64,000 nucleotides of DNA from a virus. Lineage: Duplodnaviria; Caudoviricetes. Every line of letters begins with the position of its first letter. The stretch's first letter is position 1. The notes under the pieces are model-generated. The model did not search any database, was not told where the DNA came from, and saw only the letters and a program-made list of their open reading frames with translations. Location of the stretch: the IMG/VR virus record IMGVR_UViG_3300032116_000002; one strand, 5' to 3'. The translations under genes were made by a program, and so were the position numbers. Of this stretch, positions 1-64,000 are shown one piece after another.

Positions 1-45
1 AATGGTGAAGTTATGATTCTTAGAAAGATGCATCAACCAAACTAG

Positions 46-74
46 TTGCTTATTTTACACATCTATGTTATACT
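46..74 (+). promoter_or_regulatory. sigma70-type promoter
   Basis: TTGCTT-17 bp-TATACT just upstream of the ORF at 81. Confidence 0.5.
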
Positions 75-80
75 ACATAG

Positions 81-689
81 ATGATCAAATTACTCTTCCC
101 CTTACCAAAAAAACTTGTTATCGCATTCAGCGGTGGTGTGGATAGTGTAGCCATTGCTGATTTTCTACGCCGTAAGCATGATATCACATTAGCATTTTTT
201 CATCATGGTACAAGGACGAGTGATATGGCACACAGTTTTGTTCAAGACTTTGCTGGTGCTAGAGAATTACCATTAGTAGTAGGTCATCTAACTAAACCAT
301 ATCCTGAAGGTGTAAGTAGTCAAGAGTTTTGGCGTGATGAGCGTTATAACTTTTTGGATAAGTTTATTGACCCAGTTGTTACGGCACATCATTTGGATGA
401 TTGTGTTGAAACATATGTTTGGTCATGTATGCATGGCAATCCAAAAGTTATTCCAGCACAACGAAACAATGTAGTACGACCATTTCTTACTACAACTAAG
501 GCAGATTTGATTGATTGGGCAGAACGACATGATTGTGGTTGGATCAATGATGAATCAAACAACGATATCAAATACATGCGTAATTATATCAGACACGAAC
601 TATTACCACACGCATTACATGTTAATCCAGGTTTACCAAAACTAGTAAAGAAATTAGTATTGGATAAACAAAAACTTGCAACACAATAA
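81..689 (+). CDS. tilS: tRNA(Ile)-lysidine synthetase-like PP-loop ATPase, N-terminal catalytic domain only
   Basis: AFSGGVDS PP-loop, TAHHLDDCVET, RPFL, W-x-NDESN-x-D-x-KY-x-RN-x-IRH-x-LLP motifs; 202 aa. Confidence 0.85.
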   Translation: MIKLLFPLPKKLVIAFSGGVDSVAIADFLRRKHDITLAFFHHGTRTSDMAHSFVQDFAGARELPLVVGHLTKPYPEGVSSQEFWRDERYNFLDKFIDPVVTAHHLDDCVETYVWSCMHGNPKVIPAQRNNVVRPFLTTTKADLIDWAERHDCGWINDESNNDIKYMRNYIRHELLPHALHVNPGLPKLVKKLVLDKQKLATQ

Positions 690-730
690 ACAAATAGTAT
701 ATAATACTACTCTTTAACAAAGGAACCGAT

Positions 731-991
731 ATGGACACAAGAACTTTTTCCACAGAACAAAAAATGAAGCTTACCCAACTTATTAACGAGGGTATGCAAG
801 TTATGATGGAAGTTGAAACTCTTAATGGTGGATTAAGTGATACCATCAAAGCAGTAGCAGAAGAACTAGAAGTAAAACCCTCAGTACTAAAAAAAGCCAT
901 ACGTGTAGCACACAAGATGGAATTCAGTAAAACTCAACAAGAACAAGAACTATTAGAAACTATTCTTACAACGGTAGGCAAAACTCTTTGA
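731..991 (+). CDS. small dsDNA-binding protein (T4 DsbA/GapR-like)
   Basis: 86 aa helical; LSDTIKAVAEELEVKPSVLKKAIR pattern; AAGGA RBS. Confidence 0.5.
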   Translation: MDTRTFSTEQKMKLTQLINEGMQVMMEVETLNGGLSDTIKAVAEELEVKPSVLKKAIRVAHKMEFSKTQQEQELLETILTTVGKTL

Positions 992-1272
992 TCAACATAG
1001 TAGCTGATACATTATCATGGATAAGAGATGATTGGTCATCTAACCGTATACGTTTTATTGTTGAGCTTCTTGCTTGGGCAATTTCAATTGGATGCGCCTT
1101 CGCAATGGCGATCACAGTACCCAATCCTCCACTCCTTATCTTATATCCTTTGTGGATCACTGGCTGTGCTATGTATGCTTGGGCTGCTTGGACTCGCAAA
1201 TCCTTTGGCATGTTGGCTAACTACATATTGCTCACAACCATTGATACGATTGGGTTGGTGAGAATACTATGA
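988..1272 (+). CDS. small 3-TM membrane protein
   Basis: three hydrophobic segments; TTG start; overlaps both neighbours by 4 bp. Confidence 0.55.
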   Translation: MINIVADTLSWIRDDWSSNRIRFIVELLAWAISIGCAFAMAITVPNPPLLILYPLWITGCAMYAWAAWTRKSFGMLANYILLTTIDTIGLVRIL

Positions 1273-3971
1273 GTTATGTTGACGCATTACATGACCGAGA
1301 TGGTGATAAAATATTTGTCGTAGAAAGAACGGCAGATGGTAAACGTGCATATCGTGAACATCCTGCTAACTATGTGTTCTACTATAGTGATCCTAAAGGC
1401 AAATATCGCAGTATCTATGGTGATCCTGTAAGCAGATTCAGCACACGCAAGCGTGGTGAATTTGAAAAAGAAAAACGAATTCATTCAGGTAAGAAATTAT
1501 TCGAGAGTGATGTCAATACTGTTTTTCGTTGCCTTAGTGACAATTACTTAGGTGCTGAGCCTCCTAAACTTCACACATGTTTCTTTGATATTGAGGTTGA
1601 CTTTGATCCTGAAAAGGGTTTTAGTCCTACTACTGATCCATTCAATGCAGTTACAGCAATATCAATGTATCTTGATTGGCTAAATCAATTAGTTACATTG
1701 TGTATAGCACCAAAGCATATGAGTGCCGAAACTGCAACAGAAATAACAAATGAGTTTGAAAATTGTTTATTGTTCACATCCGAACTAGAGATGTTTCAAA
1801 CTTTCTTTCAACTCATTGAAGATGCAGATGTACTCAGTGGTTGGAACTCAGAAGGCTATGATATACCCTACATGGTAAATCGTGTTACTAGAGTAATGAG
1901 TAAAGATGATACTCGCAAATTCTGTTTGCTTGGTCAACTTCCTAAAGCACGAACATATGAACGCTATGGTAAAGAAGAACAAACATACGATTTAATTGGT
2001 CGTATACATATGGACTATTTGCAATTGTATAAGAAGTACAATTATGAAAGTCGCCATAGTTACAAACTAGATTTCATTGGCGAGATGGAAGTCGGTGAAA
2101 CGAAAACACAATATGAAGGCACACTTGATCAATTGTACAACAAAGACTTTAAAAAGTTTTTAGAGTATAATCGTCAGGATACAATGCTATTAGTAAAGAT
2201 TCATAACAAATTAAAATTTTTAGATTTGGCTAATGCACTTGCACATGAAAACACAGTACTGTTGCCAACAGTTATGGGTTCAGTTGCAATGATTGAGCAA
2301 GCAATTTTTAATGAAGCGCATGAAAGAGGTGTTGTAGTACCTGATAAATCAAGAAAGGAAAATAGTGATGAACAACAAGCGGCAGGTGCCTATGTTGCTA
2401 CGCCGAAACGTGGAATGCACGAATACGTCGGAGCAGTTGATATCAACTCGCTCTATCCCTCGGTTATTCGGGCCCTTAACATGGCCCCAGAAACAATCGT
2501 TGGACAAGTTAGACAAACACTTACCAACCAATACATGCGAGACAAAGGATTAAAACTCGCAAGTGAAAAGAAAAGACGCAAAGACGATGATGAAGCAGTA
2601 ACAGGTGCAATTCTATGGGAGAATTTATTTGGCTCATTAGAATATACTGCCATTATGAATCAAGAGCGTGGCACTATGTTAACCATTGATTATGAAGATG
2701 GTCGTAGTGCTGAAATGAGTGCAGCAGAAATATGGAAATTTATTTTTGATAGTCACAAACCGTATATGCTTAGTGCTAATGGCACTATATTCACATACGA
2801 GCAAGAAGGCGTGATCCCAGGTCTACTCTCACGCTGGTATAGTGATCGTAAAGAAATGCAGAAGAAACTAAAAGAATCAACAACCGATTATGACAAAGAG
2901 TATTGGGATAAGCGTCAGTTAGTCCGAAAGATTCTACTCAACTCTGCATATGGCGCACTACTTAATGAACACTGTCGTTTCTATGACAAACGAATAGGTC
3001 AAAGTGTTACACTAAGTGGTCGCCAGATCACTAAACATATGATGAGTAAATTAAATGAATTAATCGCAGGAGAATACAATCACGAAGGTCAAGCGATTGT
3101 ATATGGTGATACTGACTCATGTTATTTTAGTGCTTATCCTATATTGAAAAATGAAATTGATAATGGTGAAATCAATTGGGATAAAGATATGTGCATCACT
3201 CTGTATGACAATTTAGCTGAACAGGTTAACGATAGCTTCCCGTCATTTATGGAAAGTGCATTTCACTCGCCAAGAAAGAATGGTAGTGTAATTAAAGCTG
3301 GTCGTGAATTGATTGGTGAGCGTAGTATCTTTATTACTAAAAAGCGTTATGCTATTAACATCTATGACAAAGAAGGTAAGCGAAAAGATGTTAATGGTAA
3401 ATCAGGACAAATTAAGGCTATGGGTCTTGATTTAAAACGAGCAGATACACCTAAATACGTACAAGACTTTTTGATGGAAGTATTAGAAAGAGTTCTTGAT
3501 GGTGCTGGTCGTGAAGAAGTTGTTGAGATGGTTAAAAAATTCAAGAATCAACTACGTGAACAACCTAGTTGGACTAAAGGAAGTCCTAAGGGCGTTAATA
3601 ATTTAACCACATATGGTGACAAAGAAAAAGCACAGGGCAAAACAAATATGCCAGGACATGTCCGTGCAGCATTAAACTGGAATAGACTAAGACAAGCAAA
3701 TGGTGATAACTATAGCCAAAAAATTGTAGATGGCATGAAGATTGTAGTATGTAAACTACGAGCTAATCCATTAGGCTACACAAGTATTGCTTATCCTACA
3801 GATGAATTGCGTTTACCAAAATGGTTCTGTGAGTTACCATTTGATGATTCAGCAATGGAACAAACATTAGTAGACGAAAAGATAGACAACTTATTAGATG
3901 TACTAGGTTGGGATATTCGTAGCAGCACAGACGTTAAATCAACATTTGAATCATTGTTCACATTCGGTTAA
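1269..3971 (+). CDS. family B DNA polymerase with 3'-5' exonuclease
   Basis: ExoI FFDIEVD, ExoII SGWNSEGYDIPY, ExoIII YNRQD, DINSLYPS, KILLNSAYG, YGDTDS. Confidence 0.98.
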   Translation: MSYVDALHDRDGDKIFVVERTADGKRAYREHPANYVFYYSDPKGKYRSIYGDPVSRFSTRKRGEFEKEKRIHSGKKLFESDVNTVFRCLSDNYLGAEPPKLHTCFFDIEVDFDPEKGFSPTTDPFNAVTAISMYLDWLNQLVTLCIAPKHMSAETATEITNEFENCLLFTSELEMFQTFFQLIEDADVLSGWNSEGYDIPYMVNRVTRVMSKDDTRKFCLLGQLPKARTYERYGKEEQTYDLIGRIHMDYLQLYKKYNYESRHSYKLDFIGEMEVGETKTQYEGTLDQLYNKDFKKFLEYNRQDTMLLVKIHNKLKFLDLANALAHENTVLLPTVMGSVAMIEQAIFNEAHERGVVVPDKSRKENSDEQQAAGAYVATPKRGMHEYVGAVDINSLYPSVIRALNMAPETIVGQVRQTLTNQYMRDKGLKLASEKKRRKDDDEAVTGAILWENLFGSLEYTAIMNQERGTMLTIDYEDGRSAEMSAAEIWKFIFDSHKPYMLSANGTIFTYEQEGVIPGLLSRWYSDRKEMQKKLKESTTDYDKEYWDKRQLVRKILLNSAYGALLNEHCRFYDKRIGQSVTLSGRQITKHMMSKLNELIAGEYNHEGQAIVYGDTDSCYFSAYPILKNEIDNGEINWDKDMCITLYDNLAEQVNDSFPSFMESAFHSPRKNGSVIKAGRELIGERSIFITKKRYAINIYDKEGKRKDVNGKSGQIKAMGLDLKRADTPKYVQDFLMEVLERVLDGAGREEVVEMVKKFKNQLREQPSWTKGSPKGVNNLTTYGDKEKAQGKTNMPGHVRAALNWNRLRQANGDNYSQKIVDGMKIVVCKLRANPLGYTSIAYPTDELRLPKWFCELPFDDSAMEQTLVDEKIDNLLDVLGWDIRSSTDVKSTFESLFTFG

Positions 3972-3978
3972 ATTGGTT

Positions 3979-4007
3979 TTGCTTTTTGCAATAACTTCCA
4001 CTATAAT
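3979..4007 (+). promoter_or_regulatory. sigma70-type promoter
   Basis: TTGCTT-17 bp-TATAAT in the gap between polymerase and clamp. Confidence 0.6.
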
Positions 4008-4046
4008 ACACGTTGTACATACCTAAATATATTAAAGGAGAAAATT

Positions 4047-4778
4047 TTGAAAGACTATTTACTTGACTTAATCGACCATACCCTAACAGTGGGTAATATG
4101 GACGTAATTAAAATTACAGGATCACAAACTGAAACAAAAATTAACGCAGTTATTGAAAACAATACTGTTGTATTAGAAGGCACATTCAATCAACCTATAA
4201 CAGAGTTTGAAGGTGTGTTTGGTATGCCTAATCTAGGTAAACTTAAGACTATTCTAGGATTTGATGATTATGATGAAAAGGCTAGAATTTTCGTTAATCG
4301 TCAAAACAGAAATGGTGCATCTGTTCCCGAGAGCATTCAATTTGAAACTAATAATAGTGACTTTATTAATGTATATCGTTTAATGAGCGAAAGCATTGTC
4401 ACAGATAAAGTTAGACCATTGAACTTTAAGGGCGCAACTTGGCATATCACATTTCAACCTAGTGTAGCTAATATTCTAAGACTAAAAAAGCAAGCACAGG
4501 CTAATAGTGAGCAAGAACATTTCACTACAAAAGTTGACAGCGGTAATCTTAAAATTCACTTCGGTGATGTAGCTACTCATAGCGGCAATTTTATCTTTGA
4601 AAATAATGTCACTGGTAATCTAACACATGCATGGCAATGGCCAGTACAACAAATGGTAAGCATTTTATCATTGTCTGGTGACAAAACTATGAAGTTCAGT
4701 GATCAAGGTGTTGCTGAAATCACAGTAGATAGTGGTTTAGGAACTTATCGTTATCTTATTCCTGCATCTTCAAAATGA
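4047..4778 (+). CDS. DNA polymerase sliding clamp (T4 gp45-like)
   Basis: 243 aa beta-rich protein directly after the polymerase; FGMPNLGKLKTIL and C-terminal YRYLIPA patterns; AAAGGAG RBS, TTG start. Confidence 0.7.
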   Translation: MKDYLLDLIDHTLTVGNMDVIKITGSQTETKINAVIENNTVVLEGTFNQPITEFEGVFGMPNLGKLKTILGFDDYDEKARIFVNRQNRNGASVPESIQFETNNSDFINVYRLMSESIVTDKVRPLNFKGATWHITFQPSVANILRLKKQAQANSEQEHFTTKVDSGNLKIHFGDVATHSGNFIFENNVTGNLTHAWQWPVQQMVSILSLSGDKTMKFSDQGVAEITVDSGLGTYRYLIPASSK

Positions 4779-5158
4779 TAAAATCAATCTATCCAGGCAG
4801 TGTTGATATAACCGTTAGCGGCGGTTCGTCTGTAACGCCTTATATCAACCCAACTTATTCTGGTTCAGGCATGATAAAATATGATCCAGCATCACATAGC
4901 TTTCAAGTTAATGATGGTCATAGTTGGGTTACTATACCTAATAATGATGTAACTATTGACTTAAGTTATGAATCTAAAAAAGCACTAGATTGGGCTAGAA
5001 GAAAATACCGTGAGGAACAAGAGTTAGAAGAACTTGCTAAAACTAATCCAGCTATCAATGATTTAGTAAATCAAATTAAAGAAAAGCAAGATCAACTTAA
5101 AATGGTTAAAGCACTAATAAAAAAGAATGATGAATCAGTAGAAATGCAAGCACCCTAA
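4775..5158 (+). CDS. hypothetical protein with C-terminal coiled coil
   Basis: ORF coupled to both neighbours. Confidence 0.6.
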   Translation: MIKSIYPGSVDITVSGGSSVTPYINPTYSGSGMIKYDPASHSFQVNDGHSWVTIPNNDVTIDLSYESKKALDWARRKYREEQELEELAKTNPAINDLVNQIKEKQDQLKMVKALIKKNDESVEMQAP

Positions 5159-6708
5159 TGGAAAAAGATAATCTAACACAAAAGCATAATAGTGACTGGG
5201 CATTGTTCTTACCCGCACTCAGTACATTTTATATTACTGGGTTAGGTAAACAACGCAAAGGTGAAAATTATTTTCCAAGTGAGCGTATACCACAAGGCAT
5301 TCCCGATCTTGAAGCATTAAATTTCCTCAACAGTCAACAAGCACTATTCCCATACAAGTGGGCATTATACAGTGCAGGTCACGCTGAACTAGATCCTAAT
5401 AAGCAAGGCAATAGTGAAAGCATTGTATACGAACGTGAGCAAGGTACTTTTTTATTAGGTGATAGTGGTGGATTTCAAATTCTAAAAGGTCAATGGCCTG
5501 CCGATTGGAAAGATCCTAATTGTCCAAAAGCAATGAAAAAGCGTCAACAAGTATTGCAATGGATGGATACATACATGGACTATGGTATGGTTCTTGATAT
5601 CCCATCACAGTCATTGACAACTTATCATTTAAAAGATAAGAACGGTAATAGTGTTCATGGTATCAAAACAATTGAAGATGCAGTTAAAGCCACACACATC
5701 AATAACAAATATTTTATTGAAAATAGAACGGGTAAATGCAAATTCTTAAACGTGTTGCAAGGTCGTAATCATACACAAAGCGATGAATGGTATCAAGAGA
5801 TGAAGGATTACTGTGATCCTAAAAAATATCCTGATACACATTTCAATGGTTGGGCATTTGGAGGTCAGACAAAAATTGATATCAGTCTTTTTCTTAAGCG
5901 TTTGGTACATATTATCCATGATGATTTACTCCAGCCTGGAGTTCACGATTGGATTCATTGCCTTGGCACATCTATACTAGAATGGTCGTTGTTGTTCAGC
6001 GACACACAAAGGGCATTGCGTAAATATGTAAACCCAAATGTTACTATCAGTTTTGATTGTGCTAGCCCATTCTTTAGTGCAGCAAAAGGCTTGGCTTACT
6101 TCAATAATACATTTGAACACAACAGTAAATGGTCATATCAAATGGAAAAAACTGCTGAAGCCAAAAAATACGCAACAGACACAAGACCGTTTATGGATGC
6201 CGTGCTTAACGATGGTATCCATAAAGTATTTACTAACAGTCCGATAACTGCTAGAATGACAATTAATGATTTGTGTTATAGAGGTGTAGGATTTATTGGA
6301 CAACATGGTAAAGAAACAAAAACTAGTTGGGACACATTAAGTTACACACTAATACAGGGTCATAATGTATATCAGCATATGGTAGCAGTACAAGAAGCAA
6401 ATAGAAAATATGACAATAACATTATACCTAGTATGTTAATGCACGAACAGTTTGATAGGGTATTATTCAAAGACGTAGTTGATGAAATTATTTCTCAACC
6501 AACAAGAGAAAGTGCATTGAATAAGATTGAACAATACAATTGGTTCTGGAATCAATTTAAAAGCGGCAGTCAAGGTTTTAGTGGTAAAAAGGCAATTAAT
6601 TCATTGACTAATTTTAATAAATTTTTTCAAGAGGCATCAAGTAGTGATGAAGTTACGGATGAAGAAAATTACGAAGATGATCTTGAAATCCTAAATATAG
6701 AGGAGTAA
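5158..6708 (+). CDS. dpdA: TGT-family guanine transglycosylase (DpdA-like)
   Basis: TGT barrel motifs in order: LGDSGGFQ, MVLDIP, VLQG, GWAFGG, HCLG, SFDCAS; lies in a cluster with folE/queD/queE. DNA versus tRNA substrate is inferred. Confidence 0.75.
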   Translation: MEKDNLTQKHNSDWALFLPALSTFYITGLGKQRKGENYFPSERIPQGIPDLEALNFLNSQQALFPYKWALYSAGHAELDPNKQGNSESIVYEREQGTFLLGDSGGFQILKGQWPADWKDPNCPKAMKKRQQVLQWMDTYMDYGMVLDIPSQSLTTYHLKDKNGNSVHGIKTIEDAVKATHINNKYFIENRTGKCKFLNVLQGRNHTQSDEWYQEMKDYCDPKKYPDTHFNGWAFGGQTKIDISLFLKRLVHIIHDDLLQPGVHDWIHCLGTSILEWSLLFSDTQRALRKYVNPNVTISFDCASPFFSAAKGLAYFNNTFEHNSKWSYQMEKTAEAKKYATDTRPFMDAVLNDGIHKVFTNSPITARMTINDLCYRGVGFIGQHGKETKTSWDTLSYTLIQGHNVYQHMVAVQEANRKYDNNIIPSMLMHEQFDRVLFKDVVDEIISQPTRESALNKIEQYNWFWNQFKSGSQGFSGKKAINSLTNFNKFFQEASSSDEVTDEENYEDDLEILNIEE

Positions 6709-6709
6709 T

Positions 6710-6916
6710 ATGTATAAAGCCAAGATTCAGCATTTGGAAGAAATGCATAGAGTTCTAAACAAACAAATTGACGATATGGAGAGAAATCATCCTCACGTCG
6801 AAGTAGATAAGCTTACTGAAATGAAAAAACAAAAGCTTAAAATTAAAGATGAAATTAGTAGATTAAATCGTTTACAATGGGAACATGATCATGAGCGAGT
6901 TGACCTTGGAGAATAA
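6710..6916 (+). CDS. DUF465/YdcH-like coiled-coil protein
   Basis: LEEMHRVLNKQI...LTEMKKQKLKIKDEI pattern. Confidence 0.7.
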   Translation: MYKAKIQHLEEMHRVLNKQIDDMERNHPHVEVDKLTEMKKQKLKIKDEISRLNRLQWEHDHERVDLGE

Positions 6917-6917
6917 T

Positions 6918-7370
6918 TTGGATGAGCAAAGAATGCAGGCAATGGCAGATACAAGATTTAGAATAACACAGGCTGCAAAAAGAATGATACATGTAACCTT
7001 TCAGAAAGAAGGTGTGCATAAGTTTCCAGGAGCAGTTAATCCAGAATTCGCAACAGGTGACGAATATGACGTAAGTTTTTTAGCACACCCGCATCGTCAT
7101 ATCTTTCATTTTAGAGTTGGCATTGAAGTATTTCACAATGACCGCGAAATAGAATTTATTCAGTTCAAGCGTTGGATAGAAAACCTTTATGGTAATGGAA
7201 CACTAGAACTGGATAATAAAAGCTGTGAAATGATTAGCGATAGTTTGTACGAAGCTATAGCTAGTCGTTATCCAGAGCGTGACATTCATATCAGTGTAAG
7301 CGAGGACAATGAGAATGGATCCACAATTTTTTATAACACAAGTAGACCAATTCAACTACTAAAAATCTAA
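6918..7370 (+). CDS. QueD-like T-fold protein (second, divergent paralog)
   Basis: HPHRHIFH metal motif, EIEFIQFKR, SCEMIS, C-terminal VSEDNENG; probable TTG start at 6918 after GGAG. Confidence 0.7.
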   Translation: MDEQRMQAMADTRFRITQAAKRMIHVTFQKEGVHKFPGAVNPEFATGDEYDVSFLAHPHRHIFHFRVGIEVFHNDREIEFIQFKRWIENLYGNGTLELDNKSCEMISDSLYEAIASRYPERDIHISVSEDNENGSTIFYNTSRPIQLLKI

Positions 7371-7379
7371 GGGAAAGAA

Positions 7380-7586
7380 ATGAAAAAATACGATATTAAA
7401 CCTAACCATAAAGTTCGTCAAATTTTTGAGGACTTGGAAAAGTACAAAGAATTTTGTGTGGACTATGGATATAAGTTTGATGAATCGCATTTATATGATA
7501 TGAAGCAATTTTCATATAGGCAACACTCAAAGCAGTTAGCAGGTAAGCAGCCTAAAGATCAATGGGCAGAGGACAGTCGTCCGTAA
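7380..7586 (+). CDS. hypothetical protein
   Basis: ORF with purine-rich RBS, abuts the next gene. Confidence 0.6.
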   Translation: MKKYDIKPNHKVRQIFEDLEKYKEFCVDYGYKFDESHLYDMKQFSYRQHSKQLAGKQPKDQWAEDSRP

Positions 7587-8336
7587 ATGTTGATTGTTCT
7601 TGCCACCGGCGGATTTGACCCGATTCATTCGGGTCATATTTCCTATTTAAAAGCAGCTAAAACATTAGGCGATATGCTTATTGTTGGGCTCAATAGCGAT
7701 GAATGGCTTGAAAGAAAAAAAGGTCGTGCGTTCATGCCATGGAATGAAAGATTGTGTGTACTAAACAATCTACAAATGGTTGATGAAGTGTATACATTTG
7801 ATGATTCAGATGGTACTGCAAATCATTTTATACAACAAGTTAGGGCACACTATCCAACTAACAGAATAATATTCACTAATGGTGGTGATAGAACAATAGA
7901 AAATACTCCAGAAGTAAACAATGATGTTGAGTTTGTTTTTGGTATAGGTGGCACTAACAAAAAGAATAGTTCTTCAGTAATTTTATCTAACTGGAAGAAT
8001 TCTTTCACAGAAAGACCTTGGGGAGATTATAATGTTCTCTATGAAAATCAAGGCACAAAAGTAAAAGAAATTACACTACTACCAAAACAATCACTAAGTT
8101 TACAAAGACACAAGAATCGTAATGAATTTTGGTTAGTTGCTGAAGGACAGTGTGATGTTAAAGGTATGTTACCAAACGGATATCCTTTCCCAACTAAAAT
8201 ATTAAAGAAGCATGATAAACATGACATTCTTACTAACGAGTGGCACCAGTTAAGTAACCCATATGATGAACCTTGCAAACTAATTGAAATTCAATACGGC
8301 AAAGAATGTGTTGAATCTGATATTGAAAGGATGTAG
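7587..8336 (+). CDS. cytidylyltransferase-family domain fused to mannose-6-phosphate isomerase type II-like cupin
   Basis: N-terminal ATGGFDPIHSGH (HxGH), VGLNSD, NGGDR; C-terminal ERPWG...LSLQRHKNRNEFW cupin. Confidence 0.85.
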   Translation: MLIVLATGGFDPIHSGHISYLKAAKTLGDMLIVGLNSDEWLERKKGRAFMPWNERLCVLNNLQMVDEVYTFDDSDGTANHFIQQVRAHYPTNRIIFTNGGDRTIENTPEVNNDVEFVFGIGGTNKKNSSSVILSNWKNSFTERPWGDYNVLYENQGTKVKEITLLPKQSLSLQRHKNRNEFWLVAEGQCDVKGMLPNGYPFPTKILKKHDKHDILTNEWHQLSNPYDEPCKLIEIQYGKECVESDIERM

Positions 8337-8337
8337 A

Positions 8338-8484
8338 ATGATTAAAGGAACAATTTTTTTTGTATTTTGGATATTGCTAACTATAGCGATCCGTATGGGA
8401 GATATAGTTGCGATGGGACTTGCAATAATTGGTTTCCTAGTATTATTCACACTAGCAGAAGAACTTGAAGAAAGAGAGAAATAG
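8338..8484 (+). CDS. small 2-TM membrane protein
   Basis: 48 aa, two hydrophobic stretches; ATG 1 bp after the upstream stop. Confidence 0.5.
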   Translation: MIKGTIFFVFWILLTIAIRMGDIVAMGLAIIGFLVLFTLAEELEEREK

Positions 8485-8485
8485 T

Positions 8486-8983
8486 ATGGCTAACTGGAAA
8501 GTATCAAATTATTATAAAAAGACTGTAGAAGAACATGAGCATTATGTTAAAGATGGTATGACTATTATCCGCAAAACTGGTTTTCGCGGTGGCAGTTTTT
8601 TTGTAGAAACAAATGATGATAATCCACCAGAATTTGTGTTTGATTATGTGCCAAGTGGTGATGGTAAAAAAGATAGTATCAACATGTACGACTGTACGGA
8701 TAAAAATATAGAAAATGTTGAACTTGATAGTCTATGGGACGGCTGTTGGGAAGATATTGTTTTTCCTGATGACATGGATGAAGAAGAACAAGAACGTCTT
8801 ATGGAGTTGATTGATGAAGATGGTATTTACGAAGTCTTAGAAGAACAAGAAGGTTGGACTCTCACAGATAGTGAAGCGTGGATGTGGGGACCTATACTTA
8901 TTGAAGATGAAAATGACAATCAAGTAAGAATAATTATTGCTGATGAGAACGGCAATGTGATTGACTTTAAGGAAGATGAATGA
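8486..8983 (+). CDS. highly acidic hypothetical protein
   Basis: about 46 D/E in 165 aa by hand count; resembles 47044..47610. Confidence 0.65.
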   Translation: MANWKVSNYYKKTVEEHEHYVKDGMTIIRKTGFRGGSFFVETNDDNPPEFVFDYVPSGDGKKDSINMYDCTDKNIENVELDSLWDGCWEDIVFPDDMDEEEQERLMELIDEDGIYEVLEEQEGWTLTDSEAWMWGPILIEDENDNQVRIIIADENGNVIDFKEDE

Positions 8984-10179
8984 GAAAACTTTATTATATG
9001 GGTCTTGAACCATATAAGGCAAGATATACATTACAATTACAAGAATGGAATCGTAGTGTTTTTGAAAAGCGTAAAATTGATTATGTCATAGTACCAGGTG
9101 ATACATTAAGCAATGATCAGGCAATCGTTACTGGTCAAGTACTTGATGCACACGGTCGTACATACTTTGGCATGAGCCAAATGATGAATCTCATTAAGAT
9201 GATGAAAGCAGGAGAACTAAATCATGCAGATGTGGTATACTTTGAGGACATGTTTCAACCAGGTATCGAAAGCTTACCTTATATTCTCAATCAAATTGAT
9301 CGTACTCACCGTCCTCGCATTGCCGTTCGCTGTCTTGCACAAACTATTGACCCCGATGATTTCGTTCACGTGTGGGGTATGCAAGAGTGGATGGGTCACT
9401 ATGAAAAGATGGTTGATTCGTTCGCAGACATAATTCTTGCAACTAACGAAGAAATGGTTGCACATATGAAGATTGCTGGTTGGAAGGGTAAGATTTATAA
9501 TATCAGTGGTCTTGCATTTGGTAAAGATGAAGTTCGCAATAGAGTGAGTGAATTAAAGTCATTTCATCAACGAAAATTGCGTGTTTGTTTTTCAGCACGT
9601 TGGGATCAAGAAAAGCAACCTGATTTCTACATGGATCTGATTGAAGAATTTCATAGAAGAAGTCAAATGGCATATTGGGAAGGCTACGAACAGCATGAGA
9701 TTGAGTTTGCTGTATTCAGCGGTAGCAAACTAAAATCAAACAATAGCAGCTATATGGAAAGAACTAAACGTTTAGTAGATGAAGGTAAGCTTGTTGTATA
9801 TGAAGATTTAGAAAAGGACGATTACTATGCCCTCCTTAATGATAGCCGTGTTCTATTCAATTGTGCGTTACAAGACTGGGTCTCAAACACAGTCAGTGAA
9901 GCCGATGCTCTTGGCTGTAATGTGTTATATCCTGCTTATCGTAGCTTTCCTGAAACATTCGCCAATGACCCGGAACGCCTTTACATTCCTTGGTCAATAA
10001 ACGATGCATTAACTAAGTTATTCAAATTGTTGAAACACCCTCATATTAATATGGGAAAAATAAGTGATTATAATGACAAGACAATTGATCGTATTTGTGA
10101 TATAATTACTGGACAAGGCGAACAGTATCTAAGAATGGGTACTGATTATCGCAAACACGTAAGTGAAACAAAATACTAA
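8980..10179 (+). CDS. GT-B (GT4-like) glycosyltransferase
   Basis: FSARWDQEKQP; D-x7-E motif DWVSNTVSEADALG; YPAYRSFPE. Confidence 0.85.
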   Translation: MRKLYYMGLEPYKARYTLQLQEWNRSVFEKRKIDYVIVPGDTLSNDQAIVTGQVLDAHGRTYFGMSQMMNLIKMMKAGELNHADVVYFEDMFQPGIESLPYILNQIDRTHRPRIAVRCLAQTIDPDDFVHVWGMQEWMGHYEKMVDSFADIILATNEEMVAHMKIAGWKGKIYNISGLAFGKDEVRNRVSELKSFHQRKLRVCFSARWDQEKQPDFYMDLIEEFHRRSQMAYWEGYEQHEIEFAVFSGSKLKSNNSSYMERTKRLVDEGKLVVYEDLEKDDYYALLNDSRVLFNCALQDWVSNTVSEADALGCNVLYPAYRSFPETFANDPERLYIPWSINDALTKLFKLLKHPHINMGKISDYNDKTIDRICDIITGQGEQYLRMGTDYRKHVSETKY

Positions 10180-10188
10180 GGATAAATT

Positions 10189-10398
10189 ATGATTATGAGA
10201 AAAGAAATGTTGGAAACTTTAAGAGTCCACTTTACGTCACACATTTTGAAACACAAAATGAATGTTGAGGTTATGTTGAATAACCCAATCGCAATACATG
10301 ACCATACTGACATTATGACTGCAATGGAAAATGAAATAGCGTCCATGGCAGAATACAAAGACAAGTTAGAAGTACTAGAAAAATACTTTCCTACTTAA
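10189..10398 (+). CDS. hypothetical protein
   Basis: ORF with AAGGA RBS. Confidence 0.6.
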   Translation: MIMRKEMLETLRVHFTSHILKHKMNVEVMLNNPIAIHDHTDIMTAMENEIASMAEYKDKLEVLEKYFPT

Positions 10399-10414
10399 TT
10401 AGAATAAATAGTAA

Positions 10415-10471
10415 TGCAACACAAAGGTTGCAAACTTCAAAAATTTAATCCGTGTAAGGAAGGAAATCAAA
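10415..10471 (+). promoter_or_regulatory. structured folE leader
   Basis: hairpin TGCAAC-ACAAAG-GTTGCA, A-rich linker, TCC-GTGTAA-GGA hairpin next to the RBS; TAAATA at 10405. Confidence 0.35.
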
Positions 10472-11152
10472 ATGTCATACAACAAAACTAAAACCGACCC
10501 CGAATTGGGAAAACAAGTTCACCAGTATCTAGTAGAAATGGGAGTTGAAACTCCTATGAAGCCTAATACTTGGGAACGTAAAGAAAAAATTGAGGCTATC
10601 GAAGGATACTTTCATCAGATTATGAAGACCTTAGGGTTAGATATGAGTGATGATAGTTTAATTGACACACCCACAAGAGTTGCAAAAATGTACGTCAATG
10701 AAATCTTTTGGGGTCTTGATTATGAGGCATTTCCAAAATGCACTACGGTTGACAACAAAATGAAGTATAATGAAATGGTAGTTGAGCGTAATGTCAACGT
10801 ACAAAGTAATTGTGAACATCATTTTGTAGTTATCGATGGTCTTGCTACAGTTGCATATGTACCTAAACAAAAAGTACTAGGGCTAAGTAAAATTAATCGC
10901 ATTGTAGAATATTTTAGTAAACGTCCACAAATTCAAGAAAGATTGACTGAGCAGATTTTTCACACGTTGTGTTTTATCCTTGAAACAAATGATGTTGCTG
11001 TTATGATTGATGCACAACATTATTGTGTTAAGTCCAGAGGAGTAGAGGATACAGGTAGTTCCACAGTTACAGTTCGTTTAGGTGGTGGATTCAAGTCTGA
11101 TCCAGCAGCAAGAAATGAATTCTTGAGTATTGCAAGGATGGGTAAATCATGA
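10472..11152 (+). CDS. folE: GTP cyclohydrolase I
   Basis: DTPTRVAKMY, SNCEHHF, GLSKINRIV, RPQIQERLT, HYCVKSRG. Confidence 0.97.
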   Translation: MSYNKTKTDPELGKQVHQYLVEMGVETPMKPNTWERKEKIEAIEGYFHQIMKTLGLDMSDDSLIDTPTRVAKMYVNEIFWGLDYEAFPKCTTVDNKMKYNEMVVERNVNVQSNCEHHFVVIDGLATVAYVPKQKVLGLSKINRIVEYFSKRPQIQERLTEQIFHTLCFILETNDVAVMIDAQHYCVKSRGVEDTGSSTVTVRLGGGFKSDPAARNEFLSIARMGKS

Positions 11153-11295
11153 CTATATTAATTACCATATTAACATTTGTAGTATTTTGCGGGTTAATAT
11201 ATTTGTTTATGAATTTGCCTGGTTGCACAGGTAATTGTATGCAAGGTAGATTAGAATGTGATTGCCCGTTAGGAGAAAAGAAAAATGATATTTAA
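11149..11295 (+). CDS. small membrane protein with Cys-rich tail
   Basis: manual translation MTILITILTFVVFCGLIYLFMNLPGCTGNCMQGRLECDCPLGEKKNDI; ATGA-coupled to folE. Confidence 0.5.
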   Translation: MTILITILTFVVFCGLIYLFMNLPGCTGNCMQGRLECDCPLGEKKNDI

Positions 11296-11755
11296 TAAGA
11301 TTAAAGACCTTAAAGCTAAAGGATTAAAAATAGGTATAACGTTTAGTACGTTTGATTTGTGTCATGCAGGACATGTTGCAATGCTTGCAGAAGCAAAAAA
11401 TCACTGTGATTATTTGATTGCTGGATTACAAACAGACCCAACTATCGATAGACCTGATACCAAAAATAAACCAGTACAAAGTATTGTCGAACGACAAATA
11501 CAATTGTCATCATGTAGGTACGTTGATGAAGTAGTTGTTTATCAAACTGAACAAGATTTGGTAGATATTCTTTTGACATTACCAATAGATGTGCGTATAC
11601 TAGGTGTTGAGTATCAAGGTAAAGAATTCAGTGGTGATGAAGCTTGTCGTAAAAAAGGTATTGAATTAGTTTTTAATAGCCGTGACCATAGTTTCAGTTC
11701 TAGTAATTTGCGTAAGCGTGTTGCAGAAGCACAAGAACAAAAACAAAAATGGTAA
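11285..11755 (+). CDS. cytidylyltransferase (TagD-like)
   Basis: TFSTFDLCHAGH (HxGH), YVDEV, RDHSFSSS. Confidence 0.88.
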   Translation: MIFNKIKDLKAKGLKIGITFSTFDLCHAGHVAMLAEAKNHCDYLIAGLQTDPTIDRPDTKNKPVQSIVERQIQLSSCRYVDEVVVYQTEQDLVDILLTLPIDVRILGVEYQGKEFSGDEACRKKGIELVFNSRDHSFSSSNLRKRVAEAQEQKQKW

Positions 11756-11758
11756 ATA

Positions 11759-11959
11759 ATGAAGTTAAAGCCTTGCCCCTTCTGCGGTAATGACTTAAAT
11801 CAACAAGATTTTTGGCATGAAACAGTTTATCCATATAATAGACAAAAAACTATTTGGTCAGTAAACTGTGCTGAAGAAGTGGGAGGATGTTCTGCACAAA
11901 TGTTTGCAGATACAGTAGAAGAAGTAATAAATAAATGGAACAAACGACAGCGGTCTTAG
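11759..11959 (+). CDS. Lar-like (restriction alleviation) zinc-ribbon protein
   Basis: LKPCPFCG...VNC-x5-C...EEVINKWNKR pattern. Confidence 0.6.
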   Translation: MKLKPCPFCGNDLNQQDFWHETVYPYNRQKTIWSVNCAEEVGGCSAQMFADTVEEVINKWNKRQRS

Positions 11960-12008
11960 GCATTCATCCCGCTATATTAAATTCTGCATGTCTTGCTAAT
12001 AGAGGAGA
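11949..12008 (+). promoter_or_regulatory. candidate cis-regulatory RNA (preQ1-I-like H-type pseudoknot) upstream of queD
   Basis: P1 AGCGG/CCGCT, P2 AGGCAT/ATGTCT, alternative pairing GTCTT with the GAGAC of the RBS. Confidence 0.45.
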
Positions 12009-12012
12009 CAAA

Positions 12013-12528
12013 ATGTTTTACTTAAACGAAGTTAATCCACCAAGAACTTACAAATATACAAGCACTAAAGAATATCACGATAGTTTTCCATGCGCATATC
12101 GTCAGTGGCGTGCTGACAGTCATTGCAATCTAATACATGGTTACAGTTTTTCAATGAAGTTTTATTTTGGTACCGATCATTTGGATGTCCGTAATTGGGC
12201 TGCTGATTACGGTGGTCTAAAAGAATTAAAAGCAATACTAGAAGATCAATTTGACCATACACTATTAGTAGCCGAAGATGATCCTGAACTAGAAACATTC
12301 AAATTACTACAAGAAAAGAAAATGGCTAAATTGACCATACTACCACGTTTAGGTTGTGAGGGTCTAGCCGATATGCTTTACAAATATGTGAATGGCGTGT
12401 ATATTCCCGATATGTGGGGACCAGGTGAAAGTGAAAGGCTTTGGTGTTATCGTGTAGAGGTTCGTGAAACACAAAGTAATATGGCTTTTAGAGAAGGTCA
12501 TCGTGAATGGAATGAGGATTTACTATGA
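12013..12528 (+). CDS. queD: 6-carboxy-5,6,7,8-tetrahydropterin synthase
   Basis: CAYRQWRADSHCNLIHGY, DYGGLK, FDHTLL, GCEGLA, VEVRET; start at 12013 after GAGGAG. Confidence 0.88.
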   Translation: MFYLNEVNPPRTYKYTSTKEYHDSFPCAYRQWRADSHCNLIHGYSFSMKFYFGTDHLDVRNWAADYGGLKELKAILEDQFDHTLLVAEDDPELETFKLLQEKKMAKLTILPRLGCEGLADMLYKYVNGVYIPDMWGPGESERLWCYRVEVRETQSNMAFREGHREWNEDLL

Positions 12529-12761
12529 ATGATTTAGTAAAGGATTTACTTAAACAATCTACATATGAAATATTAGGTGTGCCACAAGTTGATCAAAAAC
12601 AATTTGCGGAATCGATTATTCGTGAGTGTATAAGTGTGTGCGAAAATCAGGCAGGTATACAAAGTATGGCATACCGTTGCAATTTAGTCGAACACGATAC
12701 TAGCCCTACAGCAGATGCATGTGCTAATATGATAAAACAACATTTCGGAGTTGAAGAATGA
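12525..12761 (+). CDS. hypothetical phage protein
   Basis: FAESIIRECISVC; similar to 12983..13258. Confidence 0.6.
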   Translation: MNDLVKDLLKQSTYEILGVPQVDQKQFAESIIRECISVCENQAGIQSMAYRCNLVEHDTSPTADACANMIKQHFGVEE

Positions 12762-12979
12762 AAATATTTGATACATTTGAACAAGTAGAAGGCATGAATG
12801 GTTGTATGAAAAGACCAATCGTAGTTCATGCCTCTCAAATCAATGAAGAATTTAGAGTAAACACATTAGAAGGTAATTACAAACAAGGTAAGCCAGGTGA
12901 TTATCTTATGCGTGGTATAGACGGTGAACTCTATATTTGTGACAAAGAAATTTTTGAAAAGACTTACGATTGGGTATAA
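12758..12979 (+). CDS. PGDYG-like phage protein
   Basis: TLEG...GKPGDYLMRGIDGELYICDKEIFEKTY. Confidence 0.65.
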   Translation: MKIFDTFEQVEGMNGCMKRPIVVHASQINEEFRVNTLEGNYKQGKPGDYLMRGIDGELYICDKEIFEKTYDWV

Positions 12980-12982
12980 TTT

Positions 12983-13258
12983 ATGAATACAAAAATTCAA
13001 GAAATTGCCGACAAGGCAAAAGAATCAGTACCTAAGGGTATTCTTACTGTAGAAGATTGGATAGATCAATACAACCTAATCTTTGCTGAATTGATAATTA
13101 AAGAATGCGCTGACTGCTGCGGTAGTCAAGCAGATAAAAAAAATATTCGCAAAAGATTTGGACTTCCTGTAGAAAGTAATATTAAATATGCGGGACCAGA
13201 ACTACACAACAGTATAACGTCACAGTACGACAGACCTTATAATTTACCAAAGCCATGA
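12983..13258 (+). CDS. hypothetical phage protein
   Basis: FAELIIKECADCC; similar to 12525..12761. Confidence 0.6.
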   Translation: MNTKIQEIADKAKESVPKGILTVEDWIDQYNLIFAELIIKECADCCGSQADKKNIRKRFGLPVESNIKYAGPELHNSITSQYDRPYNLPKP

Positions 13259-14310
13259 AACCGTCATCATACTATTTTCAAGATACGATATTTGATAAAG
13301 AACAATCACTGTTCAGACATAATAGATATTTAGGACATGAGTTATTAGTCAATAACTATTATACATTACCTCAAGATGACGAGGCAAGAGTTTTAATTAA
13401 AAACGAAAACGGTATAGAATGTATTAGTAATGTATGTAGGCATCGTCAAGCTATTATGCTTAGTCGTTCTGGCACAGCATCAAATATTGTATGTCCATTG
13501 CATGGGTGGACATACGATTTAGAAGGTAAATTAATTGGAGCACCTCACTTTGATTCGTGTCCAGATAAAGAATTACGCAAGTTCCCTACTCAAACCTGGA
13601 ACGGACTAATATTTGAGAAAAAGCATTTTGATTTAATCAAAGATTTATCCCCAATGAAAACAGCCAACATGTTTAATTTTGATGGTTATGTTTTTCATTC
13701 CAGACAAACTCACGAATGCAACTATAATTGGAAAACGTTTATTGAAGTTTATCTAGATGATTACCATGTAAGACCTTTTCATCCTGGCTTAGGTAATTTT
13801 GTTAACTGTGATGATTTAGAATGGCAGTTTGGTAATATGTATAGTGTACAAACAGTTGGCATACACAATAAATTACAAACACCTGGTACTGCAACTTATA
13901 AGCGTTGGCATAAAGCATTAATGGATTATAGACGAGGTAATGTTCCTAAACACGGCGCAATATGGTTAACTATATATCCAAATGTAATGATAGAGTGGTA
14001 TCCAGAAGTGTTAGTTGTTTCTACACTATGGCCAGAAACGCCACAGAAAACTAAAAACATTGTTGAGTTTTATTATCCAGAAGAAATTTGTCACTTTGAA
14101 AGTGAGTTTGTGGAAGCGCATCAGGCTGCTTATATGGAAACTGCATACGAAGATGACGAAATTGCAGAACGTATGGATAGGGGTAGAAAGTACAATCAAA
14201 TTAGTAATTTTGATGATTATGGTCCAATACATGATCCAATGGAATTAGGATTAAAATACTTCCACGAATACTACGACAAATACATTAAAGTATTTTGGGG
14301 AGAAAAATAA
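13255..14310 (+). CDS. Rieske non-heme iron oxygenase alpha subunit
   Basis: Rieske C-x-H-x17-C-x2-H (CRH...CPLHGWTY); mononuclear Fe site NWK...DDYHVRPFH; distal EDDEIAE. Confidence 0.93.
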   Translation: MKPSSYYFQDTIFDKEQSLFRHNRYLGHELLVNNYYTLPQDDEARVLIKNENGIECISNVCRHRQAIMLSRSGTASNIVCPLHGWTYDLEGKLIGAPHFDSCPDKELRKFPTQTWNGLIFEKKHFDLIKDLSPMKTANMFNFDGYVFHSRQTHECNYNWKTFIEVYLDDYHVRPFHPGLGNFVNCDDLEWQFGNMYSVQTVGIHNKLQTPGTATYKRWHKALMDYRRGNVPKHGAIWLTIYPNVMIEWYPEVLVVSTLWPETPQKTKNIVEFYYPEEICHFESEFVEAHQAAYMETAYEDDEIAERMDRGRKYNQISNFDDYGPIHDPMELGLKYFHEYYDKYIKVFWGEK

Positions 14311-14313
14311 TTA

Positions 14314-14967
14314 ATGTTTGATGGGAGAGAATATCTCATTAGTGATTCCAAATATATGAAATTGAATTTGGAATTTCCTCATGAAGAAATTGCAAAAGAA
14401 GCTATCGCATTGAGAGATAGGTACGTTGAATACCGATCAACTTATCAAACTAAAGGTTGGCACTCATTACCCATCGTAGGTATAAGCAGTCAGCATCCTT
14501 ATGCATGGGAAGTATATAAATTTAATAGTGCTAGAGAAATGGCACCTTTAATGAAGTTTACTGAAATAGCTGATTTGTGTCCTGTTACTACAAATTGGCT
14601 AAAGAATGTTTATCCAAGTTCAAGTTATGCTAGAGTAAGATTCATGTTACTTGAAGCAGGTGGTATTATCGAACCACATTCTGACACAGAACATTCAGTA
14701 TTAGGCGCAATTAATATAGCTATTACTAATCCTAAAAACTGCAAGTGGCATTGGGAAGACGGCGAGTCACTTGAGTTTAATCCAGGCGATGTATATGCGA
14801 TGAACACACATTACACACATTCTATACGAAATGAAAGTAATGAAGATAGGTACCACATGATTGTTCATCACTATGATTCAACCGAAGCTTGGAAAAATCT
14901 ATTTTTAGAATCTATGAAAGAACAGAATGTACAAGGTGAATTTCGTTTTAGTACCGAGCTTTTCTAG
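14314..14967 (+). CDS. 2OG-Fe(II) oxygenase, Asp/Asn beta-hydroxylase-like
   Basis: RVRFMLL...IEPHSD (HxD), HSIRN...DRYHMIVH. Confidence 0.85.
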   Translation: MFDGREYLISDSKYMKLNLEFPHEEIAKEAIALRDRYVEYRSTYQTKGWHSLPIVGISSQHPYAWEVYKFNSAREMAPLMKFTEIADLCPVTTNWLKNVYPSSSYARVRFMLLEAGGIIEPHSDTEHSVLGAINIAITNPKNCKWHWEDGESLEFNPGDVYAMNTHYTHSIRNESNEDRYHMIVHHYDSTEAWKNLFLESMKEQNVQGEFRFSTELF

Positions 14968-16231
14968 CAGTGAGTGGCTAAACGAAAAAATGCTGCAAAT
15001 AACGCAAGCATTTGTTACAGCCATGAACAACAAAAATTATCCCATACATACTGTTAATTCGTATGAAGAAATTAATCATATTGAACATAACGCAGAATAT
15101 CTAGTAGTCATAGGGGCAGGTAATATCATAGTAGATGTGGATCATTTCTATGGCATGCTAGAAAACATTCCTGAAGATGTAGGACTGATTGCTAACTTAT
15201 TACAATACGAACATGACATTACTCCCTATTTCCACGAACAATGTTTTATTATAAAAACTTCAGTCTTAGACCAATATGATTTTTCTGAAGGGTCAGATTA
15301 CGGCACCGAGTTAATTCGTAGTATAGAAGATATGCATGATGGTCATGCACCCCTATTTCTTACTTTAGGTAATCAACAAGTAGAAAGAAAGTTACAATTC
15401 GGTACTAAAATTATTGAACAATACCTGCTTAAAAATTATAAAGTACAAAATTGGGATTCAAGTTGGCGCTACCCTAAATCAGTAAATCAATCCTTGCAGT
15501 CAATTATTAGTGATACTCCTGTACAAAGTAGATTATATTTGTATCCAAAAAAATCTACTGACTTATTTGAATCTGCATTTAAAAACCTAGAACTAATTGA
15601 AGGTATAGATAATGCTCAATACTTGTTTATCAAAGTTATTAGTAACGCAGTTAAAATGCAAGTATTGAATGCATGGCAAACTGAATGGGCAACTAATGAA
15701 GCTATAGCAAAAACTGTTATATATCCTGCTACAGGATTCTTAGCTGAATTGTGTGCTATTAATTCTGGTGCGAATAAAATAATATTCTATGATGTAAACA
15801 AAAATAATTTAGAGTTTAAGAAAAAGTTATACGAAACATGGGATGGAACAGACTATGAAAAGTTTGCCAATGATTATGCTATAGAAAATAATCTATCTAT
15901 TGAGCCAATATTTTCTCAAGACCACTTTAAAACATCTGAACCTAAACAAAGCACACAACAACATATCTTTGCATCGTGGGATAAATTTAGAGAAACAATG
16001 GATATAGAGTTCGTACACTGCGATATACTAACAAACTTTGATACACTCAAACCATATTTCACTGAAAACACATTGTTTGGAACTAGTACTATTCTAACAT
16101 TTTATCCTTACAGTCACATATTGTATTCTACCCAACAAATTGAAATAGTAAGACAACGTATTGCAGAAACGGTAAAACAAACAAAGAGCGTATGGGTAGA
16201 AATGCCCTATAAGTTATATGACTACACATGA
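14927..16231 (+). CDS. hypothetical protein, possibly a two-domain modification enzyme
   Basis: 434 aa ORF; KIIFYDVN and FVHCDIL hint at a Rossmann-like C-terminal part; exact start uncertain. Confidence 0.5.
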   Translation: MYKVNFVLVPSFSSSEWLNEKMLQITQAFVTAMNNKNYPIHTVNSYEEINHIEHNAEYLVVIGAGNIIVDVDHFYGMLENIPEDVGLIANLLQYEHDITPYFHEQCFIIKTSVLDQYDFSEGSDYGTELIRSIEDMHDGHAPLFLTLGNQQVERKLQFGTKIIEQYLLKNYKVQNWDSSWRYPKSVNQSLQSIISDTPVQSRLYLYPKKSTDLFESAFKNLELIEGIDNAQYLFIKVISNAVKMQVLNAWQTEWATNEAIAKTVIYPATGFLAELCAINSGANKIIFYDVNKNNLEFKKKLYETWDGTDYEKFANDYAIENNLSIEPIFSQDHFKTSEPKQSTQQHIFASWDKFRETMDIEFVHCDILTNFDTLKPYFTENTLFGTSTILTFYPYSHILYSTQQIEIVRQRIAETVKQTKSVWVEMPYKLYDYT

Positions 16232-16260
16232 TTCTGTTATAATTGACAAAGGACTAATAT

Positions 16261-17124
16261 ATGAGTAAAATTAAAGTAGCTGAATTGTTTTACAGCATAC
16301 AAGGAGAAGGAAGATTTATGGGCGTGCCTTCTATTTTCTTACGCACATTTGGTTGCAATTTTAAATGTGCAGGTTTCGGTATGCCAAAGGGTGAAGTAAG
16401 TCTAGAAGCCAATAATATTGCTTACGCACAATCAAAGAGTCATAACACTCTTTATAAATCGTATCAAGATTTGCCATTGGTAAATACAGGATGTGATAGT
16501 TACGCAAGTTGGCATTCTGGATTCAAAGATTTAAGCCAATCATATGATATTGAAACACTTGCTGAATCTATTGTTGGTTTATTACCTGATAATAAATGGC
16601 GCGACATACATTTAGTTATAACTGGTGGTGAACCTTTATTAGGTTGGCAAAAAAGTTATCCCGATCTGTTAAGTCACGATAAACTTAAAAAGCTTAAAGA
16701 TATTACTTTTGAAACAAATGGTACTCAAGAGTTATCTAAAGATTTTAGAAAATATCTTGAGAAATGGACACACAAGCATGGTTATCATAATCTTACATTT
16801 AGTGTAAGTCCTAAATTAAGCGTAAGCGGGGAGAAACGTGAAGATGCAATTAGACCTGACGTTGTGTGTGAGTATGAAGATTTAGGTCATACTTATTTGA
16901 AGTTTGTCGTAGCAACAAAAGACGATGTTGATGAAGCATTAGAGGTTATTGATTTATATAAGAAAGAAGGATTTGATGGTCACGTATATTTGATGCCTGT
17001 TGGTGGTGTCGAAGATGTGTATAAACTTAATAACAGAACAGTTGCAGAACTTGCTATGAAACATGGTCTAAGATATAGCGATAGACTACAAGTACCACTT
17101 TTTAAAAATGAATGGGGAACATAA
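16261..17124 (+). CDS. queE: 7-carboxy-7-deazaguanine synthase (radical SAM)
   Basis: ELFYSIQGEG, FLRTFGCNFKC...GCDS, VITGGEPLL, FETNGT, SVSPK. Confidence 0.93.
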   Translation: MSKIKVAELFYSIQGEGRFMGVPSIFLRTFGCNFKCAGFGMPKGEVSLEANNIAYAQSKSHNTLYKSYQDLPLVNTGCDSYASWHSGFKDLSQSYDIETLAESIVGLLPDNKWRDIHLVITGGEPLLGWQKSYPDLLSHDKLKKLKDITFETNGTQELSKDFRKYLEKWTHKHGYHNLTFSVSPKLSVSGEKREDAIRPDVVCEYEDLGHTYLKFVVATKDDVDEALEVIDLYKKEGFDGHVYLMPVGGVEDVYKLNNRTVAELAMKHGLRYSDRLQVPLFKNEWGT

Positions 17125-17333
17125 TGATTTTAAAATTAACAAACGTGTCAGGTAAACATCAAGGTAAATCTATCTTGATAAACATGAATTATATTATAAG
17201 TGCCTACGAAGATGAAATAGATGACAAACCTGTTACAATCTTGTATAGCAAAACACAAGAATCTTGGCATGTCGCAGAAAAACTCAGTGTAATTCATAAC
17301 CAAATTAAAAAAGAAACAGTGATCAAATTATAA
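17124..17333 (+). CDS. small hypothetical protein
   Basis: start overlaps the queE stop. Confidence 0.55.
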   Translation: MILKLTNVSGKHQGKSILINMNYIISAYEDEIDDKPVTILYSKTQESWHVAEKLSVIHNQIKKETVIKL

Positions 17334-17335
17334 TA

Positions 17336-18694
17336 ATGAAAACGTATAGTAAAAGAATAGCTTTTTTAATCAGCGATCAACATTTCATACCTCATGGTGG
17401 AATAGGACAGTTCGCCAAAGGGTTTACAGAAATGTGTCAACGAATAAATTGGAAAGTTGATATTCTTTTAGATAAACTTCCTACTAATGAATTCAGTTCT
17501 ACTATAGAAAAATTGGGCGCTAATATTATTTGTCCATTTGAAATACTAAGATATACTGACCATGTTAATACGTTTGCTTTTAGTGACACCGTCAACTTTG
17601 AACGAATCATTAATTTCCGTAATTGTATTGTCAAAGCGTTTGAGACAAATTTATATGATATGATAATTTGTAATACGCAAGAAGCAATGACTGCGGCATA
17701 TGCAATGACACTGAGTAAAGATATACCAGTTATGTTTTACACACATTTACATAGTATGATTTTTAGAGAATCTCAGGGAAGCGATGTGTTCTTAGATAGT
17801 TATCACAATTTCTACAACAAACATATGGAGTTTAAAGATATTGTTATTGGTACACAAAGCCAGAAAAATATCGATGAGTTAACTAAACATGGGGCAACAA
17901 ACTGTATACTATTGCGTATGCCTTTAAGTGAGCGCGGTTTATTAGAACCAAACAATGATGAACGCAAGGGTGTGTTATTCATTGGACGTTGGGAGGCAGG
18001 CAAGAATCCAGAAGCATATATCAAGGCAATGGAGAAAGCAAAATTACCTTGCAAAGTTATGACCAACGCAAACGGTGCAAAGAAATTTGAAAAAGCTTTT
18101 GTCGAAGCTGGCATTACCGATTACGAGATAAAAGTAGGAATAATTGGTCAAGAAAAGGTTGACTTTATCAAGAGTAGTAAAGTATTCTATATGCCAAGCT
18201 TACGTGAAAATTATCCGTTCGCTTTTTTTGAATGTTTGGGTCATATGCCCTGTGTAGTACTAGAAACACAAGATTGGTCTGATAATTTTAAAGAAGAATA
18301 TTTTACCAAAGTAAAGCAATCAGACGTACCAGAAACACTAAAACGATTGTATAATACTGAACCAAAAGATTACTATGCAACCGGTGCATTAGATTATGTT
18401 AAAGAATTAGATGATAAAACAGTACAAGGTTGGATCGATTTTATTGCTGATTTTGTTTTTAGAACTGCAAAGAACGATATTGCTAAAATCAATGAATATA
18501 CTACAGTAAGGTATAGCGATTATATTAGAGACTTAAACCGAAGTGCGTTAGCACGTGAAGATTTTGAAAGTGTACTAACAAATAGGCACAAATTTAATAT
18601 TGTCTACACCGACAAAAATACATACTTAAGTAAGGATGATAACTTTGTTCCAGAAGAACAACTTACTGGACTTGCTTTATTTGAAGGGATATGA
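17336..18694 (+). CDS. GT-B (GT4-like) glycosyltransferase
   Basis: PHGGIGQF, FIGRWEAGKNP, E-x7-E motif ENYPFAFFE. Confidence 0.88.
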   Translation: MKTYSKRIAFLISDQHFIPHGGIGQFAKGFTEMCQRINWKVDILLDKLPTNEFSSTIEKLGANIICPFEILRYTDHVNTFAFSDTVNFERIINFRNCIVKAFETNLYDMIICNTQEAMTAAYAMTLSKDIPVMFYTHLHSMIFRESQGSDVFLDSYHNFYNKHMEFKDIVIGTQSQKNIDELTKHGATNCILLRMPLSERGLLEPNNDERKGVLFIGRWEAGKNPEAYIKAMEKAKLPCKVMTNANGAKKFEKAFVEAGITDYEIKVGIIGQEKVDFIKSSKVFYMPSLRENYPFAFFECLGHMPCVVLETQDWSDNFKEEYFTKVKQSDVPETLKRLYNTEPKDYYATGALDYVKELDDKTVQGWIDFIADFVFRTAKNDIAKINEYTTVRYSDYIRDLNRSALAREDFESVLTNRHKFNIVYTDKNTYLSKDDNFVPEEQLTGLALFEGI

Positions 18695-18695
18695 T

Positions 18696-19541
18696 ATGAA
18701 AAAAAGAGTATTAATTACGGGAGGTTCAGGCTATATAGGTTCTCACTTATATAAGTTATTACAAGAAAAGTATGAAGTTTATTCACTTGATATTGCTGAA
18801 CCTAAAATAGAAACACCAAATTTTAAAACTGTTGATATACGAGTTGCTATGCAATCACAGGATGAATTTGACTGCATCGTTCATCTAGCTGCTTTAGTCA
18901 ACGTTGGTGAAAGTGTAGAGTTCCCAACAGACTATTACAACACAAATGTACGTGGTACTATCAATTTAATACATGGTATTAAGACTAAGAACTTTATATT
19001 CGCAAGTACAGGTGCAGCAGTAGAAATGCAAAGCCCATATGGTATCAGTAAGCGTATGGCAGAGGATTGTGTCACTGAATTTTGTGTTAAAACAAATACA
19101 CCATATACAATCTTTAGATTCTACAACGTGATCGGATCAGACGGAATAGACCCAACTAACAAAGATGGGTTATTTTATAACTTAATTAATGCAGTGGACA
19201 CAGGCTCTTTTACTGTATTCGGTAATGATTATAATACACCAGACGGTACTTGTATTCGTGATTATGTTCATGTACTAGAAGTTTGCCATGCTATAGAATT
19301 GGCTATAGAAAACCCAAGTAATAGTATAGAAAACTTAGGACATGGTAAAGGTACAAGTGTTACCGAAATTATAAATTGTTTTAAAAATGTTAACAATGTG
19401 GATTTTACTGTCAATTATGGGTCACGCAGAGATGGTGACATAGAGGTAAGTGTTTTGGATCATCCCAGTTCATATATGAAACAACTCTACTCTATAGAGG
19501 AATTATTGAAGGTTGACAATAAATTAGAAACTGTGCTATGA
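18696..19541 (+). CDS. galE: NAD-dependent epimerase, UDP-glucose 4-epimerase-like
   Basis: ITGGSGYIGS, HLAA, YGISK (YxxxK), FRFYNV, DGTCIRDYVHV; likely start 18696. Confidence 0.88.
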   Translation: MKKRVLITGGSGYIGSHLYKLLQEKYEVYSLDIAEPKIETPNFKTVDIRVAMQSQDEFDCIVHLAALVNVGESVEFPTDYYNTNVRGTINLIHGIKTKNFIFASTGAAVEMQSPYGISKRMAEDCVTEFCVKTNTPYTIFRFYNVIGSDGIDPTNKDGLFYNLINAVDTGSFTVFGNDYNTPDGTCIRDYVHVLEVCHAIELAIENPSNSIENLGHGKGTSVTEIINCFKNVNNVDFTVNYGSRRDGDIEVSVLDHPSSYMKQLYSIEELLKVDNKLETVL

Positions 19542-19735
19542 TTGTCATTCCACACAATAAAATAAGTGTGATACAGTATTGGTGCATTATGAATATATCA
19601 CCTAGGCAGTATTATTTTCACCATGCATTCGGTGGCGATGGTTGGGAATTTGCACGAAACAAAGATATCTTTGAATGGCAACTCAAAACTGATGATCCTA
19701 AATACGAAACTTATATTGAACTTAAATTTATATGA
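19538..19735 (+). CDS. small protein of the expanded paralog family
   Basis: internal YWC; C-terminal DDPKYETYIELKF. Confidence 0.55.
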   Translation: MIVIPHNKISVIQYWCIMNISPRQYYFHHAFGGDGWEFARNKDIFEWQLKTDDPKYETYIELKFI

Positions 19736-20790
19736 CATTTAATAACACAACTAAACGCATTGGTTTTGCATGTAAGTGGGCAGAGATCAATAAGAAGGGC
19801 GAGATTGCTAGTACCGAAGGTCTTAACACCGGTGGTACTACTCACGCATGGACTAAACGAGTAAGTAGAGAAACAGCCGAAAAAAAGGTTATTGATGTTG
19901 CCAAACAAAATGTAACTAATACTTTAGCACTAGTTAAAAAAGTTTCTACATTACCTGAAGAATTGCGTATGCTACGTATTACTAGCGATATGCTAAGTTT
20001 CTATACTATGGATGAGTGGAAGCCTTTTTGGCAATCTAGTGATATGCAAACTATGTTACAGAAGTGGTTCGCACCCATCGGTGAACATGCACGTAAGAAT
20101 AATGTACGACTAAGTTTTCATCCTGACCAATTTGTAGTTTTAGCAAGCGACCGCGAAGAAGTAGTAAATAAATCTATTGAGGAGTTTGAATATCATGCAA
20201 GCATGGCAAGATGGATGGGCTACGGCACTACGTTCCAGGACTTTAAAATCAATGTCCACATCAGTGGTCGTCAAGGACCCGAAGGTGTTAGAAAAGCCTA
20301 CAAAAGACTTAGCCCCGAAGCAAGGAACGGTCTCACTATCGAGAACGAGGAGATAGTACATGGACTTGACCAGTGTCTTAGCCTTTCTGATCTCTGTCCT
20401 ATTGTGTTGGATATTCATCATCATTGGATCCACAGCAATGGGGAATATATCGACCCGCAAGATAGTAGAGTCAAAATGGTTTTGGATAGTTGGCGAGGTG
20501 TTAGGCCTGTCATGCATTATAGTGTTAGCCGTGAAGATATTCTTGTGGGTCACGATGCCAATGTTAGGCCTGATCTACAGTCACTTATGGCAGTAGGTCA
20601 CAACAAACAAAAGCTTAGAGCGCATAGCGACTACTACTGGAACAATGCATGTAACGAATGGGCATTGACGTTTAATGAACAGTTTGATATAATGTGCGAG
20701 AGCAAGGCTAAGAATCTTGCAAGCTTTAAACTATACGAGGAAAGCAAGAATGTTAGACAAATTAAAGAACTTATTTGCGAAGAAGCCTGA
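19732..20790 (+). CDS. uvsE: UV-damage endonuclease
   Basis: RIGFAC, LRITSD, RLSFHPDQF, INVHISG, LTIENEE, VLDIHHHW, PVMHYS, HSDY. Confidence 0.93.
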   Translation: MTFNNTTKRIGFACKWAEINKKGEIASTEGLNTGGTTHAWTKRVSRETAEKKVIDVAKQNVTNTLALVKKVSTLPEELRMLRITSDMLSFYTMDEWKPFWQSSDMQTMLQKWFAPIGEHARKNNVRLSFHPDQFVVLASDREEVVNKSIEEFEYHASMARWMGYGTTFQDFKINVHISGRQGPEGVRKAYKRLSPEARNGLTIENEEIVHGLDQCLSLSDLCPIVLDIHHHWIHSNGEYIDPQDSRVKMVLDSWRGVRPVMHYSVSREDILVGHDANVRPDLQSLMAVGHNKQKLRAHSDYYWNNACNEWALTFNEQFDIMCESKAKNLASFKLYEESKNVRQIKELICEEA

Positions 20791-21166
20791 ACCTAAAGCA
20801 GAGCCTGAAGTAAAAAAAGTTAAAGAACCTAAACCAAAGAAAGAACTTAGTGAAAAAGAAAAAGCTACTATAAATAACGAGCCTTATGTAGCAATCACTA
20901 GGGTAGAAATTAATCCAGATAACATACATGATGGTGCATTTGAATTAGATTGGAATGAAAAATTCATCGTCAATTTAATTAAAGCTGGATATAAAATTAG
21001 ACCAGATGATACAGATGAGGTCATTGCTGATCGGTGGCTACAGCAAATTTGCAGAACGATTGCACTTGAGATGTACGAGGGAACTCAAACCGATCCCGAA
21101 AACCGTGACGTAAGATATCAAGTACATAAAAAGAAACTTGATAACGGGCGTACAGAAGTTAGCTAA
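20750..21166 (+). CDS. hypothetical phage protein
   Basis: ATG at 20750 after GAGG; FELDWN motif. Confidence 0.6.
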   Translation: MLDKLKNLFAKKPEPKAEPEVKKVKEPKPKKELSEKEKATINNEPYVAITRVEINPDNIHDGAFELDWNEKFIVNLIKAGYKIRPDDTDEVIADRWLQQICRTIALEMYEGTQTDPENRDVRYQVHKKKLDNGRTEVS

Positions 21167-21201
21167 ATGACAATGTTGCTTTTTAGCAACATTTTTTTAG
21201 G

Positions 21202-21230
21202 TTGACAATAAATCCAGCCGGTGTTAGAAT
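21202..21230 (+). promoter_or_regulatory. sigma70-type promoter, TTGACAATAAATCCA class
   Basis: TTGACA-17 bp-TAGAAT. Confidence 0.75.
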
Positions 21231-21266
21231 TGCAGTTCTAATTAACTTTCATAAGAAAGAGTAATC

Positions 21267-22631
21267 ATGCCTTCTACTAAAACAGCACGTAAAGTTAGTA
21301 AATCAACCACTACAGTGAAAGTGAGTAAACCTACTATGGCTTCAACATCAAGAGGTAGAAATACAACCTACAACTCATTCCCATTAATTTTCTCTCCTAA
21401 ACAAAGAGACCTAAACGATCTGCCTATTGATAACATTTTGGATCGTGATGTAGGTGAATATAAAGAAAAATACATACAGAATTTGTTGGAAATGATCAAA
21501 TCCGAATCCAACGATGCATATTACAAGGCTATTGATCGCTATAAGAAACTAAAAACTACCTTTAAGGCTGATCGATATCCAAAAGTTACAAAAGTGCCAT
21601 TGGGTAAACTTAAGTCAGATGAAGATATTAACAGGGAACTGGATATTGGACACGCTACTGATATCATTTCAAAATATGATGAGCAATGTTTTCAACCAAT
21701 TTACTGTATGAAAGATCCAGTCACCGGTGAGTGGACAATCGTTAATGGACAGCACACAGCGTCATCTACTGCCGCAATTGTGCAGGCTGGCTTAATGATT
21801 GACGAAAATGGAAAACGTGTCAAACCCGAAGACTGGGAAAAATTTGAAGTTACAGTAATCTATATTGAAGATACTGATCGTAGTAAAGCACGTGAAGCAT
21901 TTGCTTTACTCAACGGTGAAATGAGTAAAAAAATTGATATTTTTGATAAATGGAAACAGCACTATCTATCAGTTCGTTTGGATGGCAGTGCAAATCCTGA
22001 ATACAAACATACATATAATTTGATTGAAATTTTGAAGCAATACAATTGTATACCTCTTCCAACCGATCATGATGATGTAGCTGAGCCTGGGGCTACTACT
22101 CACCTTGCAGGTGTAGAAAGCCTAGCACCTACTGCAAAATACGATAAGGTACGTTTTGTATTTAAAACACGTGATGAGTTTTGGAACAATTTGCCCGTAG
22201 ATAATGCAGAACTTGGCTTTTACGGTAATTTGTATGAATTAGCCGTTTTAGAAAATGCAGATATGCGAAGTGCAGAATGGAACCAATTTCTGCAGGATCT
22301 TCACGCTACTATTCAAGGTGTTTACAGAAACATGAATAAGCTAAAAAGCAAAGCGTCCAAAGCATATAAACAATATCGATTCGAACAATTTAGTGACCAA
22401 AATGGCGGTGGCGGTGGCTTCAATATTTCTTTATATTTTGCGTATCAAGCATACATTAAGCTAGGTGGAAAGTTTATTATTAAAGGGCTAAAAGATTTGT
22501 TTGTTCACAAAGGAATCGATGCTATTCAATATCTAGAAGATAAGGATCTTAAAAAAATTAATGCACACCTAGACGGGAACAAAGAAATTAATAAACGTTC
22601 TATTAATCTTCCTAAAAAGTCAAAAGCCTAA
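21267..22631 (+). CDS. ParB/Srx-like domain protein
   Basis: NREL...H...I...QPI...WTIVNGQHT...EAFALLN pattern (variant of DGQHR). Confidence 0.6.
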   Translation: MPSTKTARKVSKSTTTVKVSKPTMASTSRGRNTTYNSFPLIFSPKQRDLNDLPIDNILDRDVGEYKEKYIQNLLEMIKSESNDAYYKAIDRYKKLKTTFKADRYPKVTKVPLGKLKSDEDINRELDIGHATDIISKYDEQCFQPIYCMKDPVTGEWTIVNGQHTASSTAAIVQAGLMIDENGKRVKPEDWEKFEVTVIYIEDTDRSKAREAFALLNGEMSKKIDIFDKWKQHYLSVRLDGSANPEYKHTYNLIEILKQYNCIPLPTDHDDVAEPGATTHLAGVESLAPTAKYDKVRFVFKTRDEFWNNLPVDNAELGFYGNLYELAVLENADMRSAEWNQFLQDLHATIQGVYRNMNKLKSKASKAYKQYRFEQFSDQNGGGGGFNISLYFAYQAYIKLGGKFIIKGLKDLFVHKGIDAIQYLEDKDLKKINAHLDGNKEINKRSINLPKKSKA

Positions 22632-22633
22632 TC

Positions 22634-23062
22634 ATGCAAGACTGGATATTTCTTTATATAATGGTGATGTCCCATAACGGTATAGTTGGATTTGGTATTA
22701 CTAAATCACCTAGTAGAATCCATGACTATACCGCTCATTGTCTGCAAACACAAAACTTTTCGTACATGTTTTATGGTCCGGAAGATGAAGTAGAAGAAAT
22801 TGAATCCTTTTTTAAGCGTAAGCACAAATCTATCTTATTAAAGCAAATAAAAAAGAAAAATAAATGGAGATTAGAAGGTATAGATCCTAAACTTTCTAAT
22901 ATGTCAGCAGAAGATTTAAAATTATGGGTAGAAAAATTTGTACGTGATAACAAATTTAATACAATGAGAGTTCAGGACATTTGGTTACCTTTTGGTGGGG
23001 ATCCTAAATTTACTAGAAAGAATATTACTATCAGTCCTGAGTTATATTTGGAAAAAATCTAA
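22634..23062 (+). CDS. GIY-YIG-like (T5orf172-type) nuclease
   Basis: FLYIM...GFGITKSPSRIHDY...EEIES pattern. Confidence 0.5.
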   Translation: MQDWIFLYIMVMSHNGIVGFGITKSPSRIHDYTAHCLQTQNFSYMFYGPEDEVEEIESFFKRKHKSILLKQIKKKNKWRLEGIDPKLSNMSAEDLKLWVEKFVRDNKFNTMRVQDIWLPFGGDPKFTRKNITISPELYLEKI

Positions 23063-23063
23063 C

Positions 23064-23092
23064 TTGCTGTTTATTACGAATTATTATATAAT
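23064..23092 (+). promoter_or_regulatory. sigma70-type promoter
   Basis: TTGCTG-17 bp-TATAAT. Confidence 0.5.
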
Positions 23093-23098
23093 CTAAAT

Positions 23099-24100
23099 AT
23101 GAAATACGCACTCATAGACACTGCCAATACTTTCTTTCGTGCTAGACATATCGCTAGCCGAAATAGTGATACATTTGAGAAGATAGGAATGGCACTACAC
23201 TTGTCACTTGCAAGTGTAAATCAAATTGTACGAAAGTTTGGCATCGATCACGTTGTAGCCGCACTCGAAGGTCGTAGCTGGCGCAAAGATTTTTATAAGC
23301 CATACAAGGCTAATCGTGCTGTAGCCAATCAAGCAATGACCGAAGCAGAAAAAGAAGAAAACGAAATGTTTTGGCAAACATACGAAACATTTACAAACTA
23401 CCTTCGTGACAAAACAAATGTGTCAGTTATTCGACATGAAAATGCCGAGGCTGACGATATTATTGCACGTTTTATTACACTACATCCAAATGACCAAATA
23501 TATATTATTAGCAGCGACACTGATTATCACCAGCTTATATCTAATCATTGTTACCAATATAATCCAGTTGCCAATCAACTCATCACCCCCGAAGGATTCT
23601 TTGACGATAAGGGGCGTCAAGTTATAGACAAGAAAACTAAGGAACCTAAACTATTAGGTGATCCACAATTCATTCTTTTCGAAAAATGTATGCGTGGTGA
23701 TAGTACTGACAACGTATTCAGTGCATACCCAGGTGTCCGTACTAAAGGTAGTAAAAATAAGGTTGGTTTGACTGAAGCGTATGAAGATCGCACCAAACAA
23801 GGCTATGCGTGGAACAATCTACTACTCCAGCGCTGGACGGATCATGATGGTGTAGAGCATCGTGTTAAGGATGACTATGAGCGTAATCGCACATTGATTG
23901 ACCTTAACGCACAGCCTCAGGATATCAAAGATAAGGTTGATGAAGCTATTAAAACGAGTGTCCGCATCAATAGAACAGCGCAGGTCGGTGTACACTTTAT
24001 GAAATTTTGTGGCCGGTACGAACTTACTAAAATTTCTGAACAAGCGGAGGCTTACGCAAAATGGTTAAATTCGCCATACGAAGGTGCTTTAATACCATAA
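23099..24100 (+). CDS. rnh: RNase H / 5'-3' exonuclease (T4 rnh, FEN family)
   Basis: LIDTANTFFR, SWRK...YKANR, EADDII, ISSDTDYHQL, GDSTDNV. Confidence 0.92.
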   Translation: MKYALIDTANTFFRARHIASRNSDTFEKIGMALHLSLASVNQIVRKFGIDHVVAALEGRSWRKDFYKPYKANRAVANQAMTEAEKEENEMFWQTYETFTNYLRDKTNVSVIRHENAEADDIIARFITLHPNDQIYIISSDTDYHQLISNHCYQYNPVANQLITPEGFFDDKGRQVIDKKTKEPKLLGDPQFILFEKCMRGDSTDNVFSAYPGVRTKGSKNKVGLTEAYEDRTKQGYAWNNLLLQRWTDHDGVEHRVKDDYERNRTLIDLNAQPQDIKDKVDEAIKTSVRINRTAQVGVHFMKFCGRYELTKISEQAEAYAKWLNSPYEGALIP

Positions 24101-24130
24101 CATAAATACTTCAAGGAGTACTTATGTCTA

Positions 24131-24346
24131 ATGCTTTTTATTCGTGATTTCGATGGGATAACCCAATATGTTGTATGCAACGAAGATGGTAAGTGCCTCA
24201 TTGTCACTACGAGTAGTAAAATTGCCTTATTTGTCGAAAGACATGTTAAGGGTATCCCACCTGAATTAAGATTGAACATAGGGGGCGATCCTGGAACTAA
24301 AGTTGAAAAGAAATTATGGCATCATATAAAGAGATACACAAAATGA
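24131..24346 (+). CDS. hypothetical protein
   Basis: ORF after AAGGAG. Confidence 0.5.
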   Translation: MLFIRDFDGITQYVVCNEDGKCLIVTTSSKIALFVERHVKGIPPELRLNIGGDPGTKVEKKLWHHIKRYTK

Positions 24347-24576
24347 TTGAAACAGTCTACCCTTTCCCAATAAGTTCGTATCAAGATGTTTTTAAAATAC
24401 GTGCTGTTCCTTCTATAGATGGAACTAGAATTAGCCATACCGTAATCACAGAAACAAGTTATCCAGAAGGTAATAGCACAAGAAAAGTTGAAAGTTATAC
24501 TGTTACAGTATATGATGCAACAGGTAGACTCAATTCACATTTGTTTGGCTATAATCATATTGATAGATTAGTTTAA
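24316..24576 (+). CDS. hypothetical protein
   Basis: ORF; true start may be the ATG at 24343. Confidence 0.45.
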   Translation: MASYKEIHKMIETVYPFPISSYQDVFKIRAVPSIDGTRISHTVITETSYPEGNSTRKVESYTVTVYDATGRLNSHLFGYNHIDRLV

Positions 24577-24577
24577 C

Positions 24578-24796
24578 ATGTATTCAGTTAAAATTAGTAA
24601 CTTGGCAGAAACATGCGATGCAGATGAAATTTTTGAATCCGCATATCAAAATTGCAAATCAATTATTGGAGCCAAAGTTTCTCATGATGAAATGCTAGTG
24701 GATGGGTCAACAATGACATATGATGTATCTTATATGCTAGAAATTTATTTTTCCAATCAACAAGAAGCGATTATGTTTGAACTAAGGTATCTATGA
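24578..24796 (+). CDS. small protein of the expanded paralog family
   Basis: C-terminal YFSNQQEAIMFELRYL. Confidence 0.6.
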   Translation: MYSVKISNLAETCDADEIFESAYQNCKSIIGAKVSHDEMLVDGSTMTYDVSYMLEIYFSNQQEAIMFELRYL

Positions 24797-24999
24797 AAAT
24801 TACGGATTCTAAAACTTTTAATAAACTACGAGAATATTATTACGACAATATACACTGGGCTGATAATGACTACGTTCCCTCTAATACTTTTGGTAATTGG
24901 CTAGCGTCAGAGTATGGTGCAGTGTATAGTTTCTTAGACCAAAGTATCTTATTCAAAGACGAGAAAAAATTTACATATTTCTCATTAGTATGGCTATAA
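24793..24999 (+). CDS. small protein of the expanded paralog family
   Basis: NWLASEYG; C-terminal FKDEKKFTYFSLVWL. Confidence 0.6.
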   Translation: MKITDSKTFNKLREYYYDNIHWADNDYVPSNTFGNWLASEYGAVYSFLDQSILFKDEKKFTYFSLVWL

Positions 25000-25184
25000 C
25001 ATATCCAATCAAAATTTACTGGAAGAACGGCGATAATATATCCGCATGGGATGAAAGGTGTATCGAACTTTTAGAAAAGTTTGGTTTACCAGGTGATAGA
25101 TATGTTACCAGCTTTTGTGAAAACTACCTTGAAATTAACTTTTACAAACATGAGGATGCTGTAGTAGCAGCATTGATGTTTTGA
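24990..25184 (+). CDS. small protein of the expanded paralog family
   Basis: EKFGLPGDRY; C-terminal FYKHEDAVVAALMF. Confidence 0.6.
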   Translation: MAITYPIKIYWKNGDNISAWDERCIELLEKFGLPGDRYVTSFCENYLEINFYKHEDAVVAALMF

Positions 25185-25411
25185 AACTAATCGTTGAATC
25201 AAAACCATATCTTGCTAAAGATGGTACAGAGTACATATCTGTAGAGGTCGATGGTCAACAATATTATGGTGATTATCCAACTTGGTTAGCAATGATTGAT
25301 TGGGCAGTAAAAACGTTTGGTGCTGAAGCAGACCGTTGGCAGGTAAGTAATAAGCGATTTTGGTTTCGTGATAAACAAGACCTAGAATGGTTCTTATTGA
25401 GGTGGTCATGA
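25181..25411 (+). CDS. small protein of the expanded paralog family
   Basis: IDWAVKTFG...RW; C-terminal FRDKQDLEWFLLRWS. Confidence 0.65.
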   Translation: MKLIVESKPYLAKDGTEYISVEVDGQQYYGDYPTWLAMIDWAVKTFGAEADRWQVSNKRFWFRDKQDLEWFLLRWS

Positions 25412-25794
25412 AATTATTACGAAGAAAAATTATAATTCGTGAATACGATTTTAATAAAATCAAAACCAAAGCAACAGCAAAAGTTGACAGGTACGAAACA
25501 TTATATGACCGTGCTACATTTACCCCTATTACCAAAGACGAGTTAGAAAAAGAATATTTGATATTTCTATTGACCAAAGATGAAGGTGTAGGAAAAACAC
25601 AGAATGCAATGGATCATTGGAAACCCACTGAGTTTCCAAGTTCATACCTTTATCACATGAGGAAAAAGCTTTACAGTGAAGAATATACCAGATGGAATAT
25701 TAGATTCGATAATAATGGTCACCTATATATAAGGTATAATAAAGCAACTCCAGAAACTAAATTAGGTTGGGCAATCTTTGAAAAAGATTTATGA
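25408..25794 (+). CDS. hypothetical protein, possibly containing the paralog motif internally
   Basis: ATGA-coupled start at 25408; internal KDELEKEYLIFLLTK. Confidence 0.5.
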   Translation: MKLLRRKIIIREYDFNKIKTKATAKVDRYETLYDRATFTPITKDELEKEYLIFLLTKDEGVGKTQNAMDHWKPTEFPSSYLYHMRKKLYSEEYTRWNIRFDNNGHLYIRYNKATPETKLGWAIFEKDL

Positions 25795-25979
25795 GGAAAC
25801 AGACATACACACATACAGTAGTAGTAGAAACATCCCAAGAAAAAATTGATCACATTAAATGGTGCCGCAGAAATTTGGGGGAGCGCGGGAGAGATTGGGA
25901 CTTCTCTGGTGGCACCAAACTCGACATTATAATCTACACCGAAAAATATATTCCATTCTATAAACTCAAATTTGATTAA
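25791..25979 (+). CDS. small protein of the expanded paralog family
   Basis: IKWCRRNLG...DW; C-terminal YTEKYIPFYKLKFD. Confidence 0.6.
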   Translation: MRKQTYTHTVVVETSQEKIDHIKWCRRNLGERGRDWDFSGGTKLDIIIYTEKYIPFYKLKFD

Positions 25980-26023
25980 CCAAAAACATTTACAAACTTA
26001 TAAAAGTAGCATATTATTATTTT

Positions 26024-26485
26024 ATGACAAATAATTTAATCGCTAAACCTGTAGTTAAAAATCAATATTGGATAGTTACTGACGGCAAACAGAAAGTCGG
26101 TAATGTAATTGCTAAGGGATCTGGCTATCAAGTAAAGATTGGTAATCAGCACAAAGAATATCCCAGTACAAGGTCTATATCTACTAAAGAAAAGATAGAA
26201 TTTATACCTCCCGCAAAACAAGAAACGAAAGTAATAAACCCGTTTAACACATACCCAACAGTCGGTAAGGTATTCAACTCAATGTTGGATGTCAAGCGTA
26301 AGATTCACTTGTTTACTAAAACAGCTAAAAGCAAGTGTTACTATGCAGCTGGGTGGTATGTCATAAAACAGGGTCAGGAATTCTCAGTAATACTTTGCCC
26401 CAAGTATATATTCGTACAAAGATATGAATGTTATGGTCCTTTCTTATCCAAGGATGAAGCCAAAAACACGATAAATACTATATGA
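26024..26485 (+). CDS. hypothetical phage protein
   Basis: 153 aa ORF. Confidence 0.6.
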   Translation: MTNNLIAKPVVKNQYWIVTDGKQKVGNVIAKGSGYQVKIGNQHKEYPSTRSISTKEKIEFIPPAKQETKVINPFNTYPTVGKVFNSMLDVKRKIHLFTKTAKSKCYYAAGWYVIKQGQEFSVILCPKYIFVQRYECYGPFLSKDEAKNTINTI

Positions 26486-26685
26486 TTCATATTAAAAAAT
26501 TTATCGATAAGGTCGCTAGTCAAGAGGGTAGACAGGGTAGAGATGTAGTTATGACTATAGCAGATGCCCGTTCTCTGAGGGATGAGATAAGTAAACTTAT
26601 CATAGATAAGTACGAAGAAAAATCCAAAGTAACAACCGAAGATTCAGGAGTTGTTCAGGTAGAATTGAAAGGTGGCAAGTGGTAA
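26482..26685 (+). CDS. hypothetical phage protein
   Basis: coupled ORF; TAAATA at 26472. Confidence 0.55.
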   Translation: MIHIKKFIDKVASQEGRQGRDVVMTIADARSLRDEISKLIIDKYEEKSKVTTEDSGVVQVELKGGKW

Positions 26686-26688
26686 TTA

Positions 26689-26982
26689 ATGTCTAGGACA
26701 CAACCAAAGGTAATACTAGAGATTGTAGATAAGTCTACATATAAAAATGACCAGATTGTAGAAGCAGCCGGTATATGGGCAGTATTCTACGATGGGCAAC
26801 CTATCAACCTTAAAAGTCAGCACTACCTAGACAGTCAATCAGTTCCCAAGTACAAAAAGACTAGTTTCAGTAATCCTGGTCACGCAAGAAATCTTTGTCG
26901 TAAATTAAATTTACAATTCAAAACAGACAAGTTTAGTGTCGTGTTTATGAATTCAGGTACAAAGGTTTATCCAGATGATTAG
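26689..26982 (+). CDS. hypothetical phage protein
   Basis: YKKTSFSNPGHARNL motif. Confidence 0.6.
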   Translation: MSRTQPKVILEIVDKSTYKNDQIVEAAGIWAVFYDGQPINLKSQHYLDSQSVPKYKKTSFSNPGHARNLCRKLNLQFKTDKFSVVFMNSGTKVYPDD

Positions 26983-27373
26983 CCTAAAACGCAGAATCAC
27001 GCAAGCAATTCTTGACCAAATTAATAATGACCGTTATGACTTAGATTCAGCCATGAAAACGTTTTGGCTAGACATTCGTAATGAGGGTGGGCTAAGATTA
27101 AGTGACATAGGTGATATAGTTTTTGGTCAAGCAGACATTGAACATTTTGAGTTTCCGTTCAGATTACAAAAGATTACAGATAAAGAACCTATCTATAGTT
27201 ATCAGAACCTAATGTTGGATTTGAGTATAAAAATGCCCTGCCCATACTATATTACTAGAAAGAAACCCAACGAACCATTTATAAGAATTTACGACAGTAA
27301 AATTGCAATTATGATAAATCTCTACGGAGATATATACGAATATTTGCGTAATACACAAATAAGGCGTAAATAG
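26975..27373 (+). CDS. hypothetical phage protein
   Basis: coupled ORF. Confidence 0.6.
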   Translation: MISLKRRITQAILDQINNDRYDLDSAMKTFWLDIRNEGGLRLSDIGDIVFGQADIEHFEFPFRLQKITDKEPIYSYQNLMLDLSIKMPCPYYITRKKPNEPFIRIYDSKIAIMINLYGDIYEYLRNTQIRRK

Positions 27374-27388
27374 TTAGTAGGAGGACTT

Positions 27389-27550
27389 ATGACTGAAGAA
27401 AAGAAAAGTAAGAACCCATTTATTAATATGGCAAATGCAGCAAAGAAAGCAAACAGTTTTCCAAACAATCAGCAACAAACCAAAGTTCCGAAACCCACTA
27501 AAGGGTTTGGTGGGGCAAACACAATGAGAAAAACAGGGAGAGGACGATGA
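27389..27550 (+). CDS. small basic protein
   Basis: manual translation MTEEKKSKNPF...MRKTGRGR; GGAGG RBS; not in the ORF track. Confidence 0.55.
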   Translation: MTEEKKSKNPFINMANAAKKANSFPNNQQQTKVPKPTKGFGGANTMRKTGRGR

Positions 27551-27726
27551 ATTACTTAGTAATATTAGCATTAGTTTCAGCACTAACAATACCACCGGCA
27601 TTTGCAGCAGATGCACCAGCAACACCAGTTAAGAAGGGCAATCTAATGCTTGCTAAAAAGAAGGATCATAGCAAAGCAGCGGAGAAACCAGCTAAAAAAT
27701 CAGAGAAAAAGTCTAAAAAGAAATAA
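27547..27726 (+). CDS. small exported Lys/Ala-rich protein
   Basis: signal peptide ending AFA, then ADAPATPVKK...KKSKKK; ATGA-coupled. Confidence 0.55.
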   Translation: MNYLVILALVSALTIPPAFAADAPATPVKKGNLMLAKKKDHSKAAEKPAKKSEKKSKKK

Positions 27727-27739
27727 CACTGATAAATAG

Positions 27740-27949
27740 TTGATGCTATACAGTTTTAAAGGCAATTATCCAGATAAGTTACCTAATTACATCATGTTAG
27801 ATGACGGCACACAAACATGTTGCTGTTGTATGACTGATTATGAAATTATGAGGGCAGGATACACTTTAGTTCCTGAACCCCCAGTAGTTGAAGATGGTCA
27901 CACACTAGATTGGGTCAATAACAACTGGACGATAATTAAAAACAGTTAA
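27740..27949 (+). CDS. hypothetical protein
   Basis: ORF after TAAATA at 27733; TCCCC motif. Confidence 0.5.
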   Translation: MMLYSFKGNYPDKLPNYIMLDDGTQTCCCCMTDYEIMRAGYTLVPEPPVVEDGHTLDWVNNNWTIIKNS

Positions 27950-27995
27950 GAGGTTCTGTAAAAACCTCAATCACACTTACAGATAGGAGAAAAAT

Positions 27996-28262
27996 ATGTT
28001 TAGTTTCAATATGTTCGACCCAAGCGCATTTAAGAGTTTCTATTCACCGGAATTCTATATTGACAGCTTTCAAAATACTAAGAAATTAGTAACCGATAAA
28101 GTAATTACAGATAAAACTTTAAACAAAGCAGCCCATGCATATATTGATGCACAAACTTCTTTTGCTAAAGTTTTAGTAAACAATACAATGGATATTGCTA
28201 AAGTAATTACTGAAAATTTATCCGACAAAGTTTTACAAAAAAATAAAACAAAAGGCGAGTAA
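27996..28262 (+). CDS. phasin-like amphipathic helical protein
   Basis: FYIDSFQNTKK...YIDAQTSFAK pattern; AGGAG RBS. Confidence 0.5.
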   Translation: MFSFNMFDPSAFKSFYSPEFYIDSFQNTKKLVTDKVITDKTLNKAAHAYIDAQTSFAKVLVNNTMDIAKVITENLSDKVLQKNKTKGE

Positions 28263-28264
28263 TT

Positions 28265-28435
28265 GTGCCTTGCGTTAATTGGGTTAGATCACTAGTTAGT
28301 GATCTATTCTCTAACCAGTATGGGTCTGAGTTGGAGAAATATATTATTAATAAAAATCCCAAAACACTAGCGGATGTTGAAAGATATGCGCTAGAATACA
28401 ACCGAAAGCTTGTAAATCAAGCTCTCGAACACTAA
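28265..28435 (+). CDS. small protein, DUF3563-like
   Basis: GTG start; LEKYIINKNPKTLADVERY; not in the ORF track. Confidence 0.45.
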   Translation: MPCVNWVRSLVSDLFSNQYGSELEKYIINKNPKTLADVERYALEYNRKLVNQALEH

Positions 28436-28452
28436 CTTACACGGAGACAGAT

Positions 28453-28728
28453 ATGAACGATTTAACACCAAAACTACCAGAAGTAAAATTCAACAAGAAC
28501 GGTTATGAAATTCGCACAGATATTTTAGCAATGGCTAAAGACCTAGCATTGCAAGATTTTCAGATGAAATATTCAGGATGGGAAATCACAGCAAAGCGTG
28601 ATGAAAAGACAGGCCAAATTGTTAACAAAGTGGAAATGCCTACATTTCCTGGTCTTGAACAAATTCTTGAAACAGCAGAAAAAATGTATGCGTTTGTAAA
28701 TCAAGCATCAAACACAAATAAAAAATAA
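28453..28728 (+). CDS. hypothetical phage protein
   Basis: KNGYEIRTDILAMAKD motif; GGAG RBS. Confidence 0.6.
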   Translation: MNDLTPKLPEVKFNKNGYEIRTDILAMAKDLALQDFQMKYSGWEITAKRDEKTGQIVNKVEMPTFPGLEQILETAEKMYAFVNQASNTNKK

Positions 28729-29318
28729 TGTACAGAAAAGATATTGTAGGTTGGTTACTAGACAACGAAGTAGCCGCTATAGAAAAATTTTGTGGGTTAT
28801 GTCCTAAAGGTCATGACATTATTGAAGTCGGTCCTTTTGCAGGTAGAACAACACAAATCATAGCAGATATTTGTAAATCTAGTACCATCTACTCTATCGA
28901 TCCATGGCCTATTACAGAATCTGGCATCGTATGGGAAGGTCAAAACTACGAAGGCCCAGGTTATGATAGTAGCGACATAGAAGGTATCTTTCAAAAAGAA
29001 ATATTAGATGTGTTTCCGAACGTAGTTAAAATCAAAGGACAATTTCCTGAAGATTTGCCAACTGAATATACAAGAAATATAGGTTGGGTACATTGGGATA
29101 CTGATAATGTATTTGATGAGAATGCCGAAAATAGAATGCGTGAGCAATTTTCTTACGCATGGAGTCTATTGCCTGTTGGTGGTTTATTATCAGGGCATAC
29201 ATTTGCAGGTTGGATGCCCAAAGTAGTAACGGCAGTAAGAAATTTTGCTGAGTGGGAAGCAAAAGCAGAGGTCATACTACCACCAAACGGATCAACTTGG
29301 TACTTGTTAAAAAGATAA
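28728..29318 (+). CDS. class I SAM-dependent methyltransferase (Methyltransf_24-like)
   Basis: IIEVGPFAGRTT, YSIDPW, VHWDT, LLPVGGLLSGH. Confidence 0.8.
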   Translation: MYRKDIVGWLLDNEVAAIEKFCGLCPKGHDIIEVGPFAGRTTQIIADICKSSTIYSIDPWPITESGIVWEGQNYEGPGYDSSDIEGIFQKEILDVFPNVVKIKGQFPEDLPTEYTRNIGWVHWDTDNVFDENAENRMREQFSYAWSLLPVGGLLSGHTFAGWMPKVVTAVRNFAEWEAKAEVILPPNGSTWYLLKR

Positions 29319-29319
29319 C

Positions 29320-29345
29320 AAAGCCCCGAAAGGGGCTTTTATTTT
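29320..29345 (+). terminator. rho-independent terminator
   Basis: AAAGCCCC-GAAA-GGGGCTTT followed by TATTTT. Confidence 0.85.
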
Positions 29346-29408
29346 GGTTGACAATAAATCCATTTGGGTCTATACTTACGGTATAGTCAATCAACAGGAG
29401 CTAATATG
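29345..29408 (+). repeat. promoter-RBS cassette copy 1
   Basis: TTGACA(29348)-17-TATACT, CGGTATAGT, AGGAG, ATG. Confidence 0.8.
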
Positions 29409-29591
29409 TTTATCAATCTCAATGCTAGCAAGCCAAACGGTGACTTCATGATCACTTCTTCCGCTGTATTGCAAGATATGCATCCTACTGCTACTATTGC
29501 AGAAATTACTGAAATGCTAATTAAAATTGGTGACGAGTACGAAGCCAAAGGTTATCAACTTAGCTACACTTTTGATGAGGAGTTAGTATAA
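29406..29591 (+). CDS. small early hypothetical protein
   Basis: true start follows the cassette RBS. Confidence 0.55.
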   Translation: MFINLNASKPNGDFMITSSAVLQDMHPTATIAEITEMLIKIGDEYEAKGYQLSYTFDEELV

Positions 29592-29833
29592 TGATAACAG
29601 CAGAAAAAGTTAACAAACTATCAAATCTTGATAAAGACCAACTTCAAGGTGCGTTGACCACTGCGGGATACGCAATGTGTGAAAAGTTACTACAAAGTAA
29701 ATTTGTAGGTATTACAACAGGCGGTGATTTTTGTTATCAATTTACTTACAAAGACACCTACAGTGGATTGTTGTCAATTGGGAAACTATTTGTTAACATA
29801 GATGCAACAGGAAATATTGTTGCCGAATATTAA
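29591..29833 (+). CDS. small early hypothetical protein
   Basis: TAATG-coupled ORF. Confidence 0.55.
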   Translation: MITAEKVNKLSNLDKDQLQGALTTAGYAMCEKLLQSKFVGITTGGDFCYQFTYKDTYSGLLSIGKLFVNIDATGNIVAEY

Positions 29834-29836
29834 TTT

Positions 29837-29901
29837 TGGTTGACAATAAATCCATTTGGCGATATAATATCGGTATAGTGAATAACAAGGAGCGACAAAT
29901 G
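29837..29901 (+). repeat. promoter-RBS cassette copy 2
   Basis: TTGACA(29840)-17-TATAAT; 60 of 65 bp identical to 43743..43807. Confidence 0.9.
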
Positions 29902-30171
29902 ACTACAGCATTTCAAGGTTTGACTACTCAGGAAATTCGTCAAGTTTCTATGTACGGTTGCACTGAACAGCAGTTGCGTGAATCTATTGAGGATAGCATT
30001 ACTTTCAAATTGTCAGGTCCTCTGATGATCGCAGCAGGTATGTTGTCTGATGCACAAGAAATGATTTGCACCGAATACGGTGAGGTTACTGATGGTCGTG
30101 CTAACGAAGCCCGTCAAGCAATCAATCGTGCAAAATGGGTTATGTTCACTTATGCAATGGAGGACAAATAA
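29899..30171 (+). CDS. small early hypothetical protein
   Basis: ATG after AAGGAG; the ORF-track extension is translated promoter. Confidence 0.6.
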   Translation: MTTAFQGLTTQEIRQVSMYGCTEQQLRESIEDSITFKLSGPLMIAAGMLSDAQEMICTEYGEVTDGRANEARQAINRAKWVMFTYAMEDK

Positions 30172-30371
30172 TGTCAAATACTTACACATTTAGGCAAATT
30201 GCATATATCACAATTGAGGTGGTTGCTGATACAGAGGATGAGGCATACGATAAAATGTGTGATATCGATCCACTAACAGGTGATATTGATTACGAAGAAC
30301 CTGAGTTGGAATCTATTGAAGATGTAAACGGTAAACGTCTTTGGGATATGTATAAAGGAGAAATGGTATAA
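30171..30371 (+). CDS. small acidic early protein
   Basis: IEVVADTEDEAYDK pattern. Confidence 0.55.
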   Translation: MSNTYTFRQIAYITIEVVADTEDEAYDKMCDIDPLTGDIDYEEPELESIEDVNGKRLWDMYKGEMV

Positions 30372-30646
30372 TGGTTACTATTCAACAAATTAATCAAGAA
30401 ATTATGTTTGGTAATTTGTCTAACGACCAATTGAATGGTATTATACAATCAATTAAGTTTAGGCGCAATCAAATATTGAAGGAAAACAAACGCAGCCTAG
30501 GTATTGGTAGCGATGTTAAATTTGTAAACAGCCGTACTGGTCAGTATGTTGTTGGTAAGGTTACATCAATCAAAACTAAAAATGTTATTGTTGCTGCAGG
30601 TCTTACTAACTGGCGAGTGCCCGCTAATCTGTTGGAGGCTGTATAA
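30371..30646 (+). CDS. small early protein with SH3/KOW-like C-terminus
   Basis: GSDVKF...GKVTSIKTKNVIV...WRVPANLLE. Confidence 0.6.
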   Translation: MVTIQQINQEIMFGNLSNDQLNGIIQSIKFRRNQILKENKRSLGIGSDVKFVNSRTGQYVVGKVTSIKTKNVIVAAGLTNWRVPANLLEAV

Positions 30647-30946
30647 TGAATAAACTAGAAGAATTGGCCAATGAAATTGCATTCCTAAATAATTCGGATA
30701 TGCAAAAGCTTGCAGAATTATTGGTTAAAGATTATACTACAAGGGCTGATGCACTTGAGGCGCAACTAAACACTGCCCTTTTTGACAGTTCACTTTACAA
30801 TCAACAAGGTGGTTTTGTATGAAAAACTTTGTACTAGGAACTATTTTTGGTATTATCGTTTCAACGATTGGCTTTGCAGGTGTTGCTAAGGTACTTGACA
30901 AGGCTGTGGATGTAACTAAACAACAAGCAGAGAAGGCGGCACAATA

Positions 30947-31321
30947 ATGGGTCTTGATCAATACGCATACGTGGCAAACAAAGTAAACAGTACAAATGAT
31001 TCTTCAACCGAACTAGCATACTGGCGTAAGCATCCTAATCTGCAGGGTTGGATGGAAAGTCTTTGGATTGAAAAAGGTAAGCCAGGTGTTGAGGATCATG
31101 TCAACGAAGGTATGTTTAACGGTATTGAACTTGAACTGACCTTTGATGATATTGTAAGATTGGAAGAGGATATTAAAAACAACAATCTTCCAGCTACTAC
31201 TGGATTCTTTTTTGGTAATCCTAGTGATGATTACTACAAAAATCAAGACCTTGAATTTGTATACGAAGCAAAATCACGCCTGTTCTTAGGTCAAAAAGTT
31301 TTCTATAATTCTAGTTGGTAA
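30947..31321 (+). CDS. phage hypothetical protein
   Basis: MGLDQY...YWRKHPNLQGWM...GFFFG...YNSSW pattern. Confidence 0.7.
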   Translation: MGLDQYAYVANKVNSTNDSSTELAYWRKHPNLQGWMESLWIEKGKPGVEDHVNEGMFNGIELELTFDDIVRLEEDIKNNNLPATTGFFFGNPSDDYYKNQDLEFVYEAKSRLFLGQKVFYNSSW

Positions 31322-31330
31322 AGGATAAAC

Positions 31331-32662
31331 ATGTCGGCTTCATGGATTAAAAAATTAAACGAGAGCGACAGTCGCCTACACAAAGAAGATGTTATCCGTC
31401 AAGCATTGGAAGCTGCTACACTAGGCAGCACCAATGCTATTAATTTTTTAACACTCACAAAATTATGTTATAATCCTTATCATACCTTTGGTGTTAAGCA
31501 GGTACCCGATACAGCAGGTATTATCAATGCAGAAAACCCATGGGAAGAATTCAATGAATTGTTGCATGAACTCGGCCAACGTGGATTAACTGGTCATGCG
31601 GCACGTGATGCTATTGCCGAACTAAGCGAACGATTCGATAGCGAAGAATGGAATACATTTCTTGCGCCTGTATTGCGCCGTGATCTACGAGCAGGTATTA
31701 GTGACAAAACAATAAATAAAATTTGTAAGAAAACAGACTACGAAATTCCAATCTTTGGTTGTCAGTTAGCTACCAATTCAGAAGGTCGTCCTGAAATGGC
31801 AGGCATCAAACGCCTTGAGCCCAAACTTGATGGTGTTCGTGTTATTATGATGGTACAAATGCAAGATGTTGACAATGTATATGTCACAAGTTATAGCCGT
31901 AATGGTAAAGTCTTTGATAACTTTGGTCACATTGAACAACAGATTAAAGATAACATAAGCCTTTTCTATTCTATACATATAGATTTTCAAAATGGTTTTA
32001 TACTTGACGGTGAAGTAGTTGGTAATAGCTTCCAAGAACTTATGCGTCAAGCACGCCGTAAAGAAAATGTGCAGGCTGAAGATAGTGTATTTCATATCTT
32101 TGATATTTTACCTAGGCGAGCGTTCGGTGAAGGTATTTATAAAGAACCATTGAGTAAGCGAATCAAATACTTGGAAAAAATGCGTCCTTTTATTAACCGT
32201 ATGCCCAATGTTGAATTGCTTGAACATATTAATGTTGACCTTGACACAAATGAAGGTCATGATAAACTTAATCGTTATGCCAAAGACATGGTGAATCTTG
32301 GTTACGAAGGAATTATGATTAAAGATATTCATGCCTTTTATGTATGCAAACGTAGCACAGATTGGATGAAGTGGAAGCCAACTATTACAGTTGACCTTAC
32401 TGTAGTTGCTATTGAACAAGGCACTGGTCGCAATAGTGATAGACTAGGTGCACTTGTGTGTGAGGGTGAAGATGATGGTAAGTATATTACTGTTAATGTG
32501 GGTAGTGGTTTCAGTGATGAGGATCGTGACAGTTATTGGGAAAACCAATCCTCAATTATTGGTCGTACAGCCGAAGTACTTTGCGATGCTGTTACTCAAA
32601 ACCAAGATGGAAGTTATAGTTTACGGTTTCCTCGCTTTATTCGTTTTAGGGATGATAAATGA
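31331..32662 (+). CDS. lig: ATP-dependent DNA ligase
   Basis: EPKLDGVR (KxDG), LDGEVV, FDIL, EGIMIK, KWKP, SLRFPRF. Confidence 0.96.
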   Translation: MSASWIKKLNESDSRLHKEDVIRQALEAATLGSTNAINFLTLTKLCYNPYHTFGVKQVPDTAGIINAENPWEEFNELLHELGQRGLTGHAARDAIAELSERFDSEEWNTFLAPVLRRDLRAGISDKTINKICKKTDYEIPIFGCQLATNSEGRPEMAGIKRLEPKLDGVRVIMMVQMQDVDNVYVTSYSRNGKVFDNFGHIEQQIKDNISLFYSIHIDFQNGFILDGEVVGNSFQELMRQARRKENVQAEDSVFHIFDILPRRAFGEGIYKEPLSKRIKYLEKMRPFINRMPNVELLEHINVDLDTNEGHDKLNRYAKDMVNLGYEGIMIKDIHAFYVCKRSTDWMKWKPTITVDLTVVAIEQGTGRNSDRLGALVCEGEDDGKYITVNVGSGFSDEDRDSYWENQSSIIGRTAEVLCDAVTQNQDGSYSLRFPRFIRFRDDK

Positions 32663-32847
32663 TTTACACTTATTTTATTTTAGGAACACTTTGTTTAACT
32701 CTTAGTGGCATGTGGTTTGGTTCTATCTGTACGGATTATTACGATGGAGTTAGAATTCAATCTACCCAATATATAATGACCTTACTCACTTTTGTAACTG
32801 GTGTTTGCCAATTCATTATGGTATACAAAACAATTGTGCTAGAATAA
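32659..32847 (+). CDS. small 2-TM membrane protein
   Basis: hydrophobic 62 aa ORF. Confidence 0.5.
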   Translation: MIYTYFILGTLCLTLSGMWFGSICTDYYDGVRIQSTQYIMTLLTFVTGVCQFIMVYKTIVLE

Positions 32848-32865
32848 AAGTTCTAGGAGATTTAT

Positions 32866-33459
32866 ATGAATTATAAAATTGAAATTTGGAGTCGCGGTAT
32901 TGACGTTGGTATTGGTAAGATTACCAAAGAACAATATGAATATTGGAACGACCGTGATACTCAAGACCTAAATGATGTTTTAAATAACAATTTTGATTAC
33001 GAGGAAAACGAAACTCCTGATGAGGCACGATTGCCCTATGAATACTATAATGAGTATGAAGATGTATTCTTTGGGTTTGGTCCTGACCATGACTATAATG
33101 AAATGACCATTAAAGATAGTGAGGGTAATATTTTATTCATGGGAGATGTTTCAGGCTTTGTAAATGAATACGATCCAAAGTATGAAGTTGGTTTACTAGA
33201 AGGTGGTGAACAAGATTACTATTCTAATTGTTTAGAGCCTGGTCATTATATACAGTGGTGTCAAGGTGGTAAAGGGTTATACTTTGATGGTGAGTTTGAT
33301 GCTGAAAAATTTGACCCATTAAAAATGGTATTTTCTATCCGTGAAACTGATTACGGAGAAATCGTTGTCGGTATAGCATACGACGGTGAAACTATAGAGA
33401 ACCAGGCTGGTGACTACGATATAAAATCCTTTGAGGCATCGGTATTTCATGCTGAGTGA
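32866..33459 (+). CDS. acidic hypothetical protein
   Basis: D/E- and aromatic-rich 197 aa; AGGAG RBS. Confidence 0.6.
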   Translation: MNYKIEIWSRGIDVGIGKITKEQYEYWNDRDTQDLNDVLNNNFDYEENETPDEARLPYEYYNEYEDVFFGFGPDHDYNEMTIKDSEGNILFMGDVSGFVNEYDPKYEVGLLEGGEQDYYSNCLEPGHYIQWCQGGKGLYFDGEFDAEKFDPLKMVFSIRETDYGEIVVGIAYDGETIENQAGDYDIKSFEASVFHAE

Positions 33460-33664
33460 CCTAGTAGGTAAATCTCATGTATTTGAGGATGGTATAACCT
33501 TAACGATTTTAGAAGTCAAGCACCGTGACGCAGGCGTAATTTGGGTAGTATATCAGACTAATGATGGAATACATATACCTAAAAAATTGATGATGCCAGA
33601 ATTAGAATTTTTGAATTCATACGGTCATTTGTTCGGATTGAGAAATGTTCCTAAAAATTTTTAA
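33431..33664 (+). CDS. hypothetical protein
   Basis: ORF; start uncertain. Confidence 0.45.
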   Translation: MRHRYFMLSDLVGKSHVFEDGITLTILEVKHRDAGVIWVVYQTNDGIHIPKKLMMPELEFLNSYGHLFGLRNVPKNF

Positions 33665-33842
33665 CACACTGAAATATAGTTCAGTAAAAATTTCGATTCA
33701 ATTAAATCCATTGCAATGGCGATGGATTCCATATCATTTTATTGGTAAACTAAATGAGTGGCCTGATGAAAATGTTTATCAATTTATATTCAGTTGGATA
33801 TTTCTCTCGACAAGGGTGTATATTGATGATGGTTCTTGGTGA
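33645..33842 (+). CDS. hypothetical protein
   Basis: ORF ending IDDGSW. Confidence 0.45.
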   Translation: MFLKIFNTLKYSSVKISIQLNPLQWRWIPYHFIGKLNEWPDENVYQFIFSWIFLSTRVYIDDGSW

Positions 33843-33855
33843 TAAATAATAAACT

Positions 33856-35403
33856 ATGATATTTGCTTATATAATTCTTTTTACCGCTATAATGCTTAGT
33901 GCTGTAGCAGCTTATTACTCAATAGCAGGACTTACTGCTATTTTTGCTGCGGCTGTACTCCCTGTTATTATTATGGGAGGTACACTAGAGTTAGGAAAAG
34001 TAGTCGCTACAGTATGGCTGCACAATAACTGGAAGAGAATTAATTGGGCATATAAATCATATCTACTACCTGCTATTGTATTCTTAATGCTTTTGACTAG
34101 TATGGGTATCTTTGGCTTTCTATCAAAAGCACATAGTGACCAAAGCTTAGTCAGCGGAGATGCAATGAGTAAGGTTGCAATTTTTGATGAGAAAATTGCT
34201 ACAGAAAAAGATAACATTGCACAATCTAAAAAAGCACTTGAACAAATGAATCAACAAGTTGATCAAATGCTCGGGCGTAGTGACACAGAGCGTGGTGCTG
34301 AACGTGCAGTAAGTATTCGCAAAAACCAAGCGAAAGAACGTGCTGCATTACAAGCAGAAATTACAAAATCACAAAAAATAATTCAAAAGTTACAAGAGGA
34401 ACGTGCACCACTTGCAGCGGAATTTAGAAAAGTGGAGGCTGAAGTTGGACCTATCAAATATATTGCTGCTTTATTATACGGCGACAATCCCGATCAAAAT
34501 ATTTTGGAGCGTGCTGTACGTTGGGTTATTATACTTATTGTTATTGTTTTCGATCCGTTAGCACTATGCTTGATTCTAGCAGGTAATAAGCAAATGGAAT
34601 GGGCACGTGAGGATAAAGAAAAAGCAAAGATGGATGCTGTTGCAGACGATGTTGCTGCAATGAATATCAATGCGGAGCCAGCCGGTGTACAGATACGACC
34701 ATGGACTGAAGAAGAAATTGAGGCATTAAATTCATATGATCCTAATGCGAAAAAGGCTAATGAAGAAATTGCTAAGATTGAAACCGAAGAACCGGTTATT
34801 GATATACCTGAAGAGGTAGCCGAAGAAGTCATTGAAGAACCGGTACAAGAACCTGTACAGGTAGCAGTAGAAGAAAAACCAATTGAAGAAGAAATTCAAG
34901 AAATTTTAGCAAGCAATAATGTAATTACAACCACAGATGATGTACAAGTTGGTGGTACTGAAAACGTTTTACATTTCGACAATTTATTAAAAGAAGCAGC
35001 AACAAGTACAAAACAACCTTTCGTAAGAGTTCAAGATAGTGAGTATGTTGAATTTGAAGGTAAGCGTATGCACGAACGTGTACTACGTAGCCTACATCCT
35101 GAATTTTTCGGTGGGCTTGAAGCAGACAATGAATCAAATAATGGCTTCGGTAGTACCTTCCCTGAATATGCAGTTATGGGAGATTTGTTTATAAGAACAG
35201 ATGTTTTACCAAACCGCGTATTCAAATTCAATAGCAGCAAATGGATAGAAATAAACAAAGAGCATAGCGATAGTTATTTAAATAACAACAAATATCTAAG
35301 TTATCTAGTTGATAAGATTAGCACAGGTGAAGTTGATCCTGAAATACTCACTGTAGCAGAGCAGGATTGTGTTGCTAATTTTATAAGAAATCCAAAGGCT
35401 TGA
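33856..35403 (+). CDS. membrane protein with 3 N-terminal TMs, coiled coil, further TM and acidic tail
   Basis: hydrophobic N-terminus, heptad region, IVFDPLAL TM; TAAATA at 33843. Confidence 0.7.
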   Translation: MIFAYIILFTAIMLSAVAAYYSIAGLTAIFAAAVLPVIIMGGTLELGKVVATVWLHNNWKRINWAYKSYLLPAIVFLMLLTSMGIFGFLSKAHSDQSLVSGDAMSKVAIFDEKIATEKDNIAQSKKALEQMNQQVDQMLGRSDTERGAERAVSIRKNQAKERAALQAEITKSQKIIQKLQEERAPLAAEFRKVEAEVGPIKYIAALLYGDNPDQNILERAVRWVIILIVIVFDPLALCLILAGNKQMEWAREDKEKAKMDAVADDVAAMNINAEPAGVQIRPWTEEEIEALNSYDPNAKKANEEIAKIETEEPVIDIPEEVAEEVIEEPVQEPVQVAVEEKPIEEEIQEILASNNVITTTDDVQVGGTENVLHFDNLLKEAATSTKQPFVRVQDSEYVEFEGKRMHERVLRSLHPEFFGGLEADNESNNGFGSTFPEYAVMGDLFIRTDVLPNRVFKFNSSKWIEINKEHSDSYLNNNKYLSYLVDKISTGEVDPEILTVAEQDCVANFIRNPKA

Positions 35404-35428
35404 CAATAAATCCATAGTGTAGTATAGT
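35400..35428 (+). promoter_or_regulatory. sigma70-type promoter, TTGACAATAAATCCA class
   Basis: TTGACA-17 bp-TATAGT. Confidence 0.7.
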
Positions 35429-35461
35429 ATCATTTCATCAACTACTTTTTGAGGTATTCAA

Positions 35462-36121
35462 ATGAACAAACGTATTTTGGTCGTACTTATTGCAGGCGTA
35501 TTGGCTGGCTGTGGTACATTCGGTAGTAACAAAGGTATCACGCCTGCTGCTGATGCAGTCACACCAATCAAAGAAACAAAAATCACTACTACCTTTACCG
35601 ACGAAGGTGTTAAACTACATTACACTATGTCAGGCAAACTCGAACGAATCGAAGTTGTAGGTGTTGCTCCTGCTTGGAAGCGCAATCATGACATTCTAGC
35701 AGAAGCCGATGCTATGGATAAACTTGTCAAGTTTGTGCATGGCAAAAATGTATCAAGCGACCGTCGCATTAAAATTATTAGCAAGGCTTTGGATCAGGCT
35801 AGCGACCTAACTAGCAACAAGTTTTCAAGCAACGAAGGTGCTGTTGATACTGACAGTAAGGAACTAGAAGCCGAATTGAAAAACGATTCTGGTGAAACAT
35901 CACAACGCCTTAACACTGCCAAACGTAATGCACGTATCGTTGATGAAACAACGGTAAATGCTATTCAAACAATCACAGCCTCAGGTCGTCTAGTAGGTGT
36001 TCGTAAAATAGGCGATAAGGTTAAGGATGATGGCAAAACGTATGTTGCATACTATCAATGGTCTTTTCAGGACATGGATACTGCAACACAGGTTCGTAAT
36101 GCTATGATGAAAGGTAACTAA
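35462..36121 (+). CDS. lipoprotein
   Basis: MNKR plus hydrophobic core plus lipobox LAGC. Confidence 0.75.
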   Translation: MNKRILVVLIAGVLAGCGTFGSNKGITPAADAVTPIKETKITTTFTDEGVKLHYTMSGKLERIEVVGVAPAWKRNHDILAEADAMDKLVKFVHGKNVSSDRRIKIISKALDQASDLTSNKFSSNEGAVDTDSKELEAELKNDSGETSQRLNTAKRNARIVDETTVNAIQTITASGRLVGVRKIGDKVKDDGKTYVAYYQWSFQDMDTATQVRNAMMKGN

Positions 36122-37134
36122 TGAAACGCATACTTGCGTTACTGTTGATGACATTGGCAGGTGCAGTTTATTCTGCCAATGTCTATGGTCCCATCGAAGT
36201 TACTGGGGTTGGTAAAACTGAGGAAGAAGCTAAAAACAATGGTTTCAAAAAGGCAGTGGAATACGCACTAGGTGCGGCTATTGTAAGTGAGGTTGAAGTA
36301 CAGAATCGTAGTGAAGTAGCCAAAAATTCTGTACTTAAACATAGTGCAGGTTATGTTGACAAATTCAAAATTGTCGAAGTAATGGAAGAACGTAACGGAA
36401 AAGTTTCTGTTACTATGAATGTTTGGGTTAAGCCTAGTATCCTTAACGATTATGTTATGCACAAAAGCAAAGATAATAAAAGGATAGAAGGTGAGACTGC
36501 AGGTGCAAGAATATCGACCTATATCAATGAACGTGAACAAGGTGATACTTTTGTGAATAGTGTTTTGCGTGATTTCCCACACAAAGCATTTAACGTAAAG
36601 CAAGGCAACTTTGAGGTACGATCAAATGACAGTAGGCAGATGGCTATCTTTATTCCTTATACTATATCTTTTAATAGCAAATTTTTATCTGCGCTATCTG
36701 GGGCTTTGAAACAAGTACAGGATAAGGAATGTAATTTTCTTTGCGATGACACACCAAGCTTTAGTATTAGCTATGCAAAGCAGAATGAAATTATAGGTTC
36801 AAGATCCACTTATTATTTCAATGATGCAGTAAGACCGCATGGTGTATGGGCTAAGCTAACGGGTATCAGTGGCTTGCATGAACCACTAAATTCTGTTAAG
36901 GTTAAAACTGATTTTGCAGATTTTAATGGTAACCCAATTTTAACTTACTGCACTGATTTCCAAAGCTTACCAGTTTACAAGCGTGGTAAAAGCTATGGTA
37001 TCGACGGTGGGTCTTGGAAAGAAAACGTAACATTGCAAATTCCTGTTACAGAATCTATTAAAAGTACATTGTCAAATGTTGACCAAATTAAAGTTTCAGT
37101 GGTAAGCCCTCATGAGTGTAAAAACAATTATTGA
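36121..37134 (+). CDS. exported protein with LPP20/FlgT-N-like domain
   Basis: signal peptide; VTGVGKTEEEAKNNGFKKAVE...G..I.SE pattern. Confidence 0.6.
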   Translation: MKRILALLLMTLAGAVYSANVYGPIEVTGVGKTEEEAKNNGFKKAVEYALGAAIVSEVEVQNRSEVAKNSVLKHSAGYVDKFKIVEVMEERNGKVSVTMNVWVKPSILNDYVMHKSKDNKRIEGETAGARISTYINEREQGDTFVNSVLRDFPHKAFNVKQGNFEVRSNDSRQMAIFIPYTISFNSKFLSALSGALKQVQDKECNFLCDDTPSFSISYAKQNEIIGSRSTYYFNDAVRPHGVWAKLTGISGLHEPLNSVKVKTDFADFNGNPILTYCTDFQSLPVYKRGKSYGIDGGSWKENVTLQIPVTESIKSTLSNVDQIKVSVVSPHECKNNY

Positions 37135-37159
37135 GGTTATTAAACAAGATATATACTAA

Positions 37160-38359
37160 ATGACTGAGGAAATTAAACTTAACCATTGCAGTTTTTGCGG
37201 AACTAGTAAAGAGCAAGTAGAAAAATTAATTGTAGGGGACAATGTAGCGATATGCAGCGATTGCGTTGAACTATGTGTTGACCTTATAATTGACGATGTT
37301 AAGATCGAAAAAGAAGAGCCTGTTACTGACCATGATCCACAAAAAATCAAGGCATATCTTGATGAACATGTGATTGGTCAGGAACAGGCCAAAATCGTTT
37401 TAAGTGTAGCGATCGGTAATCACTATAAACGAATCAATAACCCTCCCAAAGATTTGGAAATCACAAAAGGTAATGTATTAATAGTGGGTCCAACTGGATC
37501 TGGTAAAACATTATTAGCCAAGACAGTTGCCAAATATCTTAATGTTCCATTTGTTGTTGCAGATGCCACTAGCCTAACCGAAGCAGGCTACGTAGGTGAT
37601 GATGTTGAAAGCATGATTACTATGTTAGTAAACGCAGCGAACGGTGACGTTAAATTAGCGGAGCGTGGTATTATCTTCATTGATGAAATAGATAAAATTG
37701 CCCGTAAGAGTGAAAGCACAAGCATTACCCGAGATGTATCAGGCGAAGGTGTACAGCAAGCACTACTTAAGCTAGTAGAGGGCACAAAATGTCGAGTGTC
37801 CGCATCGGGTAGTAGGAAGCATCCTAACGCGGATATCAACGAAGTTGATACTAAAAATATCTTATTCATTGCGGGCGGTGCCTTCGTTGGGTTAAAAGAT
37901 ATTATCTCCAACCGTGAGCATGGTACTAGTATAGGATTCGGTGCTAGTATTAAAGATGCAAAAGTTGAAGGGGAGCTTAAAAACCTAACCCCTGATGATC
38001 TAACCAAATTTGGAATGATTCCTGAATTTGTGGGTAGATTTACAACGAGCGTAAGTATTGCTGAATTAGATAAAGAACAATTAATAGAGATATTAACTAA
38101 GGTTAAAAATAACTACATTGACCAATATAAGTATTTGTTTAAGCTGGATGGGGTAGAACTTAATTTTACGGACGATGCACTAGAAGAAATGGTAGAGAAC
38201 ACCCTTAAACTTAAGACAGGGGCTAGGGGTCTGCATACTGAGATAGAACGTGTTCTCATGCCCCATATGTATAACATAAAGCTTTATACGGATAGTAAAA
38301 TTAAAACAATAAGTATAAATAAAGAACAAGTTATAGAACCAAAAGTCAATGTCAAATAA
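37160..38359 (+). CDS. clpX: Clp protease ATP-binding subunit ClpX
   Basis: CSFCG...CSDC zinc finger, GPTGSGKT, TEAGYVGDDVE, IDEIDK, RDVSGEGVQQALLK, GARGL. Confidence 0.96.
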   Translation: MTEEIKLNHCSFCGTSKEQVEKLIVGDNVAICSDCVELCVDLIIDDVKIEKEEPVTDHDPQKIKAYLDEHVIGQEQAKIVLSVAIGNHYKRINNPPKDLEITKGNVLIVGPTGSGKTLLAKTVAKYLNVPFVVADATSLTEAGYVGDDVESMITMLVNAANGDVKLAERGIIFIDEIDKIARKSESTSITRDVSGEGVQQALLKLVEGTKCRVSASGSRKHPNADINEVDTKNILFIAGGAFVGLKDIISNREHGTSIGFGASIKDAKVEGELKNLTPDDLTKFGMIPEFVGRFTTSVSIAELDKEQLIEILTKVKNNYIDQYKYLFKLDGVELNFTDDALEEMVENTLKLKTGARGLHTEIERVLMPHMYNIKLYTDSKIKTISINKEQVIEPKVNVK

Positions 38360-38561
38360 AGTTATAGTGTTTGATGGGAACGTAGAGAAAGCCCTTAGAA
38401 AGTTCAAAAAGAAGGTTGCCGAATCGGGTAAACTTCAGGAAGTAAGGGAAAGACAAGAATACGTTAAGCCCACAATTAAACGTAAACTCGCAAAGAGCCT
38501 AGCTAAACGCAGGTGGAAGAAATACCTGCGTGATCAGAAACTCCCACCGAAGTTGTACTAA
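38349..38561 (+). CDS. rpsU: 30S ribosomal protein bS21
   Basis: VEKALRKFKKKV...EVRERQEYVKPTIKRK. Confidence 0.9.
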   Translation: MSNKVIVFDGNVEKALRKFKKKVAESGKLQEVRERQEYVKPTIKRKLAKSLAKRRWKKYLRDQKLPPKLY

Positions 38562-38604
38562 CCAAAATAATTTACTTTTTTACGAATTAAGTTATAATAA
38601 ATAC

Positions 38605-38669
38605 AGTTGTAGATGCCGAATTCGGGTCTACAACTATGTCATTCGCTTATTATAAGGAGACTAAACATG
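38605..38669 (+). promoter_or_regulatory. candidate ROSE-type RNA thermometer
   Basis: 5' hairpin AGTTGTAGA/TCTACAACT; 3' hairpin TCGCTT pairs with AAGGA leaving a bulged G. Confidence 0.6.
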
Positions 38670-39110
38670 ACTAATCAAATATCTATTCGTACCTTGGATA
38701 TTCCAAGTATTCACAGATTTGGAATCGGATTCGATTCTATGCTTTATGATCTAGCCCGTCTAGCATCAGCAAATGCTTCAAACTATCCCCCATACAATTT
38801 AGTTAAAACCGATGAAAATAGTTTTGCTATTGAATTGGCTGTTGCTGGATTTAAAGAAGGGGAAATTGATGTATCAGTAGAAAAAAATGTATTGACCATT
38901 AAAGGTTCTAAGAAAGACAGTATACCTGATAACTTTGAGTATCTACATAGAGGTATCAGTCAACGTAATTTTGAACGTACTTTCCCACTAGCAGAGCATA
39001 TTGAAGTTACGGGTGCTTTGGTTCGTGACGGTATGTTAATCATTGATTTGTTCCGTTTGGTTCCCGAATCAGACAAGCCCAAATCTATTGCTATTTCATA
39101 CCTTAAGTAA
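38667..39110 (+). CDS. small heat-shock protein Hsp20 (IbpA-like)
   Basis: NYPPYNL, IELAVAGF, YLHRGISQRNFERTF, DGMLII; start 38667 after AAGGAG. Confidence 0.95.
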   Translation: MTNQISIRTLDIPSIHRFGIGFDSMLYDLARLASANASNYPPYNLVKTDENSFAIELAVAGFKEGEIDVSVEKNVLTIKGSKKDSIPDNFEYLHRGISQRNFERTFPLAEHIEVTGALVRDGMLIIDLFRLVPESDKPKSIAISYLK

Positions 39111-39121
39111 TATAATAAATA

Positions 39122-39149
39122 AAAGTGAGGGGGCTTTTCTCCTCACTTT
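39122..39149. terminator. hairpin between hsp20 and clpS
   Basis: AAAGTGAGG...CCTCACTTT stem; short U tract. Confidence 0.5.
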
Positions 39150-39163
39150 AAGTTGAGGAAACT

Positions 39164-39469
39164 ATGTCAAATCCAGAAACAAATATTACAATTAAACCTA
39201 ATTTAAAGATTGTAGAACCACCATTGTACAAGATCATCTATCTAAATGATGATTTCACTTCAATGGAATTCGTAGTGGACAGCCTAATAGAGCATTTTAA
39301 CTATAATGCTGATACTGCTACTAATATCACTAAAAACATCCATGAAGACGGCTCCGCAGTCGTTGCTGTACTACCCTACGAAATAGCAGAACAAAAGGGT
39401 ATAGAAGTTACAGTAGAAGCAAGATCACAAGGTTTCCCATTACAAGTTAAGATTGAACAGGAGGCTTAA
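39164..39469 (+). CDS. clpS: Clp protease adaptor ClpS
   Basis: PPLYKIIYLNDDFTSMEFVV, IHEDGSAVV, YEIAEQK, FPL. Confidence 0.93.
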   Translation: MSNPETNITIKPNLKIVEPPLYKIIYLNDDFTSMEFVVDSLIEHFNYNADTATNITKNIHEDGSAVVAVLPYEIAEQKGIEVTVEARSQGFPLQVKIEQEA

Positions 39470-40158
39470 ACCTTTACAATCTTAGCCCAGTATATAGGCT
39501 CATTGTCACAAGGATTAGAAATATAATTGACACCATTTAATTCGGTGTCAATTTTTTTGTCTGTACCACCAAACACCCAATGTTTTACTTTACTTTCTGT
39601 GTCAAAATCTAAGCATATATCTGGACTCATACTATCAGTTATATGACTGTCATCTTTAAAGAAAAGTTCTTTGTTTGGTGGGCTTGCACTTAATATGACT
39701 ATGTTTTTCACATCCAAATGCAATTGCATTTTTTTGATTGTAGTGGTAAGATATACTAAATCCTCATTTCTATGAGAACTTAATCTTAATCTATCAAATA
39801 CAGGTACCTCATTTTCGGGTTTAGCGAACCATGTATTAGCACCTATTACAGCTACACCATTTACTACAATCACATTATTGTGTAAGTAAATGACGTTGTT
39901 TATACTTCCACATATCTTTTGTAGTTTGGCTATTCTATCATCTTTGAAAGATACCGTTTCATGTTCAAGCATACCTTCAATATAGAATACACCATGATAC
40001 AATGTAGATAAATGTGCGAGTGCTTTTTGCACTACTTTAAGGTCTGAAGATAAATTACCTGCTATTAAACAGAATAAACTGGTGACCTTACCCTCCCAGT
40101 TGAATTTATCATCCGCTGATAGATTAAGGTCACTAATTAAATCGAAACTTAAACTCAT
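39466..40158 (-). CDS. degenerate metallophosphoesterase-fold protein
   Basis: ISDLNL, IAGNL, EGMLEH, HWVFG, ISNP align to the motifs of 45519..46358 with ligands replaced. Confidence 0.6.
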   Translation of the reverse strand: MSLSFDLISDLNLSADDKFNWEGKVTSLFCLIAGNLSSDLKVVQKALAHLSTLYHGVFYIEGMLEHETVSFKDDRIAKLQKICGSINNVIYLHNNVIVVNGVAVIGANTWFAKPENEVPVFDRLRLSSHRNEDLVYLTTTIKKMQLHLDVKNIVILSASPPNKELFFKDDSHITDSMSPDICLDFDTESKVKHWVFGGTDKKIDTELNGVNYISNPCDNEPIYWAKIVKV

Positions 40159-40164
40159 TATGAA

Positions 40165-40186
40165 TAAGAGGGACTAAGCCCTCTTA
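40165..40186. terminator. hairpin between two minus-strand genes
   Basis: TAAGAGGG-ACTAAG-CCCTCTTA. Confidence 0.45.
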
Positions 40187-40187
40187 A

Positions 40188-40616
40188 TTATTTTTTCTTC
40201 TTTTTAGGTGCCGCTTTTTTAACTGCTTCTTTAACGTCTTTTAAGTCAACCTTACCATCTTTGTTAACATCAGCCTTTTCTTTTACTTTAGCTGTTGCTT
40301 TTTTGGCTTTCTCTTTGGTTTTCTTAACTGCTTCTTTAGCATCAGCTAAGTCAACTTTACCATCTTTGTTAACATCTAATGCTTCAGTTAATATTGGCAT
40401 TACAGATAGTTCTTCCTTAACTGGAGGCTCTATCTTATAAGGTGCTTTATCAGCATCACCCTCTTTTGGGCGACTTGTTGGGAATGGCCATGCTTCTGGT
40501 TTTCCACCTGTAACTGAATCTAGTGGGTGACTCCCGTCAGCTTTCTCTTTGTTTAAATGCTTGTATGCAACGTAAGCTACTATGCCTGCTGCTACTACTG
40601 CGATAATAATTTCCAT
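40188..40616 (-). CDS. membrane-anchored Lys/Ala-rich protein with two EF-hand/dockerin-like loops
   Basis: N-terminal TM; DVNKDGKVDL twice; AWPFP motif; AAGGAG RBS on the minus strand. Confidence 0.65.
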   Translation of the reverse strand: MEIIIAVVAAGIVAYVAYKHLNKEKADGSHPLDSVTGGKPEAWPFPTSRPKEGDADKAPYKIEPPVKEELSVMPILTEALDVNKDGKVDLADAKEAVKKTKEKAKKATAKVKEKADVNKDGKVDLKDVKEAVKKAAPKKKKK

Positions 40617-40687
40617 ACTGTTTCTCCTTCAATGTGTATATATTTATTAATTTGTCCAACGCTGTAATTTTTCGCTAAATACTGATT

Positions 40688-42232
40688 ATGCGTGACTTAT
40701 TAGACAAACTACAATTTATAGCAGAAAGCACTGGACTATCGAATAGAAAGCCAGGCGACATTTTTAAAAATTCTGCTGGCCAAACCATAACTTTTTCAAA
40801 TATAGCATTCTTTCCTGAAGAGGGAGGAAAGTTAGATACCACACAACTACGTGATGTACTAGCGTCAGTTACGAATCAACTTGGAAATATAGAATGGCAA
40901 AATGCCGCAGCAAGAGCAGGAGGGTTTGCTATCGCAAGTTTTGATTCCGAAGCAGGACCTGTTCATTTTGGTTTCTTTTTACAAGAAGTAAAACCAAATC
41001 CAAAAGACAATAAGATTAAAAATGTAATCGGTGATTATAAGTATGCAGGAGCCGCAGCAGCAAAGACACAAGCTAAAATGACTCCACAAGATTTGTTGAC
41101 TAACAAATTAAACCTAACTGCACGTGACATTATGTTACAACTCAGTGAAACTTTAGGAACAGACAGCCCATTATATTACATTGCACACCAAGTTGCCACT
41201 GGAGCACCTTTCCCTATTGAAGTAGAAGCATCCGAACAATTAAGTTTTACAGGTTTCAGAGATTATTTTTGTGAAATACTGCAACCAATAGCATTACAAA
41301 ACGGAAATTACGAAGGTAATGCAAGTGATGCAGCACAGAAATTTTTTGGTGAACCAAGCTTTGCAAACACTTCTATAAACTTTGATGATAGTAAGAATGC
41401 AGGATTAAGTGATAGTGTACTTGAATTACCAGATGGTAGATATGTTAAAATAAGTAGCAAAGGCGAAAAGGGTGCTGAGGCTAGTGTTAAGAATTTAGAA
41501 GATGAAGTTAGTAATGTACAGGATCCTAAATTACTTAGAAAGTATAATGATGTAATTGAACTCATTAGAGAAATGAGACAAGCCGGACAAGCGGGAGCTC
41601 CATTAATCTTAGGTATTCGTTATGGTATAATAGATGAAACGGATGCAGAATTAATAAAATCTTTAAAAGGGTTCAAACCAATTCCTTTAAAATCAATAAA
41701 AGATGTAACCATGCATGGGGCAAGAGTTTCAAAAAATCTAATCAAATTAGCATCAGAAAGAAAAACAAAAAGACCAGAAGCAGTTGCACTTTATTATCAT
41801 TTAATTGCAGCAGTTGCACACAAGGTAGCAGAAAAAGTAAATGAAGAAACTAATTTTAGCCAAGCAGCTAGTGAAATATTAAACAATGGTGCATTAGTAC
41901 AAGTATATACCAATGCAACACAATCAGGTAACAAATGGATACTTGGGGCGTTTAACACTGTATACCCAAGTAAAGCAGTTACAGGTGTTGTATTAAGTGC
42001 AGGTAAAAATTATAGCAGTACTGAAATTAAAGGTAACTTTACATTCAAGATTTTACGAAATGGTGCTAAGGCTAGTATGCTTGATGATACAGAAATCGAA
42101 ACCGGTAAAGAAGAAACGCCTCCCGAATTGGCTACGGTAGCACCAGATATAACTGAACCAAAAGTTATTAAGCAATCAAACATTCAACCAAAAGCCGATA
42201 TCGGCAGATCAAAACGACCAAAGTTAAGATAA
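40688..42232 (+). CDS. hypothetical protein, possible head-packaged protein
   Basis: 514 aa; N-terminus MRDLLDKLQFIAES; TAAATA at 40676. Confidence 0.6.
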   Translation: MRDLLDKLQFIAESTGLSNRKPGDIFKNSAGQTITFSNIAFFPEEGGKLDTTQLRDVLASVTNQLGNIEWQNAAARAGGFAIASFDSEAGPVHFGFFLQEVKPNPKDNKIKNVIGDYKYAGAAAAKTQAKMTPQDLLTNKLNLTARDIMLQLSETLGTDSPLYYIAHQVATGAPFPIEVEASEQLSFTGFRDYFCEILQPIALQNGNYEGNASDAAQKFFGEPSFANTSINFDDSKNAGLSDSVLELPDGRYVKISSKGEKGAEASVKNLEDEVSNVQDPKLLRKYNDVIELIREMRQAGQAGAPLILGIRYGIIDETDAELIKSLKGFKPIPLKSIKDVTMHGARVSKNLIKLASERKTKRPEAVALYYHLIAAVAHKVAEKVNEETNFSQAASEILNNGALVQVYTNATQSGNKWILGAFNTVYPSKAVTGVVLSAGKNYSSTEIKGNFTFKILRNGAKASMLDDTEIETGKEETPPELATVAPDITEPKVIKQSNIQPKADIGRSKRPKLR

Positions 42233-42300
42233 ACGGTCACCAAAACTCTTGCATTTCAATACGTGTGTAGTATAATGATCTTTATTTTATAGGGATCATT

Positions 42301-42888
42301 ATGGCACTCGTACCAATCGTTATTGAACACACCAGCAAAGGTGAACGCAGTTATGACATTTATTCACGTTTGCTACGTGACCGTGTTATCTTATTGGAAG
42401 GTGAAGTTCATGACCACATGGCTAATCTTGTTGTAGCACAACTATTGTTTTTAGAAAGCGAAGACGAAACCAAAGATATTTCATTGTATATCAACAGCCC
42501 AGGTGGAAGCGTAACTGCTGGTATGGCTATCTATGATGCAATGCAATTTGTTAAGCCTGATGTATCTACAATCGTAATGGGTCAAGCATGTAGCATGGGA
42601 AGTTTGCTAGCACAAGCAGGTGCGCAAGGTAAGCGTATGATTTTACCAAACGCAAGACATATGATTCATCAGCCTTCAGGTGGCGCCAGAGGTCAGGCAA
42701 CTGATATGCTAATTCAAGTAAATGAAATACTTGAAATGAAACGAAATCTTACTAATATCTATGTCAAGCATAACAGTGTGGGTAAAGCATACGAACAGCT
42801 TGCAGAAGATATGGAACGAGACAACTATATGAGTGCGATTCAATCCGTAGCATATGGTTTAGCTGACAAAGTTATAGATAAACGATGA
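42301..42888 (+). CDS. clpP: ClpP protease subunit 1
   Basis: [22 protein letters not shown] (Ser), MIHQP (His), MERDNY (Asp). Confidence 0.97.
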
Positions 42889-43484
42889 TAAACGATAAGT
42901 TATCCATTACTAGGAAACTAGAAGATTTTAATGCTGATGAAAGAATTCAGGTAAAACTTCTACAAAACCACATACACTTTCTAACCGGAGAAATCAACAA
43001 TGAAACGATTGGTGAGTGTATCAAATGGATAACTTACGAAAACTTAGATACCAAACAAGGTAGAATCTTAACATTGTACATTAATAGTACAGGCGGTGAT
43101 TTATACGAAGCCTTTGCTTTAATAGATATAATGAAAACCAGCACTCACCCAATTCGTGTGATTGGCATGGGTGCTGTAATGAGTGCTGCATTTTTAATCT
43201 TTGCTAGTGGTACTAAAGGTGAAAGATATGCAGCACCTAACACAAGTTTCATGTGTCATCAATTCACAGAAAACATGGAATCAAAGTATCATGACCTTAA
43301 GGCAACAATGAAAGAAAGTGATTTGTGTAATGCAAAAATGGTTAAGATACTACAAGATGCCACTGATCTAAGTGCAACAAAAATCAAAAACAAATTACTT
43401 ACTGCAAGTGATGTTTATCTAACTGCCAAAGAAGTAGTAGACCTAGGTGTTGCAGATTTGATAATAGGTTCGGTTGACAAATAA
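42885..43484 (+). CDS. clpP: ClpP protease subunit 2 (divergent)
   Basis: [15 protein letters not shown] (Ser), FMCHQ (His), SDVYL...LGVAD. Confidence 0.85.
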
Positions 43485-43502
43485 TCCAAAATTTGATAGA
43501 AT
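43474..43502 (+). promoter_or_regulatory. sigma70-type promoter
   Basis: TTGACA-17 bp-TAGAAT, spacer AATAATCCA. Confidence 0.6.
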
Positions 43503-43739
43503 ATGGGCATGACTGAAAAAACTATATTCTATCTTAAGTGGCTTGCAACTTTTGTAACAATTGTTGGGGCTGTCTGCACAAGCATCAATCTATATCCACT
43601 GGGACCTGCTCTGCTTAATGTAGGTGCATTTCTCTGGTTGATTGTCGCAATTGCATGGCGTGAGTGGTCATTAATTGTCATTAATGCAACACTTCTTGCA
43701 ATTTATACAATAGGTTTACTTATCAAATTGTTAACATAA
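43503..43739 (+). CDS. small 3-TM membrane protein
   Basis: hydrophobic; layout like 988..1272. Confidence 0.6.
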   Translation: MGMTEKTIFYLKWLATFVTIVGAVCTSINLYPLGPALLNVGAFLWLIVAIAWREWSLIVINATLLAIYTIGLLIKLLT

Positions 43740-43742
43740 AAA

Positions 43743-43807
43743 TGGTTGACAATGAATCCATTTGGGCATATAATATCGGTATAGTCAATAACAAGGAGCA
43801 ACAAATG
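43743..43807 (+). repeat. promoter-RBS cassette copy 3
   Basis: TTGACA(43746)-17-TATAAT; 60 of 65 bp identical to 29837..29901. Confidence 0.9.
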
Positions 43808-44029
43808 AACGAAGCACTTATCTACGAAAAACCCTACTACGGTATGTTTACTGATGCAGGTAATCTTGTTGTTCATTCTATCGTAAAGGTTGCTAAACAG
43901 AACAATCTGTCGTTTCCTATAGTGAATAAGATGTTGGGCGAATTGTCAGAATTGGAAGGCTTTGAAGAGGCTACTGATACTGCGGTTCGTGAATATGTTT
44001 ACGAAGCAATTTTTGGTTACGGAGAATAA
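43805..44029 (+). CDS. small early protein
   Basis: YYGMFTDAGN...EEATDTAVRE pattern; ATG after AAGGAG. Confidence 0.6.
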   Translation: MNEALIYEKPYYGMFTDAGNLVVHSIVKVAKQNNLSFPIVNKMLGELSELEGFEEATDTAVREYVYEAIFGYGE

Positions 44030-44030
44030 T

Positions 44031-44267
44031 ATGATTAAGCGTTTTAAGCAAACTCAAAAGTTTCGCATCATCAATGGTCAGGCATGTTTCTATGCTACTG
44101 CTAAACAAATCCGTGAGGGTGTAGGTCAGTTTACTACATTTAATGCTGCTACTCAAAAGGCACTTGATGCACTTGAGTTTTATCGTTCAGGCGATGGTAT
44201 TGAAAGTACTTGTACAGGTCACGCTGGTACTTGGGAAGGTCTGCAAATTCAATTGGATGTAATGTAA
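44031..44267 (+). CDS. small early protein
   Basis: ATG after GGAG. Confidence 0.55.
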   Translation: MIKRFKQTQKFRIINGQACFYATAKQIREGVGQFTTFNAATQKALDALEFYRSGDGIESTCTGHAGTWEGLQIQLDVM

Positions 44268-44425
44268 TGGAAGCTTTTATTACAATATTAATAGTTTCAC
44301 TTTTTATAAGTTTTATATTTTGGCTAGGCTATATGTGGGGTAAGATGACTGGATACGAAGAAGGCTTCAAGGCATGTCAACTGATCCACAATGAGATACA
44401 AGAATTTATTCAGAGTAATATATGA
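44267..44425 (+). CDS. small single-TM protein
   Basis: hydrophobic N-terminus; GYEEGFKA. Confidence 0.5.
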   Translation: MEAFITILIVSLFISFIFWLGYMWGKMTGYEEGFKACQLIHNEIQEFIQSNI

Positions 44426-44811
44426 TACAAGTTCCAACTAAAGAAAGCAAAGTGAGGGTCTATGTTCGTTATGACATGGGCCCTCGCATGATTCCCCCTC
44501 AGCCTGATACACAGGTGTTTGAGGGTGTTGTCGTTCCTAATTTCAAATGGTTGAATGATCGTCAGTTTTGTATGACTGGCGATGAATTTATGAAAGTCCG
44601 TGTTATCACTATGGACATGGTTCGTGACATTGAACTGTTAACAGGTTCAATGAAAAATGTTGACACGGATGTAAAAGTATACGAAGTATCAGGCAGTAAA
44701 GGTAACAAATACATTGTTACAAAAAATAGTAAGGGCTGGGACTGCACTTGCCCTGGCTTTCAATTTCGTAAAGCATGTAAACATGTTTCAGAGTTAAGCG
44801 GTAATGAATAG
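44422..44811 (+). CDS. SWIM zinc-finger protein
   Basis: VSGSKGNKYIV...CTCPGFQFRKACKH (CxC-x8-CxH). Confidence 0.8.
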   Translation: MIQVPTKESKVRVYVRYDMGPRMIPPQPDTQVFEGVVVPNFKWLNDRQFCMTGDEFMKVRVITMDMVRDIELLTGSMKNVDTDVKVYEVSGSKGNKYIVTKNSKGWDCTCPGFQFRKACKHVSELSGNE

Positions 44812-45043
44812 TAAACAAAGACGTAAGGACAAAAGGCTTTGGAAGTATCGGGTCAAAATGACCTACACAGACTATACTGATTATGATCAAATGTGGAATT
44901 GGTTAGCTGATAGATATGGTAAGAAAGTAAATAGATGTGGTTGGCGTGATAGGATGGGATGGTATCCAGCAATGGAATATGATGTAGTATGGGAATTTGT
45001 TGACCAAAAGAAAATGGTAGAGTTTACATTAAGATGGCTGTAA
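44804..45043 (+). CDS. small protein of the expanded paralog family
   Basis: NWLADRYG; C-terminal FVDQKKMVEFTLRWL. Confidence 0.6.
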   Translation: MNSKQRRKDKRLWKYRVKMTYTDYTDYDQMWNWLADRYGKKVNRCGWRDRMGWYPAMEYDVVWEFVDQKKMVEFTLRWL

Positions 45044-45282
45044 AGGTAAAAATAAATAACATACAACCAGCATTCAACAATGCACATAGATTACTTTGGG
45101 AGAAGTACAACCCAGAAGGTAGGATCCTGAATCACAGAGAGGTTGAACCATTATGCGTAGAATGGTGGTTGAAGGAACATAACGTACAACTTCATGGCTA
45201 TGTTGGGTTGACGACGGGCTGGGAATACGCGGAGTTCCAAACTGCTGAGGAGATAACACATTTTGTGTTAAAATATAATTAA
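45034..45282 (+). CDS. small protein of the expanded paralog family
   Basis: C-terminal FQTAEEITHFVLKYN. Confidence 0.55.
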   Translation: MAVKVKINNIQPAFNNAHRLLWEKYNPEGRILNHREVEPLCVEWWLKEHNVQLHGYVGLTTGWEYAEFQTAEEITHFVLKYN

Positions 45283-45522
45283 GTGAAAAATTTATTAGAA
45301 AATTTACAAAAAATACTACCACTAGTATTGCAAGTATTCCAAGCTTTGGGTGTATTTGGGAAGATGTTACCATGGCTTATACTTATTGCTGCAATAGGTG
45401 GTGCAGGTTATTATGTTGTTCTAAATTATAAAGACCCATACAAATGTGTTGACAATGAAATATATGAACAACTAAGGTGGGATAGCAATGTTTACAAATT
45501 TAAAGGCGGTTACTGCGTATGA
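45283..45522 (+). CDS. small membrane protein
   Basis: GTG start, TM segment, two C-terminal Cys. Confidence 0.5.
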   Translation: MKNLLENLQKILPLVLQVFQALGVFGKMLPWLILIAAIGGAGYYVVLNYKDPYKCVDNEIYEQLRWDSNVYKFKGGYCV

Positions 45523-46358
45523 AAATAGCAATCACAAGTGATGTACACCTTGAGTTCGGTGATCTGGATCTGCATAATGAAGAAAATGCAGACGTACTGA
45601 TCCTCGGTGGTGACATCTTTATTGCTACAGAATTGACCGATTTTGTTCATGATGAGAATGCACAAATTGTTGCAGCTACTAGTTCCGTTCGTGCAAGAGC
45701 AAAACGTTATGTTGATTTTGTAACACGGTGTGCTGAAAGGTTTAAACACGTGGTTCTCATTATGGGCAATCACGAACACTACCATGGTGACTTTGTTAAA
45801 AGTGCTAACATCATTCGCGGCACTTTCGGCGATCTACACAATGTACATTTCTTAGATAAGGAATGGAGAATCATTAATGGCGTATTGTTCTACGGTGGAA
45901 CACTATGGACAGATATGAACGGTGAAGATATTGAAACACTGCACCGTGTTCGTTTCATGATGAATGATTTTAATTGTGTTAAGAATATCACCGAAGATGG
46001 AAAAACGGTGTTCATGCCAGAAGATGCTGTTGAGGATCATTTTGCATTTAGGCGTGGACTAGATGAAGTATTGGCTTTACATCCTAACATGCCTACTGTA
46101 GTAGTTGGGCATCATGCGCCTAGTAAAGCAAGCACACATCCGCGCTATAAAAATGAAATTGTTATGAATGGTGCTTATAGTTCTAATTTGGATAATTTTA
46201 TTTTAGACCGTAGGCAAATCAAACTTTGGACTCATGGACATACGCATGAGGACTTTGATTATATGATTGGTACTACAAGAGTAGTTTGTAATCCTCGCGG
46301 CTATGATGGGTATGAAGCTAAAGCCGATGAGTTTAAATTAAAATACGTTGACATTTAA
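45519..46358 (+). CDS. calcineurin-like metallophosphoesterase
   Basis: SDVHLE, GGDIF, MGNHEHY, GHHAP, HGHTH, CNPRGY. Confidence 0.92.
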   Translation: MKIAITSDVHLEFGDLDLHNEENADVLILGGDIFIATELTDFVHDENAQIVAATSSVRARAKRYVDFVTRCAERFKHVVLIMGNHEHYHGDFVKSANIIRGTFGDLHNVHFLDKEWRIINGVLFYGGTLWTDMNGEDIETLHRVRFMMNDFNCVKNITEDGKTVFMPEDAVEDHFAFRRGLDEVLALHPNMPTVVVGHHAPSKASTHPRYKNEIVMNGAYSSNLDNFILDRRQIKLWTHGHTHEDFDYMIGTTRVVCNPRGYDGYEAKADEFKLKYVDI

Positions 46359-46367
46359 GGAGGAAAC

Positions 46368-47042
46368 ATGTTTTACAGTGATACAATGTATAGAACAGCA
46401 GAACAAATAAATTCGGCTATGGGTCGTGTTTATAACCAAATGGTATTGGCAATTATCAATTCTATGGTAGTGTCCTTTTTAGCCGCAAGTTCACCACCTT
46501 TGATGCAAATGTTGTTTGCCACACCGCTTAAGTGGTTAGTTATCTTTGCACCATTAGCAGCAGTGTTGGCTATCACGTTCCTAATAGACAAGATGAATAA
46601 AACGCAAGCTACGTTTGCACTACATGGCTTTGCTGCATTGATGGGCCTAAGTTTCTCTACTATCTTTGTAGTCTATACTATGGGATCAATAGCTAGTGCG
46701 TTTTTTGGTGCATTCATATTGTTTGCCTGTATGAGTGTGTATGGTTACTTCACTAAACGAAGCCTAGACAGTTTTGGTCAGTTCTTGTTTATAGGACTAA
46801 TCGCTATTATTATCGCTAGCATTGTTAATATCTTTATTGGCAGTTCAGTAGCACAAATGGTTATTAGTGCTATTGCTGTTTTAATCTTTACTGGATTAAC
46901 TGCATATGATACGCAAAAGATTCGTGAAATGATTAGTGTTGAGAATGATGGTAAGGCTGAAGTGTTGGGTGCATTAACATTGTACCTAGACTTTATTAAC
47001 ATTTTCCTAAACTTACTGCATCTATTTGGCAATAAGGAGTAA
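46368..47042 (+). CDS. Bax inhibitor-1/YccA family membrane protein
   Basis: about 7 TM; AYDTQKI, GALTLYLDFINIFLNLL. Confidence 0.92.
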   Translation: MFYSDTMYRTAEQINSAMGRVYNQMVLAIINSMVVSFLAASSPPLMQMLFATPLKWLVIFAPLAAVLAITFLIDKMNKTQATFALHGFAALMGLSFSTIFVVYTMGSIASAFFGAFILFACMSVYGYFTKRSLDSFGQFLFIGLIAIIIASIVNIFIGSSVAQMVISAIAVLIFTGLTAYDTQKIREMISVENDGKAEVLGALTLYLDFINIFLNLLHLFGNKE

Positions 47043-47043
47043 T

Positions 47044-47610
47044 ATGAAACTCTATCGCATCACTCCTCTTGAAAAAAAGAATGTAGAATATCTTATTGAT
47101 GCATACGAACAATTAGAAGATGGTTCTACTAGAGGTTTTACAGTAAGAGAAATTTGGCGTTGGGGATTAGGATACAGGGAAGAAGATGACCTTGTAACAG
47201 AATACGATTACCATAGTCAAACAATATACTGCGACCCTGACGTGGGTTATGGTGCAGAGTTGGACGACTTAATTACTGTTTACTTTGACTGGAGTGATGA
47301 GTTTACCGAAGAAGAAAGACAAGACATTGAATCACGCTGGCATGATGCAGTAGAAGATGAAGAAGGTCGTTGGGGCACAGCTTGGTTGTATGACGGTGAT
47401 CATAATTTTTCTGTAGACCATAGTAGTGTTACAATTACAGGTCCTGTTAAAATTGATTTACTTGATGAAAACGGTGAACTAATAGAAGAAAATGTTGCGC
47501 CTAAAAAAGAAACTGTTGACCTGTCTTGGAAGACAGTTCCTGATGATGAAATGAAAGTTTGGCCTTTCCCAATTGAGTCTGGTTTTGGTGAAAAAGATAA
47601 AACTAGTTAA
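47044..47610 (+). CDS. highly acidic hypothetical protein
   Basis: start 47044 after AAGGAG; resembles 8486..8983; C-terminal VWPFP. Confidence 0.6.
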   Translation: MKLYRITPLEKKNVEYLIDAYEQLEDGSTRGFTVREIWRWGLGYREEDDLVTEYDYHSQTIYCDPDVGYGAELDDLITVYFDWSDEFTEEERQDIESRWHDAVEDEEGRWGTAWLYDGDHNFSVDHSSVTITGPVKIDLLDENGELIEENVAPKKETVDLSWKTVPDDEMKVWPFPIESGFGEKDKTS

Positions 47611-47619
47611 CCAATATTG

Positions 47620-47648
47620 TTGTAATACAAACATACAATTGCTATAAT
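47620..47648 (+). promoter_or_regulatory. sigma70-type promoter
   Basis: TTGTAA-17 bp-TATAAT. Confidence 0.55.
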
Positions 47649-47693
47649 GTGTATACGTTGTTAATCAACGAACTATTTTTAAAAGGAAAACAT

Positions 47694-47954
47694 ATGTTGA
47701 ATAAAGTAACAAAACAAGCAAAACTACTAGAAGCTTTCCGTAATGGTGAGCAGTTAACAGCAGCACAAATCAAACAGCGTTTTGGTATCGCAAACCCAAC
47801 CGCAACTGTTAGCGACCTTCGTTATGAAGGCTTTGCTATCTACGCAAACAAGCGTACCGACAGCAAAGGTCGTGTTTCAACTAAGTATCGTCTAGGTACT
47901 CCTAGCCGCGAAATCGTTGCAGCAGGCTATCGTGCATTGGCGCTTGGTCTATAA
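47694..47954 (+). CDS. small helix-turn-helix DNA-binding protein
   Basis: LLEAFRNGEQLTAAQI...ATVSDLR winged-HTH pattern; AAAGGA RBS. Confidence 0.65.
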   Translation: MLNKVTKQAKLLEAFRNGEQLTAAQIKQRFGIANPTATVSDLRYEGFAIYANKRTDSKGRVSTKYRLGTPSREIVAAGYRALALGL

Positions 47955-47985
47955 AGAGTTCAGCTAGTCACTGGCACAGTTTTAC

Positions 47986-48020
47986 GGCAGCTTTCTGCAA
48001 AAAAGCTGCCTTTTATTTTT
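47986..48020 (+). terminator. rho-independent terminator
   Basis: GGCAGCTTT...AAAGCTGCC followed by TTTTATTTTT. Confidence 0.85.
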
Positions 48021-48026
48021 TATGAT

Positions 48027-48533
48027 ATGAATTTATTTCACAAATTAATGGAAAAGTTAGGTAGGTATAGACTAATACCTGACCGTAGAACTGGTGCAGA
48101 TTATATGCACAGATATTATCTGTTCATAAAAAATCGTAGTTGGTTTCCGGTTAATGTTACATTACATAAAATTGTAAGAAGCGATGATCCCATATTTCAT
48201 GATCATCCATGGCCTTTTGTGACAATTATTCTTAAAGGTGGTTACTGGGAACATATTCCGTTGTTTGATAACCATGGTAAGAAGTTCGCAGAAATAGCCA
48301 AGTGGCGTGGTCCTGGTTCTATTATCTATAGAAAAGCAAAAGAATTTCATTGGATAGAACTAGATGCAGGTAAACCAGCAACAACATTATTTTTTATGGG
48401 ACCACAGCAACGTGAATGGGGTTTCTTAGTAGATGTAAGACAAAAAAGAACTAGATGGGTTAGATACGATCACTATCTAAACAACTGGAAAAAATATCAC
48501 GAAAAATATATTGCTCCGAAAATGAAATTATGA
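48027..48533 (+). CDS. cupin-fold phage protein
   Basis: LHKI..SDD..FHDHPW...LKGGYWE...FHWIEL. Confidence 0.65.
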   Translation: MNLFHKLMEKLGRYRLIPDRRTGADYMHRYYLFIKNRSWFPVNVTLHKIVRSDDPIFHDHPWPFVTIILKGGYWEHIPLFDNHGKKFAEIAKWRGPGSIIYRKAKEFHWIELDAGKPATTLFFMGPQQREWGFLVDVRQKRTRWVRYDHYLNNWKKYHEKYIAPKMKL

Positions 48534-48805
48534 ACGAAGATACTAAAGAAATACTACAAATACTACAAGAAGAATGTGCCGAAGTTATTGTGTCTATAAG
48601 CAAATGTATGCGCTTTGGACCAGATCAAATGAAGCCTGGTACTAATGGAACAAACTTTGATCACCTAGAACAAGAGATAGCAGACGTAATGGTTATGGTA
48701 GACTTATTGATTAATAGAAATGTAGGCGTTAGTGCAGAAGCTATTGAAGCCAAAACACTAAATAAAATTGAGAAGCTTAAAAAGTGGAGTAACCTTTACA
48801 AATAA
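48530..48805 (+). CDS. MazG-like nucleotide pyrophosphohydrolase
   Basis: LQEECAEV...LEQEIADV. Confidence 0.75.
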   Translation: MNEDTKEILQILQEECAEVIVSISKCMRFGPDQMKPGTNGTNFDHLEQEIADVMVMVDLLINRNVGVSAEAIEAKTLNKIEKLKKWSNLYK

Positions 48806-48816
48806 AAGGAAATCAA

Positions 48817-49188
48817 ATGTTCGAAATTCTTGCAATTTTCATTCTAGTCTACATAGGATTCATACTGGGGCAGGCCTATCAAATCTTTAAAGTTCGTAGC
48901 ATGATAAGACGAATCGCCAGAGATAATGATATCAATTTAGAAGAAGTATTATATGAGGAGGAACCTGAAAATAGCAAGCAAGAAATTATGGTTCTAGAGG
49001 CCGAAAAAATAAACGGTACTCTACTAATTTACAATAAGTTGACTAATGAATTTATCTGCCAAGCAGAAACTATTGAAGAAGCAGCCAGAACTTTCAATGA
49101 CCGCAAAAAAGACGTTTATGGATTGATTAAGTATGATGAAACAGAGATGATGTTCGTTGGTGGCAAAATAGAAAAATCAAAGAAATGA
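48817..49188 (+). CDS. membrane-anchored hypothetical protein
   Basis: N-terminal TM; AAAGGA RBS. Confidence 0.55.
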   Translation: MFEILAIFILVYIGFILGQAYQIFKVRSMIRRIARDNDINLEEVLYEEEPENSKQEIMVLEAEKINGTLLIYNKLTNEFICQAETIEEAARTFNDRKKDVYGLIKYDETEMMFVGGKIEKSKK

Positions 49189-49721
49189 AAGTTAAGATAG
49201 GTAAATATCCTAAAGGAGCAGGACATCAAAAAATTGATGTGCAGATAGACCGCCATGATACCTATAGCACTGACCACACTTTAGCATATATCATTTATCC
49301 AATGCTGCTACAATTAAAAGAAACTAAGCATGGTGTTCCGGCTGAGTTTGCTGACGTTGGCGGTGAAGATTATAGTTCACAAAGATGTTTTGATTTCTAT
49401 AATGATACTCAACGTGAAGCCTTTGATGAGGGTTGTAAGCGTTGGGATGAAATACTAGACAAGATGATTTGGAGCTTTGAGCAATTAGTCAAAGATGACT
49501 ATGATTCACAATATCATCACGGTACACCTAAGTGGGATTGGATTAAAACAGATAAGAAATTTTTTAATCCAATGACAAACAAATTAGAAGAAACTTACCA
49601 AATGGTAGACAAGAACCCAGATGAGCATTGGTACGATCACGAAGGGCACATGTTACATGAAGATAGAATACAAGAAGGTCTAGAACTTTTCGGAAAATAT
49701 TTTAGAAACCTCTGGGATTGA
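49185..49721 (+). CDS. hypothetical phage protein
   Basis: W..ILDKMIWSFE...IQEGLELFGKYFRNLWD pattern. Confidence 0.65.
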   Translation: MKVKIGKYPKGAGHQKIDVQIDRHDTYSTDHTLAYIIYPMLLQLKETKHGVPAEFADVGGEDYSSQRCFDFYNDTQREAFDEGCKRWDEILDKMIWSFEQLVKDDYDSQYHHGTPKWDWIKTDKKFFNPMTNKLEETYQMVDKNPDEHWYDHEGHMLHEDRIQEGLELFGKYFRNLWD

Positions 49722-50164
49722 TAGATAAGTTTATGAAGCAAAAGTTCATAGATTTATATATGGATTGGGCTAAACGTGTTGCCCAATTAAGTCACGCAAA
49801 AAGATTACAAGTAGGTGCAGTAATTGTTAAAGATGATTCTGTAATAAGTTATGGTTACAACGGCATGCCAGCTGGTTGGGACAATAACTGTGAAGATGAA
49901 TTCTTACACGAAGATGGCAGCACAACAACCAAAACAAGACCGGAGGTAATTCATGCTGAAAGCAATGCTATTGCAAAACTGGCCAAATCTACTAACAGCG
50001 GCGTTGGTAGTTACATGTTTATCACTCATAGTCCTTGCATTGAATGTGCCAAACTTATATTTCAAAGTGGCATTAGTACTGTTTATTATAATGGAAACTA
50101 TCGCAGCGATGACGGTATTAAATTTTTGGAAAAATCAGGAGTAAATGTTGTCAAATCCAATTAG
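49718..50164 (+). CDS. dCMP deaminase
   Basis: QVGAVIVKD, GYNG, HAESNAI, SPCIEC; true start may be the ATG at 49733. Confidence 0.93.
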   Translation: MIDKFMKQKFIDLYMDWAKRVAQLSHAKRLQVGAVIVKDDSVISYGYNGMPAGWDNNCEDEFLHEDGSTTTKTRPEVIHAESNAIAKLAKSTNSGVGSYMFITHSPCIECAKLIFQSGISTVYYNGNYRSDDGIKFLEKSGVNVVKSN

Positions 50165-50360
50165 AGAATGGTATCATACCAAAGTAGATATACCATATGG
50201 TAATTTAGGATCATTAATAGACTGGTGTAAACGTAATTGTAACAGCGACTGGCATTTTACAGAAAGTACAGATATTGTCGAACAGTTTAATCAAGGTGCT
50301 TGGCAGTTTTATTTTAAAGAAGAAAAAGATTATATCAACTTTGTAGTTTGGCAAAAATGA
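50145..50360 (+). CDS. small protein of the expanded paralog family
   Basis: IDWCKRNC..DW; C-terminal FYFKEEKDYINFVVW. Confidence 0.6.
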   Translation: MLSNPIREWYHTKVDIPYGNLGSLIDWCKRNCNSDWHFTESTDIVEQFNQGAWQFYFKEEKDYINFVVWQK

Positions 50361-50608
50361 AATATTACACCTTTCGTAGGGAATCAAATAATTTTTCGGA
50401 TATTCTAAAAGACTCTAACATTAAAAAACATATATGTGTTAAAATTCTATGGTTAGAACATCTATTCATAGGTATAGATGACAGTGACGAAAGAATTCTA
50501 AGTTATCTTGAATTAAAATACGGTGATTATATCAAACAAAAGGATTACAAAGATAGAACGCCTATCCCACATAAAGACTACATTCCAAAAAAAGATATTA
50601 AGAATTAA
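50348..50608 (+). CDS. small protein, probable family member
   Basis: DDSDERILSYLELKYG. Confidence 0.5.
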   Translation: MAKMKYYTFRRESNNFSDILKDSNIKKHICVKILWLEHLFIGIDDSDERILSYLELKYGDYIKQKDYKDRTPIPHKDYIPKKDIKN

Positions 50609-50729
50609 TCTTGTTTACAGATATTAGATTGAGTATGTTGCTCAACAATCAATGCAGGTAAAAAGTACCAAAACAGCATCCACTTAACTTGCAAATCAAT
50701 ATACTCATCTACCATTAATTTATAGTAAC

Positions 50730-51047
50730 TCAAATCTGTTCGCCTCTAATTGCTTTTACTGTATCTACAGTTAAGTTTTGACCAGTAGAAATTACACATG
50801 AAATTTCATTATTGGTTTGTAGCATAGTAAAAGTGCCAGTCTTTTGATTAAACCAAATTGAAGTAACACTATTAACACTATCGTGTGTTATACCAGTAGC
50901 AATCATTACTTCACCAAATTCATTTTCTAAAGTATCTATTACGTAATCAGTATCGCCGCAATGTACTGAATATCCACGTTTGTGCATTCCTTGACTGTAG
51001 CTTAAAGCTGGTAACATCAGACCTAAAATAATTAAAATATTCTTCAT
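50730..51047 (-). CDS. small exported protein
   Basis: signal peptide; two Cys. Confidence 0.6.
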   Translation of the reverse strand: MKNILIILGLMLPALSYSQGMHKRGYSVHCGDTDYVIDTLENEFGEVMIATGITHDSVNSVTSIWFNQKTGTFTMLQTNNEISCVISTGQNLTVDTVKAIRGEQI

Positions 51048-51057
51048 TACTACTTCC

Positions 51058-51234
51058 TTAAAAAGGGGACAAGATATAGTCTACAAAAGTATATTTCAAC
51101 TTCCATATTGTGAATATCACAGATCCCAGTACAGCTATTAAAATTATAATGGTTCTGACAAGAACTAATATTTCAATTAATTCTTTGAGCCTAGCTACCT
51201 TTTGTTTAATACTTTTAATTCGTTTTAAAGGCAC
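51058..51234 (-). CDS. small basic single-TM protein
   Basis: manual translation from GTG: PLKRIKSIKQKVARLKELIEILVLVRTIIILIAVLGSVIFTIWKL. Confidence 0.4.
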   Translation of the reverse strand: MPLKRIKSIKQKVARLKELIEILVLVRTIIILIAVLGSVIFTIWKLKYTFVDYILSPF

Positions 51235-51255
51235 TTAAGTTTCCAAATAGCAATA

Positions 51256-51273
51256 GCTATATAATTATATAGC
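51256..51273. repeat. perfect 18-bp palindrome
   Basis: GCTATATAATTATATAGC, flanked by TTTCCAAA/TTTGGAAA. Confidence 0.8.
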
Positions 51274-51292
51274 AAGTTTTGGAAAGCAATAA

Positions 51293-51745
51293 CTATGTAC
51301 TTAAACCTCGGTGGCAAGCAAACTCATAAACCTTATACCTAAGATCGTTTAGTGTATTAAGTTCTACAACAAACTCACCTGGACTATAATTTTCTGTGTG
51401 AACTATTTGGTCATTTTCATCTACATAAAAATCGTTTAGTACATGAAATAACTTACGTTTACAATTTAGAACTCCAAAGCTATAAAGTTTTGAAATAGGA
51501 GTATCTGCAATGGCTTGATCTTGTGGATTTTTGAATTGCGCTAAAGAGTGAATTCTTATTAATCCATCTTCAGTCTCGGATATGTTTATAGCTACATAAA
51601 AATCATAGGATTCTTCTTCAATTATGTAGTACCAATCTTCTGAATTGTGTACTAGCTCTTGATCTTTAAATTGAAACCTATAGGCATCCTGTGTAATCGC
51701 AAGAATTGGGACTAATAACAGTAAGCCCAATATTAGGTTCTTCAT
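51293..51745 (-). CDS. exported hypothetical protein
   Basis: signal peptide; two Cys; minus-strand TAAATA at 51766..51771. Confidence 0.6.
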   Translation of the reverse strand: MKNLILGLLLLVPILAITQDAYRFQFKDQELVHNSEDWYYIIEEESYDFYVAINISETEDGLIRIHSLAQFKNPQDQAIADTPISKLYSFGVLNCKRKLFHVLNDFYVDENDQIVHTENYSPGEFVVELNTLNDLRYKVYEFACHRGLST

Positions 51746-51861
51746 AATTTGATCCTATAAACAAGTATTTATGCTATTTTGGAATAATATATGTGTTCGC
51801 TAAGACTTAAGACTTATTAATCCTAAATACGACTAAATATATGTATACTTAGGGAGGACAT

Positions 51862-52005
51862 ATGTCTAAAGCAAAGACCGGAACAGGAGTTCAAACTCAT
51901 ACTAGCTTAGCTAAAGCAACTAAGCAAGGTGGTAAAATTAAGACTAGCACTATGAATAAGGACGAGCGTAGGTCACATAAAAAGTACCGTGGCCAAGGTC
52001 GTTGA
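51862..52005 (+). CDS. small basic protein
   Basis: manual translation ending KKYRGQGR; GGAGG RBS; not in the ORF track. Confidence 0.6.
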   Translation: MSKAKTGTGVQTHTSLAKATKQGGKIKTSTMNKDERRSHKKYRGQGR

Positions 52006-52219
52006 CACCAAGGTGAACATTGTAGTATTTGAGGATCATGTATGGGACTTACATGATTCAGGAATCAGTTTTGATAAAAATCTAGAAATAGACAAGTTAG
52101 GTTGGAAACCAGGGGACTATTTTAAACTAGTGAAAGATAATGAAGGACTTAAGTTAGTTAAAATATGCGAACTAGAACAATTTATAATAAAGGGAAAAGA
52201 CCATGAAGCAAATGATTGA
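51989..52219 (+). CDS. hypothetical protein
   Basis: DKLGWKPGDYF motif; start uncertain. Confidence 0.5.
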   Translation: MAKVVDTKVNIVVFEDHVWDLHDSGISFDKNLEIDKLGWKPGDYFKLVKDNEGLKLVKICELEQFIIKGKDHEAND

Positions 52220-52760
52220 CAAAGTAACAGGTAAAGTATTAAGTAGAAGTGAAGCAGAAGCAAAGATTAAGGATAAAGCAGGATGGGTAATTACTGTTAT
52301 AGCATTATTGCTAGCAGTAAACACATATCTTGCTAATGGATATAGTAGCAAAGTACTGAGCAACACTATTGCAGCAAATAATGTATGGGCTTTCTATCAA
52401 GCTAAATCTATTAAACAAACATTAGCAGAACAAAGTTTAGATGATGCGATTGTTCGTGGCGATAAAGCAAAAGCAGAAAAACTTAAAGCAAAAATCGAAC
52501 GCTATGAATCTGAGCCTGAAAAGGGCGAAGGTAAAAAAGAGTTAATGGCAAAAGCACTAAAGCATGAAGCAGATCGTGACTTAGCAAAGAAGCATGGTCC
52601 ATGGATGACATTTGCAGGTACAAGCTACCAACTAGCAATTGTTTTATTATCAGCTAGTATTTTAGCAGTAAGTATGAGTATGTTTTATGCTAGTATCGGC
52701 GTAAGCTTATTTGGTTTCTTATTAATGAGCCAAGGTATTTGGATGTGGATGCCTTTTTAA
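52203..52760 (+). CDS. DUF4337-like membrane protein
   Basis: TM, NVWAFYQAKSIKQ, coiled coil, two C-terminal TMs. Confidence 0.7.
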   Translation: MKQMIDKVTGKVLSRSEAEAKIKDKAGWVITVIALLLAVNTYLANGYSSKVLSNTIAANNVWAFYQAKSIKQTLAEQSLDDAIVRGDKAKAEKLKAKIERYESEPEKGEGKKELMAKALKHEADRDLAKKHGPWMTFAGTSYQLAIVLLSASILAVSMSMFYASIGVSLFGFLLMSQGIWMWMPF

Positions 52761-52771
52761 TAATATAATAT

Positions 52772-55700
52772 ATGGTTTTTAGAATCACAGGTGGTATAAC
52801 AATAGATGGTGGTCTGTCAAGTTCCGGTAGAGAACCTGATCCACCAACTAATGTAACAGCTACTAAAGTAAATGAAACAACAGCTAGAATAACAGTAACA
52901 GACCCTGTTAACCAAGGTGGACTACCTATAACAACCTATACAGCGTCAACATATATAGTTACTCAACTAGGTGGTACAGGAGAAGCAACATACTCTACGC
53001 CAGGCACTTACATTTGGACTGCACCAGCAGGAGTAACAAGTGTATGTGTGGTTTGTATTGGTGGCGGTGGTGGTGGCGGTGTAGGTGGCATCCCGTATAA
53101 CGGTTATAACAGTGGGGGTGGTGGCGGTGGTGGACTGGCATATCTTAATAATTATCCAGTAACTTCAGGCTCCACTTATACGGTTGTTGTAGGTGCAGGT
53201 GGGACACGTGGTCTAGCTCCAAATGCAGGTCAACCTGATTCAAATCCACCTACAGTAGGCGGTGATAGTTATTTTGTAAGCAGAAGCGTTTGCATGGGCG
53301 GTGGCGGTAATATAAGAACAGGTGGGTACGACGGAGGCTTAGGTGGAACTTATACTGTAACTACATCTACCGGCTCATATGGAGGTGGCAACGGAGGAAA
53401 AGGCGGAGACTGCGTTAGTAGAGGTTCTGGTGGTGGCGGTGGTGCTGGCGGCTACGAAGGTTCAGGTGGTAACGGCGGTGCATCAAACAATGGAAATGGC
53501 ACCAATGGTTCTTCAGGCGGCGGTGGCGGTGGTGCCGGCAACGGATATTATACTATTGAATCAGAAACTGGCGGGGCCGGAGGTGGTGGAGGAACTGGTG
53601 TACTAGGCAGAGGTGTCGATGGTGCCGGAGCAATATCTATCCCAACTACTGTCTTTAGCACCTACAATCAACCCGGTGGCGGTGGTGGATCAGGCGGTAG
53701 TAGTGGTGGAATAGGCCTCAATCAAGGTGCTGGTGGTGCCGGCGGTTCATATGGTGGTGGTGGTGGCGGTGGTGAGTGGTTTTCCGGCGGTTTAGGTGGT
53801 AATGGTGGCGGTGGCGCAGTAAGAATTATTTGGGGAATCAACGCATCATTTCCAATCAATGCTGGATTAAGTGCAAGTTATGATTTAGTATCTAGCACAA
53901 CATCAAACAGTAATACAATTAACGCTGTTAATAACTATGGCGGCGGTGATGGACCGGTAGAATACATATTCGATGGAGTGACCTTTTACGAAATTCCATA
54001 TAATGCTGCATTTGAACTATCTGATAGTTCCTGGACAATGGAGGCTTTTGTAACTCCAACCACTACTAATGTAGTTAGAGGCATTGTAAATAACTGGAAT
54101 ACAGGCGGTGCATTTGAGTGGTATATAAACGCAAGTAATACTTTAACTTTTAAATACACTTATAATATCAGTGGTGTTTTTGACTACACCTATACTGGAT
54201 CTACAGTAATTCAACCTAATGTAAGAACACATGTTGTCGTACAAAAACAAGGTGCAAATCTTGTTTTCTTTATAAACGGTGTAGCTGATCCTGTGACATT
54301 TGCTGGTAGTTTTAGTAATAGATTTGTAGTTTTTTATAACAATGAAAAGAAGCCATTAAGATATGGTATAGGCAGTGATGGTACAGGGTACTTTACAGGT
54401 AAAATGTCTAATCTACGTATATCAAAAAAGAGTTTCTTATACGGTAGTGGAACAAATTCAAGTTTCCCAGTTCCCTCACTACCATTAGAAATAACTCAAA
54501 GTGTAGTTTCTAGTGGCGGAAGAGATGTAATAGCAAGTTTAGTACCATCAGACGTTTTATTATTAGTGTTATCAGATCCAAAACCAGGTAAAGATAAATC
54601 AAATTATGATTGGTCATCTGCATTAAACGGTACTATAGGGATTACAGGAAAAGTAGAATATGCTTTCAAAGTAACAGCAACTAATGCAGCAGGAACTAGT
54701 CTACTAAGTGAACGCAGTGATATAATAAGATATTTAGGACCTAATGCACCAACTATAGGTTCAGCAACAAGAGTAGGAAACACAAGTGCTTCCGTTACGT
54801 TCACTGCCCCCGCAGATAGCGGTGATGGTCCTGTACTAGATTATATTGTTGTAAGTAGTCCAGGTGGTTTTAATGCCACGGGAGCAAGTAGTCCTATTAC
54901 TGTTTCAGGTCTTGTAAAGGGAACAAGTTATACGTTTACTGCATCAGCACGAAATAAATTTGCAACAGGTACAGCCAGTGCCGCAAGCAATAGTGTAACT
55001 GCTATAGGTATTCCTGACGCTCCTACTATAGGTACAGCAACGATTACTGGATCAACTACAGCAAGTTTATCGTTTACTGCACCAGCTAATACAGGTGGAT
55101 TGCCCATAACAAGTTATACAGTCACAAGTAGTCCCGGAGGAATAACAGCTACAGGATCAAGTAGTCCTATTTCTATAACTGGATTAACGATTGGTCAAAC
55201 TTATACATTTACTGTTACTGCAACAAACAGTCTTGGTACAAGTACTGCAAGTTCAGCAAGTAATAGTATTTCGTTAGTTGTTCCTAATGCACCTACAATA
55301 GGTGTAGCTACTATGACAGGAAAAACTACTGCTACTGTGGTATTTACTGCACCTACAGACAACGGTGGACCTGCGGTTACAGGTTACACAGTAGTAACCA
55401 CTCCTGATAATATTACTGTTAGTGGCACAAGTAGTCCTATCAACATAACAGGATTGACTTTTGGTACAATCTACACATTAAAAGTATACGCAACTAATTT
55501 AATAGGCAATGGTACATTGAGTAGTGCAAGCAATCAAATTGTGTACACAGGCCCAGGTCAAACCTTGTTTACTGGATACAGTACATGGGTAGTACCTGTA
55601 GGTGTAACGTCTATTAGTGTTGTAGCGATTGGCGGTGGAGGCAGTGGCGCAAGTGCTACCACCACTCAAGCTGGCGGTGGTGGAGGGGGCGGTGGTTTAG

Positions 55701-57271
55701 CATATAAAAATAACATCAGTGTTATTCCCGGAGAAACTTTAACTATGGACGTAGGTTCAGGTGGTGTGCAAGGTACGAACGGTAGTTACACTCAAGTAAT
55801 TAGAGACAATTTAGGTCCTAATCAAGTAATATTATTAAGAGCGACTGGTGGCCGAGGAGGAATCACCAACGGCGCAGGTGGAGCCGGCGGCACCCGTGAT
55901 GTCAATTACCCTGGAGATGGTGGTGGTACAGGCGGTGCGGGCGCCGCTGCTACACTACCTAGTTCTACTGTTGCAAGTGGTGGCGGTGGCGGTGGTGGCG
56001 CTGGATATGCTGGCAATGGCGGCAGTGGTGGACGAGATAGAACTAATGGCAATCCTGGAAATGGCGGTGGTGGTGGCGGAGGAGGAGGCGGTAATGGCTC
56101 CGGAAGTTCCGGCGGCGGTGGAGGTGGTGTAGGTCCATGGGGTCAAGGCACTAATGGAACAGGTGGAGGTGCCCAGCAAGGTGGAGGCGGTGGTGGATCT
56201 GGTGGACAGAATGGTAGTTTTAATTTATCAGAAAATGGCGGATGGTACGGTGGAGGCGGGGGTGGCTCAAGACTTGCAACTTCAGGTACACGTTTTGGGG
56301 GCAACGGCGGTAGTGGGGCTATTAGAGTTATATGGGCTGGCGGATCAGGATTAACAAGGCAATTTCCAACTACAAATACAGATGATATTATAGAAGCAGA
56401 CTACTTGGTAATAGCAGGAGGTGGTGGCGGGGGTGCTGGTGGTGCAAGTTATACACAACCTTCAGGTGGTGGCGGCGCAGGGGGATTCGTTACTGCATAC
56501 GATGTTATATTAACTGGAAGAATTACTTATACTATTACTGTTGGTGCGGGAGGGGCAGGTGGATATTCATCAGGAACCTCAGGATCAATTCTTACTGCTG
56601 CTACGAACGGCGGTGGGTCATCAATATCAGGTACTGGATTGACTACTATATCTGCTACAGGCGGAGGGCGTGGTGCGTCTTCAAATCAATTTGAAGCACT
56701 CTTAGGTGGTTCTGGAGGCGGCGGTGGTGCAAGTGGTACTTCAACTGTAAATGGGGCTGCAGGTACTGCAGGGCAAGGTAATAACGGTGGAAATGCTTTC
56801 GGTAGTAGTACTGCACCGTTAGGTGGCGGTGGCGGTGGTGCTGGCGCAGCTGGTCAATCAGGAAACGCAGGTGGAAGTGGTCGTGCTGGAAATGGTGGTA
56901 TTGGTTTACCAAATCCATTTACTGGAGAATATCTAGCTGGTGGAGGTGGCGGATCAGGAACGGATAATATTTATGGATTGAGTGGTGCTGGTGGATATGG
57001 TGGAGGTGGTGCTGGATATACCGGCAACTACAACGTTGGATCAACAGCCACTCCAGGAACTACCGGTACTGGTGGAGGTGGAGGTGGCCTACATCAAGGA
57101 GGCGGAAACCAATATATAACAAACAATGCAGGCAATGGAGGTTCAGGAGTTGTAATATTGAGGTTCGCCGCTGCTATTACACCCACTACTGTAACAGGTA
57201 GTCCTACTATTACAACTGTAGGGAATTACAAAATTTATCGTTGGACCAACAATGGTACAATAGTTTTTTAA
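52772..57271 (+). CDS. large virion-surface/fibre-type protein: three Gly-rich domains, LamG/ConA-like domain, Fn3 repeats
   Basis: P-x-APTIG...YTF-x-V-x-ATN Fn3 units, WTMEAFV...HVVV LamG pattern, VVCIGGGGGGG and GGSGVVILR Gly-rich domain signatures. Confidence 0.8.
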   Translation: MVFRITGGITIDGGLSSSGREPDPPTNVTATKVNETTARITVTDPVNQGGLPITTYTASTYIVTQLGGTGEATYSTPGTYIWTAPAGVTSVCVVCIGGGGGGGVGGIPYNGYNSGGGGGGGLAYLNNYPVTSGSTYTVVVGAGGTRGLAPNAGQPDSNPPTVGGDSYFVSRSVCMGGGGNIRTGGYDGGLGGTYTVTTSTGSYGGGNGGKGGDCVSRGSGGGGGAGGYEGSGGNGGASNNGNGTNGSSGGGGGGAGNGYYTIESETGGAGGGGGTGVLGRGVDGAGAISIPTTVFSTYNQPGGGGGSGGSSGGIGLNQGAGGAGGSYGGGGGGGEWFSGGLGGNGGGGAVRIIWGINASFPINAGLSASYDLVSSTTSNSNTINAVNNYGGGDGPVEYIFDGVTFYEIPYNAAFELSDSSWTMEAFVTPTTTNVVRGIVNNWNTGGAFEWYINASNTLTFKYTYNISGVFDYTYTGSTVIQPNVRTHVVVQKQGANLVFFINGVADPVTFAGSFSNRFVVFYNNEKKPLRYGIGSDGTGYFTGKMSNLRISKKSFLYGSGTNSSFPVPSLPLEITQSVVSSGGRDVIASLVPSDVLLLVLSDPKPGKDKSNYDWSSALNGTIGITGKVEYAFKVTATNAAGTSLLSERSDIIRYLGPNAPTIGSATRVGNTSASVTFTAPADSGDGPVLDYIVVSSPGGFNATGASSPITVSGLVKGTSYTFTASARNKFATGTASAASNSVTAIGIPDAPTIGTATITGSTTASLSFTAPANTGGLPITSYTVTSSPGGITATGSSSPISITGLTIGQTYTFTVTATNSLGTSTASSASNSISLVVPNAPTIGVATMTGKTTATVVFTAPTDNGGPAVTGYTVVTTPDNITVSGTSSPINITGLTFGTIYTLKVYATNLIGNGTLSSASNQIVYTGPGQTLFTGYSTWVVPVGVTSISVVAIGGGGSGASATTTQAGGGGGGGGLAYKNNISVIPGETLTMDVGSGGVQGTNGSYTQVIRDNLGPNQVILLRATGGRGGITNGAGGAGGTRDVNYPGDGGGTGGAGAAATLPSSTVASGGGGGGGAGYAGNGGSGGRDRTNGNPGNGGGGGGGGGGNGSGSSGGGGGGVGPWGQGTNGTGGGAQQGGGGGGSGGQNGSFNLSENGGWYGGGGGGSRLATSGTRFGGNGGSGAIRVIWAGGSGLTRQFPTTNTDDIIEADYLVIAGGGGGGAGGASYTQPSGGGGAGGFVTAYDVILTGRITYTITVGAGGAGGYSSGTSGSILTAATNGGGSSISGTGLTTISATGGGRGASSNQFEALLGGSGGGGGASGTSTVNGAAGTAGQGNNGGNAFGSSTAPLGGGGGGAGAAGQSGNAGGSGRAGNGGIGLPNPFTGEYLAGGGGGSGTDNIYGLSGAGGYGGGGAGYTGNYNVGSTATPGTTGTGGGGGGLHQGGGNQYITNNAGNGGSGVVILRFAAAITPTTVTGSPTITTVGNYKIYRWTNNGTIVF

Positions 57272-57327
57272 AATAAAAGTAGTATAAAATAATAATAAGA
57301 TCCTTAACATAAAGGGGACGTAGCAAG

Positions 57328-58107
57328 ATGGATCCATTAACGCTATTTGCGTTAGCTAATGGTGCGGTTAAACTTGTAAAGGAAGGATGTAAACTTTACA
57401 AGGACATTAAAGGGGCGGCTGGGGATGTTAAAGATGTCCTCAAAGACCTTGACGACCAATTTCATAACAAATTCAAAGACCGCGCTCCCACGGTAGCAGA
57501 AAAAAATCAATTCATACAAGAAAAAAATCGTATCATTGAACTGAATAAACAGTCAGGTGATACTACCAATATATACACAGAAATAGGCCAGCAATTAGGC
57601 GCATACTTTGACAACTACTATAAGTGTAAGGCAATATTTGAAGAAGAAGAACGCCGTAGTAAGACTGAAGTTTATCACGGAGAAGATAGCTTAGGTAAAC
57701 GTGCATTACAACGTGTGCTTCTTAAAAAACAGCTTCAGCACATGGGCGAAGAACTGCGTGAAATCATGGTGTACAACAGTCCACCAGAACTAGGTGCTTT
57801 ATGGACTGAAGTAAACGACATGATGGAAAAAGTCGGCAAGGAGCAAGCAGGTGCTATTGCCATAGAAATGCAACGCAACAGAGAATTGGCTAAGCAGAGA
57901 GCCAGACGCAATAAAAGAATAAAGTACAGAATATTGTGTTGGAGTTCAAGTAGTATCGCTGTTCTTTATATATGTTGGTTAATGTGGGCGGTAGTGCAGG
58001 TGCGCATTGACAAACACCCTGAATTAGGCGTTTGTTTGTTACCCAAAGGTACTGCCATATATAAATGGTACAATAATTTAAAATGGATAGATTGCGAACC
58101 TAAATAA
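57328..58107 (+). CDS. helical hypothetical protein with C-terminal TM
   Basis: MDPLTLFALA N-terminus, coiled coil, TM near the end. Confidence 0.6.
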   Translation: MDPLTLFALANGAVKLVKEGCKLYKDIKGAAGDVKDVLKDLDDQFHNKFKDRAPTVAEKNQFIQEKNRIIELNKQSGDTTNIYTEIGQQLGAYFDNYYKCKAIFEEEERRSKTEVYHGEDSLGKRALQRVLLKKQLQHMGEELREIMVYNSPPELGALWTEVNDMMEKVGKEQAGAIAIEMQRNRELAKQRARRNKRIKYRILCWSSSSIAVLYICWLMWAVVQVRIDKHPELGVCLLPKGTAIYKWYNNLKWIDCEPK

Positions 58108-58124
58108 TTCAGCTAAATATTTAT

Positions 58125-58724
58125 ATGAAAATCTTTGAAGTTACAGAACCACAGCGTAGAATGCCCACTCTATATTTGGATATGGATGGCGTACAGGCAG
58201 ACTTTTTTACTCAATGGGCCAATTGGTGGGGCAGAAAGACAGGCAACCCTGATGTTAAATGGTATAAGGACATAGGGGACAAGGCACAGAGAGAAATTTC
58301 AATTGAAACTATGCAAAAAGAAGGCCCTAACTTTGTATACGAATTTTTTGCTACACTTCCTGTATTATCGGGTGCTAGTGAATTATTGTCATATATAAGA
58401 CAAAATAATTTACCCTGCACTATACTATCTGCCCCATTAAGATCACCTAAAGAAGATAAGAGTAAAGCAATTACACAAGCTAGTATTGAGGGTAAAAAGT
58501 ATTGGCTCGCTCAACACGGCGTAGATTTTCCAGCTATATTTGACGGACAAAAAGACAGATATGCTAAAAAAGGTGGTGACCCTAACGTACTAGTTGACGA
58601 TCATAAGAAGTACATTTCAGCCTGGGACGCAGCTGGTGGCATAGGTATATTGCATCGTTGGAATAATGTTGATAATACAATACAAGCATTAAACCAAGTA
58701 TACAGTCAATTTTTAGCTAAATAA
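58125..58724 (+). CDS. HAD-family 5'(3')-nucleotidase-like protein
   Basis: YLDMDGV (DxD), ILSAP, K, LVDDH. Confidence 0.82.
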   Translation: MKIFEVTEPQRRMPTLYLDMDGVQADFFTQWANWWGRKTGNPDVKWYKDIGDKAQREISIETMQKEGPNFVYEFFATLPVLSGASELLSYIRQNNLPCTILSAPLRSPKEDKSKAITQASIEGKKYWLAQHGVDFPAIFDGQKDRYAKKGGDPNVLVDDHKKYISAWDAAGGIGILHRWNNVDNTIQALNQVYSQFLAK

Positions 58725-58744
58725 TATATTATTAAAGGCATATT

Positions 58745-59704
58745 ATGGACCGCGAATTTTTCAGAAAATATCTAGATATTATAAGTGAATCTAGCCCACC
58801 TCCTTCTGTGATGGAAGAAATTATTGACATTAACGATAGCTTTGACATAGAGTTAAATGAACACTTTGTGATAGAAACAGGTGTTGTTGGCTTCACAGAA
58901 GATGGTATCGTCATTGAAGCAGATGAAACTATATTAGGATTATTAGAAGTAAACGATATTCTAACAGAAGATATAGGATTAGAAGAAACTAAGCCGGGTC
59001 TATGGGCTAACATACATGCTAAACGTGAGCGTATCAAACAAGGTTCAGGCGAGAAAATGCGTAAGCCTGGTAGTAAAGGTGCACCATCTGCACAAAACTT
59101 TAGGGATGCTGCTAAAGAAGGTGCAGGTGAGTACATGGACACTAAGCCATATACTCCTAACACTAAATCAAGTCCACCTAAAATGGATACAAAGCCAGCA
59201 GAAGAAAAACCATTGCAAGGTAATCCAAAAGATTATATTACCAAAGAAGATCAAGGCATTAGTCAACGTGTAAGAAATGATGCGTTTGCAGAGTTAGACA
59301 AAATTAGAAGCGGTGGTACATCTGATTTAGAACAACAGGCTGATACTTTTAGACAAAAGGCTCAGGCTGGTCAAGCAGGTAAGTCTACTAAGTGGAGTGA
59401 AATGTCTCCAGCACAACAAGAAGAATTACGTAGACAAGGTTTTGGTCCTCAAAAAACTACTAATGAAGCAGAATATCAAGGTCGTGAAGTTCCATTAGGT
59501 AAGCCAATGGCAGGTGATGTTAAGAAATCAAAAGTCTATGTTCGCAAACCAAACGGTAAGGTCGTTAAAGTAAACTTCGGTGATAAGAACATGACAATTA
59601 AAAAGTCTAATCCCGCACGCCGTAAAAGTTTCAGAGCAAGACACAATTGCGAGAATCCAGGACCACGTTGGAAGGCAAGATACTGGTCTTGCAGAGCCTG
59701 GTAA
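58745..59704 (+). CDS. probable internal head protein with basic C-terminal domain
   Basis: FFRKYLDIISE N-terminus; GLWANIHAKR and EAEYQGR...FRARHNC...YWSCRAW modules. Confidence 0.6.
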   Translation: MDREFFRKYLDIISESSPPPSVMEEIIDINDSFDIELNEHFVIETGVVGFTEDGIVIEADETILGLLEVNDILTEDIGLEETKPGLWANIHAKRERIKQGSGEKMRKPGSKGAPSAQNFRDAAKEGAGEYMDTKPYTPNTKSSPPKMDTKPAEEKPLQGNPKDYITKEDQGISQRVRNDAFAELDKIRSGGTSDLEQQADTFRQKAQAGQAGKSTKWSEMSPAQQEELRRQGFGPQKTTNEAEYQGREVPLGKPMAGDVKKSKVYVRKPNGKVVKVNFGDKNMTIKKSNPARRKSFRARHNCENPGPRWKARYWSCRAW

Positions 59705-59717
59705 ATAGGAAAATATA

Positions 59718-61016
59718 ATGAGTGATTCAAAATTTTTTAGACAATATTTAGATATATTAAATGAAGGCCCGCCCGCAGGTGTTGGTCCTAACGCACCAGT
59801 TAGACCTGTTGCACCTCAACAACCTGGGCAGCCCGATACCTTTACTAAAATGTTGCCTGGCATGGGTAACAAAGCTATAAATGCAGGAAAAGGACTAGTA
59901 GATCCCTATGCAAAAACTATGGCTAACTTCACACCAGGATCACCATATTATCAGCAGAATGTAGCCAATAATCCTGCAGTTAAGGCCAAAGTAGATGCAT
60001 TTATGCAAACTGCTCCTACAGCCGGTCAGTTAGGTGCTAATATTGATGCAACACAACAATCATTTAATAAAGCTTTGACACAAAAACCAACTGTCGGTGG
60101 TACTAGTGCAGAGTACGAAAAAGCCGCAGTACAAACTGGATTGCCTGCAGTACCGGCACCCACAACAGAAGAAAGAGATGATGATACAGATGATGGCAAA
60201 TTAATGAGAAAGTATATGGACTTCTTAGACGAAGCTCCTATACAAGCTGTCAATCCTAATGATCCTAATGCTGCTGCGTTTGGTAAAAAAATTAATGCAC
60301 CAGCTCAAGCTACACCACAAGTTGCAGCTAATACAGGTCCTGCAACTGCTATAAATCCTAATGATAAAAATGCTGCTGCATTTGGTAAACAGATTAATGC
60401 TCCTGCAGCAAATACACAAACTGCAACTACAACTCAAACACCAACCGCACAACCAGCAGCACATGTCGTAGACCCAAATCGTAAATATGGCGGTGGCTAT
60501 GACCCTACCAAAGTGCAATATGCTTCTACAAGTAGTAACCCAACACAACCTAACCCAGCGCCAGTTAAACAAAACACTGCTACTTCAGCTAATATGGGTG
60601 GTTACGCTCAATCAGCACAACCTAACCCTACACCACCTGCCAAATTAGCAGGTGGAACTACTAGTCAACAAACCAATAATCAAAGTAGTGGATACACTGC
60701 ACAAAGTCAAGCACAAAACACTACGGCAGCGACTAATGCAGCAGCGCCAACATTTACGGGAATGGCAGGAAATACACAACCAACTACTGCACAATCTGGT
60801 TTAGCAGGTCAATATGTATCTGCTAATCAACCTCAAGCAGCTACCACAGCAGCTACTCAGCCAACATCAGATGTATTAGCTACTCAAGCATTGCAATCGC
60901 AAGATCAAGGAGTCGCAGGTACATCAAAGGGTATACCAGCTGCATTTGGTCAAGTAGCAGAAGATGATGAAGATGATGTTGATCTAAAGAGAATTAGAGA
61001 ACTGATTAGAAAATAA
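59718..61016 (+). CDS. low-complexity A/P/Q/T-rich probable internal head protein
   Basis: FFRQYLDILNE N-terminus; NPND-x-NAAAFGK-x-INAPA twice. Confidence 0.6.
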   Translation: MSDSKFFRQYLDILNEGPPAGVGPNAPVRPVAPQQPGQPDTFTKMLPGMGNKAINAGKGLVDPYAKTMANFTPGSPYYQQNVANNPAVKAKVDAFMQTAPTAGQLGANIDATQQSFNKALTQKPTVGGTSAEYEKAAVQTGLPAVPAPTTEERDDDTDDGKLMRKYMDFLDEAPIQAVNPNDPNAAAFGKKINAPAQATPQVAANTGPATAINPNDKNAAAFGKQINAPAANTQTATTTQTPTAQPAAHVVDPNRKYGGGYDPTKVQYASTSSNPTQPNPAPVKQNTATSANMGGYAQSAQPNPTPPAKLAGGTTSQQTNNQSSGYTAQSQAQNTTAATNAAAPTFTGMAGNTQPTTAQSGLAGQYVSANQPQAATTAATQPTSDVLATQALQSQDQGVAGTSKGIPAAFGQVAEDDEDDVDLKRIRELIRK

Positions 61017-61017
61017 C

Positions 61018-61983
61018 ATGCGAGCAAAAGAATTTATATTTGAAGCAGATAATAGAACGCCTAGAGAAAAATTTCTAGACCGTGTTATTGGTCCTGAAAG
61101 TGGCGGTAAGCTTGGTATACAAAATAAAAGAAGTGGTGCTCAGGGGTTATTTCAATTCATGCCGGACACTTGGAAAGGAGTAGTAAAAAAAGCTAAACCA
61201 GGTGATCCACATTACGGTATGAGTTTTGATCAAATGAGACATAACGAAAAAGCTCAAAGGTCTGCAGCCGATCAGATAGCAAGAGAATATCAAACAGCAA
61301 TCAAGCGACACGGTATGCCTGATACTCCTACAAGTTATTATTTGTTGCATGGTCATGGACCTAAAGGTGTAGAAATCTTTAAGAATCCTGATAAGCAACT
61401 CAAAGATATTTATCCTGAGTATGTAAGAAATAAAGAAGGAAAGATGGTTAAAAATATTGTATACAGACAAAATCCTAACTTTGATCCTAATCAAAGATTA
61501 AGGGACGTTGTCGCTAATACTGCTTCTAAAATGGGCGATAAAATTACTGATATGTATCCTACTACCAGTAAAACACAACTGGCTAAAAATGAGCCTCAAC
61601 CTGTCAAAGAACCATCTACAATCGATAAGGTAAAGAAAAAAATTACCGATATTGGAACTAACGTGTTAGGTACCGTAGTAGGAGCTAAAGACGCACGTGC
61701 AGGTGAATTGCCGGCAGACACTAAAGCTAAACTACAACAACCAATAGAACCTAAAATCACAACGCAACAAACAATAGAACCGAAACCTATTAGTCAACAG
61801 CAACCAGAACCTAAACCTACACTGCAACAACCACAAACATACAAAGGTGGAATCGATCTTGATTTATTAAAACCAGAACCAAAAACTTATGGCGCTGGAT
61901 ATGATCCTAGTAAAGTTCAATATGCGTATGTAGATGGTAAACCTAATCCTGCTATAAAAAATAAAAACGATTCGGGTAATTAA
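61018..61983 (+). CDS. lysozyme-like / lytic transglycosylase domain protein
   Basis: PESGG (catalytic Glu), SGAQGLFQFMPDTW, YLLHGHG; N-terminus MRAKEFIFE. Confidence 0.78.
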   Translation: MRAKEFIFEADNRTPREKFLDRVIGPESGGKLGIQNKRSGAQGLFQFMPDTWKGVVKKAKPGDPHYGMSFDQMRHNEKAQRSAADQIAREYQTAIKRHGMPDTPTSYYLLHGHGPKGVEIFKNPDKQLKDIYPEYVRNKEGKMVKNIVYRQNPNFDPNQRLRDVVANTASKMGDKITDMYPTTSKTQLAKNEPQPVKEPSTIDKVKKKITDIGTNVLGTVVGAKDARAGELPADTKAKLQQPIEPKITTQQTIEPKPISQQQPEPKPTLQQPQTYKGGIDLDLLKPEPKTYGAGYDPSKVQYAYVDGKPNPAIKNKNDSGN

Positions 61984-61987
61984 ATGA

Positions 61988-62016
61988 TTGACAACTCTTT
62001 ACGAATTTTGTAAAAT
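61988..62016 (+). promoter_or_regulatory. sigma70-type promoter
   Basis: TTGACA-17 bp-TAAAAT. Confidence 0.65.
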
Positions 62017-62021
62017 CATAT

Positions 62022-62207
62022 ATGCCTAGAAAAAAGAAAAATCTACCCAACAAAACCTTTGAAGTAGTTACCAAACAAAATGTAAACGGTGATGTAATTT
62101 TGCCATTGCCTCCTGAGTTAATTAAAAAATTAAAATGGTCTGATGGTGACAATCTTGAATTTTGTGTGGGTAAAGATGGCAATTTTATTTTAAGGAAAAC
62201 TAGCTAA
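62022..62207 (+). CDS. AbrB/MazE-like DNA-binding protein
   Basis: ILPLPPELIKKLKWSDGDNLEF. Confidence 0.7.
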   Translation: MPRKKKNLPNKTFEVVTKQNVNGDVILPLPPELIKKLKWSDGDNLEFCVGKDGNFILRKTS

Positions 62208-62737
62208 TGGACGATATGAGCAGGAGTCAAATACCAAGTTTAACAAGTTCAGATTTAAGCACCATCACATTATCTGATTTAGATACAATTACGATTGATA
62301 ACACTATAGATACTTTTGATCTATCAGGTTTAGAACCTATCACAATAAATTTAAGTAATGTAGGTAGTGGTGGGTCAGGATACGCTAACACTTATTCTGG
62401 TTCAGGTGGTGCTGGAATATATTCATCACCGACACTTACTGGCAGTTATACAGTTCCAAGCACAGTATGGGCTACAAATATAGCACAGCCTACTATGACA
62501 ACAAACAATGGTGTTACAACCATGACACAAGATGTTGAGATAAAAGGCAACTTAAAAGTTAACGGTAAAGACATAAATGGACTACTCGAAAGAATTGAAG
62601 AAAAACTAGCAATATATCAACCTGCACCTGAACTAGAAGAAAAATGGGAAGAACTTAGAGAGTTGTCAAGAAGATACAAAGAGTTGGTCGCCGACATTAG
62701 AGAAAAAGAAAAGATTTGGGACATACTCAAAAAATAA
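62207..62737 (+). CDS. hypothetical protein with S/T/G-rich N-terminus and coiled-coil tail
   Basis: TAATG-coupled ORF. Confidence 0.6.
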   Translation: MDDMSRSQIPSLTSSDLSTITLSDLDTITIDNTIDTFDLSGLEPITINLSNVGSGGSGYANTYSGSGGAGIYSSPTLTGSYTVPSTVWATNIAQPTMTTNNGVTTMTQDVEIKGNLKVNGKDINGLLERIEEKLAIYQPAPELEEKWEELRELSRRYKELVADIREKEKIWDILKK

Positions 62738-62769
62738 TTGACAACAAATATGCTTTGTGATACTATAAT
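62738..62769 (+). promoter_or_regulatory. sigma70-type promoter
   Basis: TTGACA-17 bp-TACTAT, overlapping TATAAT. Confidence 0.6.
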
Positions 62770-62799
62770 AATACATTCAACTACCACAGTGTTATCATT

Positions 62800-63192
62800 A
62801 TGACAATGCATCTAGCACATCCTGCTCTGACTACTTTAGGCAAACGCAAGGGCAAGCAAAAGTTCGCAAGCTCCGAACAGAAGCGCAAGTTGCAATTGTT
62901 GCAACAAGACTGGGAACGCAAGCAACAAGAATGGCTCAAGATGAGCAACCCTGCACTTGTTAACAAAAAGTCAACACCATCACGTAAGTTACCCAATCTA
63001 TCAGTTCCAGCCGATCGTAGTACAAAACATATTCCCAGCGTTGACACAGGCATCAAAGGTGCAGTCAACGTCAAACAACCAATGCAATATACCGGTGACA
63101 AGATTATCGGTATCGGCACTATGCACAAGTCCAATGCAGTGCCCATCTTTAATGATGAAGCAGCCAAGGACATTAGCAAGATGAGGAGATAA
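62800..63192 (+). CDS. hypothetical phage protein
   Basis: [19 protein letters not shown] motif. Confidence 0.7.
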
Positions 63193-63202
63193 TTGCAACA
63201 CG

Positions 63203-63418
63203 ATGGCTAAAGAAGAAGCATTAAAATTAGATGGTAAGGTAACTGATGTATTACCTAACGCAATGTTCAGAGTACAATTAGAAACTGGACAAAATGTTAT
63301 AGGTTACATTTCAGGTAAAATGCGTCAGCATGACATTAAAGTATTGCTCGGCGATACAGTTGAATTAGAATTCAGCTTATATGACCTAACTCGCGGTAGA
63401 ATAACACGCCGTCGATAA
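63203..63418 (+). CDS. infA: translation initiation factor IF-1
   Basis: MAKEEA...[16 protein letters not shown]...[17 protein letters not shown]. Confidence 0.95.
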
Positions 63419-63437
63419 TCACACTAAATACTCTACA

Positions 63438-63989
63438 ATGTATGATATTGTAGATAGAATAGACGAATCCCGAAGAAAATCAATTGAGTTGGAGCCACTC
63501 CGCTATTCCGACTCGGATCTCTCACCTGTAATTTCAAGCAAAACAATTGACTATCATTATCATAACCTAGCTAAAGGTTATGCAAAAAGATATAAGAATA
63601 AAGAAGGTGATGATGACTTCAATTATGCAGGTGCTTTCTTGCATAATATCTACTTTGCACAATTTCGCAAACCTCAAGACAGTAATACACCCAACGGTCC
63701 TGTATTAAATTTAATAAGAAGAAAGTATGGGTATTGGCGTGACTTTAAAGAAGTTTTTAAAGAAGAAGCCATGAAGATACAGGGCAGTGGTTGGATATAT
63801 CTGACCTACACAGGAGAGATAAAAACCATTGTCAATCATGAGGTTCGTAACGATATACTATTACTGATTGACTGGTGGGAACATTCGTATTTTCTTGATT
63901 ATGGTCCTGATAAGAAAAGTTATCTTGACAATACTTGGAAAATTATTAATTGGGTACATATCAACACCCGTTGGGGTAAAAACTTATAG
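63438..63989 (+). CDS. Fe/Mn superoxide dismutase
   Basis: TIDYHY (His), LHNIYF (His), QGSGW, DWWEHSY (Asp/His). Confidence 0.9.
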   Translation: MYDIVDRIDESRRKSIELEPLRYSDSDLSPVISSKTIDYHYHNLAKGYAKRYKNKEGDDDFNYAGAFLHNIYFAQFRKPQDSNTPNGPVLNLIRRKYGYWRDFKEVFKEEAMKIQGSGWIYLTYTGEIKTIVNHEVRNDILLLIDWWEHSYFLDYGPDKKSYLDNTWKIINWVHINTRWGKNL

Positions 63990-64000
63990 GAAAATGTAAT

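Follow-up and report, generated by a model that had tools for sequence, protein, structure and literature searches.

The leader of a queD-like phage gene carries a conserved cis-regulatory pseudoknot that competes with a helix sequestering the ribosome binding site (RBS), a conclusion that we hold with high confidence. We identified this element in a 64,000-nt stretch of phage DNA (hereafter the window), which belongs to a 117.8-kb IMG/VR phage record with an estimated completeness of 33% and which was detected in freshwater metagenomes from at least 16 studies. On balance, we favor the reading that positions 11949-11993 are the aptamer of a new, phage-specific riboswitch candidate in queD/PTPS leaders that would respond to a small molecule by turning translation ON. 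A broader proposal, to which we assign an even chance of being correct, is that this ~45-nt pseudoknot represents the first widespread phage-only riboswitch class, which would sense a pterin or 7-deazapurine intermediate (e.g., H2NTP, CPH4, CDG, or 7-deazaguanine) and, in jumbo and T4-like phages of freshwater and marine habitats, switch ON the committed, QueD-catalyzed step of a 7-deazaguanine DNA-modification pathway that lacks QueC.

The regulated gene (12013..12528, + strand, start ATG at 12013) encodes a QueD-like PTPS of 171 amino acids that matches Pfam PF01242 (2.1e-15) and PHROG 2389 (4e-36). All elements of the pseudoknot lie on the + strand of its leader, and the column numbers given below refer to A1, an alignment of 132 distinct instances from IMG/VR phage contigs in which sixteen positions are invariant. 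The 5' strand of P1, AGCGG (11949..11953, columns 4-8), includes the invariant G11952 and G11953 and pairs with the 3' strand, CCGCU (11969..11973, columns 29-33), as borne out by covariation and by the bait tests described below. L1, UCUU (11954..11957), contains the invariant C11955 and U11956 and is 3 to 9 nt long in relatives. The 5' strand of P2 (11958..11966) consists of A-GGCAU (11958-63), U11964, which takes part in an invariant U.C mismatch, and an extension formed by C11965 and A11966. It is followed by L2 (11967..11968), which comprises U11967 and an unpaired C11968 located at the P1/P2 junction; this C is invariant in all 132 sequences of A1 and in 148 sequences of a second alignment, A2, and at least 70% of sequences have U before it, the remainder having C or A.

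Directly 3' of the P1 3' strand, the window reads AUAUUAAA. The A-rich L3, AUAUUAAAUUC (11974..11984), carries invariant A11976, A11979, A11981, U11983, and C11984; across the family, this loop has a length of 10-11 nt, three invariant A residues, and an invariant UC at its end. The 3' strand of P2 (11985..11993) is made up of U11985, G11986, the mismatch partner C11987, AUGUC (11988-92), and U11993, such that the pairing of AGGCAU (11958-63) with AUGUCU (11988-93) includes one G.U. Five nucleotides of this strand are held in common with the anti-RBS strand UGUCUU (11989..11994), which pairs with GAGACA (12005-10). The Shine-Dalgarno (SD) sequence GAGGAG (12002-07) and the sequestered GAGACA together span 12002..12010 within the RBS, GAGGAGAC, where GAGAC (12005-09) is complementary to GUCUU (11990-94). 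P1, P2, and the anti-RBS pairing had all been proposed in a preliminary description of this DNA, and each is present in the window sequence. That description had also cautioned that P1 overlaps the end of the upstream ORF; the ORF in question is Lar-like (11759-11959; Pfam PF14354), and its TAG stop codon was confirmed at 11957-59, inside L1.

When the window leader was folded alone (91 nt), its minimum free energy (MFE) was -11.7 kcal/mol compared with a shuffle mean of -13.2 kcal/mol (z = +0.56), which is no better than chance. In a fold begun at P1, the MFE structure combined P1 with the anti-RBS helix UGUCUU/GAGACA at -11.2 kcal/mol, with the anti-RBS helix of the window leader being worth -5.0 kcal/mol. 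Since the single-sequence fold is at chance level, the case for the pseudoknot rests on comparative data.

A QueD protein search of IMG/VR returned more than 593 relatives, 80 of which (86-94% identical) were kept, and the leaders of these relatives shared a strikingly conserved motif. The instance finder used for A1 demanded P1 pairing, which renders the 100% P1 figure of this alignment circular, so selection-free counts and two bait tests were used instead. For the counts, 213 distinct cores were collected with no complementarity rule applied; among these unique cores, the third pair of P1 (C11951-G11971 in the window) was U-A in 81, A-U in 71, and C-G in 45, with zero mismatches. The rare P1 variants ACC/GGU and UGC/GCA were altered on both sides at pairs 2 and 1. 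The two bait scans used the 3' half of the motif alone and yielded at least 120 matches each. CCCACU plus the tail only was accompanied by an NGUGG 5' strand in ~108 of the 120 matches listed, and CCCYCU plus the tail only was accompanied by AGAGG in 90 of the 93 unique sequences among the matches listed.

P2 pairing was never a criterion for picking sequences, and all five of the P2 pairs in A1 (columns 18-22/48-52) vary on both sides. The helix is extended by the invariant U.C mismatch, then by an invariant C24-G46 pair, and then by A25-U45, which is A-U in 128 of the A1 sequences, G-C in 4, and unpaired in 0. A2, which was produced with MAFFT, was gapped inside P2, and counts were taken from A3, a CM alignment of 101 instances. 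Covariation in homologous leaders, which the preliminary description had named as a check on its proposal, was found in both A1 and A3. In A1, 93.8% of cells were paired compared with 78.8% after shuffling, and the covariation score was 0.434 compared with 0.155 for shuffled alignments (0 of 500 reached the observed score) and 0.108 for the best slid control. In A3, the corresponding values were 94.0% compared with 78.5% of cells paired and a score of 0.415 compared with 0.127 (0 of 500) and 0.089. A fixed-pattern search of the window for the motif found nothing, because L3 in the window carries one extra base (U11977) that most relatives lack, with metagenome contigs of relatives being one base shorter at this point. 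Taken together, these data indicate that the pseudoknot is conserved with compensatory changes far beyond chance.

The expression platform was analyzed in 138 distinct leaders by folding the region from the tail of the motif to the start codon. Either the SD or the AUG was paired in the MFE structure of 138 of 138 platforms, and the P2 3' strand contributed 2 nt or more to the sequestering helix in 98.6% of them compared with 54% when the spacer was shuffled, a control value that is itself high. The mean energy of the platforms was -8.7 kcal/mol compared with -6.4 kcal/mol for shuffled spacers. The P2 3' strand finds its complement in the SD or AUG, 10-40 nt further downstream; the helix targets the SD in the window and the start codon in most relatives. 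Fifty-seven distinct versions of this helix were found, among them CCUAUG/CAUAGG (on the SD), GUCAUC/GAUGGC (on the start codon), GUCUUC/GGAGAC, and CCUC/GAGG. Helices of the start-codon class have a 6-bp core with at least 97% pairing, and one pair changes from C-G to U-A in 12 sequences. Covariation of the sequestering helix is modest overall because the start codon or the SD makes up its 3' strand.

Since the P2 3' strand is shared with the RBS-sequestering helix, the pseudoknot and sequestration are mutually exclusive. The two alternative folds proposed earlier for the window were recovered there, and the varied platforms have one common, mutually exclusive pairing logic, which, like a conserved and covarying structure in the leader of a metabolic gene, is expected of riboswitches in general. 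Because of this mutual exclusion, anything that stabilizes the pseudoknot should turn translation ON, a direction that we infer from the pairing logic.

We built a covariance model, R1, from A1 and used it to map the distribution of the motif. R1 detected one strong copy in the window (56 bits) and one copy in the phage's own record. Each of five jumbo genomes (270-519 kb) contained one R1 match of 50-65 bits, with the next best match scoring 17.7 bits or less, and 101 copies were found across 884 kb from 100 loci, with locus L105 alone containing two. A further R1 match in the window at 40757-40786 (+ strand, 20 bits) consisted of the tail UUUAAAAAUUCUGC only, had no P1, lay inside an ORF (40688-42232), and was set aside as probably due to chance. 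The two copies in L105 (3150-3620, - strand) lie in tandem, ~220 nt from each other. Downstream of the first, which is of the AGCGG type, there is only a short remnant ORF that starts MANQP and resembles a QueD N-terminus, and the second, of the AGUGG type, is followed by the intact PTPS gene. This arrangement looks like a recombination scar.

The proposed link to queD held for every copy of the motif, each being tied to a PF01242 PTPS leader. All copies precede PF01242 PTPS genes, which belong to at least five divergent subfamilies; in three exceptions, a 55-aa ORF or a SAM methyltransferase gene sits between the motif and queD. At L029 (2080-3513), a SAM-dependent methyltransferase gene (PF13847) is inserted at this point and would fall under the same leader. 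Most of the PTPS proteins behind the motif (12013-12528 in the window and the downstream ORFs of L081-L326) carry CxxxHGY where canonical QueD has CxxxHGH, and HGH is retained by the MTWIIDK subfamily only. Judging from this signature, the chemistry of the motif-linked CxxxHGY enzymes may differ from that of QueD.

In most loci, the motif is promoter-proximal and has no upstream ORF. Canonical sigma-70 promoters (TTGACA-N17-TATAAT) end 7-21 nt upstream of P1 in many loci, which puts the motif at the extreme 5' end of the mRNA there. A contig from an RNA library that derives from a related phage spans the motif and starts ~10 nt before P1, although contigs cannot show transcription or transcript ends. 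Among 185,579 prokaryotic species genomes scanned, three true copies were found, all of them on short MAG contigs, together with one false match. Comparison of the motif with 50,697 GenBank phage records by blastn gave chance-level matches only. The nearest QueD genes among cultured phages (Acidovorax phage ACP17, Xanthomonas phage X1, and Synechococcus phage BUCT-ZZ01) overlap or abut their upstream ORF, a CM scan of ACP17 and X1 detected no motif, and the motif was found in none of the cultured phages checked. The motif is thus almost confined to phage contigs, where it is found in hundreds of uncultured phages.

The neighborhood of queD in the window also encodes FolE (10472-11152) and a QueE-like radical SAM enzyme (16261-17124; PHROG 2076), and neither QueC nor a Pfam TGT match was found there. 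We checked ten large motif-bearing phage records, four of which were rated 100% complete, for pathway genes. With the window protein as the query, a QueE-like match was present in 10 of 10 records (strong in nine and weak in one). A convincing QueC was found in 0 of 10, the best score being a marginal 24.8 bits that was reached only when summed with frame neighbors, so these phages would not make preQ0 or preQ1 themselves. A Pfam TGT match was found in 0 of the first five records. A FolE-QueD-QueE set without QueC has been linked to CDG-derived modifications such as dDG (Cui et al. 2023), and the predicted gene set of the motif-bearing phages fits this scheme.

Several other features of the window were recorded. 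A 516-aa ORF (5158-6708, + strand) is conserved at 37-55% identity in 5 of 5 motif-bearing jumbo phages tested, and these were the first five of the records above; previously read as DpdA/TGT-like, it gave zero Pfam, PHROG, NCBIfam, or PDB-sequence matches. The ORF at 6885-7370 (+ strand), previously read as a T-fold/DpdL-like QueD paralogue, has no Pfam PTPS match, its sole match being PHROG 17812 (unknown function, 1.9e-32). An RNA thermometer of the ROSE_3 family (Rfam RF02523) was detected at 38607-38672 (+ strand) with 53.7 bits compared with a gathering score of 43. It adjoins, on the 5' side, a phage-encoded HSP20 small heat-shock gene (PF00011, 3.9e-18), with a TATAAT-like box upstream and a gene for a ClpS adaptor (PF02617) following. 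The ORFs at this site span 38668-39110 and 39164-39469.

The comparative data reveal a switching structure and are silent on what flips it, so we considered whether the pseudoknot could be an operator bound by a conserved protein of phage or host origin, in the style of T4 gene 32, RegA, or ribosomal protein S1 or S15, or by the ribosome, with no small molecule involved. T4 and E. coli provide established cases of mRNA pseudoknots bound by proteins, and the phage in the window is T4-like in its replication genes, encoding a T4-type family B DNA polymerase (PHROG 262). The motif resembles the T4 gene 32 mRNA pseudoknot in being a 5'-leader pseudoknot of a T4-like phage with a predicted role in translation control. 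In contrast, the product of gene 32 itself binds the T4 element, which has no link to a metabolic enzyme, whereas the RNA described here stays constant while the downstream protein differs between subfamilies. Because the invariant bases are fixed over at least five PTPS subfamilies and in phages of 170-519 kb, a binding protein would have to be equally universal; no candidate regulator gene accompanies the motif in the loci that we read. Moreover, the conserved bases gather where the helices meet, next to an unpaired C, much like those of small-molecule pockets. We thus consider a protein operator unlikely.

A putative small-molecule pocket at this junction raises the question of how the motif relates to preQ1-I riboswitches (RF00522), which comprise types I-III with examples such as B. 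subtilis queC, T. tengcongensis, C. antarcticum, and E. coli (PMC11625349). These are H-type pseudoknots in which the ligand is stacked between coaxial P1 and P2 helices; a UC or AC precedes the P1 3' strand, its C pairing with the ligand as the specificity base, an A-rich L3 lies in the P1 minor groove, types I and III have UU atop P1, and SD bases lie within P2 such that ligand binding turns the gene off (PMC11625349). The phage motif shares the small H-type build, with a 5-bp P1 closed by G-C and a P2 in which the loop pairs with the 3' tail, as well as an unpaired C directly 5' of the P1 3' strand, mostly with U before it. In composition, its A-rich L3 after P1 also resembles that of preQ1-I, and the predicted role of the motif is the translational control of a queuosine/7-deazaguanine pathway gene. 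By analogy, C11968 is a candidate ligand-pairing base.

The differences are nevertheless considerable. The first L1 base of the phage motif is variable (U, C, or A) and is followed by an invariant CU rather than being part of a U or UU; P2 is 7-8 bp, twice as long, and contains a U.C mismatch that is fixed; L2 measures just 2 nt; and L3 has an invariant UC at its end. An anti-RBS strand, rather than the SD, forms the 3' side of P2, so that the predicted logic is ON, and the motif sits before queD only and almost only in phage contigs. In addition, Rfam searches at the gathering score detected no preQ1-I, II, or III match in the whole window, and at E<=10 there was no match to RF00522, RF01054, or RF02680 in 11700-12300, in ten diverse relatives, or in a motif-only search of 55 nt. 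Taking the gathering and permissive searches of the window, the relatives, and the bare motif together, no relevant Rfam family was found and hence no ligand assignment could be drawn from Rfam.

A diverged but true preQ1-I riboswitch that senses host-derived preQ1 or preQ0 would account for the H-type build, the G-C closing pair, the UC as in type I, the A-rich L3, and the que gene context. It is difficult to reconcile with the failure to match any of the three Rfam models, the unconserved first L1 base, the doubled P2 with its fixed mismatch, and ON rather than OFF wiring; furthermore, the ten large motif-bearing records, having no convincing QueC, point to phages with no preQ0 of their own. 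We regard this explanation as quite improbable. Accordingly, the preQ1-I-like character claimed in the preliminary description stands with respect to the H-type pseudoknot, the closing G-C, and the C, and is partly borne out for the A-rich L3, with three invariant A residues in a loop of 10-11 nt, whereas the conserved first L1 U, the OFF wiring of preQ1 switches, and Rfam membership are not shared. The same division applies to its claim of a U after the P1 5' strand and a C before the P1 3' strand, since the C is invariant while the U is replaced by C or A in some relatives. We do not file the phage motif as a preQ1-I member and read it, by analogy, as an element that would work like one, with a junction pocket for a guanine-faced heterocycle.

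The pockets of THF-II and THF-I RNAs read the guanine-like face of a pterin. The phage motif resembles these RNAs in being a regulatory RNA on a pterin-pathway gene; however, they are built as a hairpin with internal loops or as a three-way junction, act as OFF switches, and are bacterial, and no Rfam match to them was found here. THF-II (the folE motif) and THF-I are known as cis-regulatory RNAs on pterin-pathway genes (PMC6800512). In size and topology, the motif is also comparable to the SAM-II/SAM-V, guanidine-III, and fluoride riboswitches, whose ligand is bound at a helix junction or triplex, although it has no sequence or CM similarity to them and occurs in another gene context. No description of such a queD-leader pseudoknot was found in the literature searched.

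We also considered a ligand-independent device, i.e., a kinetic or thermal, mRNA-stabilizing, or standby element whose folds depend on temperature, transcription speed, or upstream translation. The folds are near in energy in the window (-10.5 kcal/mol for P1 plus the sequestering helix compared with -3.4 kcal/mol for P2 alone), and a ribosome terminating at 11957-59 would open P1 there. However, an upstream ORF is missing from most loci, where the motif is promoter-proximal, and sixteen invariant unpaired or junction bases exceed the needs of a simple thermometer, making such a device very improbable. A signal at the DNA level, either a repressor operator or a sigma-70 promoter with its -35 TTTACA in CCCGCTTTACAAA and the -10 TATAAT of some leaders, is effectively excluded: although TGCTATAAT occurs 17-18 bp downstream of TTTACA in one clade, this TATAAT lies in the variable loop of a hairpin with a covarying stem (CCUAUG/CAUAGG compared with CCUAUA/UAUAGG) and is found neither in the other clades nor in the window. 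In addition, canonical promoters are located upstream of the motif, of which each genome carries one copy, and interleaved compensatory pairing has no rationale at the DNA level. A sigma-70 promoter would have conserved -35 and -10 hexamers spaced by 17+/-1 bp in every copy; the TTTACA...TATAAT promoter reading was rejected on the grounds that its -10 is found in one clade only and inside the covarying hairpin loop.

The small-molecule ON riboswitch that we favor would operate as follows. The RNA folds into a 5-bp P1, a P2 of 5-6 variable pairs extended by the U.C mismatch and the C-G and A-U pairs, a 2-nt junction (N followed by the invariant C), and L3, with the invariant bases clustered at the P1/P2 junction like those of a ligand pocket of the preQ1-I type. 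When the effector is absent, the RBS-sequestering helix would form and queD would go untranslated, whereas an effector that locks the pseudoknot would leave the RBS free, such that QueD, the putative first committed enzyme of the phage 7-deazaguanine pathway, would be made. An ON switch on this enzyme fits feed-forward sensing of its substrate or early intermediates (H2NTP, CPH4) or of a 7-deazapurine or guanine pool. An end-product sensor would not usually exert ON control over a first committed step, so the identity of the effector is a guess; we infer that it is a small molecule, and the putative ligand is probably a pterin (H2NTP or CPH4) or a 7-deazapurine (CDG or 7-deazaguanine).

Riboswitches have rarely been found in phages, with few examples described, and the existence of undiscovered classes has been suggested (McCown et al. 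2017, PMC5473149). If our reading is true, the element would be such a class, with hundreds of representatives, an aptamer of ~45 nt, and a logic opposite to that of preQ1 switches, and it would constitute a natural ON switch of very small size that responds to a guanine-like ligand. It would also mean that phages use RNA sensors to meter their own DNA-hypermodification pathway, and it would point to a metabolite that gates 7-deazaguanine synthesis during infection.
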